NCBI GenBank assembly: GCA_963668025.2
Contig: CAXXTH010000010.1
Span: 96,001-160,000 of the forward strand
DNA length: 64,000 bases
Direction of reading: 5' to 3'
DNA from: Candidatus Hydrogenedentota bacterium
GTDB lineage: Bacteria; Hydrogenedentota; Hydrogenedentia; Hydrogenedentales; SLHB01
This document shows positions 1 to 64,000 of this stretch, one piece after another. Made by a program: the position numbers and the translations under genes. How positions within the stretch are numbered: the stretch's first letter is position 1; every line of letters begins with the position of its first letter. The notes under the pieces were generated by a model that had not been told where the DNA came from, did no database searches, and saw only the letters and a program-made list of their open reading frames with translations.

Positions 1-3
1 TAT

Positions 4-1227
4 TCACCCTACCCGCTCCAGCACGCACACCACTTCCGTGTGTGGGGTGTGGGGGAAGAGGTCGATGGCTTCGATGGACTGGATGCGGTAGTGTTCGAGG
101 AATGCGGGCATTTCGTCGCGGGCGAGGATGAGGGGCTTGCAGGCGATGTAGATGATGCGGGGCGGACGGAGTTCGATGAGGCGGCGGAGGGCTTTCGGGT
201 GGTTGCCCGCGCGCGGGGGATCGGCGATCACGATGCTGTCGTCCTCGAATGTGGGGCGTTTCAGCAGTTCCCATTTGAGGTAGTTTTTGACTTTGTCGGT
301 GATGAACTCGATGGGGGGCGCGCCGTTCATGGCGGCGTTGTGGCGGCCGTCTTCGGAGGCCGCAGCCACTTCCTCGACGGACACCATGCGGCCCGCCACG
401 TCGGCGCACGCGAGGGCGATGCCGCCGGAGCCGCCGTAAAGGTCGTAGAGGACGGAGGGCTTGTGGGGGGCCACGTGGCGGCGGATGAGGCTGTAGAGGC
501 GTTCGGTGGCGAGGGTGTTGGTCTGGAAGAATCCGAAGGGCGAGATGCGGAACCGCAAGCGCCGTTCGCCGGACTCGGTGGGGATGTGGAGCTCTTCGTG
601 GATGTATGGGGAGCCGTAGAGCGTTTCGCTCGATTCGGCGAAGGCCACGCCCGCGGTGCTTTGGGTGACGGCGCGGTGGATGCTGGTGGCCGGGTAGGCG
701 CGGAGGACGGCGTCGACGAACGATTGGCCGTCGATATCGCCTTCGCCGGTGATGAGGACGGCCATGCGCTCGCCCGTGCGGCGGCCTTCGCGCACGAGGA
801 GGTTCTTGAGCAGGCCCACGTGGGTGCGCGTGTCGAAACCGTCGAGATGCTGGGTGCGCGCCCAGGCGCGGACGGCCTCGAGCAACGGGCCTAGTCCTTC
901 CGGGGCGATATGGCATTCCTGAATATCGAGCTGGTGGAACCAGCGGCCTTTGCGTTTGAAGCCCAGGACGGTCTCGCGGACGAAATCCTTGGGCGGGGGC
1001 GTGTCGTAATAGCGCCGCCCGAAGTTGAGGTCCACCTTGTTGCGGTAGTGCCATAGCACGGGAGACGGTTCGACGGGTATAGGCGCGTCCCAATGGGCGG
1101 CGAACAATTCTTGTAGGGCGGCGGCTTTGCGATGAAGCTGTTCCTCGTAGGGGATGTCCTGCGCGGCGCAGCCGCCGCATTCGCCGAAATGAGGGCACAA
1201 GGGGGCGTGTGATGTGTGGCTGTTCAT
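4..1227 (-). CDS. rlmD: RlmD/TrmA-family RNA (uracil-5)-methyltransferase lacking a TRAM domain
   Basis: CPHFGECGGC Fe-S motif, YRNK, FFQTN, DLYGGSG SAM motif, DPPRAG, YIAC catalytic Cys, DLFPHTPHTE. Start moved to ATG 1227 because the longer ORF reads through an intergenic repeat. Confidence 0.85.
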   Translation of the reverse strand: MNSHTSHAPLCPHFGECGGCAAQDIPYEEQLHRKAAALQELFAAHWDAPIPVEPSPVLWHYRNKVDLNFGRRYYDTPPPKDFVRETVLGFKRKGRWFHQLDIQECHIAPEGLGPLLEAVRAWARTQHLDGFDTRTHVGLLKNLLVREGRRTGERMAVLITGEGDIDGQSFVDAVLRAYPATSIHRAVTQSTAGVAFAESSETLYGSPYIHEELHIPTESGERRLRFRISPFGFFQTNTLATERLYSLIRRHVAPHKPSVLYDLYGGSGGIALACADVAGRMVSVEEVAAASEDGRHNAAMNGAPPIEFITDKVKNYLKWELLKRPTFEDDSIVIADPPRAGNHPKALRRLIELRPPRIIYIACKPLILARDEMPAFLEHYRIQSIEAIDLFPHTPHTEVVCVLERVG

Positions 1228-1253
1228 CTGTTTTCCTTGAATGTTAACCGATT

Positions 1254-1390
1254 TCTGGGGACCCTTTCTTTCGGAGAAAGGGTTCCCCAGCCCCCTCCCA
1301 AAGAACTCGGTTTTGCGCTTCGCGAAGCGAAAACAGAAGTTTTTAGAAAGGGGTGCGGGGGAAACCTTTTTCCAAAAAGGTTTCCCCCGC
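1254..1390. repeat. ~137-bp three-hairpin intergenic repeat, copy 1
   Basis: CTGGGGACCCTTTCT..AGAAAGGGTTCCCCAG, a central stem, and GCGGGGGAAACCTTTT-TCCA-AAAAGGTTTCCCCCGC; homologous copy at 62469-62607. Confidence 0.9.
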
Positions 1391-1407
1391 GCGCTACTCA
1401 CCATTAT

Positions 1408-2202
1408 TTAACGCACCGTCACAAACGGCCGGATGGCCTCGAGGCGTTTCGGGCCGATGCCGCTGACTTGCGAGAGGTCTTCGACACTTTGGAAAGGCTG
1501 GCCGCTCCGGTATTGGATGATGCGGCTGGCCAAGCCTTCGCCGATGCCGGGCAGCGTGGACAATTCCTCGGCGCTGGCGTGGTTGAGGTCAATTAATCCT
1601 TTGGCGGCGCCAGATGCCGCTTGCGGCGCACCGCTAGCGGCGGGCGTAGCGGCGCTGGTTTCGCGGGCGTAGCGCCAGCCGGAAATGGTGTATTCAGGCG
1701 GATTCACCGTGGGCGCGGGATAGGCGAACGGATGGCGCTGCGGGTCTTGGCGTTCGGGAACCTGAAGCGTCGAGGCGTCGATGAGCCGCGCGGCGAGATT
1801 GATGTCGCGCAAATCCGCGATGTCGAGTGCGCCTCCGGCGTCATCAATGGCGTCCTGCACGCGCGCGCCTTCCGCGAAGTGGTAGACGCCCGGCTTGCGC
1901 ACTGCGCCGGTAACGGATATGGCCATCGGAGCCGCATCGGCCTTTGGAGGTTCTTCTGGCGGAACCGGGGCGATGGCGGGCGCAAGATTTTCAACGACAG
2001 TAGGGGCCGGAGGTTTCGGAGCCGGAGGTGGAACGGTAGCGGCAGCAACGCTTTCCGCTTTAATTGGAAGCACCACTTCAGCCGCCTCCGGCGTATCTTT
2101 GCCCGGATACCGGATATACAGCGCCACCGCCCCAAGTAGAATGGAGCCCGCGAAGGCGATTAGGACGAATTGTTCTTTCACCGTCAATAGACGGCTCAAC
2201 AT
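1408..2202 (-). CDS. comEA: ComEA-family DNA-binding protein (TM, Pro-rich linker, SLBB, HhH)
   Basis: VTGAVRKPGVY..RVQDAI..AGG SLBB domain; IDLNHASAEELSTLPGIG...VSGIGPKRLE helix-hairpin-helix. Confidence 0.9.
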   Translation of the reverse strand: MLSRLLTVKEQFVLIAFAGSILLGAVALYIRYPGKDTPEAAEVVLPIKAESVAAATVPPPAPKPPAPTVVENLAPAIAPVPPEEPPKADAAPMAISVTGAVRKPGVYHFAEGARVQDAIDDAGGALDIADLRDINLAARLIDASTLQVPERQDPQRHPFAYPAPTVNPPEYTISGWRYARETSAATPAASGAPQAASGAAKGLIDLNHASAEELSTLPGIGEGLASRIIQYRSGQPFQSVEDLSQVSGIGPKRLEAIRPFVTVR

Positions 2203-2272
2203 AGCGCCACCCCCCACGCCTTTGCGGTATAGCGAACCGCTCTTCCATCACCACCGGCGCATGCGCAAACGC

Positions 2273-2458
2273 TCACTCATCCTGCGGTTTCTTTTCCTCT
2301 TCCTTCTTCTCGCCGTCCTTGTTTGCGGTTTTCAGTCCTTCTTTAAACTCATTGAGGGCCGAACCCATGGAACGCGCGAGAGAAGGCAGTTTGGAGCTGC
2401 CAAAGAGCAACAAAATGATGAACAGGATAATGAGGAGTTCTTTTATGCCGAAGCCCAT
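2273..2458 (-). CDS. tatA: Twin-arginine translocase TatA/TatE subunit
   Basis: GIKELLIILFIILLLFGSSKLPSLARSMGSALNEFK. Confidence 0.95.
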   Translation of the reverse strand: MGFGIKELLIILFIILLLFGSSKLPSLARSMGSALNEFKEGLKTANKDGEKKEEEKKPQDE

Positions 2459-2617
2459 ATCGGTTTATCCTTACAAGTTGCGGTTATAAGATAAACAAAA
2501 TACCATAAGTAGAGTATACTCGGACCCGAAAAGCAGCGCAACACGGCATACGCGGGTGCATCTAGGAGGCAATGAATCGTGCAGACACGCCCCAGTTTGG
2601 CGGATGGCAAACACGCA

Positions 2618-4036
2618 ATGGCAAATCCCATATGGGGTGTGAAGCTGCAAACACGCATCGGATTATCATTATGCTATCTGCTAGGACTGGCCCATTGGGT
2701 ATTTTTCTTTTATGATCCGCATTCGGATGGGATGGCCGCTTGCACGGCTTTGGACTGGCCTCTTGCGATGAAATATCAGGGCGTGTTGCGCGATGCGCTC
2801 ATGACGTTCCACATGCCGTATTTCATGACGTTTACACATTATACGGACGCTTTCTGGGGCCACTTGGAAACGCCCTTGTCCCCGCAATTTTTGTTGGTTC
2901 CGCTGCTCCAATACCCTTGGTTCAATCTGGTGAACGTGTGCCTGCTCTACACGGTGAGTTTCGGCGGGCTGCTCTTGCTCCGGCGGCGTTACCGGTTATC
3001 GGCCATGCCATTTTTCTTGTTGTTTTTGCTTTTTAGTTTCAATGGCTACCTGGTGTCGCATGTGGCCGTGGGACATGTCATGTGGTATGGCTGCTTCTTC
3101 TTGCCATTCTTCTACCTTATAGTCCTGCAAATACTGGAACAACCTTTTTCGGAACGCCTTAGCCTGGGGCTTGCGCTGATTTTGCTGCTGATGCTGTTGC
3201 AAGGCTCGTTTCACGTGGTGATGTGGTGCGGGCTATTCTTGGCGGCGTTGGGCGTCATACGCCCACGAATCCTGCCTTCCCTGGCGTATGCAGGGCTGGC
3301 GCTCGCGCTCGCGTCGATGTTCAAACTCGCTCCCGGCGCGATGTGCCTGCGCCACACCGATTTGACCGTACAGCCCGGCTTCCAGTCGTTGACGGCGCTG
3401 CTCGATGCCTGCACACGCCTGCCCCGGTTCACTTCGGAAAATCTTTATGAATATGGATTAGGCAATCCGCCATGGGAGTTCGATTGCTACACCGGGCTCG
3501 TGGGATTTGGATTACTGGTGTTTTTCACCGTTCTTCCACGGCGGCACACCGGGGAAGACGGCCCGCCGCTCTTGCCGCTGTATTTCGCGAGCCTGTTCAT
3601 GGTTGTGCTGGCGTCCAGCGCCGCCTATCCGCTCTTTCAGCGGATACTGCACCCATTGCTGGATTCCCAGCGCATGCCCGCGCGTTTTATCGTGATGCCG
3701 CTCACCATGTGCATCCTATTGGCGGCAATCCGCATGCAAGGATATTTGGATACCTGCAAACCCGGCCCGGCCACCCGGCGTTGTTTGTGGATTGGCTTGG
3801 GATTGCTCGGGCTCGAATTGGCCGCCCATTCGAGATTATGGCGAGTGGCGCATGTGGACGCTTTTCCCTGGGAGGAGATTCTATTCAACGCCATCCCTGC
3901 TTCAATTAAGCCCATTCCCGATACGCCGGAGGCCTGGGCGTATGTCTGGGCGGTGCGGATAGGAGCCGTAATTTCTTTCCTGGCTATATTGTTCTTCGTG
4001 ATACGTTTTATAAAGGCAAACAAGCGGGCAGCCTGA
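2618..4036 (+). CDS. Polytopic membrane protein, possibly GT-C/YfhO-like glycosyltransferase
   Basis: About 12 hydrophobic segments; FSFNGY..HVAVGH, WEFDCYTG and R.PARF motifs resemble YfhO-like proteins. Start uncertain (2579 or 2618). Confidence 0.6.
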   Translation: MANPIWGVKLQTRIGLSLCYLLGLAHWVFFFYDPHSDGMAACTALDWPLAMKYQGVLRDALMTFHMPYFMTFTHYTDAFWGHLETPLSPQFLLVPLLQYPWFNLVNVCLLYTVSFGGLLLLRRRYRLSAMPFFLLFLLFSFNGYLVSHVAVGHVMWYGCFFLPFFYLIVLQILEQPFSERLSLGLALILLLMLLQGSFHVVMWCGLFLAALGVIRPRILPSLAYAGLALALASMFKLAPGAMCLRHTDLTVQPGFQSLTALLDACTRLPRFTSENLYEYGLGNPPWEFDCYTGLVGFGLLVFFTVLPRRHTGEDGPPLLPLYFASLFMVVLASSAAYPLFQRILHPLLDSQRMPARFIVMPLTMCILLAAIRMQGYLDTCKPGPATRRCLWIGLGLLGLELAAHSRLWRVAHVDAFPWEEILFNAIPASIKPIPDTPEAWAYVWAVRIGAVISFLAILFFVIRFIKANKRAA

Positions 4037-4048
4037 TGAAAGCGGCTT

Positions 4049-4930
4049 CTATTCGCGGCGTATCAGCGTCTTCTGTTGGCGGCCCGAGCCGGGAGCATGG
4101 CCGGTGAACCGCTTATACACTCGTGAGAGGGAATAGGGCGTGGAATACCCCACCATGTCCGCGATTTCCGCCAGCGAATACATACCCAGCCCAAGTAATT
4201 CGGTGGTGCGTTGCATGCGCAGCCGGGTCAATACCTCCATCGGCCGTTCGCCGTGGTGCTTGGCCACCAGCCGGTAGAGGGTGGGCACGGAGCAATGGAT
4301 CTTTTTAGCCATTTCCTCGACCCGCCAGGGATGGCTTAAATCCGCCAGCACGCTCACCCACAATTGATATAACGCGCCTTGGCCGTGCGGATTGTCGAAG
4401 AACTGGAATTCCCGGCGCAGATACGCGCAAATCAACTGGCTGTAACTCAGGGCAGCCGCCGTGCTTTCCAGCGCGGACAATGTGGACTCGATAATGTATC
4501 CATCCATGAGCCATACCAGGCGCTGGGCGAATTGAGCGCGAACCTTGTGGACGGGATAGCCATTTAAAAAAGACCACGCCTTGGTATCCCAAAAATGAAA
4601 CCAGCAGCATTCCCATATCGGATCGGGGAAATACTGGTGCGGCTGGTGCGCCGGGCAGATCAGCAAATCCCCTATCTGCAGATTTCCTTCACCTCCTTCA
4701 TACAGAAAACGGGCCTGGCCACCCAATGAAAATAGGACCACGTGCTCGTCATGCGCCTGGGTGCGGTTGGCAATATAGGGAGACACCATGTGGCTAATGC
4801 CGCCTAATGCGACGCCAAGCTCTTGCAGCGGTTGAGCCTGTGCGCCGGACATGGACAAGAACCGCTCCTTGGTCAGATCCGTCATTCTGACAAAATCGGA
4901 TATGGGATTGATAGTTTCAACCATCGACAT
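4049..4930 (-). CDS. AraC-family transcriptional regulator
   Basis: Cupin-like N-terminus (GDLLICPAHQPHQY) and C-terminal double HTH (LAEIADMVGYSTPYSLSRVYKRFTG). Confidence 0.9.
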   Translation of the reverse strand: MSMVETINPISDFVRMTDLTKERFLSMSGAQAQPLQELGVALGGISHMVSPYIANRTQAHDEHVVLFSLGGQARFLYEGGEGNLQIGDLLICPAHQPHQYFPDPIWECCWFHFWDTKAWSFLNGYPVHKVRAQFAQRLVWLMDGYIIESTLSALESTAAALSYSQLICAYLRREFQFFDNPHGQGALYQLWVSVLADLSHPWRVEEMAKKIHCSVPTLYRLVAKHHGERPMEVLTRLRMQRTTELLGLGMYSLAEIADMVGYSTPYSLSRVYKRFTGHAPGSGRQQKTLIRRE

Positions 4931-4952
4931 ATTCCCGCCACGGCCATATAAT
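4924..4952 (+). promoter_or_regulatory. Sigma70-type promoter of GH2 copy 1
   Basis: TCGACA-17 bp-TATAAT; the -35 box overlaps the araC start codon; conserved in the duplicate at 7518-7546. Confidence 0.7.
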
Positions 4953-5040
4953 AACCCTGATCTTTACGGCCTAAAGACTATTCCGCCATTACTATCGCTG
5001 AACCGATACCTGGAATCAAATGATAAGGATGGAAAATGCG

Positions 5041-7338
5041 ATGAACTTTTCTACTGTTGCCGCATCCCTCGTTTTATTATCTTCCGTAACTACCGCAATG
5101 GCGGATGATGGTGTATTGCCGCGCTCCGAGCATCCCCGGCCCGACGCCATGCGCGAGAACTGGCTGTGCTTGAACGGCCAATGGCAGTTTGAAATCGATG
5201 CCGACGCCAACGGGCTGGAGCGTGGGCTCGTTTCGGGGAAAGAGCTGGCATCTAGCATCATGGTGCCTTTCTGCCCCGAGAGCCAGCTCTCGGGAATTGG
5301 CCATACCGATTTCATGAAAAATGTCTGGTACCGCCGTATGTTCACTTTGCCCGAAAGCATGCAAGGGCAGCGGGTGCTGCTCCATTTCGGAGCGGTCGAC
5401 TACAAGGCGTGGATTTGGGTGAATGGGCGCGAGGTGGGCGAACACACGGGCGGGAGCGCCGCCTTCACCTGCGAGATCACCCATGTCCTTAAAACAGGTG
5501 GGAATGAAGTGGTGGTCCGCGTGTTTGATGACACCGCGAGCGGCTTGCAGCCCACAGGCAAGCAGACCCATTCCGTAAGTGAAGGGTGCGTGTATACACG
5601 GACTACTGGCATCTGGCAAAGCGTCTGGCTGGAGGCAGTCGGCCAGTCGTACATTCAGGAGTTTTCGGTGGTTCCCGATCTCGAGCATGCCCGCGTTCTC
5701 ATCGAAACCACGGTGAATGGCCCGCTAGAGGGGCTGCAAGTATCCGCCCATGCGTTGGCTGATGGCGAGCTCGTTGGACAGGAAAGCGGGCTGGCCGGAA
5801 GCGGCGCACCACTGGCTTTGAATCTGAGCGAAAAACACTTATGGGAACCGGCCTCACCGTTTCTATACGACCTAGAACTCGTATTAGAGCGTGATGGGAA
5901 ACCTGTGGACGCTGTGCGCAGCTATTTCGGTTTGCGTTCGGTGGCGATTGATGGGCGCAGCGTGTTGATCAATGGCCAGCGCATTTTCCAGCGTTTGATT
6001 TTGGACCAGGGCTTTTATCCCGATGGCATTTGGACTGCGCCCTCGGATCAGGCGCTTAAGCGTGACATCGAGCTTTCCATGGCGTCGGGTTTCAACGGCG
6101 CCCGCCTGCACCAAAAAGTGTTCGAGCCGCGTTTTTTGTATTGGGCGGACAAGCTTGGATACTTGGTTTGGGGCGAGTTTCCCAGTTGGGGGTATAGCGG
6201 CGATCCAAAAGGATTCAATGCGTACGCCGCTGAATGGGCCGAAATCATACGACGCGACCGCAACCATCCATCCATTATTGGCTGGTGTCCATTCAACGAG
6301 ACCGGTGCAAGCATCATTGAAATGCAGCAAACGTTCTGGAATCTAACCCGGACAATCGATCCCACACGCCTGGCACTAGAGACGAGCGGCACGTTTCATA
6401 GTTTGCCAGAGCCGCAGATTCGTGATTACCACGATGGTGAACAAGACCCCGTAGTATTCAAAAAACGTTGGATGGACTATTTTGATCCGTCGACACCGCA
6501 TTTGCCTAAGCAATACATATATAGCATCCCAGGAATCGTGCCCACCAATCCTCCCGACCGTGGCGTTCCATTCATGGTCGGCGAATTCGGCGGCACGTGC
6601 TGGACGGACCGGCAAGCGCCCGGCAATGCCTGGGGATACGGCCAAACGCCAAGCAACCAGGAAGACTTCTACCGCCGTTATGAGGGTTTGGTGAGTGCGT
6701 TGCTGGACAACCCAAACTTATGTGGATTCTGCTATATCCAATTGACCGACGTTGAGCAAGAATGCAATGGATTGTACTATTATGACCGTTGGCCCAAATT
6801 TGACGTGGAGCGTCTACATAAAATCACTTCGCGCGAAGCCGCTTACGAAAAGACTGGCCCCACCGCTAAACAGCCCGCTCCTGACCTGGGAACGCCATGG
6901 CGCGCGTTGGTGAACGCTGCGCCTGACAAAGAGCCCGCCCGGCCTTATCGTTATACTTTCGATATTCCAGCCGGCAAGTGGATGAACGTCGAATTCGACG
7001 ATTCAAAATGGGCATGGGGTTCCGCGCCTTTCGGGAACATTGTCCCTGGCGTGCAAACGTCTTGGACTAGCGCGGACATTTACCTCCGCCAGCAGTTCCA
7101 GTTCGAGGGCGGCGAACTTGCCCAAGTCGTGTTGCTCATGATGTATGATGAAGACACGGAGGTTTATATCAACGGGGATAGGGTGCTGGAAGTAAAAGGT
7201 TTTGTGAACTCCTACACACCTCTTGATGTGACGAAAGCCGCTAAACATTGCCTCAAGCAAGGCGTAAACACATTGGCTGTACATACCCATCATACCGGAG
7301 GCGGGCAGTATATCGACCTTGCATTATTGTGCCGCTAA
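5041..7338 (+). CDS. Secreted glycoside hydrolase family 2, paralogue 1
   Basis: Signal peptide; LLHFGAVD, TTGIWQSVWLE, LDQGFYPDG, RLHQK, NHPSIIGWCPFNE (acid/base), GEFGG (nucleophile); C-terminal beta-sandwich. Confidence 0.9.
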   Translation: MNFSTVAASLVLLSSVTTAMADDGVLPRSEHPRPDAMRENWLCLNGQWQFEIDADANGLERGLVSGKELASSIMVPFCPESQLSGIGHTDFMKNVWYRRMFTLPESMQGQRVLLHFGAVDYKAWIWVNGREVGEHTGGSAAFTCEITHVLKTGGNEVVVRVFDDTASGLQPTGKQTHSVSEGCVYTRTTGIWQSVWLEAVGQSYIQEFSVVPDLEHARVLIETTVNGPLEGLQVSAHALADGELVGQESGLAGSGAPLALNLSEKHLWEPASPFLYDLELVLERDGKPVDAVRSYFGLRSVAIDGRSVLINGQRIFQRLILDQGFYPDGIWTAPSDQALKRDIELSMASGFNGARLHQKVFEPRFLYWADKLGYLVWGEFPSWGYSGDPKGFNAYAAEWAEIIRRDRNHPSIIGWCPFNETGASIIEMQQTFWNLTRTIDPTRLALETSGTFHSLPEPQIRDYHDGEQDPVVFKKRWMDYFDPSTPHLPKQYIYSIPGIVPTNPPDRGVPFMVGEFGGTCWTDRQAPGNAWGYGQTPSNQEDFYRRYEGLVSALLDNPNLCGFCYIQLTDVEQECNGLYYYDRWPKFDVERLHKITSREAAYEKTGPTAKQPAPDLGTPWRALVNAAPDKEPARPYRYTFDIPAGKWMNVEFDDSKWAWGSAPFGNIVPGVQTSWTSADIYLRQQFQFEGGELAQVVLLMMYDEDTEVYINGDRVLEVKGFVNSYTPLDVTKAAKHCLKQGVNTLAVHTHHTGGGQYIDLALLCR

Positions 7339-7524
7339 GCTAACGCCATTGATAGGAATAAAGCGGCGGCAGGCCATTGCGATCCAAATACTTATATAGA
7401 ATAGATTTGGAATATAGGGCCTTGCCGCTACTTTCTTCTTTGTTATGCTTTCCATCATATGTTCGGTTGTAGTCTCTATTCTGATAAGATCGGGTATGTT
7501 ATTGATAGTCTCGACCATCGACAT
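7324..7524 (-). pseudogene. 5' remnant of a duplicated araC
   Basis: Starts MSMVETIN, identical to the AraC at 4930, then similarity decays within ~25 codons; no HTH. Confidence 0.75.
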
Positions 7525-7546
7525 GCTTCTGACACGGCCATATAAT
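7518..7546 (+). promoter_or_regulatory. Sigma70-type promoter of GH2 copy 2
   Basis: TCGACA-17 bp-TATAAT, same geometry as 4924-4952. Confidence 0.7.
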
Positions 7547-7625
7547 TGCCCTGGTTTTCATGGTGTTAGGATTATTCCACCGCTGTTGCCACTGCAGGAA
7601 TCAAATGATAAGGATGGAAAATACG

Positions 7626-9911
7626 ATGTATTTATCAACCGTTGCCGCATCCCTGGTTCTACTATCTTCAGTAACGCCTCTTGTAGCTGATGATGGCGCG
7701 CTGCCGCGTTCCGAGCATCCCCGGCCCGACGCCATGCGCGAGAACTGGCTGTGCTTGAACGGCCAATGGCAGTTTGAAATCGATGCCGACGCTAACGGGT
7801 TGGAGCGCGGGCTGGCTTCAGGCAAGGATCTGGCATCCAGCATCATCGTTCCCTTCTGCCCAGAGAGCCAGCTCTCGGGTTTGGGCCACACCGATTTCAT
7901 GAAAAATGTCTGGTACCGCCGCATGTTTACTTTGCCGGAAAGCATGCAAGGCCAACGGGTGCTGCTGCACTTCGGTGCGGTGGATTACAAGGCATGGGTT
8001 TGGGTGAATGGCCGTGAAGTGGGCGGACACACCGGCGGCAGCGCCGCCTTCGCGTGTGAAATCACCTCTGCCCTAAAACCCGGAGAAAACGAAGTAGTGG
8101 TCCGCGTGTTTGACGACACCGCGAGCGGCTTGCAGCCCACGGGCAAGCAGACCCACTCCGTGAGCGAAGGGTGCGTGTATACACGGACCACTGGCATTTG
8201 GCAAAGCGTCTGGCTAGAAGCCGCCGGCCAGTCGTATGTGAAAGAGTTTTCGGTGGTTCCCGATCCCGAGCATGCCCGCGTTCTCATCGAAGCCACGGTG
8301 GATGGCCCGCTAGAGGGGCTGCAATTAGCTGTTCATGTGTTGGCTGATGGCAAGCTCGTTGGCCAGGAAAGTGGATTGGCTGGAAGCGGCGCACCACTGG
8401 TCTTGAATCTGAGCGAAAAACACTTGTGGAGCCCCAGTTCGCCCTTCCTATATGATCTGGAACTCGTGCTGGAGCGCGATGGGAAACCTGTGGACACTGT
8501 ACGCAGCTATTTCGGACTGCGTTCCGTGTCGATTGATGGGCGCAGCGTGTTGATCAACGGACAGCGTGTTTTCCAGCGGCTGATTTTGGATCAAGGGTTC
8601 TATCCCGATGGCATTTGGACCGCGCCTTCGGATGAGGCGCTTAAGCGTGATATCGAGCTTTCCATGGCGGCGGGTTTCAACGGCGCCCGCCTACACCAAA
8701 AAGTATTCGAGCCGCGTTTCCTATACTGGGCGGACAAGCTAGGTTACTTGGTTTGGGGCGAATTCCCCAACTGGGGATATAATTATGAGCCGAAAGGCTA
8801 TGCCCCGTATACGTCCGAGTGGGCCGAAATCGTACGCCGCGATCGGAACCATCCATCCATCATTGGCTGGTGTCCCTTTAATGAAACCGATTGGGTTTCA
8901 ACGGAACTACAGCAAGTGATTTGGAACCTTACGCAGGCCATCGATCCCACACGGCCTGTTCTAGAGACCAGCGGTTGGAGACATAGCCTGCTGGAACCGC
9001 AACTTTGTGATTTTCATGATTACGAACAAGATCCCACCGTACTTAAAAATAGATGGATGGACTACTTCGATATTTCCGCTCTCCGTTTGCCTGAACAGTA
9101 CCATAATGCCGGAGCTACCGCGCTTGTTCCCGACCGGGGCTGTCCATTCATGCTCAGTGAATTCGGCGGCACGCGCTGGGCGGAAGAGCAATCATCCGGC
9201 CAAGCCTGGGGGTATGGCCAAGCGCCAAGCGATATGGAAGAGTTCTACCGCCGGTATGAAGGCTTGGTGAATGCATTGCTCGATAATCCGAATATGTTTG
9301 GATTTTGCTACACGCAATTGACCGACGTCGAACAAGAGCGCAACGGGCTCTATTATTATGATCGGCGGCCTAAGTTCGATGCCGGGCGCTTGCATGCCAT
9401 CACTTCACGCGAGGCGGCGTATGAGAAGACTGGTCCCATCACTGCATCGCGTGAGAATGGTGGAGCGCCGTGGAATGTCCTGGTGGGCGCTTCGCCCGAC
9501 AAAGCGCTTGCCCGCCCGTATCGCTATACCTTCGATGCTCCCGCCGCCGAGTGGCTTAATGATGGTTTTGACGATGGGAAATGGGCGTCTGGCATGGCTC
9601 CGTTTGGCAACGAATTGCCAGGCGTGCGGACGCCTTGGACCAGCGCCGATATCTATCTGCGCCAGCAGTTCCCATTTGACAGCGGTGAGCCTTCCCAGAT
9701 GGCGCTCGTTATTTTTTATGATGAAGATACGGAGATTTATCTCAATGGACACCGCATATTCGAGATCAGAGGATTTGTGAATTCGTACACCATGCTGGAT
9801 GTCACGCAGGCAGCCAAACCTTGGATCAAGCAGGGCTTGAATACATTGGCCGTGCATACCCGCCAGACTGGCGGAGGGCAGTATATCGACTTGGCCTTGT
9901 TATACCGTTAG
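7626..9911 (+). CDS. Secreted glycoside hydrolase family 2, paralogue 2
   Basis: Colinear with paralogue 1; N-terminal half nearly identical; same catalytic motifs (CPFNE, SEFGG). Confidence 0.9.
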   Translation: MYLSTVAASLVLLSSVTPLVADDGALPRSEHPRPDAMRENWLCLNGQWQFEIDADANGLERGLASGKDLASSIIVPFCPESQLSGLGHTDFMKNVWYRRMFTLPESMQGQRVLLHFGAVDYKAWVWVNGREVGGHTGGSAAFACEITSALKPGENEVVVRVFDDTASGLQPTGKQTHSVSEGCVYTRTTGIWQSVWLEAAGQSYVKEFSVVPDPEHARVLIEATVDGPLEGLQLAVHVLADGKLVGQESGLAGSGAPLVLNLSEKHLWSPSSPFLYDLELVLERDGKPVDTVRSYFGLRSVSIDGRSVLINGQRVFQRLILDQGFYPDGIWTAPSDEALKRDIELSMAAGFNGARLHQKVFEPRFLYWADKLGYLVWGEFPNWGYNYEPKGYAPYTSEWAEIVRRDRNHPSIIGWCPFNETDWVSTELQQVIWNLTQAIDPTRPVLETSGWRHSLLEPQLCDFHDYEQDPTVLKNRWMDYFDISALRLPEQYHNAGATALVPDRGCPFMLSEFGGTRWAEEQSSGQAWGYGQAPSDMEEFYRRYEGLVNALLDNPNMFGFCYTQLTDVEQERNGLYYYDRRPKFDAGRLHAITSREAAYEKTGPITASRENGGAPWNVLVGASPDKALARPYRYTFDAPAAEWLNDGFDDGKWASGMAPFGNELPGVRTPWTSADIYLRQQFPFDSGEPSQMALVIFYDEDTEIYLNGHRIFEIRGFVNSYTMLDVTQAAKPWIKQGLNTLAVHTRQTGGGQYIDLALLYR

Positions 9912-10356
9912 CCAGAAGAAATTAGCATAAACAAAGCAGCGGCAAGCCTTCGCACTTCAAATGCTTTTGTAAGAATGACTTATAATGCATAACGGGTGCG
10001 GCGGATGGGCCGCCGCTTTGTTGTATACGCTATTCAAATCGTATTTTCATTTCTTGGTTCCACCCGTCCAATTGAGTGCTTCAAAACTCTATGACAAGAA
10101 AAGACTTAGAACGCATGTGGGATATGGCGGCTTGCCACCGTTTTTAAAAAGCCCATTTATGGGGAATACCTCCGCCCATAAAAGTCTTTCCTTTTTTAGA
10201 GATTTGAACACTCGGCGCCACCGGCAAGACACTATAATTCGGCATAGTGCTCTTATTATCGGGGAAGCCCTATACAGATTATCAGGATATTCTATTGTAA
10301 GACTAAATATTTGGGCGTAATTACAACAACCCATAAGATTAGGAGAACTTGGAATT

Positions 10357-11424
10357 ATGAACAATAAAAGAGGTTTTACGCTGATCGAATTGCTTGTGGT
10401 GATTGCCATTATTGCAATCCTGGCGGCTATCTTGCTGCCCGCGCTCGCACGGGCGCGCGAAGCGGCGCGGCGCGCCAGTTGCCAAAGCAATCTCAAACAA
10501 TTCGGCATCATCTTCGCCATGTATTCGGGCGAAACAAAAGGCGCGATGTACCCTCCACAAATGCGTTGGGTGCCAGGCGGCCAAGCCGGTGCGCTGGGAT
10601 TCGATGCTCTCACCTTATACCCCGATTATTGGTCGGATGTGTCTATCGCCATCTGCCCGAGTGATCCCAGGGGAGATAATATCCCTCCGGGATTTTTCGG
10701 TTATGGTGTCACCAAGATCGGCATCGAAGAAGATTTCCCGGCGCAGATAAAAGACCTCGCGGCTATCGGCGAAGATGCCGAAGCTTGCCTGGACGCCATC
10801 ATGAGCACCCCGGTGTCATATTGCTACATCGCCTTCGCGACGTCGACAGGCTCCCAGGTATGCGATGTAATTGAGTGCCTGAACCGCTGGGGATGGGGCC
10901 TTGCTCCAAATCATGCACCGGAGTATCTGGGAAAGCGTGGTAAAGAATACGACTGCCAATGGAACAGCTTCAAATTCAAGGACATCGGTGAAAGCGATAT
11001 TCCAGCAGGTATAGTCGCCGCCGCTGGCGGCGTAGTCTGGGGTGGTACGGATGACGATGGCTCGCCGCTGCCTTCCACCTACAAGCGGCTACGCACGGGC
11101 ATTGAGCGTTTCTTCATCACGGACATCAATAATCCCGCCGCAGGTGCGGTGGGGCAGAGCACCCTGGCGATCATGTGGGATTCATGGTCTCCAGACACCA
11201 GTTATTTCGCCACTAGCGCGGACCATGGCATCGCGCGTTTCAACCATGTGCCCGGCGGCTCGAATGTGCTGTATATGGATGGCCATGTGAGCTGGGTGCG
11301 GTATAGCGACGGCGAAGAAGGGCAATACCCTGTTTGGGCACCGGATGACAGTGTCGAAATGAAAGGTAATCCGCTGGTGCGGAACGCGGAAGTTTGGATG
11401 CCGTTCGCGGGTGGCTGGGGTTGA
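10357..11424 (+). CDS. DUF1559 prepilin-type N-terminal cleavage/methylation protein with C-terminal H-x9-DG motif
   Basis: [45 protein letters not shown]; [17 protein letters not shown]; AGGAG RBS. Confidence 0.92.
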
Positions 11425-11523
11425 GATAATCATGCCGTGAAGAGGCGGTGGAGTTTGCCCGCCGCCTCTCCTCTGTTGGGTAATCATAAAATACGGAAAA
11501 CAGTAAGAAAGGTCTTTTTTTAT

Positions 11524-12705
11524 ATGGCGGCGGAACTGCGTATTGGGGTCATTGGGGTTGGCGGACGGGGAGCGCTTGCGGCACACGCGCATAAACCGGA
11601 AGAAGGCGCTCGACTCGTGGCGGGCGCGGACATCAAACCGGCGGCGCTGGCTGCGTTTGGCGAAAAATATGGTAAAGATTGCTTTCTCACGGATGACTGG
11701 CGCGAGCTGCTCAAGCGGAATGACATAGACGCGGTATTCATCACCTCGCCGGACTTTCTCCATGAGGAGCAAGCCGTCGCCGCATTGCAGGCCGGAAAAG
11801 CGGTCTATCTCGAGAAGCCCATGGCCATCACCATCGCGGGATGCGACCGCATCCTCGAGACAGTTTGCGCATGTGAGGGCAAGCTTTACCTCGGACACAA
11901 CATGCGCCACATGTTCTTTGTGCAGAAAATGAAGGAGTTGATCGAGCAAGGCGTTATCGGCGAGGTGAAAACGGCCTGGTGCCGCCATTTCGTGGGATAT
12001 GGCGGAGACGCCTTCTTCAAGGATTGGCATTCCGAACGCCGCAATGTAACAGGGCTTCTCTTGCAGAAAGCGGCACATGACATTGACGTGCTCCATTGGC
12101 TGTGCGGCGGATACACCACGCGGGTGAATGGCATGGGCGGGCTGACGCTCTACCATCAAGTACAGGACAGGCGTCCGCCGGATGTGTCGCATAAGGTCGA
12201 ATTTGTATTGGAGAATTGGCCTCCATTGGCGCAAACAGGCCTGAGCCCAGTCATTGACGTGGAAGACGTCAGCATGATGCAGATGGAGCTCGATAACGGG
12301 GTGTTCGCCGCGTACCAGCAATGCCATTTTGCGCCAGACGCCTGGCGGAATTACACCGTGATTGGCACGGAAGGGCGCATCGAGAATTATGGCGATGATC
12401 CGCCCAACTGCACTATCATGTTGTGGAATAAACGTTCTGGTTATAATAAGGACGCCGATGCGCAGTATCCCATCGAGACGGAAGGCGGCACGCATGGCGG
12501 TGCTGATCCCAAAATTGTATCGGAATTCCTCCAGTATGCGCGAGATGGCATTCCGACCACTACTTCGCCTATCGCGGCGCGGAACAGTGTCGCCGCAGGG
12601 TATCTTGCCACGCAATCGCTCCGGCATGGCGGAATTCCATTCGACGTGCCGCCGCCACCCGCGCAAGCCGTATCCTATTTTGAAGGAGTTCCCGCCCGCG
12701 TATAG
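11524..12705 (+). CDS. Gfo/Idh/MocA-family oxidoreductase
   Basis: IGVIGVGGRG Rossmann fold, EKPMA motif, HDID. Confidence 0.9.
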   Translation: MAAELRIGVIGVGGRGALAAHAHKPEEGARLVAGADIKPAALAAFGEKYGKDCFLTDDWRELLKRNDIDAVFITSPDFLHEEQAVAALQAGKAVYLEKPMAITIAGCDRILETVCACEGKLYLGHNMRHMFFVQKMKELIEQGVIGEVKTAWCRHFVGYGGDAFFKDWHSERRNVTGLLLQKAAHDIDVLHWLCGGYTTRVNGMGGLTLYHQVQDRRPPDVSHKVEFVLENWPPLAQTGLSPVIDVEDVSMMQMELDNGVFAAYQQCHFAPDAWRNYTVIGTEGRIENYGDDPPNCTIMLWNKRSGYNKDADAQYPIETEGGTHGGADPKIVSEFLQYARDGIPTTTSPIAARNSVAAGYLATQSLRHGGIPFDVPPPPAQAVSYFEGVPARV

Positions 12706-12788
12706 AGCCGCCATGTGTTGAGAAAACCACTGCTTTGCGCAGTATAGGCGTTCGTTTTTGCGAAGCGCCAAGGGAAAGGTATGCACGT

Positions 12789-14783
12789 ATGCATGTTGTC
12801 GATTGGGTCATCGTTTTTGGCATGCTGGCATTTCTGATCGCTGTTGTAATTGGGGCGAACCGGTTATCGCGAGGCGTGGCGGACTTTCTAGCGGCGGGCC
12901 GATGCGGCGGCCGGTATATTATTTGCGTTTCAGAAGGTATCGCGGCAGTCTGCGCGATCACGTTCATCGGGCTTTTCGAGATGCACTACCAGGCGGGCTT
13001 TTCCGCCGTATGGTGGAACATGATGATGGCTCCTATCATGGCCGCCATCAGCTTATCCGGCTGGATCATCTACCGGTATCGAGAAACACGCGTCCTCACC
13101 TTGGGCCAATTTTTTGAAATCCGCTACAGCAAACGCTTCCGTATCTTCGCTGGGATATTGTGTTTTTTTTCCGGTGTGGTCAATTTCGGCATATTCCCCG
13201 CCGTGGGTGCGCGTTTTTTCTGTTTCTTCTGCCAGCTTCCGCCCACCTTCCCCGTCTTTGGAATCGCCGTATCCACCTATGCGGTCGTTATGCTAATCCT
13301 GCTCATTATCGCCCTCTATTTTACATTTGCGGGCGGCCAGGTAGCGGTTATACTGACCGACTTCTTTCAAGGCGTATTCTGCAACATTATGTTTTTGGTC
13401 ATCCTGATCGCCCTGTTGCTGACGTTCCCTTGGAGCCAGGTGGTGGAAGGGTTGATGGCTGCCCCGAAAGATGCGTCGCTTCTGCATCCATTCCATACCA
13501 GTGATGCGAAGGACTTCAATATTTGGTATTTCCTTATCGGCGCTATTGGCACGTTTTACACCTATTTTTCGTGGCAAGGCAGCCAAGGATACAACGCATC
13601 CGCGCGCACACCGCATGAGGCCCGCATGGGTAAAATCCTGGGCACGTGGCGCGTACTGGTCATGAACGTGCTCATTGTCATGATTCCGGTTTGCGCCTAT
13701 ACCATGCTGCACCATCCCGCGTTCAGCGGCATAGCATCTCTCATCAACCAAGATGTGTCGGCCATCGAGAATACGCAGATTCAAAAACAAATGCTGGTGC
13801 CCATCGCGCTCTCCCATTTCCTGCCCATGGGATTAGCAGGCGCGTTCTGCGCCGTCATGCTGGCGGCGTTCATCAGCACGCATGACACGTATTTGCATTC
13901 CTGGGGAAGCATTTTTATCCAAGATGTGATCATGCCATTCCGTAAAAAACCATTCACCCCCGAACAGCATATCCGCGTGCTGCGTTATTCCATCTTTGGC
14001 GTTGCCGTGTATATTTATCTTTTCAGCTACTTCTTTCATCAGACGGAATACATTTATATGTTCTTCGCCATCACAGGTGCCATTTTTACGGGAGGCGCTG
14101 GGTCGGTCATTATCGGAGGACTCTACTGGAAGAAAGGCTCGACGGCTGCGGCGTGGAGCGCCATGATCGCTGGCTCGACCCTCGCCGTGATCGGAATCAT
14201 CATTCGCCAGGTCGATACCGATTTCCCCCTTAATGGACAATATATGTGGTTTATCTCGATGGCGGTGTCACTCACGCTTTATGTCTCCATCTCCCTGCTG
14301 GGCAAAGGCCGGGATTTCGACATGGACCGCATGCTCCACCGGGGCCAATATGCCGTGCTCGATGATGAAGTGGCTGTCCAAAAGAAATCCGTGCGCAGTT
14401 TCTCTGAATGGATTGGCATCGGGCCTGAGTTCAATTGGCGGGATAAAATAGTGTATCACGCTACCATCATATGGACAGTCCTTTGGATAATCGTCTTTGT
14501 GGCAGGCACTATTTACAATCTGCTGGTGGAGACATCGACTGAAGGCTGGGCGCGGTTCTGGGCCGCATACATCGTGGTGTCCTTAATCGTGGGAGCTGTC
14601 GTCACCGTATGGCTCACCATTGGCGGTTTTATGGATGTTAAAAAACTATATGAGTTACTACGCACCCGTGTGCGCGATGATAGCGATGACGGCATGGTCA
14701 TGTCATGGGAGAAATCCGATGAAACGGAAGCTGTATCGGAATCTGCAAAAACTGATCGCGCAACGCTGCCAGCCGAAGAGTAA
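12789..14783 (+). CDS. Sodium:solute symporter family transporter
   Basis: DFLAAGR, TLGQFFEIRY, MLAAFIST, GGLYWK motifs; about 15 TM helices. Confidence 0.9.
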   Translation: MHVVDWVIVFGMLAFLIAVVIGANRLSRGVADFLAAGRCGGRYIICVSEGIAAVCAITFIGLFEMHYQAGFSAVWWNMMMAPIMAAISLSGWIIYRYRETRVLTLGQFFEIRYSKRFRIFAGILCFFSGVVNFGIFPAVGARFFCFFCQLPPTFPVFGIAVSTYAVVMLILLIIALYFTFAGGQVAVILTDFFQGVFCNIMFLVILIALLLTFPWSQVVEGLMAAPKDASLLHPFHTSDAKDFNIWYFLIGAIGTFYTYFSWQGSQGYNASARTPHEARMGKILGTWRVLVMNVLIVMIPVCAYTMLHHPAFSGIASLINQDVSAIENTQIQKQMLVPIALSHFLPMGLAGAFCAVMLAAFISTHDTYLHSWGSIFIQDVIMPFRKKPFTPEQHIRVLRYSIFGVAVYIYLFSYFFHQTEYIYMFFAITGAIFTGGAGSVIIGGLYWKKGSTAAAWSAMIAGSTLAVIGIIIRQVDTDFPLNGQYMWFISMAVSLTLYVSISLLGKGRDFDMDRMLHRGQYAVLDDEVAVQKKSVRSFSEWIGIGPEFNWRDKIVYHATIIWTVLWIIVFVAGTIYNLLVETSTEGWARFWAAYIVVSLIVGAVVTVWLTIGGFMDVKKLYELLRTRVRDDSDDGMVMSWEKSDETEAVSESAKTDRATLPAEE

Positions 14784-14858
14784 CTATTCTCCATACAAAG
14801 AAACGTTCAGGATGTTTCTGGTGTTTCCAGTATCGATATAGGAAATGAGGATTGCGAT

Positions 14859-17800
14859 ATGCGACAAATGCTCTTTCTTTTGAGTATTGCGCTGATTATC
14901 TTGACCGCTCCAATCGCCATGGCGGGTTCCGCATATGACGGCGCATCAGTTGATGACTCAGCGAATGCTGAGTATAGCGATGCTCTTCCAGATTATGCGC
15001 TCTCCTTAACACCCTTGGCCGCGCCTTCGGATTTGGTGGGCCAGGGCCAATGGCGGGTGAAGGATGTGGCGGCCAATTCCGCGTTCATCGCCGCGGACGC
15101 CAATGGCGATGTGCCTGGGCGAAACCTGCACTTTGATGCGAATGACACGGATGGCCCGCCGGTATGGAATTATGCTTGCACGGTCTCGGACACATCGAGC
15201 GCCAACCGCGCCGTCACGCTTGCGCTGATCATCCCATTCGATGCCAGCGGGTGGCGCTGGTGGGATGATGCCCAGCAAAGCCGGGTGATCTCTGGTTCGT
15301 CGGTCTATCGAAACATCACCGAAGATTACTACGGCACTTCTCTCATGGCCTCGCGCTATCCTATCGCCGTACTGGACAACGGTACGGAAGCCTTGTGCAT
15401 CGCCGTTCCCGTCGAGCCTGGACGCGCGGTGCGGTTCCAGTATGACGCTTTCCTCAAGCAATTGCGCGCGGAGTTCGATTTTGGACTCTCCACCATTCCT
15501 GAAAATTTCCCCTCGAACGCGGATGCCACGGTTATTGCGTACACGGTTCCCGCGAAATGGGCCTTCCGGCAAGCCCTTGCCCAATATTACGAGTTATACG
15601 ACAGCTCGATACAGCGCTGGGCCGGGGAGGGCGGCACGTTCTTGCGTGGTTCAGACTTGTCCATCATCGAAAAGCCGGAGGATTTTTCGTTTGCGTGGCA
15701 CGACTTCGCCGCCGAGTACGTCTCGACTCACGATTGGTCGCGCATCGACGAGAGCCATGGCGTGTCGAGTTTCTTGTACCGCGAACCACAAAGCCATTGG
15801 CGCGCGTTGCGGGGCCCACTTACCGGAACCACCCATACTGATTTTAATGATGGCACGCCAGGCAATTTGGCCGCGAGCGGGACGGTCACCTATAGCAATG
15901 GCGCGGCGCGCATCGCCCCTGGCGCGGCGCTGGCCATTCCCGGCATTCCCACTACAAACCAAGAAGACCTGGAAGCCGAGTTCACCGTGCAAAACCTTGC
16001 GGATATCTTGCCGCTGGGCGTTTACGATTTGGGGCTGCAAGGCCGGTTCTGGTGCGGCTTGCGGAAAACCGAAGCCACGGACTTCGTGGCGCGGGTAGGC
16101 GCATTCGATTTTTGGGCGCTGGGCTTTCAAAACGGCGAGACCCTTGAGGGCCAAGCGGCGGAGAAAGTCACCGTTAAAATGGTGGTGAACCGCGTCGAGA
16201 ATATCACCCGGGTATATGCGGCATTTGATGCGGATGCACGCCAGGGAACGACTCCGCCAAACCTACATCTTGTGGGCTATTTCCCCATGGGCAGTTGGAC
16301 GGCTTCCGATGGGTATCCGCTGTATGTTCGCAATTACGCTAATGTGCCCCTCGTGATCGACGATGTCATTGTCACGCGCTTTTCGGGTAACGACCCAGCG
16401 GCCACATATGCTACCTATTTCTCTCAGCTTGAAGAGGATGCGCAGCGGGGCGATGAATACGCCCAGGCCACCATGGTCAGTGGCGGATGGGACTCCACGG
16501 GCAAATACGATCTGTATCTGGGCAATATTGTATGGACCAAACAGGCCCCCTTCGGTGTAAACACTGCGCCTGGCGTTCCCAACGCCGGCTTTCCGGATTG
16601 GCTAGACAAATCGCAATATGAGATGAACGTTCTTACCCCCGTCCTGGGGTGGGATGATACGCCTTCCCTCATGGAGGGCATGTATTTCGACTCGATGCAG
16701 GGCTGGGGCAACATGCGCAACTACCGGCAGGAACATTGGCGCACCACCGAGTATCCCCTCACCTTCGACCGGAACAACAGCAACAAAGTGTGCCTGCTCA
16801 ACATTTGGGGCAATGTGGCCCATGCCCAGGCGTTGCGCCAGCGGCTGCATGAGAATGGCCAGTTGCTCATGGGCAACGATTCATATTACCAAGTCTGGTA
16901 CCACATGCCGAACATCGATATCCCCGGGCGCGAGATTAATAACTACTCGGGCGGCGTGTGGTCGCCGCCCAACGACACCACCTATCTCTACTTCCGCTCG
17001 ATAGCGGCCCGGCGGCCATTCTGGACGTTGATGAACGACAATTTTGATGACGGCAGCCACATGGAGGAATATTTCCAGCGCAGCTTGTTTTATGGCGTGT
17101 TTCCTAGCATGTACCAAGCCCATGATGGCGCGAGTGCGTGGTATTGGGCCACTCCTGATTATTACAACCGCGACCGCGCGCTCTTCCTAAAATATATTCC
17201 CATGATTAAGCGATTGGACAACGCCGGGTGGCAGCCGGTGCCGTATGCCACGGCGCAGCCCAGTACGGTGCGCCTCGAGCGCTTCGGCAATGGCGGTACG
17301 GGCGATTTGGCCTTCACGCTGCACAATACCGCCACAACCGCAACTACAGCCACGTTATCCATTGATTTGGCGGCGCTCGGGATCACCCAGGCTTTCGCCG
17401 CAACAGAATGGATTACGGATACGCCACTAACGGTCGTCTCGTCGAAAGGAACCACCGCAACCATCGAACTGCCCCTGGATGGGGATGGATTCGCCGTGGT
17501 GGGCATGCGCACGAGCTTGCCTGAAGCTTCGCTTGGTTCATCGGCCTATAGTGTCATCGAAAAGGACGGCGGCATTGAGATTACCGTAAATCTCGACGGC
17601 GCACCGCTTCAAGGCGCGGCTGCCCGCGTGGAGTACACGACTGCCGATGATTCCGCAATGGCCGGTGCGGATTATACGGCCACGAGTGGCGCGCTTACAT
17701 TTGAAGCGGGGGAAACCACGAAATCGTTCATCGTGCCGATTACCGATGATCAAACGCCCGAGACACTCAAGAGTTTTTCGGTTGCTTTAAGCAATCCCCT

Positions 17801-18050
17801 GAACTGTACACTCGCAGAGGGAGGCGCATCGGCAACGGTCTCTATTATTGATGATGATGCGGACAGCGACAACGATGGGCTGCCGGACGGGGTGGAAGAA
17901 GCGGTTTACCATACGGATCCGGACAATCCGGACACGGACGACGATGGCCTTAGTGACGGAATCGAGATCGTAATTGGATCCGATCCCTTGGATCCCGAGG
18001 ATGCGCCCACGCTGAAAAACCAGACAGTGCCCTTCTTTGTGGAGAAGTAG
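14859..18050 (+). CDS. Large secreted protein: putative glycoside hydrolase-like barrel, Calx-beta domain and Asp-rich Ca-binding repeats
   Basis: Signal peptide; GMYFDS and LMGN barrel-like strands; Calx-beta (YTTADDSAMAGADYTATSGALTFEAGETTKS..ITDD); DSDNDGLPD and DTDDDGLSD repeats. Confidence 0.75.
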   Translation: MRQMLFLLSIALIILTAPIAMAGSAYDGASVDDSANAEYSDALPDYALSLTPLAAPSDLVGQGQWRVKDVAANSAFIAADANGDVPGRNLHFDANDTDGPPVWNYACTVSDTSSANRAVTLALIIPFDASGWRWWDDAQQSRVISGSSVYRNITEDYYGTSLMASRYPIAVLDNGTEALCIAVPVEPGRAVRFQYDAFLKQLRAEFDFGLSTIPENFPSNADATVIAYTVPAKWAFRQALAQYYELYDSSIQRWAGEGGTFLRGSDLSIIEKPEDFSFAWHDFAAEYVSTHDWSRIDESHGVSSFLYREPQSHWRALRGPLTGTTHTDFNDGTPGNLAASGTVTYSNGAARIAPGAALAIPGIPTTNQEDLEAEFTVQNLADILPLGVYDLGLQGRFWCGLRKTEATDFVARVGAFDFWALGFQNGETLEGQAAEKVTVKMVVNRVENITRVYAAFDADARQGTTPPNLHLVGYFPMGSWTASDGYPLYVRNYANVPLVIDDVIVTRFSGNDPAATYATYFSQLEEDAQRGDEYAQATMVSGGWDSTGKYDLYLGNIVWTKQAPFGVNTAPGVPNAGFPDWLDKSQYEMNVLTPVLGWDDTPSLMEGMYFDSMQGWGNMRNYRQEHWRTTEYPLTFDRNNSNKVCLLNIWGNVAHAQALRQRLHENGQLLMGNDSYYQVWYHMPNIDIPGREINNYSGGVWSPPNDTTYLYFRSIAARRPFWTLMNDNFDDGSHMEEYFQRSLFYGVFPSMYQAHDGASAWYWATPDYYNRDRALFLKYIPMIKRLDNAGWQPVPYATAQPSTVRLERFGNGGTGDLAFTLHNTATTATTATLSIDLAALGITQAFAATEWITDTPLTVVSSKGTTATIELPLDGDGFAVVGMRTSLPEASLGSSAYSVIEKDGGIEITVNLDGAPLQGAAARVEYTTADDSAMAGADYTATSGALTFEAGETTKSFIVPITDDQTPETLKSFSVALSNPLNCTLAEGGASATVSIIDDDADSDNDGLPDGVEEAVYHTDPDNPDTDDDGLSDGIEIVIGSDPLDPEDAPTLKNQTVPFFVEK

Positions 18051-18135
18051 CTGGACGGGAACCGGCAGGCCAAAAGATTAAGTTGGGTGTAGTGTAACGA
18101 AGGTTTTGTATACACGATCGAGGAGTATTTTTGAT

Positions 18136-19950
18136 ATGCCTGATTATACCAGTCTTGAACTTGGCTCTCCCCTTGGCGCGGCAGTGGACGTACGTCCATT
18201 GAAGATGACCATCCAAACACCTGGGAAAGATGCAACAGCCATACAATTTCCTATCCGGCTCGAACCCGGAGCAATAGCATTTTTGGACTGGGGGCGTAAA
18301 CGGACCGGATGGCTGAGCCTCAGAGGACAAGGCCGTGTGTCGTATGCCATGGCGACGGATATGCGTATTTTCGATTTATTCGATTCGCCATTAGGCCAAA
18401 AAGAAGGTTTTCTGGGCGACCACTTTCCAAGCTTTGTGAAGGGCCATGCCCGAAGTGTGTTCGAGCTGCGGGCGGAAGGTGGAAAGCTGTTCGAGGCCAT
18501 GACGCCTATCCGTTTTATGAAGCTGGCCAATACGGGAGATGCGCCCATCGATGTTATGGATGTGGCGTTGAAACCGAGTGAGTTTCCCGCACTTCCCGTA
18601 GGCTCTTTTAGCTGTTCCGATCCACTGGTGACGGAAGGCTGGCGCATGGGCATCGACACCATGCATCTGTGCACCCAGCCGAGCATGGAAAGCCAGATCC
18701 CCATATACGTGCCGTTTGGCAACGGGTATGTGCAATGGGACGGCTGCCGGCGGGATCGCGAGGTGTGGAGCGGCGACCTGCGGACATCCGCCCTTGCCTG
18801 GTATTATACGTTCGAAGATGCGTCACCCATTACCAACAGTCTCTACGCCCTTCTCAGCGCCCAGCATATCGCCTGTAGCGAGCACGGTTTATTTCCAGGA
18901 AGCGCTTCATCCCACCAAATCTACTACGACGGCGCGATGTCGGCAGTCGTTGCCCTGTGGGAGTATTACCTACATACCGGCGACACGCGACTCCTCGATT
19001 ACGCCGTCAAAACGCCTGTATTGACGTTCTTTCTCGAGTGGTGCGAACGGAAGCTCGATGAACGCGGCGACGGCTGGCTCCATGTGAACAACTCCTGGAT
19101 GTATACGTTACCCGTCCACGATGAAGCGTTGCCTTCCCTCCAGATTACCACCGCTTTCGCCATGGACAACATGGCCCGGCTATTCCGGACCGCCGGAATG
19201 GAGGCTGAAGCGCTACGGGCATTGGCCATCCGGGAGAAAATCGCTTCGCGGTTGCGCGCGGCTTTCTGGGATGAGGGCCTTCAATCATTCCGGTTTGTTG
19301 CGCATCGAGAGGGCATCGAGGCCCGTTCCGACCTCTGCGCCAACGCATGGGCGGTATTGGGCGGATTGGTGGACAAAAAGACGCAGGACGCCATCTTTGC
19401 CACGCTCAAGCGCTTGCATTGGCGCGAACCTGGCTCGCTCAATGTCGCACCTCCCTATGAATTTGAGGCGCCTCATAACAACACCATTTGGATATATGGA
19501 AACGCTCATGAAGTGGCGGCCCGTTTATATGCCGGTGATACGGACAATGCCCTGGAACTGTTCCGGCGGTATACCCGGGCCACGCGCGCCATGGATCATC
19601 GCACGTATCTCGAGATGTTCCATCTGGATGGCGGCCTGCCTATTAAGAAAGATGGCACGGGCGAAACGTTAAGTTTTTGCCATGCCTGGGCTGCATTGGG
19701 CAGTTGGGCGCTCCAGCGTTATCTTCTCGGCCTCCACCCGCAAGAGCCGGGCTGGAAAACCGTGGCGCTCGAACCGGTTCCATCCGGTTTGGAATGGCTT
19801 GAAAGCGCTATTCACACGCCTTATGGCCTGATCGAGGCGAAACTCGAAACGAAACAAGGCCGCCTGCACGGCGTTGTCACCTTGCCTCATGGCGCAACTC
19901 TCGGACAACGCTCCCCAGCAGCAGCTCAGATTGAAGTGGTGCGAAAGTAA
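18136..19950 (+). CDS. GH78-like (alpha-L-rhamnosidase-related) six-hairpin glycosidase
   Basis: DGCRRDREVWSGD, SFCHAWA, PGWK..P..SGLEW..TPYG; AGGAG RBS at 18121; no signal peptide. Confidence 0.8.
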   Translation: MPDYTSLELGSPLGAAVDVRPLKMTIQTPGKDATAIQFPIRLEPGAIAFLDWGRKRTGWLSLRGQGRVSYAMATDMRIFDLFDSPLGQKEGFLGDHFPSFVKGHARSVFELRAEGGKLFEAMTPIRFMKLANTGDAPIDVMDVALKPSEFPALPVGSFSCSDPLVTEGWRMGIDTMHLCTQPSMESQIPIYVPFGNGYVQWDGCRRDREVWSGDLRTSALAWYYTFEDASPITNSLYALLSAQHIACSEHGLFPGSASSHQIYYDGAMSAVVALWEYYLHTGDTRLLDYAVKTPVLTFFLEWCERKLDERGDGWLHVNNSWMYTLPVHDEALPSLQITTAFAMDNMARLFRTAGMEAEALRALAIREKIASRLRAAFWDEGLQSFRFVAHREGIEARSDLCANAWAVLGGLVDKKTQDAIFATLKRLHWREPGSLNVAPPYEFEAPHNNTIWIYGNAHEVAARLYAGDTDNALELFRRYTRATRAMDHRTYLEMFHLDGGLPIKKDGTGETLSFCHAWAALGSWALQRYLLGLHPQEPGWKTVALEPVPSGLEWLESAIHTPYGLIEAKLETKQGRLHGVVTLPHGATLGQRSPAAAQIEVVRK

Positions 19951-20010
19951 GTAACCATTTAGCCAAGTGGTGAAGATAGACTGAAGAATGACCGGCGAGG
20001 GCGCCGGTCC
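19951..20010. mobile_element. Truncated GTAAC-ended MITE copy containing one REP-like palindrome
   Basis: GTAACCATTTAGCCAAGTGGTGAAG...AATGACCGGCGAGGGCGCCGGTCC matches 27896-27945; cut off by IS sequence at ~20011. Confidence 0.75.
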
Positions 20011-20027
20011 CTGGAGTTTCTCCATTA

Positions 20028-20853
20028 TCAAGCAGCCGCGGCGCTTGCCATTGTTGCTCTGGAGGTTTCTATGCCGAGTGGACGGAGCAAATGGGGCTGT
20101 TCGTCCATCTCTTTTCTCAATAGAGTGATGAGAGCGAGGCACGATGGGCGTGTGGCGTGTTTTCGCCACCGTGGCAGCGGGGCGTATGCACTATTTCGTT
20201 CGGGGCCAAAGGTTTTTATGGCGGCCAGTAGCAATGCGCTGTAGGCGGCGATGGCAAGCGGGGGCTGCTTGGGTACGGCATTGGGGTTCCAGAGCTGAGC
20301 TTGTCCGACGCCCAAGGTGTCCTTTTCCTCGCGATGGTTGACTTCAATCTGCCAGCGGTCGAAGTAGATCTGGAGCAGCCTCTGTGCGGCGTGAACCCTG
20401 TCGGTACAAAGAAGGTAGGCTGGTTGCCGGTAATAAAGCTTACTGCTTTTCCGCTTGCGGTAGGGGGTGGGAGCGATAGCGAAAAGGCGGAGGGGAAGAC
20501 GGCGCGCGCCGCCTTGCCAGTAGAGGGTCTTGATTTCCTTGTAGCGGACCTTGCGGCGTTTGCCGCCGTAGAATAGCTTCGTAGTCTTCCAGGGGATGCT
20601 ATCGTCCTGGCGTACTTGCTCGGGGGTGAATTTTTCTTGGGCATAGAAACGCCGCGAACCCTCTGGAGCGCCAAAGCATAGGACTGCGTCCTTGCGGGCA
20701 CGGGCGATGAGGTGGGTGCGGTCGCGTTCAGCGCCGAAGACGGTCTGGTTGCAAAAGCTGCCGTCGAGGGCCATGACCAAGGTTTTCTCCCTGGCGCCGA
20801 CGGCGTCGAGGGATGCGCGCAAGGAGTCCATCATCGCCACGCAATGGGTTGAA
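20028..20853 (-). pseudogene. 3' half of an IS4/IS701-like DDE transposase, 5' part missing
   Basis: LDGSF (second D) and YFDRWQIEVNHREEK (E motif) present; coding sequence begins abruptly at the IS1380 end at 20854. Confidence 0.8.
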
Positions 20854-22544
20854 CCTAAAAAAGGCAGTAGGAACTTGCTTTGGGATTTTTCCAGCCCAAT
20901 TTTGTAAAGAAATAACTGTCCTGGCCCGCTCTTTACGTTGGCGCCGGCAGCAGGTTGGGGGTGGCCAGCGGCCTTCCCTCGAGTATTTTGGCGAAGATCC
21001 GGCTGAGGATCGTCCGCCATCGTTCGTTCCAGTTCAACTGCCGCGCAGTTGCTTTCATCTCCAATAAAAAGGCGTTTACGGATTTCAGAACTTGTTCCAT
21101 AGCATGTCCTTGCGCATGCACGGGGGTGATGGTGAGCGTGGTTTGGCCTCCGTGGCGGGTCTGCTGTCCCACGCCGTAGAGCAGCAGAGGGCGGCTTGTG
21201 ATCGCTTCGGCGTGGCGCTCCGGAATCGCCAAGCGCACGTACAAAGACCACCAATTGTAAATCAGGGCTATGATTCGCGCCATGATTTGGCAGCGCTTCA
21301 TATCGTGGGTGGTATACCCGCCCCACCCCCACTGGTTTTTCTGTTCATCGTAGATGTTTTCCGCATCGCCCCGGTCGCGATAATGCTGGGCCAAGGCCGA
21401 TAGGGGGTCTGTCAGCGAAGTGGCCAGCAGCGCGTATTCATACTGCTGCACGGCTCCCGCTTGGATCTCGATGAGCTGTAGTTGGGGGGAGGGGTCAGGC
21501 AATAGCGGCTCCGTTTCCAGAACGATACTCCCTTTGAGCTTGCGCCGCAGAACGATTACCCGGCGTTTGCTCGTCCATCCCATAAGCTCCAGACGGTCTT
21601 CCAAACCTTCCCAGCCTTGGCCTGCTGGCGTCCAGTCCTTAGAACAAAAGGCCTGCTGGATAAGCCGTTTCACGTTGCTGGTCTGCCGCAATTTGAACAG
21701 ATAGGGCACTCCGCGCGCTTCGGCTTCGCTCATGTCGCGTTCGTTGCCGAAGGCGCAGTCGCCGCGAATCATGCCCGGCCAGGCCGCGCGCGGCAAGCCA
21801 TCGAGAAAATGCCACAATCCAGGCATGGTGTATTTCGCCGCCGTCTCGTTGCCCGGCCGGACTTCCACGTCCAGCACCAAGCGCGTGTTCGCCATAAAAT
21901 AGGTATGCAGCACATGAGAAGGACGGCCCTGTTTCGCCGGATTGTAGCCCAGCACGGCCCCTTCTTGATGGCCGAACAGGGGCTTCACGCTTGTATCCAC
22001 GTCCAAAATCCAAGGCTCATAAAGCAACGGCTCATAACAGCGGCGCAGGTGCTTCTGTAGCCAGCCCGCGCAGGCTTCCCCGTCCGCCAGTATAAATGCC
22101 CGCCGCGCCGAGGAGGCGCTCATGATCTTGCTCATACCCAGCAAGCCCGGGTTCACCGCGTCGTAACGGACCGCGTCAATGTGCGCATAGCGGGTGTGGC
22201 CCGCCAGCACTGATAAAAATAGCGTGCCCAGCACATCCCTCTTGCGCGGCGCATTATTGCTGGCGTACGCCAGCGGACAGTCCTCCACCCACGCTTCAAA
22301 AAGCTCCGCCGTCTTGAGGAAATCGATAAAGAACGCCAACTGGCCAAACGGCGTCGTTGCCGCCTCCCGGTCCCATTCCACATGCACCCGGCCCCCGTAG
22401 CTATCTACGAAAATCGGCACCTCCAAAGACAACCATTCCTCCTCTCCCAATGGGGGAGCATCTTGCTGTTGCGATTCTGTTTCCATGTTCTTTATCTTGA
22501 ACTACTTCCTGCTCGACACTCAAGATTCAACTGGCGTTTTTAGG
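20854..22544 (-). mobile_element. IS1380-family insertion sequence, 1691 bp
   Basis: Imperfect TIRs CCTAAAAAAGGCAGT and ACTGGCGTTTTTAGG; single transposase; flanks TTGAA and TTCAA are not a perfect direct repeat. Confidence 0.85.
20933..22486 (-). CDS. IS1380-family DDE transposase
   Basis: LDVDTS..GHQEGA..GY, IRGDCAF, YRDRGDAENIYDEQK. Confidence 0.88.
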   Translation of the reverse strand: METESQQQDAPPLGEEEWLSLEVPIFVDSYGGRVHVEWDREAATTPFGQLAFFIDFLKTAELFEAWVEDCPLAYASNNAPRKRDVLGTLFLSVLAGHTRYAHIDAVRYDAVNPGLLGMSKIMSASSARRAFILADGEACAGWLQKHLRRCYEPLLYEPWILDVDTSVKPLFGHQEGAVLGYNPAKQGRPSHVLHTYFMANTRLVLDVEVRPGNETAAKYTMPGLWHFLDGLPRAAWPGMIRGDCAFGNERDMSEAEARGVPYLFKLRQTSNVKRLIQQAFCSKDWTPAGQGWEGLEDRLELMGWTSKRRVIVLRRKLKGSIVLETEPLLPDPSPQLQLIEIQAGAVQQYEYALLATSLTDPLSALAQHYRDRGDAENIYDEQKNQWGWGGYTTHDMKRCQIMARIIALIYNWWSLYVRLAIPERHAEAITSRPLLLYGVGQQTRHGGQTTLTITPVHAQGHAMEQVLKSVNAFLLEMKATARQLNWNERWRTILSRIFAKILEGRPLATPNLLPAPT

Positions 22545-24881
22545 TTCAATAATCACAGGGGTCATGCTCTGCGATTTGACGGCCTCTGCCAGACTATTGT
22601 AGCGCTCGATTCCTTCCTTCAGCCGGTAGATCATGCTTGGGCCCGGAATGCCTGGTGGAACATTTAGGTCTCCGTCCAACGGTATGCCTTGCTTCACGGC
22701 TTCCCTATACGCCGCGATGAACGCCATGCCCTCCTCCTCATTCGTAGTCACGAATCCCAGGTAGAAATAACTCTCATCATCGATGAGGACTTTCGGGTCG
22801 GTGCTGGTTATTTGGCCGGATACGGGACAGTGTAGGATGTTCGGATCGGAAAGGTATTTGGGATAAACCTCATCGGGCTTGAACATCAACCGACCGAGCT
22901 GAGGATCCAGGGCAGGCAACCAGTCCCTATGGTCCCCGTCGTACTTTTTGCACATAACACCCAATTGTTTTAGATTCGTCGCACATTGCTGGCGTAAACG
23001 AGCATTTTCGCTTTCGGCGTTGGAGAGCATTCCGCCCATCGCAGCCCGGCTATGGCCGCCCGCTTTGCGTAGGACGATTTCGCAGTTCGTGTGTTGCCCA
23101 GGCACGAGGGACACATTGTGAAATTCGACAGTATCCCAATCACAGGCTTGAAGTTGGAACAATTTCACATCATCCAGCTTCAAATCAGTGAACTCGTAAG
23201 TATTTTGGTAGACGTTAAGTCCGGGGCTGTTGGTTCCGTCGCAGTTGGGTGCTACTACGAGATCGCCGGAAGACATTAGTGCGATAAGGCGCAATGCCTT
23301 CTGGTTAAGATCTCCGGCGATGGTAACAGTCCTCACATAACAACCGTCATTTTGGTGGATAGCTGAGAACGCGACAAACCCTTCCTTGGCTTCCGTGCCG
23401 CACAAGTCTCTGCCTGCTCCAGCCACTGTGGTCCACTTTTCTGAAGGGACCTTTATAAGGATATTCTGCGTTTCGGCCTTTTCCGTAAATCCTACTGTCG
23501 CAACAGTGAAACCACTATGAGAACCTGCGCCAAACACATTTGACCCTTCAAAGGTGAAGTCCAAACCAAAGCCTTTTGGCAGTCCCGATGCCTTAAAGAC
23601 AAAATCGTACACAAAGTTGCTTGATACAGATGACCTGGCTTGGCCCTCGAACGGAGCCTCAGCCAGGGGAGCCCCATCAGGGCGCCAGAAAGCTTTGTCT
23701 TCGGAGTTGTTCGTGCGGACTGCGACGAGCTCGACTACCGCGTCGCTCGGCATGACGGCAGTCCACTTGGTGTTCTCTGACGATGGCGCCTCCGCGCGTG
23801 CGACGGGACGTATTACGGCAAGCATCGAGACGGTGAACAGGGTGCATAGGACGCAGAACACCAATATATGCCGGCTGAGGGGACCTCGGCTGCATCCTTT
23901 AGCCAACATGGCGCGCACCCGCGTTTCGAGCCGAGTGGGACGGCCCATCGCGATGGCCGCGCCCGCAACTCGCGCGGAATGCAACGAATGCACGATGTCA
24001 AGGAGATGCGCGGCATAGTCGCAGGCGGCAATTCCACCGGCCACGACAGCATCATCACAGGCGTGTTCGCTTTCGCCGCGCAGCGCCCGCGCCACAATCC
24101 AGGCGAGCGGATTGAACCAATGGAACGCACAGGCCAACCGGGCAAGTAACTGAGTGAGATAATCCCAGCGCCGGATATGGGACAGTTCGTGGCGCAGCAC
24201 GACGCTTTTGCGTTCGGAAGTCCACGTATCGGCGCTCCGTGGTACGAGAATAACGGGCTGAATCGCGCCCCACGTCACGGGCAGGTCGTCGGTCTCCGTT
24301 TGGCGCAGACGGACCGCACGGCGAATGCCCAATTCACGCCGCGCATCCTCCAAGAGCCGAGCCCATTCCTCGCTGTGGACCAGGTGGGCCGAGGCCGTTC
24401 TACGCTGTATTACGAACAGTCCCCACGCCGTTTGCAGCAGGAGGACGCTCGCTACCGCTCCCCAAGGAATCAACACGATGGCGGCGCTGGGCAAGCGCCA
24501 GGCTGTCACAGGCAGCGCAACCGCGCGCGTAGTTTCCGGCAGCAGTGGTGCGTTACGATTCACTACATTGGAGGTTATTTCCGGTTCCGGTGGTGTTGGC
24601 GGCGCTTGCCGCTCCACTTCTGTCAGCTCCGGTTGAGCAACGGATGGCGCGTAAAACATAGGGACGGCCAACCGGGGGATTTCCAACGCCAGAACTGGTA
24701 GCGCCAGCACGCCGCCGATGGCGCACGCGAGGATGAAGTGGCGCGACGCGGGCGTCCCCCGGCGCAAGCACTGGCGGGCGGCCATGGCCAGCACCAATAG
24801 GACGGAGCATTTCAGCGTGCAGGCGGCGAAGAACTCCACTGCACCGTCTGGAACGCCGAGACTTGAAAACAGTGTATCCAT
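22527..24881 (-). CDS. BlaR1/MecR1-type M56 peptidase fused to a DUF1559-like domain; 3' end truncated by IS1380
   Basis: LRHELSHIRRWD and ESEHACDD zinc motifs; C-terminal CATNLKQLG..Y....LP and YRLKEGIERY; stop codon lies inside the IS end. Confidence 0.85.
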   Translation of the reverse strand: MDTLFSSLGVPDGAVEFFAACTLKCSVLLVLAMAARQCLRRGTPASRHFILACAIGGVLALPVLALEIPRLAVPMFYAPSVAQPELTEVERQAPPTPPEPEITSNVVNRNAPLLPETTRAVALPVTAWRLPSAAIVLIPWGAVASVLLLQTAWGLFVIQRRTASAHLVHSEEWARLLEDARRELGIRRAVRLRQTETDDLPVTWGAIQPVILVPRSADTWTSERKSVVLRHELSHIRRWDYLTQLLARLACAFHWFNPLAWIVARALRGESEHACDDAVVAGGIAACDYAAHLLDIVHSLHSARVAGAAIAMGRPTRLETRVRAMLAKGCSRGPLSRHILVFCVLCTLFTVSMLAVIRPVARAEAPSSENTKWTAVMPSDAVVELVAVRTNNSEDKAFWRPDGAPLAEAPFEGQARSSVSSNFVYDFVFKASGLPKGFGLDFTFEGSNVFGAGSHSGFTVATVGFTEKAETQNILIKVPSEKWTTVAGAGRDLCGTEAKEGFVAFSAIHQNDGCYVRTVTIAGDLNQKALRLIALMSSGDLVVAPNCDGTNSPGLNVYQNTYEFTDLKLDDVKLFQLQACDWDTVEFHNVSLVPGQHTNCEIVLRKAGGHSRAAMGGMLSNAESENARLRQQCATNLKQLGVMCKKYDGDHRDWLPALDPQLGRLMFKPDEVYPKYLSDPNILHCPVSGQITSTDPKVLIDDESYFYLGFVTTNEEEGMAFIAAYREAVKQGIPLDGDLNVPPGIPGPSMIYRLKEGIERYNSLAEAVKSQSMTPVIIEPKNAS

Positions 24882-24882
24882 G

Positions 24883-25266
24883 TCACTTCTCCTCTTGTTT
24901 GGCCTGCTCAACCAGTTTGGCCAGCCGTTCCAATTCCTCGGGAGTTATGTCTTCACTTGACAAATCGAGCAGTGTTGCGACGACCTTCTCCGGCGAGCCG
25001 TCGAAGAACGTGTGCAATAGCTGCCGCAACGCGTCGCGCGCCGCTTTGGCGCGGGCTTTCTTCGGGGAATAGACATAGCGCGGCCCGTCCTTCGTGTAGC
25101 GCAGATACCCCTTTTGAACCAGAATGGTCAGCAGCGCCCGGACGGACGAGTAACTTGGAGCGTCCTCCATCGCCTCGCGCACCTCCGCGGCGGTCGCCCG
25201 GCCGTGCCGATAGATGATATCCATTATCTGGCGTTCCCGCTTGCTCAATGATTGGGAGATCTTCAT
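24883..25266 (-). CDS. BlaI/MecI/CopY-family repressor
   Basis: LSKRERQIMDIIY..SYSSVRALLTILVQKGYL..FFDGS..LL; ends directly upstream of the M56 gene. Confidence 0.92.
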   Translation of the reverse strand: MKISQSLSKRERQIMDIIYRHGRATAAEVREAMEDAPSYSSVRALLTILVQKGYLRYTKDGPRYVYSPKKARAKAARDALRQLLHTFFDGSPEKVVATLLDLSSEDITPEELERLAKLVEQAKQEEK

Positions 25267-25292
25267 GGCCCGCCTCCGTTCTTGGCTCGTCT

Positions 25293-25329
25293 ATGCTAAA
25301 ATATTAGCATGATGATCCGGCGGTGTCAA
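25293..25329 (-). promoter_or_regulatory. blaI promoter with palindromic operator over the -10 box
   Basis: Minus strand TTGACA-17 bp-TAATAT with TG extension; palindrome ATGCTAA-AATA-TTAGCAT at 25293-25310. Confidence 0.75.
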
Positions 25330-25595
25330 GAGGAAATGCGAATTTTTTAGCATAACGTCGATGATCAGTTGCGCCATGGCTTGCGTGCTGGCGATACCCA
25401 GAATAATCCCCATGAACATGCGAATAGTGTGCATTCCGCACCTCCAGAGCGTATTGCTCCTCTGCCCCATTCCCAATAAAGGCCGCAAGCAATGCCGGCC
25501 CCATCCTTATTAGTGTACCATCAAATCTCCGGCAAGGGGGGAATATGCCGCCGGCAAGCCTTTATATCGTTATGCCATGAATTACCGTGTTCTCT

Positions 25596-27644
25596 TCATT
25601 TCCGCCGCCGGGGCTTGCGTTTTTTCGGCTTGGGCGGGGCGAGATGGGCCTCGATCATATCTTGTGCGGCACGGATCTGGGGCTGCAACAAATCCTCGGG
25701 AATTTCGGAAAGGAAACGGCTGGGCTTGGTGAGGCGCGATTTGCCGAAACGTTCGCGCGAGAGGGCATGGAAAAGCGTCACGTGACGTTGGGCGCGCGTG
25801 AGCGCGACATAAAACAACCGGCGTTCTTCCTCGAGGGCGTCGCCTTTCAGGCTCTTGTCGTGGGGCATGAGGCCTTCCTCGATCCCGACAATGAACACAA
25901 AAGGATATTCGAGGCCTTTAGCGCTGTGGACGGTCATTAGGGTGGCGCCAGGCGTCTTGTGCTTGTCGCGCCCCCGGCGGTCGTCATCGGTCACCAAGGC
26001 GCTCTGGTCGAGAAAGGCCGTAAGCGTCGGCGATTCCACCGTTGATTCATATTCGGACATGGACGTGAGCAAGGCCTGGATGTTCGACCAGCGGGCCTCG
26101 AATTGGGCGGGCGATTTACTCGTGCGGAGCAGCTCATCGCGGTAGCCGATACGGTCCACCAGGTCCGTCGCCGTGATGCCGAGCTTGCCGTGGCAATCGT
26201 GGAAACGCCCCCGGAACTCGCTCAGAATCCCGAGAAACTCCTGAATGCCCCCGCGCGTCGCGGGCGTAAGGCCGCCTTGTTCGACCAGTGCGGCGAGCCC
26301 TTTGCCCAGTGAGAGCTGGCGGGTGCGGCACAGCTCGTGGACTTGGTGCAAGGTGGTATCGCCGATGCCGCGCCGGGGCATGTTGGCCACACGCAGGAAA
26401 GCCGCCTCGTCGCGCGGATTAGCGATGGCCTTGAGGTAGGCCACGATGTCCTTGATCTCCGCGCGCTCGTAGAATTCCTGGCCGCCCACGACGATATAGG
26501 GGATGCCCGCTTGCCGGAAGGCGATCTCGAAGGGGCGGGATTGGAGATTCGAGCGATAGAGGATCAGGAAGTCGCTGTATTTCGCTTCACTCTTGCTCTG
26601 GATATGTTTGAGCCATGCCACGGCCTCCTTGGCCTCTTGCTCCTCATCGGCCACGGTGAAGAAGTCGATGGGCCGTCCTGGCCCGAGGGTGCTCCACAAG
26701 TTTTTATCCCTGCGGTGGCGGTTATTCCGGATGACGGCGTTGGCGGCCTTGAGGATGGTCTCTCGTGAACGGTAATTCTGGGAAAGCGTGATGATGCGCG
26801 CCTTGCGGAAATCGCGCTCGAAATCGAGGAGGTTGCGGATATCCGCCCCGCGCCAGCCGTAAATGGATTGGTCGTCATCACCCACCACGCACAAGTTGCC
26901 ATGGCCCCCCGCCAAGGCGCGCAGGAGGCTGTATTGCACGCGGTTGGTGTCTTGATATTCATCGACCATGACATAGCGAAACTGGGCCTGATAGCGTGCG
27001 AGGACATCCGGGTGTTCCTGCAAAAGGCGCAGGGTAAGAAGCAGCAAATCATCAAAATCCACCGTGTTCGCCGCACGCAGGGCCGACTGGTAGCGGTCGT
27101 AAATCTCGGGCAGCCACTGGCGGTATTTCTGCGTGGCGTCTGTTTCGCCTTTTGCGACAGGCAAGGTTTCGGGAGTCGCGCCCGTGCTCTTGATGGTGCT
27201 GATGTGTTCGAGCACCATGCCTGCGTCGAAGGATTCCTGGATGCCTTCCAAGTCATCCAGGCTGCGGCGCACCAGCGTGCGGACATCGCTCTCGCTCGAT
27301 ATCGTGAAGTTGCGCCGGTAGCCAAGCTGCTCGATTTCCTCGCGCAACACGCGGACACAGAAGGAATGGAATGTCGAGATGGTGATGGATTTGGCCAGTT
27401 CCTTGCCCACGAGCGAGGCCACGCGCTCGCGCATCTCGCCCGCCGCCTTGTTGGTGAAGGTCACGGCAAGGATGGAGTCCGGCGCGGCAAGGCCTTTGGC
27501 GATCAGATAGGCGATGCGCGTGGTGATCACGCGCGTCTTGCCGCTGCCCGCGCCCGCGATGATGAGCACGGGGCCATCCGTCTGGAGCACGGCTTCCCGC
27601 TGCTCGGGATTCAACTGCTGGAGGATGGGGCCAATATCTTTCAT
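25596..27644 (-). CDS. UvrD/Rep/PcrA-family SF1A DNA helicase
   Basis: AGAGSGKT, TFTNKAA, VDEYQD, VGDDDQSIY, QNYRS, TVHSAKGLE, EERRLFYVALTRA. Confidence 0.95.
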   Translation of the reverse strand: MKDIGPILQQLNPEQREAVLQTDGPVLIIAGAGSGKTRVITTRIAYLIAKGLAAPDSILAVTFTNKAAGEMRERVASLVGKELAKSITISTFHSFCVRVLREEIEQLGYRRNFTISSESDVRTLVRRSLDDLEGIQESFDAGMVLEHISTIKSTGATPETLPVAKGETDATQKYRQWLPEIYDRYQSALRAANTVDFDDLLLLTLRLLQEHPDVLARYQAQFRYVMVDEYQDTNRVQYSLLRALAGGHGNLCVVGDDDQSIYGWRGADIRNLLDFERDFRKARIITLSQNYRSRETILKAANAVIRNNRHRRDKNLWSTLGPGRPIDFFTVADEEQEAKEAVAWLKHIQSKSEAKYSDFLILYRSNLQSRPFEIAFRQAGIPYIVVGGQEFYERAEIKDIVAYLKAIANPRDEAAFLRVANMPRRGIGDTTLHQVHELCRTRQLSLGKGLAALVEQGGLTPATRGGIQEFLGILSEFRGRFHDCHGKLGITATDLVDRIGYRDELLRTSKSPAQFEARWSNIQALLTSMSEYESTVESPTLTAFLDQSALVTDDDRRGRDKHKTPGATLMTVHSAKGLEYPFVFIVGIEEGLMPHDKSLKGDALEEERRLFYVALTRAQRHVTLFHALSRERFGKSRLTKPSRFLSEIPEDLLQPQIRAAQDMIEAHLAPPKPKKRKPRRRK

Positions 27645-27740
27645 TTAATTCGTTTCAATCCGGAGAAGCTGCACAACGCTTTTAGTACTATTTTATTGCC
27701 ATTCCCGCGAAAGGGGGCATTCAAATAAATCCGCACACCC

Positions 27741-27827
27741 AAAGCGGCAGCAAGCTGCCGCATTCCATATTCTTTGACAAGAAAAGACTTAGCGCACATG
27801 TGGAGTGCGGTAGCTTGCTACCGCTTT
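27741..27827. repeat. REP-like palindrome pair (TGGAGTGCGGYAGCTTGCTRCCGCTTT family)
   Basis: AAAGCGGCAGCAAGCTGCCGCATTCCA and inverted TGGAGTGCGGTAGCTTGCTACCGCTTT; degenerate copies near 7360, 9933 and 10118. Confidence 0.75.
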
Positions 27828-27895
27828 CTTGTCCTCGTTGGTGTATTTCACTGGCGTTTCCTTGTTTTGGCTTGCCAGCTCCATTTTAAATATCC

Positions 27896-28083
27896 GTAAC
27901 ACTTTAGCCAAGTGGTGAAGAATGACCGGCGAGGGCGCCGGTCCCACACATCGTATAGTAGAAAAGGTGTGGGACCGACGCCCTCGTCGGTCGTCAGATG
28001 CAAAATGATGCATCAATACCGGCGAAAAGGTATAAACAAGGCTGCCAAATAAAAGATGCTACTTCAGTCGGCAAAAGTGTAAT
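27896..28083. mobile_element. GTAAC-ended MITE (188 bp) carrying an inverted REP doublet
   Basis: Left end GTAACACTTTAGC; right end ACTTCAGTCGGCAAAAGTGTAAT resembles the 49405 element; flanks AAATATCC/GAAAATCC (6/8); REP pair at 27924-27947 and 27969-27992. Confidence 0.7.
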
Positions 28084-28137
28084 GAAAATCCTTTATCGTT
28101 GGGGTGGCATCATGGTGTTTTTCTTGTATCGCCGCCG

Positions 28138-28174
28138 AAAAAAAAGCCGGAGGGGCGAATGGCTTCCCCTCCGG
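28138..28174 (-). terminator. Intrinsic terminator of tgt-yajC-secDF
   Basis: CCGGAGGGG/CCCCTCCGG stem followed by an 8-T run on the minus strand, ~20 bp after the secDF stop. Confidence 0.8.
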
Positions 28175-28193
28175 ACTTGCAGGCTAGCTAACG

Positions 28194-30914
28194 TTACACC
28201 GTCTCTTCCGCGTCTTCAGAATCTTTCTTCTTGGTGCGGCGGCGGCGGGTCGATACCTCTTTATCAGAAGTCTTCTCCCGCTGCGAGAGCGTGCCTTTGA
28301 ATTGGCTTAGATAATGCGCGATGGCGCTGGCGATGTAGATGGACGAGTAGGTGCCGACCACGATGCCTACGGCAAGCGCAAGCGCGAAGTCAAAGATCAC
28401 CGAGCCTCCCAGGAATAGCAGGACCACCACCACAATGAATGTCGTAAACGAGGTAAGGATGGTCCGGCTTAATGTCTGGTTAATACTCAGATCCATGATC
28501 TCCATCAGGGACATTCCCCTTCCTCGATAGAGCTTCATATTTTCGCGTATCCGGTCAAATACCACGATGGTGTCATTGATAGAGTAACCAACGATGGTCA
28601 GCAACGCGGCGATAACCGTGATGGAGATTTGGCGGTGGAATAGCGCGAAAATGCCCACCGTGATGAGCACGTCATGCACCAACGCCACCACGGCGCCCAC
28701 GCCAAACGTAAACTCGAACCGGAACGCCACATAAATGATCATGAAGAAAAACGAAAGAAGGAGCGAATAGACCGCGTCTTTCTTGAGTTGTTCGCCCACC
28801 GTCGGGCCAACGGTCTGCACTTGCTCCATCTCGACTTTTGCGGTCTGAGAATCGCCTGCATTAGCGGGAGCGGGCGCATCTGACGCGAGCGAAGCCAGGG
28901 CGGCCTGCACTTTGCCGGACACCGTGGCGTCTTCCGGATTCGCGCTCGGGGCGGCCGCATCCGCCGCCACTTCAACATCGGGAATGCGAATCATGAAACG
29001 ATTCGGCATTTCGGCGGATTGTTCATATTCTTGCACAACAGGTTCGGTGAATCCCGCTTCCGTTAATTTTTCACGCACATCAGCCACCGGAACGGTCTCG
29101 GTTCCATGCAGGTTGATCACCATATTGGTGCCCGTGGTGAAATCGACGCCGAACATGCCGTAGCTGCTCTGCGTGCGCACAGCAAACGCAACTAGGCCAA
29201 TCACGATGATGCTGATGCTTGCCAACATACAAACGCGGCGCTTGGCCATGAAGCCGATATGGGTATCCGGCTTGATGATGCTCATCATGTACAACTTGCC
29301 CAGCAAGTTGCGCTCCGCGAGGAAGTCAAACATCGCCCGGCAGACCACCAGGGAGACGAACACGCTGGCGCATATGCCTACGATAAGCGTAATAGCAAAA
29401 CCTTTGACAGGCCCGCTGCCAAATTGGAACAACACCGCGGCAGCGATAACCGTCGTGAGATTCGCATCCACGATGGTTACTTGGGCGCGTTTAAAGCCGT
29501 TGTCTATCGACGCCAGCATCGAGCGCCCGTTGCGCATCTCTTCACGGATACGCTCGTAAATCAGCACGTTGGAGTCCACCGCCATACCGATGGTCAGAAT
29601 CAAACCCGCGATGCCTGGGAGCGTTAGCGTGGTGTTGAAATAGGCCAGCGTAGCCAGAATCAGGATGGCGTTCACCACCTGGGCGATATCCGCGATGATG
29701 CCGGGGAGGCGGTAGTAGTAGCCCATGAAGAGGATAACCAGGATGACGGCGAAGATACCCGAGATAACGCCTTGCCGGACCGAATCGGAGCCAAGCGTAG
29801 CGCCCACGACGCCAGTGAACTCCTCTTTTATTTTTGCGGGCATCGAACCAGAATTTAGGGCGATAGCCAAATCACGCGCTTCTTCCGAGGAGAAATCACC
29901 CGTAATCTCGCCATTTGTCGTAATGCGGCTGTTAATTGTCGGGGAGGACTCGACAACGCCATCCACGACGATGGACATGTTGCGGCCCACATTCTTCTCC
30001 GTCGCTTCACCGAATAGGCGTCCGCCTTCGCCATCCAGCGCGAATAGAATCATGAAGCTGCCATCAATGCTTTCAGGATTGGGCCGGGCGGAAGCCTGTT
30101 TCAGGTGTTCGCCGGACATCATCTGCTGCTTCTCGAGCAGATAAAGCTTGTAGCGCTTGACCTCGTCCCAAGGCTTGGGCTTGTTGCTGAAAGCGATCAC
30201 CTGGCCTTCTGGGATAAGGCCGGGAGTCTCTTGCGCCTGCTTCACGACCTGGCTGATATTGTCAAAATACTCGGCGTCAAACTCGAAACCTTGGCCGCGC
30301 GTGCCGCGCTTGAGATATGGCAGAAATTGCCTCGGGAATTTACGCTCGATATCGCTAAACACCTTGGCCGTGGCTTCCGGCTGCACCTCGATTTGGAAAG
30401 TGAGGTGGGCCTGCTTCATGATAAGCTGCCGGGCGCGGTCTACATTCTTCTCGCCAGGAAGCTGGATCTGAATCTGCCGGTCGCCATACGCTTGGATAAT
30501 CGGCTCTTTTGACCCGAATTCATTCACGCGGCGCTCGATGGTGCGCAACGCCATGGTCTGGAATTCGCTGACAATTTGCTTGTCCGATAATCCCCCATCC
30601 TTCATCTCTTGGATGATGCTGGGGTCCACGGAATCCATATCGAGCCCGATGGTCATCTGGATGCCGCCCTGAAGATCGAGGCCGAGATTGATGACGCGCG
30701 CGCGGTCGCATTGCGCCCAGCGGCGCACGCTCTTTTTTAAATCTTTCCAGGCATTGGGTTTTTCAAAAATGCGATCTTCTTCCTGCCACTGCTTGAGGCG
30801 CGCCTCACGGGACGCATCCGACATCGCCATCCATCCAACAGTAGGATATATATAGATGAATGACACAATCAGCGCCGCTGCGATAAGAAGGGTCCGAAAC
30901 GTATGCTTGTGCAT
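28194..30914 (-). CDS. secDF: Fused protein translocase subunit SecDF
   Basis: LGLDLQGG, GMAVDSNVLIYERIREE, GVDFTTG, GYSINDTIVVFDRIRE. Confidence 0.95.
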   Translation of the reverse strand: MHKHTFRTLLIAAALIVSFIYIYPTVGWMAMSDASREARLKQWQEEDRIFEKPNAWKDLKKSVRRWAQCDRARVINLGLDLQGGIQMTIGLDMDSVDPSIIQEMKDGGLSDKQIVSEFQTMALRTIERRVNEFGSKEPIIQAYGDRQIQIQLPGEKNVDRARQLIMKQAHLTFQIEVQPEATAKVFSDIERKFPRQFLPYLKRGTRGQGFEFDAEYFDNISQVVKQAQETPGLIPEGQVIAFSNKPKPWDEVKRYKLYLLEKQQMMSGEHLKQASARPNPESIDGSFMILFALDGEGGRLFGEATEKNVGRNMSIVVDGVVESSPTINSRITTNGEITGDFSSEEARDLAIALNSGSMPAKIKEEFTGVVGATLGSDSVRQGVISGIFAVILVILFMGYYYRLPGIIADIAQVVNAILILATLAYFNTTLTLPGIAGLILTIGMAVDSNVLIYERIREEMRNGRSMLASIDNGFKRAQVTIVDANLTTVIAAAVLFQFGSGPVKGFAITLIVGICASVFVSLVVCRAMFDFLAERNLLGKLYMMSIIKPDTHIGFMAKRRVCMLASISIIVIGLVAFAVRTQSSYGMFGVDFTTGTNMVINLHGTETVPVADVREKLTEAGFTEPVVQEYEQSAEMPNRFMIRIPDVEVAADAAAPSANPEDATVSGKVQAALASLASDAPAPANAGDSQTAKVEMEQVQTVGPTVGEQLKKDAVYSLLLSFFFMIIYVAFRFEFTFGVGAVVALVHDVLITVGIFALFHRQISITVIAALLTIVGYSINDTIVVFDRIRENMKLYRGRGMSLMEIMDLSINQTLSRTILTSFTTFIVVVVLLFLGGSVIFDFALALAVGIVVGTYSSIYIASAIAHYLSQFKGTLSQREKTSDKEVSTRRRRTKKKDSEDAEETV

Positions 30915-30952
30915 GGTTCACTCCACAGATGCTAACCGCTGGTTAATGGCTC

Positions 30953-31357
30953 TCATTTGCCGTTTTCGCCGGAATCATCATCCAAGTCGCTGCTGATGAC
31001 GCGGGATACGGCCGCCCGGAGAAACTCCATCTTTACATTAGGCTCTTCACTGACGCGCAGCACCGCCGTCTTTTCTTTAAGCCCTACGATGACGCCGACA
31101 ATGCCGCCTGTAGTCAAGACTTTGTCGCCTTTAGCAAGGCGGGATAGCATCTCCCGGCGTTCTTTTTCGCGTTTCTGCTGGGGCCGGAACATCAGGAAAT
31201 ACATGATGGCGACCATGGCGATGATGAGGAAAAAGGGGCCTTGAAGAAAGCTAGATGCTCCAGCTCCAGCTCCCGTCCCCGTTCCCGGTGTGCCTCCGCT
31301 CTCCGCCTGCGCCACCACGGCGGCCTGCGCAACGGTAAATAGTAATGAATGCAGCAC
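30953..31357 (-). CDS. yajC: Preprotein translocase subunit YajC
   Basis: MYFLMFRPQQKREK..L.KGDKVLTTGGIVG; GTG start with GAGGAG RBS. Confidence 0.92.
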   Translation of the reverse strand: MLHSLLFTVAQAAVVAQAESGGTPGTGTGAGAGASSFLQGPFFLIIAMVAIMYFLMFRPQQKREKERREMLSRLAKGDKVLTTGGIVGVIVGLKEKTAVLRVSEEPNVKMEFLRAAVSRVISSDLDDDSGENGK

Positions 31358-31472
31358 TATCCAATTCCTCCTCTGATGGGGCCTCCCCCATCGTGATTCG
31401 CTTCCGGCAAAACGCACGCCCCCGCTGAAATGGGACACGTTTAGGCACTATGCGCCGCAACGCACATCCTGC

Positions 31473-32837
<1,365 letters not shown>

Positions 32838-32978
32838 TCAGAAAATGCAGGGGAGCGGGGAGGTTCGCAGAACGGGAAAAGACATCGCTGGCTGCTTATG
32901 CTATAGTGTGCGGCGCATGGCGCGAAGGCGCTGTGCATAGGCTGTTGGCTCTGGATAAACGCGAACAGGGAAGACGGT

Positions 32979-33671
32979 ATGGCTAGTGGACTCTGGAAGA
33001 CATTAACCACATCAATTGTCCGCAAACAGCTTGTGGCCCTGACAGGCTTGATGATGATCAGCTTCCTGCTGGCGCATCTGGCGGGTCTTTTCACCCTCTA
33101 TGGCGGCCCAGCGCTTCTGGAGGCCTACTCGAAGAAACTCCATCAATTGGGCCCGCTGCTTTGGATCATGCGCGCCGGCCTGCTCACGGCGGTTTTGACG
33201 CACATGACCTGCACGATCTCGCTGGTGCTCGAAAACCGTGCGGCGCGCGGGATTCCTTATTCCCAAAAAAATGATTTTGGCGGCACCACCTTCGCCAAGC
33301 GGACCATGATCTACACCGGCATCTTGATCGCCTCCTACGTGTGCTTTCACCTCCATGACTTTACCTTTAGCAGCCATGCCGGCCCTTCAAGCATGGTGGA
33401 CGGGCAATCCTACGGCGTGGGCGGCGTAGTGTGGAACGCCTTTGGCAATCCCGCGCACGCCCTATTATATATGGTGGTGGTATGTGTCGTGGGATTGCAT
33501 CTGAGCAACGCCGTGCAGGGCTTTTTACAGACCCTCGGGCTAAGTGATCGCGGCCTCAAGCCCTATCTCATTCTATTCGGCAACATCACGGGCATCGCCG
33601 TGGCCCTTGGCTTCGGCTCGATTCCTGTATACATCCTTCTCACCCATTTGCTAAGCAAGGCGGGAGGCTGA
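32979..33671 (+). CDS. sdhC: Succinate dehydrogenase/fumarate reductase cytochrome b subunit
   Basis: [19 protein letters not shown]; five TM helices with heme-ligand His; 2 bp upstream of sdhA. Confidence 0.9.
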
Positions 33672-33673
33672 AC

Positions 33674-35587
33674 ATGCTGCTTGATTCCCATGCGCCAGGC
33701 GGCCCGATTCATGAAAAATGGACCCGCCACAAGGCCGATATGAAGCTGGTCAATCCGGCCAATAAACGCAAGCACACCATACTTGTCGTTGGCACGGGCC
33801 TCGCGGGCGCGTCCGCCGCCGCGACTTTGTCGGAATTGGGCTACCACGTCAAGTCTTTCTGCATCCAAGACACCCCCCGCCGCGCCCATAGCATCGCCGC
33901 CCAGGGCGGCATCAACGCCGCAAAAAATTACCAGAACGACGGCGACAGCGTATACCGCTTGTTTTACGATACGATGAAAGGCGGCGACTTCCGTTCACGC
34001 GAGGCCAATGTCCACCGCCTGGCCGAATTGAGCGTACAAATCATCGACCACTGCGTGGCCCAGGGCGTGCCCTTCGCGCGCGAATACGGCGGCCTGCTCG
34101 ATAACCGCTCCTTCGGCGGCGCGCAGGTGAGCCGCACATTCTACGCCCGGGGCCAGACAGGCCAGCAACTGCTGCTCGGGGCCTACAGCGCCATGATGAA
34201 GGAAGCGCATCGCGGCGGCATCGAGCTGTTTACGCGGCATGAATTGCTCGAACTGGTCGTTATTGATGGCAAGGCGCGCGGCATCATCTGCCGCAATCTG
34301 CTGACGGGCGCCCTCGAGCGCCATGTGGGCGATGCCGTCATCCTCGCCACGGGCGGCTACGGCAATGTGTTCTACCTATCGACCAACGCGAAGGCGTCAA
34401 ATGTGACCGCCACATGGCGCGCCCACCAGAAAGGCGCGTTCTTCGCCAATCCGTGCTACACGCAGATCCACCCCACGTGCATCCCCGTCCATGGCGATTA
34501 CCAGGCGAAACTCTCGCTCATGAGCGAAAGCCTGCGCAATGACGGCCGCATCTGGGTGCCCAAAGATCCAAACGACCCGCGCCCGCCAAACCAAATCCCG
34601 GATGCGGATCGTGATTACTACCTCGAACGGCGCTATCCCACGTTCGGCAATCTCGTGCCGCGCGATGTGGCGTCGCGAGCGGCAAAAGCGGAGTGCGACG
34701 CGGGCCGGGGCGTGGGCGATACGAAAATGGCCGTATACCTCGACTTTCGCGACGCCATCGAGCGCTTGGGCAAGGAGGGCATCTTCGCGCGTTACGGCAA
34801 CCTGTTCCAGATGTATGGGCGCATCATGGCGGAAAATCCCTATGAAACACCCATGATGATCTACCCCGCCGTCCATTACGCCATGGGCGGCCTATGGGTG
34901 GACTACCACCTCATGAGCAACCTGCCTGGATTGCACGTCTTGGGCGAGGCGAATTTCTCGGACCACGGCGCGAACCGCCTGGGCGCGAGCGCCCTCATGC
35001 AAGGCCTGGCCGACGGCTACTTCATCATCCCCTACACGCTGGGCCATTACCTCGCCACCACCGCCCTGGATAAGGTGGACACGGACCACCCCGAGTTTGC
35101 CGCCGCCGAAGAGGCCGCACGACAGCGGACGAACCGCCTGCTCGCCATTAAAGGCCGCAAGACCACCGACGAATTCCACCGTGAATTGGGCCTGCTGCTC
35201 TGGGACAAGTGCGGCATGTCGCGCAACCGCACCGGACTCCAGGAAGCCCTCGAACGCATCCCCGCCTTGCGCGAAGAATTCTGGGAGAACGCCATCGTGC
35301 CCGGCGCGGGTGAAACCTTCAACCAAAGCCTAGAGAAAGCCGGGCGCGTGGCCGATTTTCTCGAATTCGCCGAATTGATGGTCCGCGACGCCCTCCACCG
35401 CGAGGAATCCTGCGGCGCGCATTTCCGCGAGGAATACCAGACCGAAGACGGCGAAGCCCTCCGCAACGACGAAGATTTTTGTTACGTAGCGGCGTGGGAG
35501 TTCAAGGGCAAAGATAAGCAACCTTTGCTGCACAAAGAGCCCCTCGATTTTGAAGAGGCGCATCTCGCCACACGGAGTTATAAGTAA
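33674..35587 (+). CDS. sdhA: Succinate dehydrogenase/fumarate reductase flavoprotein
   Basis: [20 protein letters not shown] (covalent FAD His), [28 protein letters not shown]. Confidence 0.95.
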
Positions 35588-35687
35588 AGCTTTTATCGAT
35601 ATTTATGATTTTTTTGACGTGTTAGAGCCGTTCAAGTTAAAGCAGTTGCTGTTGCTCTCGAGGTTGAATCGCTCTCGTCACGTGTTT

Positions 35688-36632
35688 TCATCCTTTGGCC
35701 ATCCGGAGCACTTCGGCGGCCATTTCCCAGGATTTTATGGGGTCATGGCACGTTTCCGTAGTGCCAATCTGGCCTTTCCAGGCCCACACATACAGGGCAT
35801 CGGGCTTTTCCCGCACCAGGATGCGGCCTTGGTCCAGAATGCGCTGCTCGCGCCCGGCGCGGACTCCCCAGCATTGCAGCCATTCGTGGTGTATCTTGCC
35901 CGTTTCATGGCATAAGGCCGCCAAGTCGCGTATCATGGGGGTCATTTCCTCGACATCGATATCCTCGTTCACCCAGTAGATATCCGTACCCAAATTGTCT
36001 AAAAACTCGATTTGGGACGCTTTCGCCCAGATATCGCGGTCGCAGGGCATGACGCAGCATTGCGTTTCCGTATGGGGAAAACTGGTTTTGCAGAATTCGG
36101 CGATCTCGCGGACATACTCGATCACGCAGCGATGGCGGAATTCGGCGGCTTGGACTTCCTCCGCCGCCCCCAAATCGCCGCCGTACCATTCCATGTAGCG
36201 GGCGCGGCAGGAAGTGCAATAACATTCCCATAACGGGGTGGGCTCATCGACGAAATAGCCCTCGAAACCGAGTTCCGTGGCGGTATGGAGCATCTCTTTA
36301 ATGCGCGCCACGCACAGGCGGTTCACGTAACACCCCGCGGAGCGGTGGGCTCCATCGCGCCCGCGCTGGAATCCCTCGGGATGTTCGAGTAGAAACTGGC
36401 TCGAACGGCCTCCGCCGAACAAGTTGAGAGCGCCCCAAAAAATGGCCAAAGGCCTCAGGCCCATGTCTTTAGCTATTCGCGGCGTGAATTGTATTTTCCC
36501 CGTGAAATGTACGAAATCATTTTCCTGGGCGGATACGAGCACGTCGTCGCATCCCAATTGTTTCATTTCCGCAAGGTCTGTTTTGATGTGGACTGGATTA
36601 TGGTGGCCCATGTAAGAGACGCCCGTACGCAT
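35688..36632 (-). CDS. Hypothetical TIM-barrel protein, glycoside hydrolase-like
   Basis: GYFVDEP followed by CYCTSC, reminiscent of GH42-like barrels; GAAGGGGG RBS-like sequence before MRTG. Confidence 0.6.
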   Translation of the reverse strand: MRTGVSYMGHHNPVHIKTDLAEMKQLGCDDVLVSAQENDFVHFTGKIQFTPRIAKDMGLRPLAIFWGALNLFGGGRSSQFLLEHPEGFQRGRDGAHRSAGCYVNRLCVARIKEMLHTATELGFEGYFVDEPTPLWECYCTSCRARYMEWYGGDLGAAEEVQAAEFRHRCVIEYVREIAEFCKTSFPHTETQCCVMPCDRDIWAKASQIEFLDNLGTDIYWVNEDIDVEEMTPMIRDLAALCHETGKIHHEWLQCWGVRAGREQRILDQGRILVREKPDALYVWAWKGQIGTTETCHDPIKSWEMAAEVLRMAKG

Positions 36633-36932
36633 CTGAATACCCCCTTCTGCCTGCTGCTGGACACAGCGTATTTCATTTGCTTGGAAAACCGCCATGATAC
36701 TCCATGTCGAATGTGAATTCGAATGAAGTTTTTGCTCTGGGCAGCCGTTATATGGGTAGCGCGGATAAGGTGCTGTAGGGTGCTAATATTGCTAAAAACT
36801 TTTAATATTCTGGATTCGCCCTCATTAGTCGGCGATGTGCATAACTTGCGGATTGAACGGCGCGTTCGGGTTGTTATGTAGATGGCGGCGGCGTACGGAT
36901 GACGCCCGGAAACGGCTTGAAAGCTCATATAT

Positions 36933-36961
36933 TAGACTCACGTGCGTTTGGATGTTATACT
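36933..36961 (+). promoter_or_regulatory. Sigma70-type promoter of mcsA
   Basis: TAGACT-17 bp-TATACT with TG extension, followed by AAGGAGGT RBS. Confidence 0.6.
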
Positions 36962-36982
36962 ATATGCAAGGAGGTATGCGGC

Positions 36983-37648
36983 ATGATTTGCCAGAAATGC
37001 CATAAGAATTTGGCTACAATGCGGTACGCGGAGGTCATCAAAGGCCGTGTGTCTGAGCTGATGATCTGTGCGTCCTGCTATGCCTCCATGTCTCAAGATG
37101 AAACGGCGGGCTTTGAGATCGCCGGCACGGCTCCTTCGCCGCGAATGAAAACGCTCCGGCGTGCCACACGAAATGCGGACCAGGAAAAAACAAAACTGGT
37201 GTGCGGTACGTGCCAGACAGCGGGGAGCGAGGTGCTGGAGACGCATCGCGCCGGATGCAGCGCTTGTTATGAGGAGTTTCGGGAGATACTCGCGCCTGTG
37301 CTCGAAGAGCTCCATGGGGCCGCCCGCCATCGGGGCCGGACAGCCCATATCGACACGGTGCGCGCACGCCTTCGGGCGGATTTGCTCATGCGGCGCTCGC
37401 TGTTGCGTAGCGCCCTGCAAAGCGAACAATACGAGGAGGCGGCCTGCCTTCGTGACGCCATACGGGATATTGAAAACAGCTTGAACCAGCCCGAGGCCGA
37501 AACGGAACGGGTAAAATGCGCCTTGTGTGGAGCGGCGATTGACGAACCCGGCAAGATGTTCTGCCCAGCTTGCCAGACTTCTCTGGTGAAAAACGTTTTT
37601 AAGACGGCTTCGCCGTTGGGGCACGCCCGGCAAAGCGGAAAGGACTGA
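36983..37648 (+). CDS. mcsA: McsA-like protein (4 CxxC, UVR domain, extra C-terminal zinc ribbon)
   Basis: CQKC, CASC, CGTC, GCSACY; EQYEEAACLRDAIR UVR motif; extra CALC..FCPAC. Confidence 0.85.
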   Translation: MICQKCHKNLATMRYAEVIKGRVSELMICASCYASMSQDETAGFEIAGTAPSPRMKTLRRATRNADQEKTKLVCGTCQTAGSEVLETHRAGCSACYEEFREILAPVLEELHGAARHRGRTAHIDTVRARLRADLLMRRSLLRSALQSEQYEEAACLRDAIRDIENSLNQPEAETERVKCALCGAAIDEPGKMFCPACQTSLVKNVFKTASPLGHARQSGKD

Positions 37649-37654
37649 CGCATT

Positions 37655-38698
37655 ATGCACGAAGTCCTACTAGATCAGCCAGTGGAATGGCTTGCGGGCG
37701 GCGGTCCCGATTCCGATGTGGCCCTGCATTCACATGGCGCGCTTGCGCGTAATGTGGCGGGCTATCCGTTTGTCCAAAAATGTACGGAATTCGAGCTACG
37801 CGCCATTGAAGAGCGGATCCTTGGCATACTCGAGAGCGAAGATACTTCCGCCCGTGAGCGCTACTATTCCTTTGACGGTTTGAGCAGCCTTGCCCAGCGC
37901 TGCTTGGTCGAGCGCGGCCTTGCGAGCGAAGCGCTTATTGAAGCGGCGGGACCCCGGGGCGTATTGGTAGCCGAAAATCAAAGCGCCAGCATTTCCATCA
38001 ATGGCGGCGAGCACATCGTGTTGCAGGCTTTAACGCCTGGTTTGCAGCCCCAAGAGGTTTGGCAGCAGCTTGGCGCGATGGAATCCGTGTTGTTAAATCC
38101 GCTGGATGCGGCGTTTGATGAAACCTATGGTTTTTTAACTGCTTCGCTCGAACTGCTGGGCACGGGTCTGTCCTTGGAGGTGCTGCTTCACTTGCCCGCC
38201 TTGGCGATGACTGGGCGGCTGATGAAAGTGGAGCGGGAGGCGCGCAGCATGCGCCAGCGCCTCGAGGGCGCTTTTGGCCCAGTGAGTGAAGGCCCGGGAG
38301 ATTTGTATTATCTCAAAAACGCGGCGACGCTCGGTGTTTCCGAGGAAGAGATCGTGTTTCATCTGCGCCATGCCGCCGCGGCGATCATTGGCCAGGAGAG
38401 GCTTGCGCGCCGCACACTGCTGGATGAAGGGCGCACTAGCCTCGAGGACCGCGTAGGCCGGGCGCTCGGATTGGCGCGCGGTGCGCGGCTGCTCGAGTTT
38501 GAAGAAGCGCTGGCCATTCTCTCGTCGCTCAGATTGGGCGCGGTGGCGGGCCTGCTCGAGCATATCGAGCCTAAAATGCTCAACGAAATGCTCTTGCTGT
38601 CACATCCCGCCCATATTCAGATGAAGCTCGGCGGCGAAGTGGATGCGCTCCGGCAAAGCATCGAGCGCGCCGAGTTGTTTCGCAGCCGCCTGGCGTAA
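37655..38698 (+). CDS. mcsB: McsB-like phosphagen-kinase-fold protein with degenerate active site
   Basis: Scaffold motifs GPDSD, LARN, GFLT, GTG, HLPAL, TLG.SE, EDRV.R, RLG retained; synteny with mcsA and clpC; catalytic motifs altered. Confidence 0.85.
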   Translation: MHEVLLDQPVEWLAGGGPDSDVALHSHGALARNVAGYPFVQKCTEFELRAIEERILGILESEDTSARERYYSFDGLSSLAQRCLVERGLASEALIEAAGPRGVLVAENQSASISINGGEHIVLQALTPGLQPQEVWQQLGAMESVLLNPLDAAFDETYGFLTASLELLGTGLSLEVLLHLPALAMTGRLMKVEREARSMRQRLEGAFGPVSEGPGDLYYLKNAATLGVSEEEIVFHLRHAAAAIIGQERLARRTLLDEGRTSLEDRVGRALGLARGARLLEFEEALAILSSLRLGAVAGLLEHIEPKMLNEMLLLSHPAHIQMKLGGEVDALRQSIERAELFRSRLA

Positions 38699-38824
38699 GG
38701 CTTGTCTGCCTGGCGCTGGCGATTGCACTTTTTTTGTTAACCGCATATGGACATAAATTAACATAGCGCGGCATAGCCGCAACCAAAGAGCCGGATGTTG
38801 AGACCACTAAATACACTAAAATTT

Positions 38825-38846
38825 GTAGGGTGGGGCTTGCCCCACC
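38825..38846 (+). repeat. GTAG-type REP
   Basis: GTAGGGTGGGGCTTGCCCCACC, identical to the copies at 50961 and 51002. Confidence 0.85.
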
Positions 38847-39179
38847 GCTCAAGGAATACGCCTATATAGTCCAAACATAACTATTTGATATGCAAGGTTT
38901 TATCAGGAAAATCTTCGCTAGAAAACGACATCCTGAAAGATAGTAGTGCGAATGTAGAATAGGCTTGGTGGGTTTTCCCCGTCTTTCAGCAATAACGCTA
39001 TGGTGGGCTGAGCCTTATCATAAGATTCTCAAGAATCGGTATGATCCGTGGATTATGATATTCTGTCATCTCGTGAAAATGGATGCCCTATGATACGAAG
39101 GCGTTGTAGCAGGCGCGGTGTAATGCAACTCGTGAAAGCTTCTAGACGCCTTCTGATGTAAGAAAGGAACCACACAGCC

Positions 39180-41648
39180 ATGTGGGAACGATTTACCGAA
39201 CGCGCGAAACACGTGGTCAACGCCGCACGCGAGGAAGCTATCCGTTTGGGCAGCGAATACGTGCGCACGGAGCATATCCTGCTCGGGCTGTGCCATGAGC
39301 CGGAAGGCATCGCGGCGCGTGCGCTCGATAGCTTGGGCGTGGATATTAGCGGGCTTTCCATGGAGATCGAGAGCCAGGTCACCCGTGGCAATGCCGTGAT
39401 CTCGAGCGAAGAGATCAATTTTACGCCCCGCGCTAAAAAAGTGCTCGAACTCGCCGTCGAGGAGGCGCGCAATCTCAACCATAATTATATTGGCACCGAG
39501 CATATTCTCCTTGGCTTGATAAAAGAAGGGGAAGGCATCGCGGCTAAAGTGTTGCAAGAGATGAATATAGGCCTTGACCGGCTGCAGAATGAAGTGCTCC
39601 GGCTGTTGGGCGAACAGGCCAAGCCGGGTGCGGGAGCAAGCGCGCAAGCCTCCACTAGCAAGAAATCATCGACTCCCGCCCTTGATACCTTCGGCCGGGA
39701 TCTTACCGTGTTGGCCCAGGAAGGCAAATTAGATCCCGTCATCGGCCGCGAATCGGAGATCGAACGGGTAATCCAAGTGCTGTCCCGGCGCACCAAGAAT
39801 AATCCCGTGTTGATTGGCGAGGCGGGCGTCGGCAAAACCGCCATCGTCGAGGGATTGGCCCAAGCCATCGTCAACGGCGACGTGCCGGATCTGCTTTTGG
39901 GCAAGCGCGTCTTAACACTTGACCTTGCCGGTGTCGTGGCGGGCACGAAATATCGCGGGCAATTTGAAGAACGCCTCAAATCCGTCATGAAAGAAATCCG
40001 CCGCGCGGATAACGTCATTCTTTTCATTGATGAATTGCATACCATCGTGGGCGCAGGAGCGGCGGAAGGCGCCGTGGACGCGGCCAACATGCTCAAGCCA
40101 TCGCTGGCGCGGGGCGAACTGCAATGCATCGGCGCCACCACCATGGACGAGTACCGCAAGCAGATCGAGAAAGATGCGGCGCTTGCCCGCCGCTTCCAGA
40201 CCATCATCGTAGAAGCGCCAAGTGTGGACCAGACTATCGAGATTATCAAAGGTTTGCGGGACAAGTATGAGGCGCACCACCGGGTGAAGTTCTCCGATGG
40301 AGCCGTGGTCGCGGCGGCGAAACTCTCGAACCAATACATCACCGACCGCTTCCTTCCCGATAAGGCCGTGGATGTGATTGACGAGGCGGGAAGCCGCGCC
40401 CGCCTTCAAATCACCACGCGCCCGTCCGCCCTCAAGGAAATCGAGCGCGAGATCGAGGGCATCACTAAAGAAAAAGAAGTGGCCATTCGAAACCAGGAAT
40501 ATGAAAAAGCCGCTTCGTTGCGCGACCGCGAGCGCCACCTTATCTCGGAATTGGAAGAGAAGCGCCGGGAATGGGAGCGCAAGCGCGATTCATCCGAAAC
40601 CATTGTCAACGAAGAGGATATCGCATATATCGTGTCTAAGTGGACCGGCGTGCCTCTCACGAAGATCGAAGAAAAAGAATCCGAGCGGCTGCTCCGGATG
40701 CGCGACGAATTGCATCATTCGATCATTGGGCAGGAAAAAGCTATTGATGCGGTCACGCGGGCCATCCAGCGTTCGCGGGCGGGCTTGCGCAATGCGCGGC
40801 GTCCGGTGGGTTCATTTCTATTCCTCGGCCCCACGGGCGTAGGCAAGACCTTGCTGGCGCGTACGCTGGCGTCGTTTCTTTTCGGTAATGAAGAAGCGTT
40901 GATCACCATTGATATGTCCGAATACATGGAGAAATTCGCCGTGTCGCGCCTGGCGGGCGCGCCTCCAGGATATGTGGGCTACAACGAAGGCGGCCAGCTC
41001 ACCGAGCAGGTGCGCCGCAGGCCCTATTCGGTGGTGCTGTTCGACGAGATCGAGAAAGCCCATCCGGATGTGTTCAATGTGTTGTTGCAGGTGCTCGAGG
41101 ATGGGCATATGACCGACGCCACGGGGCGCAAAGTGGATTTCCGCAACGCCGTCATCGTCATGACAAGTAACGTGGGAGCGAGGCGCATCGGGCGCAATAT
41201 CACATTGGGCTTCCAGAAGGATTCCATGGAGGATCAATATGCCTCTATGAGCGACCGCGTGATGGAGGAAGTCAAGAAAGTATTCAATCCGGAATTTCTG
41301 AACCGGGTGGACGAAGTGGTGGTTTTCCATCATCTGACCCACGAGGATCTCCTTGCCATTGTTGACATTCATGTGGGCGAAGTGATAGAACGAGTCAAAG
41401 ATAAGGGGCTACTTCTATCACTGTCTGCCGTTGCAAAAGAGTTTATTATTCAAAAAGGCAGCGATGAGCAGTATGGTGCGCGGCCGTTGCGGCGAGCGGT
41501 GCAGCAGTATGTCGAAGACCCCTTATCCGAGCTGCTGCTAAAAGGGGCCTTCGTATCTGGAATGGAAATAGAGGTTCGTCCTTCGGAGGACGAGGAGAGG
41601 TTATTCTTCACTCCAGTCGTGGCCGTTACGGAAGGTGTGCCCACTTGA
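39180..41648 (+). CDS. clpC: ATP-dependent Clp protease ATPase ClpC
   Basis: Two Clp-N repeats (TEHILLGL), [11 protein letters not shown] middle domain, [11 protein letters not shown] ClpP-docking loop, GARPLRR. Confidence 0.95.
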
Positions 41649-43969
41649 AAAAGCTCGTTGTCAGCATGATGATGGCGGCCTGTGTCCTCTTGGGGGGAAT
41701 CCCGGCGGCAAGCCAGGATTATACAGGAAAAAATGTGAAGGAAGTCCAATTGGTTGGGCTCGAACGTGTGAACGACCAAGTGGTGCGTTCCAAACTCGAG
41801 GTCCAGCCGGGGCAGCCTTTCAATTCGCGTATGGTGTCCCGTGATATCCGGCGCTTGTATGAGCTCGGGTATTTCTCCAATATCGTCGCCGACGCCAGCT
41901 TGTCCGGTGACGATGTGGTGGTCACATATACCGTCGAAGAAAAGCGCTCCATCGACGAAGTGAAGATCACCGGCAACCGCAAGGTGAAAGAGCGGGCGAT
42001 CCGGGGCGTGCTGACATGGCGCGAGGGCGATTCTTTCGCTTCGGAAGCCTATGATGATGAACGCGATGCAATCCTCAAATTGTATCAAAGCAAAGGCTTC
42101 CCGAGTGCCAGCGTCGATATTATCGTCGAAGAAATCGGCGCATCGCGCGTGCGCATCACCTATGTCATCAATGAGGGGAAAAAGGCCCGAGTGAAGCAGA
42201 TCACTTTTGTGGGCAATGAAACCCTTTCCGAGCATAAACTCAGGAAAGCCATGAAGACCAAACACGCATGGTGGTTCCTTGGCGGCAAGTATGATCCAGA
42301 TGTGTTTGAAGAAGATCTCGGACGCATAACGGACGAGTATGGCAATTACGGCCACCTCGAAGCCGATGTTGAAAATACCGATCTGGCGTTCTCGGAAGAT
42401 GGCAAGCGCGTCAATGTCACCATCTATGTGAAAGAAGGCCCGCAATACCACGTGGATACGCTCGATGTGGCCGGCAATGTGGTATACGACACCGACGAAA
42501 TCATCGATAAGATGAAGGTCATACCAGGCGAAGTCCATAATAAGAGCCAAGTCGAGAAAGACGCGGAGACGATCAATAGCGGTTATGAGGACAGCGGATA
42601 TGTGTATGCGGGTGTGACGCCGCAAGTGACGCTGGACCGTGAAAATAAAACCACGCATATTGTCCACCGGGTGCGCGAGGGAGACCTCAAGTATATCCGG
42701 GAGATCAAAATCACCGGTAATTCCATTACCCGCGATGATGTGATCCGCCGGGAGGTGTTGTCCTTCCCTGGAGAACGGTTTGATGGCGGCCTATTGCGGG
42801 CCAGCCAATCCCGCCTTGAAGATACGGAATGGTTCGAGACCGTCCGCTTTACGCTGGAAAACCTGGATGACACGGAAGACGGTCGTTTCTCGAATCTGCT
42901 GGTGGATGTCGAAGAAGGCAAAACGGGATACTTCAATTTCGGTGGCGGCTACAGCTCGGACGAGGGGTTGGGCGGCTTCACGGAGTTAACCTTTAACAAT
43001 TTTGACATCTCGAATTGGCCGAAGTTTTCGGGCGGCGGCGAACAGTTGCGCCTTAAACTTAACATCAGCGGCAAGCGCAACCAATACAATATCAGCTATA
43101 CGAACCCCGAATTTATGGGTTATCCGCTTATCTTCGGCGTGGATCTCTTTGATGAACGCTACGAATATGACGATGTCGGCCGCTATACGGAAGACACAAG
43201 CGGCGCGCAGATTCGTTTCGCCAAATTACTGTCGCCCTTTGTGACCGCGCGCACGATGCTGCGGTATTCCGACACCTCGATTTCGGATTTGCCCTGGTAT
43301 GCGGGCATCACCTATCCCCGCGAATATTGGGACGGCCGCGAAGGCAGCACGACCATTAGCTCCATCTGGGGCATCACGCGCAACACCGTCGATACCCAGA
43401 AAGACACCACCAGTGGTTCGCGGCATGATCTGCAATTCGAGTTCGCTGGCATAGGCGGCGACAATAACTTCTACAAGCTCGAACATGATTCGACGTGGTA
43501 TTGGCCGCTGGACGACAACCGCAAATGGATCCTCTCCTTCCGCACCCGCGAGGGCTGGGTGGATGAATACGGCAGTTCAGATTACGTCCCCCTGCAAGAT
43601 CGTTTCTTCGCGGGCGGAACGAACACCATCCGCGGCTACGACAGCCGTGATGTCGGCCCGAAAAAGACCGGTTTGTGGGGGCTTGGCGAGACTGTCGCCA
43701 TCGGTGGCGAGCTGCGGCTCCTGGAAAGCCTCGAAGTCAAATACCGCTTGAACAAACTCCTTCGCTTGTATGGTTTCGTGGATTCCGGCGGCGTCTGGGA
43801 AACGGCCAGCGATCTTGACTTTGGCGATATGCGGTACAGCGCGGGCATTGGCCTTGGATTTGATATCCCCCGCATGGGCCCCATCCGCGTCGATTATGGA
43901 TTCCCGCTGAATGCGGATGAAGACCAGGGTAACGGGAAGCTCCACTTGCAGAGCGGCTTCCGCTTCTAG
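41645..43969 (+). CDS. bamA: Outer membrane protein assembly factor BamA
   Basis: Signal peptide, five POTRA-like repeats, IRGY motif, C-terminal Phe; TTG start overlaps the clpC stop. Confidence 0.93.
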   Translation: MKKLVVSMMMAACVLLGGIPAASQDYTGKNVKEVQLVGLERVNDQVVRSKLEVQPGQPFNSRMVSRDIRRLYELGYFSNIVADASLSGDDVVVTYTVEEKRSIDEVKITGNRKVKERAIRGVLTWREGDSFASEAYDDERDAILKLYQSKGFPSASVDIIVEEIGASRVRITYVINEGKKARVKQITFVGNETLSEHKLRKAMKTKHAWWFLGGKYDPDVFEEDLGRITDEYGNYGHLEADVENTDLAFSEDGKRVNVTIYVKEGPQYHVDTLDVAGNVVYDTDEIIDKMKVIPGEVHNKSQVEKDAETINSGYEDSGYVYAGVTPQVTLDRENKTTHIVHRVREGDLKYIREIKITGNSITRDDVIRREVLSFPGERFDGGLLRASQSRLEDTEWFETVRFTLENLDDTEDGRFSNLLVDVEEGKTGYFNFGGGYSSDEGLGGFTELTFNNFDISNWPKFSGGGEQLRLKLNISGKRNQYNISYTNPEFMGYPLIFGVDLFDERYEYDDVGRYTEDTSGAQIRFAKLLSPFVTARTMLRYSDTSISDLPWYAGITYPREYWDGREGSTTISSIWGITRNTVDTQKDTTSGSRHDLQFEFAGIGGDNNFYKLEHDSTWYWPLDDNRKWILSFRTREGWVDEYGSSDYVPLQDRFFAGGTNTIRGYDSRDVGPKKTGLWGLGETVAIGGELRLLESLEVKYRLNKLLRLYGFVDSGGVWETASDLDFGDMRYSAGIGLGFDIPRMGPIRVDYGFPLNADEDQGNGKLHLQSGFRF

Positions 43970-43985
43970 AGGGGCCCGTTTTTTT

Positions 43986-44043
43986 GCCACAAGAAGCACA
44001 AAAGACACAAGAACCATCTTGTGTCTTTTGTGCTTCTTGTGGC
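43986..44043. repeat. Perfect 27-bp-stem hairpin built of 9-nt periodic units
   Basis: GCCACAAGAAGCACAAAAGACACAAGA-ACCA-exact reverse complement. Confidence 0.9.
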
Positions 44044-44141
44044 TATTTTTCGTTTCCTTGCCGGCATTCATGGGGCTATGGTAGACTCCTCGTTCATATA
44101 GCGTTTCCACCTCGAGTTCGAACCGCTCCATGAGGAGTCTT

Positions 44142-47100
44142 ATGAAAAAACGGATCGTCTTTTTCCTGCTCAAAGCGCTTTTCATCGCAACGGTATTCAC
44201 CTTGCTGTTCCGGCCCCAGACATTCGGATTCTCGGAAGAAAAATTCAAAGGCATTTCCCTGGATGGCTTGGCTGGCGCCCTCGAACAACTCACGCTGGCC
44301 AACGCCGTGTTTTGGTTCAGCTTCGCCGCTCTCGCCAAATTGCTGGGCATTTCGGCGGGCATCCTGCGCTGGCGCTTGTTATTGCGCGCGCAAGGACTGC
44401 GTATTCCCTTCTGGTATCTTGTGAAATGCTGGTTCATGGGCCGGGCCATCGGCTTATGGCTTCCGAGCACCGTCGGGCTTGATGGCTACCGCCTCGTCGA
44501 GTCGGCGGCTTATACCGGCGAGGCCATCCGCTGCGCCACGGTCATCGCGGTCGAAAAACTCATCGGATTCATCGCCCTCGGCATGCTCGTTTTTCTCACC
44601 CTGCCTCGAGTGCTTACGTTATTCAAGGTGAATGTTCCCATGCTGGCCATCGTGCTGGCTGGCTTGCTCGGTTTTATCACCGTATCGCTATTGTTGCTGC
44701 TCAATCCCCGCGTCGTGCAAGTGCTGGCCTCGGTCCTGCCCGTTCCCGGCGCCTTACGGGGCAAGATCGACAAACTCAGCGCGGCGCTTACCGCATACGC
44801 CGGCCACCGCGCCACACTGTTGCTCGCGTTGCTGCTCGGATTAGGCATCCATCTGGGCATATGCCTCATGTATTTCGGCACGGCCATGGCCATTAGCGGC
44901 GGGCATGCGGCGATACTAGATATTCTCTTTGTCAGCCCGCTGGTGATCGTAGGCTCGATTATCGCCCCTACGGTCAGCGGAATGGGCGTGCGCGAAGTGG
45001 GATTCCGCGTCCTGCTCGGGGCCAAGTATGGAACGGAGCAAGCCTTGCTTTTTGGCCATATGGGGCTTTGGCTTGGCGAAGTGCTGCCTTTCTTGTTAAG
45101 CATTCCTCTCCTGTTGTTTGCTACGCGCCCCAAACGGGAGGAGTTCCTTTCGGAGGCGGATTCCGTGCGCGCCAAGGCCTCTCACCTGGGGGAAAAGAAT
45201 ATGCATTTGCCGCAAGAAGCTATTCGCGAATATCGGGCCCGGCTGCTCAATACTTTGTTAGCAGGCATGCTGGGCGGGCTTGTGGCGGGGGCGCTCGTGG
45301 GCCTGGCCGAGGCGGGCTGGATTGTGCGCTCGCTGGGCGGCTTGGCTGAATACGCCGCGTTCTGGTGGGGGCCGCTGGTGTACGGAGTTCTGTTTGGCGC
45401 GGCGGGACTAGGCGTTGCAGTGGGGCTGGCGTTCGTTTGCCTGCTATTTGACCGTTTCCTCAAACCGCAAACTATATTCATTTTGGCCCTAGGCCTCTTT
45501 ACCGCACTGGCGGTCCTCGTCATCGGCCAGTTCCGTTTCCAACGGGATGTGCTGGCCGGCCACGCCATGTCGCTCCAGCAAAGCGCCATGATCGCCGCGT
45601 CCGCATTAGGCGGTGCGCTGGCGCTGGCTGTGGCCGCCTGGCTGGCGCTGCGATGGGTGCGCACAGGGCGTACGGCCGCCGTAGCGTCTGGCTTTGGCGC
45701 ATTCACGGTCCTTGTGGCAGCAGGCGCGGTGGTATCTGGAACCATGACACCCGTAGTGGAAGAGCATACTTTCCAACCCGCCGCACAAGCAAAAGGCCCC
45801 AATATCATCTTCGTGGCCGTGGACGCCCTACGGGCGGACCGGCTGGGCTGCTACTCGAAAGATGCCGCCGCACGGACGCCCAACTTGGACGGATTCGCGC
45901 GGGACGCCGTGCGCTTCGAGAGCGCCTTCTCGCAAGCCTCGTGGACCAAACCCTCGTTCGCGACCATGTTCTCGGGCCTGTATCCCTCGATGCATGGCGC
46001 GACATCGAAAACCTCCATGCTCCAAGACAATGTGACGACCTTCCCCGAGCTGTTGCTTGGCGCGGGCTACTATACGAAAGGCTTTTCGAATAACCCGAAC
46101 ATCACCAGCTTGTTTCATTTCGATCAAGGCTTCGCCGATTATGTGGATCTAAAGCCGAGCCTCTATTTCGGCGCGTCGGCCTCCTCCTCGAAACTGGCGG
46201 TCTATGAAGTGTTGCGGCGCGCACGCCAGATGGCGCTTGCGAAGCTGCCTGGCGGCCACATGGTAGTGACGGATTTCTACCAGCCCGCTGAAGTGGTGAC
46301 GCAAACCGCCCTCGATTGGCTCGATAGCCCGCAACGACCCGTGCATGCGCCGTTTTTCCTGTTCCTGCATTATATGGAGACCCACGACCCCTTCATGGAT
46401 TGGACGCATCCGGGTGTCGGGTATGCCCGCGTACGCATGGAGAATCCCGACCCTGATAAGTATCTCGAAGCCATGAGCCGCGCATATGACGGCGAGATCG
46501 AGCACTTGGATCAAAACCTCGGCCCGCTCTTCGAGGGCTTGCGCCAGCGTGGATTGTATGAAGACACCGTGATCGTGTTCACGTCGGACCATGGCGAGGA
46601 GTTCTATGACCACCGGGGGTGGTGGCATGGGCAGACCTTGTACGATGAACTGACCCATGTGCCTCTGCTGATCAAACTGCCGGGCCATATCAAGGGCGGC
46701 GAGGTGAATTCGGATTTCGCCCGGCATATTGACCTTGCCCCCACGTGTTTATCCCTAGCAGGCGTCGAGAAAGACGCCGCCATGCCCGGGCATTCTTTGC
46801 TGGATTTAACAGGAGCGTTCGGCAATCAAGATACCAGCTATTCCTACGCGGAGAATGATTTCGAAGGCATTGTGCTCCAAGCGATACGAATCCATGCGGC
46901 CAAGACCATTCATGCAAACGAAGGCAATAAGCGCAACCTAAAACCCGTCGAGTTATACGACATGGCTGCGGACCCAAAAGAGCAGCAAAACCTGGCGGGC
47001 CAAAGCGATCCGCGTGAGTCCGAATTGAGTAGCTTGCTCGCAAACGTTCAGCGTTCAATTAAGGAAAACGCCAAAGAACCGGAAAAAGCCGTTGAAATAT

Positions 47101-47153
47101 CGGATGAACTAAAAAGCCAGCTTGAAGCGCTAGGTTACGTGAATGCCGAATAA
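44142..47153 (+). CDS. LPG-synthase-TM (flippase-like) domain fused to a sulfatase/alkaline-phosphatase-superfamily domain
   Basis: RWRLLL, PSTVGLDGYR and GMGVRE motifs; NIIFVAVDALRAD, SWTKPS, HYMETHDP, TSDHGEEF, HVPL. Confidence 0.85.
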   Translation: MKKRIVFFLLKALFIATVFTLLFRPQTFGFSEEKFKGISLDGLAGALEQLTLANAVFWFSFAALAKLLGISAGILRWRLLLRAQGLRIPFWYLVKCWFMGRAIGLWLPSTVGLDGYRLVESAAYTGEAIRCATVIAVEKLIGFIALGMLVFLTLPRVLTLFKVNVPMLAIVLAGLLGFITVSLLLLLNPRVVQVLASVLPVPGALRGKIDKLSAALTAYAGHRATLLLALLLGLGIHLGICLMYFGTAMAISGGHAAILDILFVSPLVIVGSIIAPTVSGMGVREVGFRVLLGAKYGTEQALLFGHMGLWLGEVLPFLLSIPLLLFATRPKREEFLSEADSVRAKASHLGEKNMHLPQEAIREYRARLLNTLLAGMLGGLVAGALVGLAEAGWIVRSLGGLAEYAAFWWGPLVYGVLFGAAGLGVAVGLAFVCLLFDRFLKPQTIFILALGLFTALAVLVIGQFRFQRDVLAGHAMSLQQSAMIAASALGGALALAVAAWLALRWVRTGRTAAVASGFGAFTVLVAAGAVVSGTMTPVVEEHTFQPAAQAKGPNIIFVAVDALRADRLGCYSKDAAARTPNLDGFARDAVRFESAFSQASWTKPSFATMFSGLYPSMHGATSKTSMLQDNVTTFPELLLGAGYYTKGFSNNPNITSLFHFDQGFADYVDLKPSLYFGASASSSKLAVYEVLRRARQMALAKLPGGHMVVTDFYQPAEVVTQTALDWLDSPQRPVHAPFFLFLHYMETHDPFMDWTHPGVGYARVRMENPDPDKYLEAMSRAYDGEIEHLDQNLGPLFEGLRQRGLYEDTVIVFTSDHGEEFYDHRGWWHGQTLYDELTHVPLLIKLPGHIKGGEVNSDFARHIDLAPTCLSLAGVEKDAAMPGHSLLDLTGAFGNQDTSYSYAENDFEGIVLQAIRIHAAKTIHANEGNKRNLKPVELYDMAADPKEQQNLAGQSDPRESELSSLLANVQRSIKENAKEPEKAVEISDELKSQLEALGYVNAE

Positions 47154-47170
47154 ACCATGAACTTTTTGGA

Positions 47171-47252
47171 AACCACGAAATACACTAATGCATGAAGTAA
47201 AAAAATAGTTTTTCAGTATGATATTTTCGTGTGTTTCGTGTATTTCGTGGTT
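47171..47252. repeat. Inverted pair of 9-nt periodic units
   Basis: AACCACGAAATACAC... and ...TTTCGTGTGTTTCGTGTATTTCGTGGTT. Confidence 0.75.
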
Positions 47253-47302
47253 AGAAATCCGGATCTGTAGTAGCAACTAGGCTATGCTTGGAGTGTTGAT
47301 AA

Positions 47303-49306
47303 ATGAAAAAGCATACTTCATCGCATCAATATACACGGCGTGATTTTTTAGCGGCGGGCGCGGCGGCGGGCGTGGCATTGGGCTGCGGCAAGTCGTTCTT
47401 CATCGGTAAAGCCAGCGCTAAAACCAAGGGCCGTGTGATCATTCTGGGATTTGACGGCATGGAGCCGAGTCTCGTGGCTCCCATGCTTGATGCAGGCGAA
47501 TTGCCGAATCTGGCCGCACTGAAACAATCCGGCTCCTATCATACCCTCGGCACCACCATTCCGCCACAATCACCCACGGCATGGAGTTCGTTCGCCACCT
47601 CGAAGAATCCCGGCGGGCACGGCATCTTCGATTTTATCCGCCGCAACCCGCAATCGCGCAGCGGCCCTATTCCATTGGTGGGCACAGGAAAATTCGAGCA
47701 TCCCGGCCTTGCGCCGGATGGCGCTTTGGCGCGCCCGCCGGAGGCGCTCTCGTTTCGCAAGGGGAAAGCCTTTTGGTCAGTGGCCGATGAGCAAGGCGCG
47801 CGCGGGCGCATCTTGAACGTGCCGTACGCCTTTCCGCCCGATGACATGAAAAACGGGAGCATGCTTTGCGGCCTATGGGTGCCGGATCTGCGCGGTAACA
47901 ATAGCACCTATGTGGCCCTGTCGGACGCCTTCACGGACGAGACGGAGGATTCATCCGGCGGCATCCGCGTGAAACTCGCTTTTGACGCTTCCGGCGTTGC
48001 AGAGGTGAATGTGCCGGGGCCGCGCGACACGCGGTTCCCGTTCCGCGACCCGAAGGCCTTTACAACGGTTCCCATGAAGCTCCGCATCGACCGCGCTGGA
48101 CACCAAGGCGAGGCCGTCGTGGACGGTAAGACCGTTGCATTGGCGCAAGGCCAGTGGTCGCCGTGGATCGAGCTGCCCTTCGCCATGTCGGAACAATACG
48201 CGGTCCACGGCATCGCGCGGTTTTTCCCCATGGAAATCGGCGATGTAGTCCGCATCTACATGAGCTGCGCCCAATACGACCCTCGCCAGCCGTATGTGCC
48301 CATCAGCTCGCCCTCGGCGTATTCCAAGGAATTGGCGGAACGTTATGGCCTGTACAAAACCATCGGCTGGGCGTACGACACCAAGGCCCTCAGCAGCGGC
48401 GACCTCATCGAGGAAGCCTTTCTGGCGGATCTGCGTGAGACCATGAATTGGTGGAGCAAGCTCACGATGGATGAACTCGAGCGCGGCGAACTCGATTTCC
48501 TCGTGTCGGCGGGCACCGCAACGGACCGCGTGGCCCATATGTTCTGGCGGTTTCTAGACGATAAAAATCCTATGTATACTCCCGAGGGCGCTCAGAAATA
48601 TGCAAGGGCCATCCAGGAAATCTACAAGATGGCTGATGCATTCGTCGGCAGCGTCCGTGCGAAATTGCGCGAGGAAGACCTGTTCCTTGTAATGTCCGAC
48701 CACGGTTTCGGTTCATGGCGCACCCAGTTCAATGTGAACGGCTGGCTCAAAGAAAATGGATACCTGGCCACGGCCGACCCCGCGCTCGCGAAGGAAAAGG
48801 GCTTTCTCCTGGATATGGATTGGACCCAGACAAAGGCCTACGCCGTGGGCCTCAGTTCGATGTATCTCAACCTGCAAGGCCGGGAATCGCGCGGGCTAGT
48901 GGCGGCCGCCGAACAAGACGCCCTCCTCGCGGAAATTCGCGACAAGCTCTTGCAGGTGAAAGACCCCGCCACGGGCAGCCCCGTCCTCAGCCATGTCTAT
49001 ACAAAGGCGGACTATAAAGGCGAGGCCATGGCGGATGCGCCTGATTTTTCGCTCGGATTCAGCCCGTATTACCAGATGAATAAATCCTGCGCCCTGGGTT
49101 ATGTGGGCGGCGCGTTGTTTTCTCCGAACGACGACAAATGGAGCGGTGAACACGCCGCGTCCGACATGGCGTCATGCCCTGGCGTGTTGTTCGCGAACCG
49201 GCCCATCGAAAATGATGCGCCCACCATTCTCGATTTCGGGTCAACCGTGCTCAAGCATCTAGGCCGCGACATCCCAAGTGATTATGAAGGGAAAAGCCTG
49301 GTGTGA
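47303..49306 (+). CDS. Tat-exported alkaline phosphatase/nucleotide pyrophosphatase-family protein
   Basis: TRRDFL Tat signal; ILGFDG, PPQSPTAWSS, DRVAH, MSDHGF, SGEH. Confidence 0.85.
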   Translation: MKKHTSSHQYTRRDFLAAGAAAGVALGCGKSFFIGKASAKTKGRVIILGFDGMEPSLVAPMLDAGELPNLAALKQSGSYHTLGTTIPPQSPTAWSSFATSKNPGGHGIFDFIRRNPQSRSGPIPLVGTGKFEHPGLAPDGALARPPEALSFRKGKAFWSVADEQGARGRILNVPYAFPPDDMKNGSMLCGLWVPDLRGNNSTYVALSDAFTDETEDSSGGIRVKLAFDASGVAEVNVPGPRDTRFPFRDPKAFTTVPMKLRIDRAGHQGEAVVDGKTVALAQGQWSPWIELPFAMSEQYAVHGIARFFPMEIGDVVRIYMSCAQYDPRQPYVPISSPSAYSKELAERYGLYKTIGWAYDTKALSSGDLIEEAFLADLRETMNWWSKLTMDELERGELDFLVSAGTATDRVAHMFWRFLDDKNPMYTPEGAQKYARAIQEIYKMADAFVGSVRAKLREEDLFLVMSDHGFGSWRTQFNVNGWLKENGYLATADPALAKEKGFLLDMDWTQTKAYAVGLSSMYLNLQGRESRGLVAAAEQDALLAEIRDKLLQVKDPATGSPVLSHVYTKADYKGEAMADAPDFSLGFSPYYQMNKSCALGYVGGALFSPNDDKWSGEHAASDMASCPGVLFANRPIENDAPTILDFGSTVLKHLGRDIPSDYEGKSLV

Positions 49307-49323
49307 ACCGGCTGGAGCATTTG

Positions 49324-49863
49324 AAGATTTTTTCACCACGGGGACACGGGGAACACGGGGGGAGATGTGTTATGACTGTGATTTGTCAAAATAAAAAAGG
49401 TTTTGTAACACTTGAGCCGACTGAAGTAAAAGCATCGGGACGGTTTTTGAACCGGGAATACATAATGAACCGCCTATGATGGAGGCATTTATTTTTAGAC
49501 ATGATTTACAAGATGGGACAAGATTTTTATGATGGCAATTTTGTTACACAAAAGAACGCGCCCGGACACTTCCTAGATTAACTTTCAAATCTGCAAATAA
49601 TCCTGGCGATCTTGTCCAATCTTGTAAATCATGTCTAAAAAAAGCAACTCTTTCTTCAGTCCGCTAAAGTGTTACAAGGTTTTTTTATTCCACCGTAGAT
49701 GCGGATGGCACGGATTTGGATGAACGATTCAGTATGTGTGTAACAGTATTAGTCAAGTGTTTTATCTGATGTGTTTTAGTATAATTAGCGTACCGGGTGG
49801 TCGAAGATTTGTACTTTTGTTTTGCCACCCCGCGCTCCCCGTGTCCCCGTGGTAAAAAATCTT
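49324..49863. repeat. Outer inverted pair of 9-nt periodic repeats enclosing a MITE
   Basis: AAGATTTTTTCACCACGGGGACACGGGGAACACGGGG pairs with CCCCGCGCTCCCCGTGTCCCCGTGGTAAAAAATCTT. Confidence 0.85.
49405..49675. mobile_element. 271-bp MITE with GTAAC...GTTAC ends and 8-bp target duplication (IS66-like signature)
   Basis: TIRs GTAACACTTGAGCCGACTGAAG and CTTCAGTCCGCTAAAGTGTTAC (20/22); direct repeat AAGGTTTT at 49397-49404 and 49676-49683; no ORF. Confidence 0.85.
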
Positions 49864-49865
49864 TT

Positions 49866-50867
49866 CTAAAAGCTTTGTAGCAATTCTTCCAGGCACACCG
49901 GTGCAGTGCCGATTTTTCCTACCACCACGCCTGCGGCGTGATTCGAGATAATCGCGGCGTCTTCGGGTGGCGCGCCGCCCAGCAGGGCCAGGATGTACGA
50001 CGCGATCACCGTGTCGCCCGCGCCTGATACATCAAATACTTCCTTGGCGCGGGTGGGAATGTGCAGCGGTGGTTTGCTTTCACGGAAAAGAGCCATGCCG
50101 CCCGGCCCTAGGGTGATCAAAGTCTGCTCGGCGTTCCAGCTTCGGCGCAAGGCGTCCACCACGCGAAGCAGCGGTTCATCCTGCTCGATGGGCAGAACGA
50201 GTTCTGTGTAGTATACGCCCGCCATGGCGAAGGCTTCCCGCCGGTTCGGCGTGATGAGGGAAAGCCCCGGCGTGACAAATTGGGCATGGGCGGGATGGGG
50301 GTCCAGAGCGGCGGGAATCGCGTGCCGATGGGCGAGCGACGCCACTTTGGCAAGCAGCGTGCGGCTCAATGCGCCCTTGGCGTAATCCTCGATGATGATG
50401 GCGTCGATCCGTCCCGCCGACACTTCCGCTTCGAGCCGCGCCGCCAGTTCCTGTTCCTGCATTTCCGCCAGCGGATGCACATCTTCCGTATCGACCCGTA
50501 CGACTTGCTGGTTACCCGCGATAATGCGGGTCTTTTCCGTCGTGCGGCGGTGTTCATCCACGAGTACGCCCGATAAATCGATGGACAGCTCATGCAGCAA
50601 ATTGCGCAAATCTTGTGCATTGGCGTCGCCGCCGACTACGCCAAAGGCCGCTGCTTGCGCGCCTAGGCAGGCGATGTTGCGCAAGGCATTGGCCGCGCCG
50701 CCGGGGGAAACCGAGGTATGGTCCACAACCACTATCGGCACGGGCGCTTCCGGGGAAATACGGGACGCGCTGCCCCATGAGTATCTATCCAAAATCAGGT
50801 CGCCTACCACGGCCACCCGCTTGCCTTTCCAGCGTTCCGCTACTGCTTGGACGTAACTGGCTTCCAA
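49866..50867 (-). CDS. rfaE1: D-glycero-beta-D-manno-heptose-7-phosphate kinase (HldE kinase domain, PfkB family)
   Basis: GDLILDRY, RISPEAPVP, GGAAN, DYAKG, TPNRRE, DVSGAGDT. Confidence 0.9.
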   Translation of the reverse strand: MEASYVQAVAERWKGKRVAVVGDLILDRYSWGSASRISPEAPVPIVVVDHTSVSPGGAANALRNIACLGAQAAAFGVVGGDANAQDLRNLLHELSIDLSGVLVDEHRRTTEKTRIIAGNQQVVRVDTEDVHPLAEMQEQELAARLEAEVSAGRIDAIIIEDYAKGALSRTLLAKVASLAHRHAIPAALDPHPAHAQFVTPGLSLITPNRREAFAMAGVYYTELVLPIEQDEPLLRVVDALRRSWNAEQTLITLGPGGMALFRESKPPLHIPTRAKEVFDVSGAGDTVIASYILALLGGAPPEDAAIISNHAAGVVVGKIGTAPVCLEELLQSF

Positions 50868-50960
50868 TATGCATCTCCAAATGTGCGTTTCCCGGATATT
50901 TCATCACGAAGATACGAAGAACGCGAAGGATTATACCCCAAATTAAACAGAGCCAGATTT

Positions 50961-51023
50961 GTAGGGTGGGGCTTGCCCCACCATAACCTGCCACCTTGAA
51001 CGGTGGGGCAAGCCCCACCCTAC
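50961..51023. repeat. REPIN-like inverted doublet of GTAG REPs
   Basis: GTAGGGTGGGGCTTGCCCCACC-19 bp-GGTGGGGCAAGCCCCACCCTAC. Confidence 0.9.
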
Positions 51024-51117
51024 ATCTTTTGTATTACGTGATCTGTGGAATCCACATCTCAGTTCGAGGACAGTTTATCAAGAAACGGGAATGCACGTAA
51101 ACGCAAAAACAAGCAAA

Positions 51118-52515
51118 TCATATATGGATGGCGCGTCCATCCACGGCCAGCGCCGCTTCTTTCAAGGCTTCAGCGAGCGTGGGGTGCGCATGGCAGGTCC
51201 GGGCGATGTCTTCGCTGCTCGCGCCGAATGCCATGGCCGCCGCCGCCTCGGCGATAAGGTCGCCCGCGCGCGGCCCGAGGATATGCACGCCCAACACGCG
51301 GTCCGTATGCGCATCCGCAAGCACTTTGACAATGCCCTGCGTTTCTCCTAAGGCCTGCGCCCGGCCATTGGCCAGGAAGGGGAATGTCCCTGCGCGGTAT
51401 TCGATGCCCGATTCTTTCAAGGCGTCTTCCGTCTTGCCCACGGAGGCAAGCTCGGGGTGGGTATAGCACACGGCGGGAATAGCGTCGTAATTCACATGGC
51501 CATAACCGGTGGCGATACGCTCGACGCAAGCGATGCCCTCCTCTTCGGCCTTGTGGGCAAGCATGGGCGGCGTGAAATCGGCGAAGGTGATGGCGTCGCC
51601 GATGGCATATATGCCCTCCGCCTGCGTGGCGTAATGGCTGTTCACGAGAATGCGGCCTCGTTTATCGCATGCGACGCCTACGGCCTCAAGGCCAAGCCCC
51701 TGCGTATACGGCGCGCGCCCTACCGCTAACAGCACATGGCTGCAATGGATAGGGTCCGCGCTTTCGGCCTCGACTACGCAGCCTGCTCCATTGCGCCGCG
51801 CGGCGGTGACCTTCGCTCCTAGATGAAACATGAAGCTCTGTTTCAGGAAAAGCTTGTATGCTTCTTCGGCGAGTGGACTGTCCATGCCGGGCAGAATGCG
51901 GGGCAGGTATTCGAGCACGGTCACTTTTGCGCCCAGGCGCAGCCATACGGAACCCAATTCGAGGCCGATATACCCCGCACCGATGATCACCAAATACTCT
52001 GGTACTTCGGGATACGACAAGGCTTCCGTGCTCGTGCCGATGCGGCCGCCATCCAACTCGACGCCGGGCAGGCCCGCCGATTCGCTGCCCGTAGCGATGA
52101 GGATGTGCGTGGCGGACAGCTCGCCCTCGTCGGGGCCATCCACGGACACCCGCCCCTGCCCCGCGATGCGGCCGTGTCCATGATATCGCTTAATCTGGTT
52201 TCGCTTGAGAAGCAAGGCTACCCCGCCAGCGAGTTTTTGCACGACAGCGTCTTTGCGGGCCAGCATTTTAGCTAAGTTGAGGTGAACGCCCTCGACTTCG
52301 ACGCCGTGCCCGCCCAACTGCGTGCGGGCTTCGATGTAGCGCTCACTAGATTCCAGGAGGGCTTTACTGGGTATGCAGCCGACACGCAGGCACGTGCCGC
52401 CGCATTCCGGTTCCTTCTCGATGCAGGCCACATGCATACCCAGTTGAGCGGCGCGAATGGCGGCGGCATACCCGCCAGGTCCAGCGCCAATCACGGCAAG
52501 GTCATATGTCTCCAT
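51118..52515 (-). CDS. lpdA: Dihydrolipoyl dehydrogenase
   Basis: GAGPGGY, GGTCLRVGCIPSK, GAGYIGLE, HAHPTLAE; start at METYDL with GGGAG RBS. Confidence 0.95.
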   Translation of the reverse strand: METYDLAVIGAGPGGYAAAIRAAQLGMHVACIEKEPECGGTCLRVGCIPSKALLESSERYIEARTQLGGHGVEVEGVHLNLAKMLARKDAVVQKLAGGVALLLKRNQIKRYHGHGRIAGQGRVSVDGPDEGELSATHILIATGSESAGLPGVELDGGRIGTSTEALSYPEVPEYLVIIGAGYIGLELGSVWLRLGAKVTVLEYLPRILPGMDSPLAEEAYKLFLKQSFMFHLGAKVTAARRNGAGCVVEAESADPIHCSHVLLAVGRAPYTQGLGLEAVGVACDKRGRILVNSHYATQAEGIYAIGDAITFADFTPPMLAHKAEEEGIACVERIATGYGHVNYDAIPAVCYTHPELASVGKTEDALKESGIEYRAGTFPFLANGRAQALGETQGIVKVLADAHTDRVLGVHILGPRAGDLIAEAAAAMAFGASSEDIARTCHAHPTLAEALKEAALAVDGRAIHI

Positions 52516-52933
52516 AAGGCTCCCCTTTGTAGGCCGCGCCAGCGGCGGCATGGGGTGAAAGGAACCATTTATGCTTGAATTAGAGCATATGGACGTATAA
52601 AACACCAAATATCCGAACCGGCAAGTTTTGGTTCTTATTCCGGATCTTTCACCACGATATCCCAAGGCACGTAGAACGAAGGGAGGAATTCCTTGTGTCT
52701 TTGCGCCTTGATGGTGTAAAAAATGATGGCTGGGAAATGACGCCATGCATGAGGAGCAGGCAAAATCCGCCAACAGGCTGATGCGGCCACGGAATTTCTG
52801 GATTATTTGACTTAAGACATAAAATTATGCTAAGTTCCCCGCCGCTTAATTCATATCTCGAAATACGGTTTTTCGAGTCTTTACAGTGGCACGGCCCGCT
52901 GGGTGCCGCGCTTTTTTATGTTGCAGGTGCCAT

Positions 52934-53743
52934 ATGAGCAAGATGAAAGTTGGCCTTATCGGCTGTGGAAATATCGGCGCGGATCTATGCATCGCGTTGC
53001 AGCGCGGAGAGATAGAGGCGGAGATATGCGCTCTCACCGATATCGATGAGAGCCATGCCGAGAGATTAAAGCGTTCTTTTCTTCTGGATGCGGCCATATG
53101 TCCGCTGGAAGAAAATGTGGCCATGTCTGATTTCGTGGTGGAATGCGCCGCCGCGGACGCCGTGAGGGATGTTGTTGAAACCGCCATCCGCCATGGCAAG
53201 GATTGCTTGGTGATCAGTATCGGTGGCCTGATGGATCATCAGGATTTGTTCGAGAAAGCGCGGAGCAATCGCCGGAGGATCTGGCTGCCCTCTGGGGCAT
53301 TATGCGGCTTGGACGGTGTCCGCGCCGCTGCGGAAGCGGGGCTGCATTTGGTGCAGCTCACGACGCGCAAGCCGCCGAAAGGGCTCGAAGGCGCGCCGTA
53401 TTTGGTTGAAAATGGCATTGACTTGAACAACCTGTCGGCTGCGATGGTGGTGTTTGAAGGTTCGGCGCGGGAAGCATGCCATGCGTTTCCGAAGAATGTG
53501 AACGTGGCCGCGGCGCTGAGTTTCGCGGGCGTGGGCCCCGAACAAACGCGGGTGCGCGTGATTGCGGATCCAGCCGCTACGGCCAATTCGCATGAAATTA
53601 TTGCGGAAGGGGCTTTTGGACGCCTGGTGGCGATGACGGAGAATCTGCCGTCGCCCCGCAATATCAAATCGAGCTATCTTGCCTCCCTGTCGGCGGTGGC
53701 CGAGTTGAGGGTGGCTGCGGAGTCGTTTAGGGCGCGCAACTAA
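52934..53743 (+). CDS. nadX: L-aspartate dehydrogenase
   Basis: GLIGCGNIG, VVECA, PSGALCGLD, TTRKPP, FPKNVNVAAA, N.HEI, NLPSPRNIKSS. Confidence 0.9.
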   Translation: MSKMKVGLIGCGNIGADLCIALQRGEIEAEICALTDIDESHAERLKRSFLLDAAICPLEENVAMSDFVVECAAADAVRDVVETAIRHGKDCLVISIGGLMDHQDLFEKARSNRRRIWLPSGALCGLDGVRAAAEAGLHLVQLTTRKPPKGLEGAPYLVENGIDLNNLSAAMVVFEGSAREACHAFPKNVNVAAALSFAGVGPEQTRVRVIADPAATANSHEIIAEGAFGRLVAMTENLPSPRNIKSSYLASLSAVAELRVAAESFRARN

Positions 53744-53781
53744 TACGCTGCCGGTGGCGGCGGGATAATGGAGAACGAGCA

Positions 53782-54093
53782 ATGTATGCAGTGGTGACTA
53801 CGGGAGGCAAACAGTTTCGGCTCGCCGAGGGCGACCGCGTGCGGGTTGCGCGGATTGATGCGCCCGTGGGCGACACCATCGAGCTGGACAAGGTGTGCCT
53901 GCTGGCGAAAGAAGATGGCCTAGTGGCCGATGCGGCGTCGCTTGCGAGCGCGCGCGTAGTATGTGAAGTGGTGGCCCATGATCGCGCCAAGAAAATCCGC
54001 GTGTTCAAAAAGAAACGCAAAAAAAATTACACGCGCACACAAGGGCACCGGCAAGATTACACCGAACTGAAAATACAAGCCATTAAGGCGTAA
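53782..54093 (+). CDS. rplU: 50S ribosomal protein L21
   Basis: MYAVVTTGGKQF...GHRQDYT. Confidence 0.97.
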   Translation: MYAVVTTGGKQFRLAEGDRVRVARIDAPVGDTIELDKVCLLAKEDGLVADAASLASARVVCEVVAHDRAKKIRVFKKKRKKNYTRTQGHRQDYTELKIQAIKA

Positions 54094-54126
54094 GCAAGCC
54101 AGCAAGGCGTAAGGGAGAAGGGCGAA

Positions 54127-54393
54127 ATGGCTCATAAGAAAGCGGGCGGCAGTTCTCGCAACGGCCGCGATAGTAATTCGCAACGCTTAGGCGTGAAAAA
54201 ATATGGCGGCGAAGCCGTGCGCGCGGGCAATATTATCGTGCGCCAGCGCGGCACCAAGATCCGCCCGGGAATTAACGTGGGCCTCGGCCGCGATGACACG
54301 CTGTTCGCGTTGGCGGATGGAGTCATTCGATTCCGTCAAGTCACCCGCGAACGCAAATGCGTGGATGTGCTTGCCGTGGAGATTGTTGAGTAG
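54127..54393 (+). CDS. rpmA: 50S ribosomal protein L27
   Basis: [29 protein letters not shown]. Confidence 0.97.
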
Positions 54394-54423
54394 CACGGAG
54401 CCTTCGGGCTCCGTCCAACCATT

Positions 54424-55677
54424 ATGCTCATCGATCGCGCGCGCATCAAAGTGATTGGCGGAAAGGGTGGCAACGGCTGTTGCAGCTTCCGCCGCGAGAA
54501 GTATGTGCCGCGTGGCGGCCCTGATGGGGGCGACGGCGGCAAGGGCGGCGATGTGTTCTTTTTCGCCGACCATCGGTTAACTTCCCTCCTGGATGTCCAA
54601 TTCCACGCCCATTGGAAGGGCGAATCAGGCATCCATGGCGGAGGCGGCAACCGCCATGGCAAATGTGGCGAGGATACGGATATCCATGTGCCGCCCGGCA
54701 CGATGGTTTTTGATTTTGAAACGGACGAGCCTATTGGCGATCTGACCCAGCAAGGACAGCGTTTGCTGGCCGCTAAGGGGGGCAGAGGCGGCAAAGGGAA
54801 TGCCCGTTTCTCCAGCTCGACCCACCAAGCGCCTCATTTCTCTGAAAAGGGAGAGCCGGGCGAGGAACGCGAGTTCCGCCTCGAACTCAAAATGATCGCC
54901 GATGTGGGCCTGGTCGGGCTTCCTAACGCGGGCAAATCCACCTTTCTTGCCGCCGCCACTGCGGCGCGGCCCAAAATCGCCGATTATCCTTTCACGACGC
55001 TTTCCCCAAATCTGGGCGTCGCCACGTTAAGCGGCTACCGGACCATCACCATCGCGGATATCCCAGGCATCATCGAAGGTGCGGCGGACGGACGCGGCTT
55101 GGGCCATGATTTTCTGCGCCACATCGAGCGGACCCGGGTGTTGTTGTTCCTGATTGATCTGGGCGATGAGGAGCCACTGGACACCTGCGGCATCCTAGAA
55201 GAAGAATTGGCGCAGCATAGTCTTGCTTTTGCGGATAAGCCGCGTATATATGTGCTGAACAAGGCGGATATCCCAGCGAATCGGGAGCGCTTCGAGGTCA
55301 TTTCCCGAGAATTTGATGCGCCGTTCCTTCTATCCGGAGCCACACACGAGGGCGTCGAGCCGCTGCTAGAACACTTGTGGACGCTGGTCGAGCGGGTCCG
55401 CTTGGAAGAAACCCTAACGCCGGATGTAGAAGTTGAACGGGAATACATTTATGAAGCTCCCTATGAGATTGAACGCGTGCCGGATGGATTCCGTATCGAA
55501 GGCAAAACGCTCATCCGCATGGTGCGCATGACGGATTTTGACAACGATGAGGCTGTCCGCCATTTACATGGCAAGCTTCAGCGCATGGGGGTCATCAAGG
55601 CGCTAAAGCGGATGGGCGCCCAGCAGGGCCACAATATCTATATCGACGAAGTGGAACTCGAGTATGAAGAGGAGTAG
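54424..55677 (+). CDS. obgE: GTPase ObgE/CgtA with C-terminal OCT domain
   Basis: Gly-rich Obg fold, GLPNAGKST, YPFTT, DIPG, NKAD. Confidence 0.96.
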   Translation: MLIDRARIKVIGGKGGNGCCSFRREKYVPRGGPDGGDGGKGGDVFFFADHRLTSLLDVQFHAHWKGESGIHGGGGNRHGKCGEDTDIHVPPGTMVFDFETDEPIGDLTQQGQRLLAAKGGRGGKGNARFSSSTHQAPHFSEKGEPGEEREFRLELKMIADVGLVGLPNAGKSTFLAAATAARPKIADYPFTTLSPNLGVATLSGYRTITIADIPGIIEGAADGRGLGHDFLRHIERTRVLLFLIDLGDEEPLDTCGILEEELAQHSLAFADKPRIYVLNKADIPANRERFEVISREFDAPFLLSGATHEGVEPLLEHLWTLVERVRLEETLTPDVEVEREYIYEAPYEIERVPDGFRIEGKTLIRMVRMTDFDNDEAVRHLHGKLQRMGVIKALKRMGAQQGHNIYIDEVELEYEEE

Positions 55678-55739
55678 GCTGGGCAAATCCGTGCGCGGGA
55701 TAACCTCGCCCCCTATGAACGGCTGAGAAGTAGTGCGAT

Positions 55740-56858
55740 ATGGAATCGAATATCAAGACGCTGGTGATTAAAATTGGCACCACCCTGCTGAGCGGCCCCA
55801 CTGGTTTTAACGGTTGCGTTCTGGAACAGCTCGTGAAAGAAATCGCGGCCTTAAAGCAGGAACGCGCCATCAACATCCTGGTGGTTTCGTCAGGGGCTAT
55901 CGGCTGCGGCATGAACGCTCTAGGCATGAAGGAGCGGCCCAAAGTGCTGCCCCTTAAGCAAGCGACGGCGGCCATTGGCCAAGCCAAGCTGATGCATTTT
56001 TATGAAACCCTCTTCCGCCTGTATGGAAATGGCCTTTGCACGGCCCAAGTGCTGATCACCGCCCAGGAACTGGATGACCGGGTGACCTATCTGAACATTC
56101 GGAACACCTTCCATGCGCTCTTCGATTTGAACCAAGTCATTCCCATTTTGAATGAGAATGATTCGGTGGCGACCGAAGAGTTGCGTTTTGGCGATAATGA
56201 CACGCTGGCGGCGCGCGTGGCGGTGAAAGTCGGGGCGGACCTGCTCATCTTGTTGAGCGATATCGACGGGCTTTACGATAAAAATCCCCGCACGCATCCG
56301 AATGCAACACTCATCGAGAAAGTAAACGGAGTCACTGCGGAGATTACCGCCCTGGCGGAAGACACCGGCACGGAAACCTCGATTGGCGGCATGCACACGA
56401 AGCTCAATGCCGCGAAAATCGCAGGCGCCGCAGGCCTGCCAATGGCCATTGCGGATGGCCGCCGCGAAGGCATCATCCACAGTATCCTGGCTGGCCAGGG
56501 CCCCATGACTTGGTTTGAATCTTCCGGCCATGGCTTGCCCTTGCGCAAGCGCTGGATCGCCTTTGGCCGCGCCACACGCGGGGTCATTGTCGTGGACGAC
56601 GGCGCGAGCGAAGCGGTGTTGCGTAAAGGCAAGAGCTTGCTGGCGGCGGGCATCGTCGAGGTATGCGGGAATTTTCACGAAGGTGACGCCGTGCGGGTAT
56701 CAGACCGGTCTGGCCGGGCCATCGCGAAAGGCATCGCCAATTATAACAGTGAGCAAGTGGAACGCATCAAAGGATGTAAGAGCCGCGAAATCAAGGCGGT
56801 TCTGGGCCGCAAGGATTTTGACGAAGTGATCCACCGGGACAACCTCGTGCTGTTGTAA
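55740..56858 (+). CDS. proB: Glutamate 5-kinase with PUA domain
   Basis: VIKIGT, VSSGAI, NEND, FGDNDTL, GGM.TK, IHRDNLV. Confidence 0.95.
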   Translation: MESNIKTLVIKIGTTLLSGPTGFNGCVLEQLVKEIAALKQERAINILVVSSGAIGCGMNALGMKERPKVLPLKQATAAIGQAKLMHFYETLFRLYGNGLCTAQVLITAQELDDRVTYLNIRNTFHALFDLNQVIPILNENDSVATEELRFGDNDTLAARVAVKVGADLLILLSDIDGLYDKNPRTHPNATLIEKVNGVTAEITALAEDTGTETSIGGMHTKLNAAKIAGAAGLPMAIADGRREGIIHSILAGQGPMTWFESSGHGLPLRKRWIAFGRATRGVIVVDDGASEAVLRKGKSLLAAGIVEVCGNFHEGDAVRVSDRSGRAIAKGIANYNSEQVERIKGCKSREIKAVLGRKDFDEVIHRDNLVLL

Positions 56859-57087
56859 GAGAAACAAAGCGTTTTTTGAGGAACCGTGAATAGACGCGTA
56901 TGAACGCGTAAATATGATCTGCAAGGTTTGCATTTCCCGTGGCATGGGCGTCTCGCCCATGGGCTTGGCCGGAGCAGCCATGCCGCTAAAATTCCATCAC
57001 GGCTAATTTGGAATGCATTGGATCATGCTAAATCGTTGCGAGAAGCTACGCTGAAGCACGCTCCATAGGGCTGATATACTCATTTCA

Positions 57088-57110
57088 CCCCGGCTAAAGC
57101 CGGGCGCTAC
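57088..57110 (-). repeat. GTAG-type REP of a further family
   Basis: Minus strand GTAGCGCCCGGCTTTAGCCGGG; single copy seen. Confidence 0.55.
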
Positions 57111-57184
57111 GTAGAAGCCTGTAAAAAGGGAATTGCTGTATTTAGTGGTTGTTGTCGGCGGCGAATTTGTGCAGGAGATGGGCC

Positions 57185-58438
57185 ATGGCGTTACACGATG
57201 ATATCCAGTGTATCGGAAAGCAGGCGCGCGCCGCTTCGAACGCGCTGCGCACGTTATCGAGCCAAGTTAAAGACCATGCGCTTCAGCGCATCGCGCAAGG
57301 CCTGTGCGAGCAATCTGGTTTTCTCAAGGAAGCCAACCAGAAGGATCTCGCCGCCGGACGCGAAAAAGGCTTGTCGTCCGCCATGCTGGACCGGCTCGAA
57401 CTGACGGATAAGGCCATCGCGGCCATGGCGCAAGGATTGCGCGAAGTCGCGGCGCTGCCGGATCCGGTAGGCGAGATCGTAAGCCAAACGATTCGCCCCA
57501 ACGGCCTGCGCATCGCCCAGATCCGCCAGCCGCTCGGCGTCGTGGGCATTATCTATGAAAGCCGCCCGAACGTGACCGCCGACGCTGCGGCGCTATGTTT
57601 GAAATCGGGCAACGCCACGATTCTGCGGGGCGGCTCGGAAGCGATCCACTCGAATCTCGCTATTGCCCAGGTCTTTATGGAAGGCGCGCGGCAAGCGGGC
57701 GTCCCCGAACATGCCATCCAGATGATCAACACGACCGACCGCGCCGCCGTGGGCGAAATGCTGAAGATGAGCGAATACATTGATGTCATCGTGCCGCGCG
57801 GGGGCAAAGGGCTTATCGAACGTATCTACGCCGAATCGCGCATACCAGTGGTCGCGCATTTGGACGGCATCTGCCACACCTATGTGCATGACGATGCGAA
57901 TCTGGAAATGGCCCGCACGATTTGTTTCAACGCGAAAATGCAGCGGACCGGCGTTTGCAACACCATGGAGACACTGCTGGTGCATGCAGGCATCGCGAAG
58001 CAATTTTTGCCGGAGATGGCGGCGCAATTCGAGCAGGCCGGATGCGAACTGCGGGGATGTGAGCGGACCCAGGCCATTATCACATGCAAGCCCGCCACGG
58101 AATCGGATTGGTCCACGGAATACCTTGACGCCATATTGTCTATTCGAGTGGTGGACGGGCTTGAGGAGGCCATCGAGCATATCAACCAATATGGGTCGCA
58201 CCATTCGGACGCCATCGTGACGGAGGGATATGCGGCAGCCGAACGATTCCTGGATGCGGTGGACAGCGCCACGGTATATGTCAATGCCTCGACGCGCTTC
58301 ACGGATGGATTCCAGTTTGGCTTGGGCGCGGAGATCGGCATCAGCACGAGCAAGCTGCATTGCCGCGGCCCCATGGCCCTGAAGGAACTCACGAGCCTGA
58401 AGTACATTATCCGGGGCGCGGGCCAAATTCGGGAATAG
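57185..58438 (+). CDS. proA: Gamma-glutamyl phosphate reductase
   Basis: [43 protein letters not shown]. Confidence 0.95.
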
Positions 58439-58448
58439 GTAGCGGCGA

Positions 58449-59063
58449 TTGGACAACACAACAACAACCCAAGCGCGGCAGCGCATCGGCGTGTATGGGG
58501 GCACGTTTGATCCCATCCATAATGCGCATATCGCCATGGCGGAAACGGCGCGAGCAGAAAAACGTCTCGATACGGTGTTGTTCGTGGTGTCGGCGCGCCC
58601 GCCGCACAAATCCCAAGAAAAACCGGGCGCTTCGGCGGAAGAGCGCTATGACATGGTGCGCCTGGCGCTCGAGGGGCGTCCTGGACTCGATGCGAGCCGC
58701 ATCGAGCTCGACCGTTCTGGTCCGTCGTATATGGCGGATACGCTGGACGCCATTCATGCCCAGTATCCCGAAGCCCTCCTCTATCTCATTATCGGCATGG
58801 ATTCGCTGGCGGATCTGCCGCAGTGGCATCACTCCGGGCATATCCTCGAACTCGCCCAGCTTCTGGCGATTCCTCGCCCGGGGCAATGGAATATCGACCC
58901 ATCCATGAAAGGCCATTATGAAATCCTGCCATTCCGCCAGGTCGAGTTGTCGTCCACGGATGTGCGCCAGCGCATTCAAGCGGGTGGCGGACTCGATACG
59001 GTAGCGCCGGAGCCTGTCGTCCGATATATCCGGGAAAGGGGGCTCTATGCCGCTGTTCCATGA
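58449..59063 (+). CDS. nadD: Nicotinate-nucleotide adenylyltransferase
   Basis: GGTFDPIHNAH, PPHK, IIGMDS, LSSTDVR. Confidence 0.93.
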   Translation: MDNTTTTQARQRIGVYGGTFDPIHNAHIAMAETARAEKRLDTVLFVVSARPPHKSQEKPGASAEERYDMVRLALEGRPGLDASRIELDRSGPSYMADTLDAIHAQYPEALLYLIIGMDSLADLPQWHHSGHILELAQLLAIPRPGQWNIDPSMKGHYEILPFRQVELSSTDVRQRIQAGGGLDTVAPEPVVRYIRERGLYAAVP

Positions 59064-59652
59064 ACTCGACCGGTCCGAAGCATATGTGGCGCTGTTGCGT
59101 GAGCGTTTGCCAGAGAAGACGGTCCGCCATAGCATTTCGGTAGCATCTTGGGCGGATATTGTGGCGGCGGCGTCTGGCGTGGACCGTGAAAAGGCGGCCA
59201 CGGCCGCTTTGCTCCATGACCTGGAGAAAGGCCTCGGAGGGAAAGACCTGCTCAAAATGGCCAAAGACATGGGCCTGGATATTTCGGAGACACAGCGGGA
59301 AAAACCAAAGCTGCTGCATGGCTTCGTCGGTGCGGAAGAATGCCGCCGTTTGCTGGGCATCGAGGATGAAGAGATTCTCGATGCGATTCGCTGGCATACG
59401 ACAGGCTTGCCGGGATTGGGCCCCGTGGGCTTGGTGTTGTACTTCGCTGATTTTTCGGAGCCGTTGCGGGAGTATCTGGAAGCGCCGGAAGCGCGCCGCC
59501 TTTTCGAAGAGGACGGCCTGCACGAAGCCCTGTGCTTCGTGGCCTCGGCAAAACTCGAATACGCCCGCCGCAAGCCGCCGCTTGATCCCAATACGGAAGC
59601 ATTTGGCAATTGGCTGCATCGAATCCCGATGCTGCCGGGGGTGTCCGGGTGA
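59047..59652 (+). CDS. yqeK: HD-domain YqeK-family (symmetrical Ap4A hydrolase-like) protein
   Basis: HS..V, ALLHD, LLHG, HTTG, AD..EP.R; overlaps nadD. Confidence 0.85.
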   Translation: MPLFHELDRSEAYVALLRERLPEKTVRHSISVASWADIVAAASGVDREKAATAALLHDLEKGLGGKDLLKMAKDMGLDISETQREKPKLLHGFVGAEECRRLLGIEDEEILDAIRWHTTGLPGLGPVGLVLYFADFSEPLREYLEAPEARRLFEEDGLHEALCFVASAKLEYARRKPPLDPNTEAFGNWLHRIPMLPGVSG

Positions 59653-60425
59653 TGCGCGACGACTTTGAGGGCCTCGCACGGCATTACGATACACTGATGT
59701 CCCACGTCAATTATGAGCGATGGCTCATAGTGGCGTCCGAGCTGGCCTGCCTATTGCCCCAGCAGTTCCGCCATTTGGATGCCGCGTGCGGCACGGGCGT
59801 GCTCCTGAACAAATTACGCCATATTGGATGGAACACCACGGGCGCGGACCTGTCGGTTTCCATGCTAGATGTGGCGAGGCGGCGCCTGCCTGATGCGACG
59901 CTCGTGGCGGCGGATCTGCGGGCCATGCCGTATTTAGGCGCTTTTAACTATATCACGTGCCTGTTTGACAGCATCAACTTTCTGCTGGATGAAGCGGATT
60001 TGCAAACGGCGATGCGCAATATAGCCGCTGCGTTGAAACCGGGCGGCCTCGTGTATTTTGACGTGGTGACGGAGCGCATGGTGCTCCAGCATTTCGCCGA
60101 GCAGGAATGGACCGAAAGCCAAGGCCGCTTGCGTACGCGATGGGTCTGCCAATATGACCGGGCCAAACGCATTTCGCGTTCGGATATTTATGTAGGAAGC
60201 GGCCCCGCGCGGACCATTCTCGAGCGTATTTATGAGCCAGAACAGATCGAAAATGCCTTACACGCCGCAGGCTTCGAATTACTCGGCGCGTTTGACGCCG
60301 AAACTTGGCGGCCTGTTGGGCGCAGAACGGTCCGGATCGATTACGTGGCCGTGAAGGGTGAAGCAGCGCCATTTGCCCGGCAGATGGAAGGGGTGAAAGG
60401 GCGCGTCCGCTTTCTTATGCGCTGA
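59652..60425 (+). CDS. Class I SAM-dependent methyltransferase (YqeM-like)
   Basis: YD.LM..V.Y..W, LDAACGTG, DLS..ML, C.FDSINF, LKPGG; TGATG overlap with yqeK. Confidence 0.88.
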   Translation: MRDDFEGLARHYDTLMSHVNYERWLIVASELACLLPQQFRHLDAACGTGVLLNKLRHIGWNTTGADLSVSMLDVARRRLPDATLVAADLRAMPYLGAFNYITCLFDSINFLLDEADLQTAMRNIAAALKPGGLVYFDVVTERMVLQHFAEQEWTESQGRLRTRWVCQYDRAKRISRSDIYVGSGPARTILERIYEPEQIENALHAAGFELLGAFDAETWRPVGRRTVRIDYVAVKGEAAPFARQMEGVKGRVRFLMR

Positions 60426-60477
60426 AACAAAACGAGCGGGACGGCTTACGACAAACCGCCCCGCACGATAAATAATA

Positions 60478-61557
60478 CTAGATGGTCGCCACCAGATTCG
60501 CGACGGCGTCGCCGATCTTCGTGGTGGACATGCCGGAGTCTTTGATCTCTTTCGCGGACATGCCAGGCAGGACGCCGGATTCCAGGAATTGGGTGCAGGC
60601 GCGGTCGATGCACGCGGCGGCTTCGGTCTCGCCCAGATGCTCGAGCATCATTTCACCGGCAAAGATGCTGGCCAGCGGGTTGATGACATTCAATCCCGTA
60701 TATTTAGGTGCGCTGCCGCCGATGGGCTCGAACATGGACACGCCCTCGGGATTGATGTTGCCGCCCGCCGCGATGCCCATGCCGCCTTGCACCATGGCCC
60801 CAAGGTCCGTGATGATATCGCCGAACATGTTGCCCGTCACGATGACATCAAACCATTCGGGATTTTTCACCATCCACATCGTGATGGCGTCCACGTGGGC
60901 GTAATCGCGCTTAATGTCCGGGTAATCTTTCGCGCCCACTTCATGGAAGGCGCGCTCCCAAAGGTCGTATACATAGGTCAGTACGTTCGTCTTGCCGCAC
61001 AGCGTGAGCTTGTTGTCTTTATTGCGCTTGCGGGCATACTCGAAGGCGTAGCGCAGGCAGCGCTCGACTTGGTGCCTCGAGTAGATCATGAGCTGCGTGG
61101 CGATCTCATGCTCCGTGCCTTTTTGTACGAATCCGCCATTGCCGGTGTACAGGCCGCTCGAGTTTTCACGCACGACAACGAAGTCGATGTCTTTCGGCCC
61201 CTTGTTTTTGATGGGCGTTTCGACGTTGGGATAGAGTTTAACGGGGCGCAAGTTGATGTATTGGTCGAGTTCGAAGCGCACGCGCAGCAAGATGCCTTTT
61301 TCAAGGATGCCCGGCTTGACATCGGGATGGCCGATGGCCCCCAGCAAGATGGCATCATATTTTCGGAGTTCATCGCATGCGTTATCAGGCAACACTTCGC
61401 CCGTGCGGAGATAACGGTCGCCGCCAAAATCGTACAGATTGGTTTCCAGCTTGATGCCAAACCGCTGCGCGGCGGCATTGGCGACTTTCAGCGCTTCAGT
61501 CAACACTTCCGGGCCTGTTCCGTCGCCAGGCATCAGCGCGATCTTGTAGGTGGACAT
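60478..61557 (-). CDS. leuB: 3-isopropylmalate dehydrogenase (beta-decarboxylating dehydrogenase family)
   Basis: PGDGTGPEV, INLRP, VVREN, KTNVL, NMFGDIITD, FEPIGGSAP. Substrate specificity not certain. Confidence 0.8.
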   Translation of the reverse strand: MSTYKIALMPGDGTGPEVLTEALKVANAAAQRFGIKLETNLYDFGGDRYLRTGEVLPDNACDELRKYDAILLGAIGHPDVKPGILEKGILLRVRFELDQYINLRPVKLYPNVETPIKNKGPKDIDFVVVRENSSGLYTGNGGFVQKGTEHEIATQLMIYSRHQVERCLRYAFEYARKRNKDNKLTLCGKTNVLTYVYDLWERAFHEVGAKDYPDIKRDYAHVDAITMWMVKNPEWFDVIVTGNMFGDIITDLGAMVQGGMGIAAGGNINPEGVSMFEPIGGSAPKYTGLNVINPLASIFAGEMMLEHLGETEAAACIDRACTQFLESGVLPGMSAKEIKDSGMSTTKIGDAVANLVATI

Positions 61558-61781
61558 GTGCGTGCTCTCCTTCCGTCGGTCTACGTTGGTAAAAAATGCG
61601 CAGGCAGATCCGCCGCGCAAGCGCTCGAATGGTATCATGTGGAGGGCTTTTGATCAAAAGAACGAAGGAGGTGAATGGAAGGCTCGATAACTCGTCTATT
61701 TGTGTAATGGGGACTAAGCGCCATTGCTTGCGTGTTGTCCTTATGTAACGGCGCGAGTATGCGCCAAGGAGGGAGAATCTG

Positions 61782-62456
61782 ATGAGACGGTATACACTGG
61801 CGTTCGCCTTAGCCTCATTCGTGGTGGTGCTGGGCTGCACGTTGCGCACGGAACACAAGATCGACGCGACCATCCGCATCGAGATCCGCCATATCCAGGA
61901 ACAGGCCAGCGACGCACTAGATTACATCGCAGGCGAAACCGATAAGGCCCCGGATATCCAGATTGCGCCGGAACCTAAAAAGGGCGCTTTTCTACTCGAA
62001 CACACCCGCATGCTGCTGTCGCCCGTGAGCACCGCCTATGCCCAGGAGAAGACGGCCAATACGGAAAAGGCCAAGGCTTGCCTCGACCGCATGCGTGAGC
62101 GGTATGCCGCCGTGCGCCAGTTGAAGGATGCGGGCTGCCTGGGCGAGACGAACCAGGGCTATCTGAAAGCGCTCGATGGGGATGCGGCCAAGAAAAGCGA
62201 AGCGGAGCGCATCGCCGCCGAAGAAAATGCGGACCGGAAAACCTACTACGGCGAGATCGTGGCCGCCAACAAAGGCGTGGATAGCATCGATAAAGTCGAG
62301 AAGGCTTATGCCCAGGCGTTCCTGAAAAAGTCGAAAGCGGGCGATCATGTGCAACTTCCCACTGATGGAGCGGATTTTGGCGCGTTCAAGGCTTCCGAAA
62401 TGGGCAAGCGCCTCGGCGATGAGGCCAAGCCCGGCGCGTGGGTCGTGTTGAAGTAA
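61782..62456 (+). CDS. DUF1318/YdbL-like lipoprotein
   Basis: Lipobox VLGC; LKDAGCLGETNQGYL and EENADRKTYY motifs. Confidence 0.75.
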   Translation: MRRYTLAFALASFVVVLGCTLRTEHKIDATIRIEIRHIQEQASDALDYIAGETDKAPDIQIAPEPKKGAFLLEHTRMLLSPVSTAYAQEKTANTEKAKACLDRMRERYAAVRQLKDAGCLGETNQGYLKALDGDAAKKSEAERIAAEENADRKTYYGEIVAANKGVDSIDKVEKAYAQAFLKKSKAGDHVQLPTDGADFGAFKASEMGKRLGDEAKPGAWVVLK

Positions 62457-62468
62457 ATACAAGATAAC

Positions 62469-62607
62469 TCTGGGGAACCCTTTCTTGAAAGAAAGGGTTC
62501 CCCAGACCCCTCCCAAAGAACTTTGATTACGCTTCGCGGCAAGACAAAACGAAAAGTTTTTGGAAAGGGGTGCGGGGAGAACCTTTTTCCATAAAGGTTC
62601 TCCCCGC
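62469..62607. repeat. Three-hairpin intergenic repeat, copy 2
   Basis: Homologous to 1254-1390, same orientation; lies between convergent genes. Confidence 0.9.
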
Positions 62608-62613
62608 TTTCTC

Positions 62614-64000
62614 TTATCCTTGCCCCAGCATTTCCAGCACGGTTTTCACCATGTCCGCGCGCGCCACCGTGACCTGCCCGGCCTTGCCCGCTTCGCGGTA
62701 GGCATCGCGATCCTCGATGCCCGCGCGCTGGGCCATGCCCTCCTGCAAATCTTTGATGGACACCTGCCCGTTGGCCAGTTCGTCCTCGCCGATGATCACC
62801 GCCACGGGCACTCCGTAATGGTTGGCATGGGAGAGCTGGTTGCCCATGGACATTTTCTTCCGGCTGGCGAAAAAGGCCTCCGCGCGCAATCCAGCGGTGC
62901 GGAGTTCCGCCGTGAGACGAAGCGTTTCCGCCCGGGGAACGCGGCCCATGGTGGCCACGAGCACTTGAACACGGGGACAGGTCTTCGGCATCGCCCCCAC
63001 TTCCGCCAAGGCCGCCATCAGGCGTTCGAGCCCTACGGCCATGCCCGTCGAGGGCGTGGGCCGGTTCACAAACCGTTCGACCAGCCCATCGTAGCGCCCG
63101 CCGCCCATGACCGAGCCGAACTGGGGCGCGGCGGGGATGATCGCCTCGAATACGGGGCCGGTGTAATAATCCAGTCCGCGCGCCAGGCTCGGATCGAAAT
63201 GCGCATGCTCCTCCGAGACGCCCAGGGCGTCGAGGCATTCCGCCAGTTCGCGCATCTCGGCCACGGCGGCGCTGGTTTTCTCGCTCTCGGGCAGCGCCGC
63301 TGCCACATGCTCGACGACCTCCATCCGCGATGCGCCCGTCACGGCGATGTAGCTCAACACGTGCTCGATCTGCTCCGGCGCGAGCTGCACGCCGGGGATG
63401 GGATCGCCTGACTCGTCAATACGCCCCGGACCCAATTCGAGCCGGATGTTGTCCACGCCCACCTTGGCCAGCTTGTCGATGACGCGCAAGACATGCTTCT
63501 GGCGCTCGAGTTCGGGGATGCCGAGGCCATCGAGCAGCGCGTCGATCAGCTTGCGGTTATTGACGAGCACCGTATAGCTGGGCATGCCGATGGCGGCCAT
63601 GACAGTGCACATGACGGCGATGATCTCCGCATCCACGGCCACCGAGTCCGCGCCCGCCGCGTCGATGTCGAACTGGGTGAACTGGCGGAACCTGCCCGGA
63701 CCGGGCTTGTCGGCGCGCCACACCGGACCCATGGCATAGCGCCGGAACGGCGTTTTTAGTTGCTCGGGGTATTGCGCCAACAGCCGCGCAAACGGCACCG
63801 TGTGGTCGAAACGCAACGCGATGGCCTCGCCCTCGGGGCTTTCCAGGCGGAACAATTCCTTGTTGGTGTTTTCGCCGCCCGTGCCGAGAAGGACATCCAG
63901 GTATTCGAGGGCGGGCGTCTCGATGGGAGCGAACCCGAACCGCTGGAATACATCCTCGATGCGGCAGATGATCTCCTTACGTGCAGCCGCATCTTCCGGC
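62614..64000 (-). CDS. hisS: Histidine--tRNA ligase (5' end outside window)
   Basis: ALRFDHTVP, WRADKPGPGRFRQFTQFD, ARGLDYYTG, GGGRYD, IIGEDE. Confidence 0.95.
   Translation of the reverse strand, partial: PEDAAARKEIICRIEDVFQRFGFAPIETPALEYLDVLLGTGGENTNKELFRLESPEGEAIALRFDHTVPFARLLAQYPEQLKTPFRRYAMGPVWRADKPGPGRFRQFTQFDIDAAGADSVAVDAEIIAVMCTVMAAIGMPSYTVLVNNRKLIDALLDGLGIPELERQKHVLRVIDKLAKVGVDNIRLELGPGRIDESGDPIPGVQLAPEQIEHVLSYIAVTGASRMEVVEHVAAALPESEKTSAAVAEMRELAECLDALGVSEEHAHFDPSLARGLDYYTGPVFEAIIPAAPQFGSVMGGGRYDGLVERFVNRPTPSTGMAVGLERLMAALAEVGAMPKTCPRVQVLVATMGRVPRAETLRLTAELRTAGLRAEAFFASRKKMSMGNQLSHANHYGVPVAVIIGEDELANGQVSIKDLQEGMAQRAGIEDRDAYREAGKAGQVTVARADMVKTVLEMLGQG

Follow-up and report, generated by a model that had tools for sequence, protein, structure and literature searches.

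The mcsB homologue that lies between mcsA and clpC in the stretch of DNA analysed here (64,000 nucleotides; the window) encodes a full-length McsB-like protein in which the residues required for arginine phosphorylation in Bacillus subtilis have largely been replaced, and a degenerate McsB of this kind is found at all 48 further loci of the window's order that we compared. The class of protein-arginine kinases was founded on McsB, and in Gram-positive bacteria phosphoarginine (pArg) has been described as the tag that marks proteins for degradation by ClpCP. We think it probable that the protein described here, McsB*, is a pseudoenzyme whose catalytic set was lost among the ancestors of the window's order, that the gene has since been kept under selection, and that McsB* acts with McsA on ClpC without pArg. 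The features of the region are listed in Table 1.

Table 1. Positions in the window of mcsB*, its neighbours and a promoter-like site
Feature	Position	Strand	Description
Promoter-like site upstream of mcsA	36933..36961	+	TAGACT, 17-nt spacer, TATACT, TG ahead of second hexamer; 9/12 consensus positions
mcsA, 221 aa	36983..37648	+	Two CxxC...CxxC zinc-finger domains, RHRG loop, UVR-like coiled coil
mcsB* (putatively kinase-dead McsB homologue), 347 aa	37655..38698	+	ATG 37655 to stop 38698; phosphagen-kinase-like domain and McsB C-terminal dimerisation domain
clpC, 822 aa	39180..41648	+	Two Clp_N repeats, AAA1, UVR/M-domain, AAA2, D2-small (Pfam)

An McsB scaffold with replaced catalytic and pArg-receptor residues

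The reading frame of mcsB*, which begins 7 nt past the mcsA stop codon, is full length, as the sequence-only reading had described it, with no internal stop or frameshift. That reading had also proposed alignment to family models and to solved McsB structures, and both place the protein with McsB. It matches PF00217 (ATP:guanido phosphotransferase) over residues 51-249 (E 2.5e-35; 122 bits against a Pfam cut-off of 22.4), and in phmmer searches residues 7-346 align with the McsB chains 6fh1, 8wtb and 6tv6 (E about 4e-50 to 8e-50) with a single short gap per side, both ahead of query residue 107. The NCBIfam McsB equivalogs give full-length matches that all fall under their cut-offs (NF002194, 254 against 385 bits; NF053707, 235 against 500 bits; three others likewise), and a look-up in the Atlas recovered McsB-family clusters and nothing else. 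McsB* is thus probably a folded McsB scaffold. The C-terminal dimerisation domain is present, as had been claimed, since the structural alignments extend to residue 346; PF27454 (McsB_C) is precomputed for McsB* and for all listed relatives, and gave no match in our own Pfam scan.

Within this scaffold, most of the motif replacements that had been proposed by comparison with Bacillus McsB reappear in the phmmer alignment to solved McsB: SSRIRLARN reads HSHGALARN, NEEDHIR reads NGGEHIV, CPTNVGTGLR reads SLELLGTGLS, and RGxYGEGS reads EGAFGPVS. The change of EKHL to ERGL, on the other hand, cannot be counted as a loss, because Glu86 and Arg87 are also carried by canonical McsB from outside the Bacillota (ERHL). 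In B. subtilis McsB numbering, assigned from the offset in the 8wtb alignment and from the R337A/D338A primer given in PMC8370763, the position of the catalytic Cys167 is occupied by Ser164, within SLEL, and only the Asn and His of NEEDH are kept (E120G/E121G). Among the seven essential arginines, R34 is the sole survivor (1/7), the others being substituted as R29H, R31A, R125V, R176S, R207E and R337Q. The work of Lilge et al. (2020; PMC7235348) reports that B. subtilis mcsB C167S is kinase inactive and that single R-to-K substitutions at R29, R31, R34, R125, R176, R207 or R337 abolish the in vitro kinase signal. From the inactivity of these point mutants, in an enzyme 33-36% identical to McsB*, we infer that McsB* is unable to bind the phosphates of ATP or to transfer phosphate to arginine.

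The dimerisation domain, although present, does not retain the pArg receptor site that it houses in canonical McsB. S285, R337, D338 and R341 correspond to F282, Q334, S335 and R338 of McsB*, so that R341 alone is kept and the RDxxRA receptor motif reads QSxxRA.

Similar replacements extend across a degenerate family of 133 members, although this family was picked by motif inspection and motif counts within it are therefore partly circular; the taxonomic order and the tree clade described below are the groupings independent of that inspection. Cysteine is found at the Cys167 position in 0/133 family members and in 0/48 loci of the window's order. Serine is the commonest residue there (57/133), the alternatives including A, D, E and G, and at the R207 position E, S and Q occur, among others. 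Of the seven essential arginines, 1 to 5 are kept in family members, against 6 or 7 in canonical relatives, and the equivalent of Glu121 is kept in 25% of members; because as many as five arginines, and in a quarter of members this glutamate, have been retained, parts of the family may have residual or altered activity. At the four receptor positions the commonest residues are F (69%), L (83%), S (65%) and R (100%). S285 survives in 5% of members and R337 in 4%, and the Asp of D338 does not figure among the residues most often seen at its position. Conservation reaches at least 90% at 65 positions of the family. A tentative extension of our proposal is that the system is a pArg-free targeting module, in which the pArg pocket of McsB has been rebuilt as a hydrophobic patch (by the Phe at S285 and the Leu at R337) that might read a degron or ClpC itself. 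If this were true, and if the changes of state on the tree described below are losses, what selection maintains in McsB outside the Bacillota would at its core be the scaffold or adaptor role and not the kinase chemistry.

Unexpected activities have come to light in some pseudokinases, and McsB* might likewise still be an enzyme, either a phosphotransferase or other catalyst working through non-canonical residues or one acting on another substrate. Invariant or near-invariant remnants of the active site (R34, E86/R87, N119 and H123 of NEEDH, GTG, and TLGxSExE) would suit such an activity, as would the conserved gains specific to the family, C43, Q109 and A274. We nevertheless regard continued catalysis as improbable. 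The phosphate-binding arginines other than R34, both catalytic acids and the catalytic Cys are gone from the window protein; the replaced positions, such as Cys167 and R207, vary across the family with no new fixed residue, a pattern of relaxed constraint and not of a new active site; and in many members some 20 to 50 extra residues are inserted in the RGxYGEG loop.

Distribution, selection and the search for a second kinase

The degenerate state characterizes the window's order. It was found in 28/28 and 20/20 loci (48/48), covering 12 of 13 families, and the McsB fragments of four further genomes are degenerate too, while the phylum's only two genomes outside the order encode McsB proteins with the canonical residue at each of the eight positions scored. 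The possibility that close orthologues retain NEEDH and CPTN and that only the window's copy is drifting is contradicted by these counts. A search for homologues yielded 4078 sequences. In a FastTree phylogeny of 156 homologues, the window's family groups as a single clade with 52 representatives (local support 100, stem 0.53), none of which keeps more than five of the eight scored catalytic residues. Nine degenerate sequences lie outside the clade, scattered among canonical ones, as would be expected if the residues had been lost independently several times; the tree calls for a minimum of five to seven separate changes between the canonical and degenerate states, for which loss is the simplest reading. 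Both canonical sequences of the phylum fall among other canonical McsB proteins, with weak support, and the degenerate clade could have originated either by vertical descent accompanied by a burst of change or through replacement.

The rate of change in mcsB* points to purifying selection. In four pairs with dS < 1, dN/dS (NG86) was 0.070, 0.037, 0.100 and 0.132 for mcsB*, compared with 0.066-0.104 for mcsA and 0.005-0.033 for clpC in the same pairs. The window gene and its counterpart in the closest relative among the genomes (L023, 50% identity) are saturated at synonymous sites (dS 2.7), and dN/dS for this pair was not used. Among the best-supported differences in strain-level contigs, those in mcsB* (14/14), mcsA (5/5) and clpC (2/2) are all synonymous, a further 38 differences lying outside this set. 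Other contigs reproduce the mcsB* sequence, the best of which may come from the sample from which the window was assembled. The shared loss, the low dN/dS and the synonymous strain differences together bear out the earlier argument that the gene encodes a full-length pseudokinase maintained by selection and is not in decay. That mcsB* might be a pseudogene in decay, or an artefact of assembly, finds some encouragement in two related genomes (G092 and G132) in which the gene is broken into fragments that lie in different frames; with the frame intact in the window and at the 48/48 other loci, with dN/dS of 0.04-0.13, with every listed strain difference synonymous and with the sequence reproduced in other contigs, this reading is effectively refuted. 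McsB* has the attributes that define a pseudoenzyme, namely homology to an enzyme, loss of the catalytic residues, purifying selection and a state common to a clade, insofar as the B. subtilis mutants predict its lack of catalysis.

The mcsB* gene is single copy. It is the one PF00217 match in the window's genome, the assembly of which is 93.75% complete, and among the second matches that we checked in related genomes there was no second canonical mcsB; these were the same gene split by insertion, frameshift or a contig end. This tells against the earlier suggestion that mcsB* serves as partner to an active McsB encoded elsewhere. In a broader form of that suggestion, McsB* would regulate, or serve as a decoy for, an active McsB or some other arginine kinase encoded elsewhere, and ClpC would still read pArg. 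The conservation of both pArg pockets of ClpC, at 27/27 loci, fits pArg made by another kinase. To our knowledge, mcsB is absent from mycobacteria. Since pArg has been reported in mycobacteria (PMC9604228), another class of kinase is conceivable. Against this scheme stand the solitary PF00217 match and the second matches elsewhere, which are never canonical; the loss of the pArg receptor across the family, which implies that McsB* does not sense pArg in the known way; and the additional use of the ClpC pockets in the resting state reported in PMC12583610. We therefore consider a partner or decoy role very unlikely.

Other components of the pArg circuit were also sought. The absence of ctsR, noted earlier for the window, holds for the whole 93.75%-complete assembly, in which PF05848 (CtsR) has no match, and MecA (PF05389) is absent from the window's genome. 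The single low-molecular-weight (LMW) phosphatase match (PF01451) in that genome lies beside genes for an ArsR-like regulator and a methyltransferase; because of these neighbours its product looks like ArsC rather than YwlE, and we see no clear YwlE in the genome. The two canonical relatives have two PF01451 matches each, among which motif inspection identified one LMW-phosphatase P-loop, in G001.

Probable coupling to McsA and linkage to clpC

In the window, mcsA lies directly upstream of mcsB* and clpC downstream. mcsA occupies this position in 29/30 and 20/20 related loci (49/50), and clpC is directly next in 26/30 and 14/20 (40/50), across most families of the order. The linkage of clpC is not universal, since in 6/20 loci (five in family f3 and one in f4) it was not found within the flank examined. 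Canonical relatives share the mcsA-mcsB-clpC order.

The mcsA gene likely starts at ATG 36983, because AAGGAGG lies 8 nt before this codon and the MLCQKC start that it gives matches 28 orthologues. Its product matches NF053706 (NCBIfam) with E 8.1e-28, under the cut-off. All eight zinc-finger cysteines, R157, D158 and other positions, including positions in the coiled coil, are invariant in 29/29 rows of the McsA alignment. The loop after the second zinc domain is RHRG here and RHRGK in most relatives, and the C-terminal tail is lineage specific and carries a third CxxC...CxxC. The promoter-like site upstream of mcsA is one of 5 found by a consensus scan of 2.9 kb, against 2.0 expected from shuffles, and is weak evidence for a promoter.

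The surface of McsB* that would face McsA appears to have been retained. Five McsB arginines (R86, R255, R272, R281 and R341) are reported in PMC7235348 as residues at which R-to-K substitution removes stimulation by McsA, and four of them are kept in most or all of the family (R255, 126/133; R272, 133/133; R281, 118/133; R341, 133/133), with R86 at 85/133. Similarly, the positions described in PMC11046695 as McsA contacts of McsB (D146, D147, D154, E233, F41 and T165) are 89-100% conserved. These counts show that residues for McsA coupling have been retained, and suggest that McsB* binds McsA. Cys43, the family-specific cysteine present in 120/133 members, sits within the McsA-facing loop as described in PMC11046695.

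ClpC carries the N-domain motifs FTERA...TEH and FTPRA...TEH, invariant in 27/27 loci, together with an LGF tripeptide, which we take to be at the position where Clp ATPases carry their ClpP-docking loop. The earlier claim that ClpC has both FTxRA/TEH motifs was accurate, but the motifs do not discriminate between readings, since these pockets also hold ClpC in its resting state according to PMC12583610, where regulatory residues of the N-terminal domain are also reported to be conserved in M. tuberculosis ClpC1. The gene that follows clpC is bamA (Pfam), which marks the host as a diderm. Complex prediction with McsB*, McsA and ClpC residues 1-150 gave a score of 0.00 in two runs in which the controls did not fold, a score that speaks neither for nor against binding.

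The description of McsB* as a kinase-dead ClpC adaptor draws on gene order and conservation, and a different partner has to be considered. McsA and McsB* might form a conserved non-enzymatic module directed at a target other than ClpC, serving as a zinc- or redox-sensing regulator, as an adaptor that serves ClpX or some other protease, or as a holdase, in which case the linkage to clpC would merely be inherited. The six loci in which clpC was not found within the flank while mcsA is adjacent in 20/20 would accord with such a module, as would the Cys43 of the McsA-facing loop and the 480-bp spacer containing a dispersed repeat that parts mcsB* from clpC in the window; Lilge et al. speculate, moreover, that McsB may serve ClpX (PMC7235348). 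Set against this are the position of clpC directly next to the gene in 40/50 loci and most families of the order, the same gene order in canonical relatives, and the lack of any other linked candidate partner, and we judge a target other than ClpC to be unlikely, though less so than retained catalysis.

In the scheme that we prefer, in which ClpC is the target, the catalytic machinery would have disappeared in the ancestry of the window's order, and mcsB* would then have been maintained as a single copy, under purifying selection and in the ancestral mcsA-mcsB-clpC arrangement. McsB* would pair with McsA through the surface of its kinase domain and dimerise through its C-terminal domain, and the McsA/McsB* complex would contact ClpC or ClpCP directly, as an adaptor, an activator or a brake, without phosphoarginine degrons being written.

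Relation to known McsB proteins and ClpC adaptors

McsB* resembles the McsB proteins of B. subtilis and Geobacillus stearothermophilus (6tv6, 8wtb and 6fh1) in its two-domain architecture, in its end-to-end alignment with them, in having mcsA upstream and clpC downstream, and in the McsA-coupling residues common to both. It differs from them in the absence of Cys167, Glu121, 6/7 essential arginines and 3/4 pArg-receptor residues, in falling under every NCBIfam equivalog cut-off, and in belonging to a diderm host whose genome has no CtsR, MecA or clear YwlE and so does not conform to the Bacillota-type circuit of CtsR and YwlE.

The closest parallel to McsB* comes from the laboratory. For the C167S mutant of B. 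subtilis McsB (Kirstein 2005, as used in PMC7235348), Lilge et al. inferred a partial adaptor effect independent of kinase activity, and the same article cites a direct, inhibitory interaction between ClpC and McsB. McsB* has Ser at exactly the position changed in this mutant. The mutant, however, carries one change and keeps the pArg receptor, whereas in McsB* the catalytic set as a whole has been lost and this state has been kept by selection throughout an order. With MecA-type ClpC adaptors McsB* shares no sequence relationship; the likeness that we propose is functional, that of a non-enzymatic protein that would bind ClpC and control its activity or choice of substrate.

That a diderm order keeps McsA, McsB and ClpC with the kinase and the pArg receptor dismantled suggests that the module has a selectable function free of phosphorylation. 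The order may thus represent a natural experiment separating the adaptor role of McsB from its kinase role, a separation hinted at so far only by the C167S mutant. In the literature that we searched we found no description of a natural kinase-dead McsB, and the review PMC12599244 has McsB in its reference list only; McsB* would add a family of non-eukaryotic type to a field that has been cataloguing bacterial Ser/Thr pseudokinases. The annotation "protein arginine kinase", under which several of the listed relatives appear, is probably functionally wrong for this clade.

Residue losses in the window's McsB homologue

The mcsB gene of the window, which begins 7 nt past the mcsA stop and is separated from clpC by a 480-bp spacer, encodes a protein whose matches to five NCBIfam "protein arginine kinase" equivalogs span almost the whole of each model, with scores far under every curated cut-off (best score, 254 bits versus a cut-off of 385). 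In phmmer searches, residues 7-346 aligned to the solved McsB chains 6fh1, 8wtb, and 6tv6 (E about 4e-50 to 8e-50), and arginine and creatine kinases ranked after these chains (E 1e-14 and weaker).

Features of the mcsA-mcsB-clpC region, in window coordinates
Feature	Coordinates	Strand	Remarks
ORF directly upstream of mcsA	35688-36695	-	335 aa; no Pfam match at E up to 0.01
mcsA homologue	36899-37648	+	likely true start 36983
McsA C-terminal tail	37511-37645		about 45 residues; third CxxC-x11-CxxC, zinc-ribbon-like motif
mcsB homologue	37655-38698	+	347 aa; PF00217, E 2.5e-35
Dispersed repeat	38760-38950		about 190 bp, inside the mcsB-clpC spacer
clpC	39180-41648	+	822 aa
BamA/Omp85 gene	41645-43969	+	TTG start; five POTRA matches

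The BamA gene, whose ORF as listed shares 4 nt with the end of clpC, is an unusual clpC-operon neighbor, and its presence shows the host to be a diderm.

Residues of canonical McsB are numbered here as in Bacillus subtilis, taken as the 8wtb chain index minus 2 after the alignment was matched to the translated R337A/D338A primer given in PMC8370763. The alignments to the PDB chains revealed the changes R29H, R31A, E120G, E121G, D122E, R125V, C167S, R176S, and R207E, with Pro in place of the Glu of GEG, and retention of R34, N119, and H123. Each motif replacement named in the sequence-only reading was thereby borne out except the reading of EKHL to ERGL as a loss, since canonical McsB proteins outside the Bacillota read ERHL. 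The C-terminal dimerization domain is kept, as claimed, yet without its known ligand pocket: the phospho-arginine (pArg) receptor site, given in PMC8370763 as S285, R337, D338, and R341, corresponds to F282, Q334, S335, and R338 in the window protein's own numbering. The catalytic site of McsB is described as C167 plus the NEEDH motif (PMC11046695). According to Lilge et al. (2020; PMC7235348), mcsB C167S serves as a kinase-inactive allele, and a single R-to-K substitution at any of R29, R31, R34, R125, R176, R207, and R337 is enough to eliminate the signal of phosphorylation in vitro. Because the window protein has this very Ser at position 167 and retains only one of the seven essential arginines, we strongly infer that it is inactive, extrapolating from an enzyme to which it is 33-36% identical.

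Distribution and conservation of the degenerate form

A word-indexed search returned 138 relatives, the closest at 51% identity, and the records that carry a name read Candidatus Hydrogenedentes or FCB group. Among the best 120, which were listed and aligned, about 110 are degenerate (without intact catalytic motifs) and seven are canonical, one of the seven being a Thermoguttaceae record. Of 135 phylum genomes, 124 contain a PF00217 match; for those with a completeness of 90% or more, the figure is 80 of 86. The second matches checked in relatives trace to a single reading frame interrupted by an insertion or to fragments where contigs end. Among the 30 best loci, 28 belong to the window's order, and in every one of these the Cys, the NEED glutamates, and RGxYGEG are missing, while G001 and G002, the only phylum genomes outside the order, encode SSRVRLARN or STRVRLARN, NEEDH, ACPTNVGTG, and VRGxxGEG. 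Twenty extra loci, chosen for families f2-f8 and f10-f13 of the order, were all degenerate, as were mcsB fragments from four additional genomes. Overall, the loss is common to 48 of 48 further loci, covering 12 of the order's 13 families, and no canonical second copy was found in these loci. The check proposed in the sequence-only reading, whether related genomes share the loss, was thus answered positively, and drift confined to this copy is contradicted by the same 48 loci, canonical motifs being restricted, among the loci of the phylum examined, to G001 and G002. In two related genomes the degenerate gene is split over different reading frames (L063, G092:C5:37200-38800; L062, G132:C10:110300-112100), reflecting either real pseudogenization or indel errors in assemblies of about 10 contigs each.

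An exhaustive HMMER search recovered 4078 homologues (E up to 1e-3). Scores at eight catalytic positions in 156 sequences (the best 150 after removal of sequences under 300 residues, together with references) were bimodal, 95 retaining 7 or 8 residues and 61 retaining 5 or fewer. A FastTree phylogeny, in which support is local only, recovered the window's family as one clade (52 representatives; support, 100; stem, 0.53). Outside it fell nine degenerate homologues with 0 to 5 of the 8 residues: P0257 as its weakly supported sister, and P0116, P0223, P0225, P0234, P0243, P0249, P0250, and P0260 scattered among canonical sequences. The label changes at least seven times on the tree, or at least five times when only strongly supported branches are counted, and these nine sequences suggest further independent losses in other lineages. 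No published account of a natural kinase-dead McsB was found in the literature searched, which covered few subscription journals; PMC11046695 states that the activity of Gram-negative homologues was never identified, and PMC11708050 treats chlamydial McsAB as a presumed active kinase.

Nei-Gojobori dN/dS values for mcsB were 0.070, 0.037, 0.100, and 0.132 in the four pairs of loci whose dS was under 1; the same pairs gave 0.066-0.104 for mcsA and 0.005-0.033 for the 5' part of clpC. In contigs of related strains (runs X4 and X5), all 21 differences listed (14 in mcsB, 5 in mcsA, and 2 in clpC) were synonymous, out of a comparison holding 38 further differences. These data favor selection over decay, as originally proposed, and it is very probable that selection maintains the window protein and that it is no protein-arginine kinase. 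In a set of 133 family members, delimited by motif inspection so that motif counts within it are partly circular, conservation reaches 90% or more at 65 positions. Of the residues invariant in canonical McsB, those that the family has given up make up the catalytic set: Cys167 and Pro168 are kept in none of the 133, the Thr and Asn of CPTN in 1% and 8%, Glu121 in 25%, R207 in 9%, and the Glu of GEG in 3%. No one residue has taken the place of Cys167 (S, A, D, E, G, and others occur there), and the RGxYGEG loop is often lengthened by an insertion of roughly 20 to 50 residues, a pattern that resembles a relaxation of constraint and not the emergence of another active site. This insertion is poorly conserved and occurs in much of the family (375-420 aa; e.g., P0049, P0073, P0080, P0098, and loci L033-L046). 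The family has residues of its own at C43 (120/133; canonical Ala), Q109 (128/133; canonical Glu), and A274 (123/133; canonical Leu), and a predominant Phe (69%) and Leu (83%) at the former pArg-pocket positions S285 and R337, respectively.

Partner proteins and a possible scaffold role

In two sets of related loci, numbering 30 and 20, mcsA lies upstream of mcsB in 29 and 20, respectively, and clpC downstream of it in 26 and 14. All eight zinc cysteines and the coiled-coil positions of McsA are kept in 29 of 29 aligned rows, most of which have RHRGK after the second zinc domain; the C-terminal tail of the window McsA is missing from all 28 others. The McsB residues that contact McsA (F41, D146, D147, D154, T165, and E233; PMC11046695) are 89-100% conserved in the family. 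R-to-K changes at R86, R255, R272, R281, and R341 spare autophosphorylation and remove McsA stimulation (PMC7235348); these arginines are present in 85, 126, 133, 118, and 133 of the 133 members, respectively, so that all but R86 are close to universal.

Both N-domain motifs of ClpC, FTERA...TEH and FTPRA...TEH, stand unchanged in all 27 loci compared, which include canonical and degenerate lineages. Their presence, pointed out in the sequence-only reading, is therefore confirmed, but it is no proof that pArg is read here, because the same pockets anchor the ClpC resting state; PMC12583610 reports this double role and conservation of the regulatory residues in Mycobacterium tuberculosis ClpC1.

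The genome assembly containing the window (6.15 Mb in 24 contigs, 93.75% complete) holds a single PF00217 match, which argues against the suggestion of an active canonical McsB encoded elsewhere. The absence of ctsR, first seen in the window, extends to this whole assembly, in which MecA was not found either; two ClpP genes are present. The search for ywlE returned one gene of the LMW-phosphatase family (L032, G000:C17:1394357-1397752; a 172-aa ORF from the first ATG, with the P-loop CTGNSCRS), flanked by an ArsR-like regulator and a SAM-methyltransferase-like gene in what looks like an ars-type cluster. We take the P-loop to distinguish YwlE from ArsC, and on this feature and its neighbors the gene is more likely ArsC.

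In the mechanism proposed here, the window McsB would serve as a dimeric scaffold with McsA still docked to it, and the resulting complex would act on ClpC or ClpCP through direct contact. Such a mechanism is plausible because Lilge et al. (PMC7235348) deduce for the McsB C167S protein an adaptor function that needs no kinase activity, and cite a direct ClpC-McsB interaction that inhibits the kinase. The action on ClpC may be activation, restraint, or feeding, and we regard the model as a whole, including this action, as reasonably probable.

A repeat in the mcsB-clpC spacer

The spacer repeat recurs in the window's own genome, where scoring of 40 among 209 candidates gave 44 matches with identities of 77-100%, and many contigs end at it. 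Its summed contig depth peaks at about 66x (run X1) and about 40x (run X3) relative to the flanks. It contains a GC-rich hairpin, GGTGGGGC...GCCCCACC, and looks like a MITE- or REP-like element.
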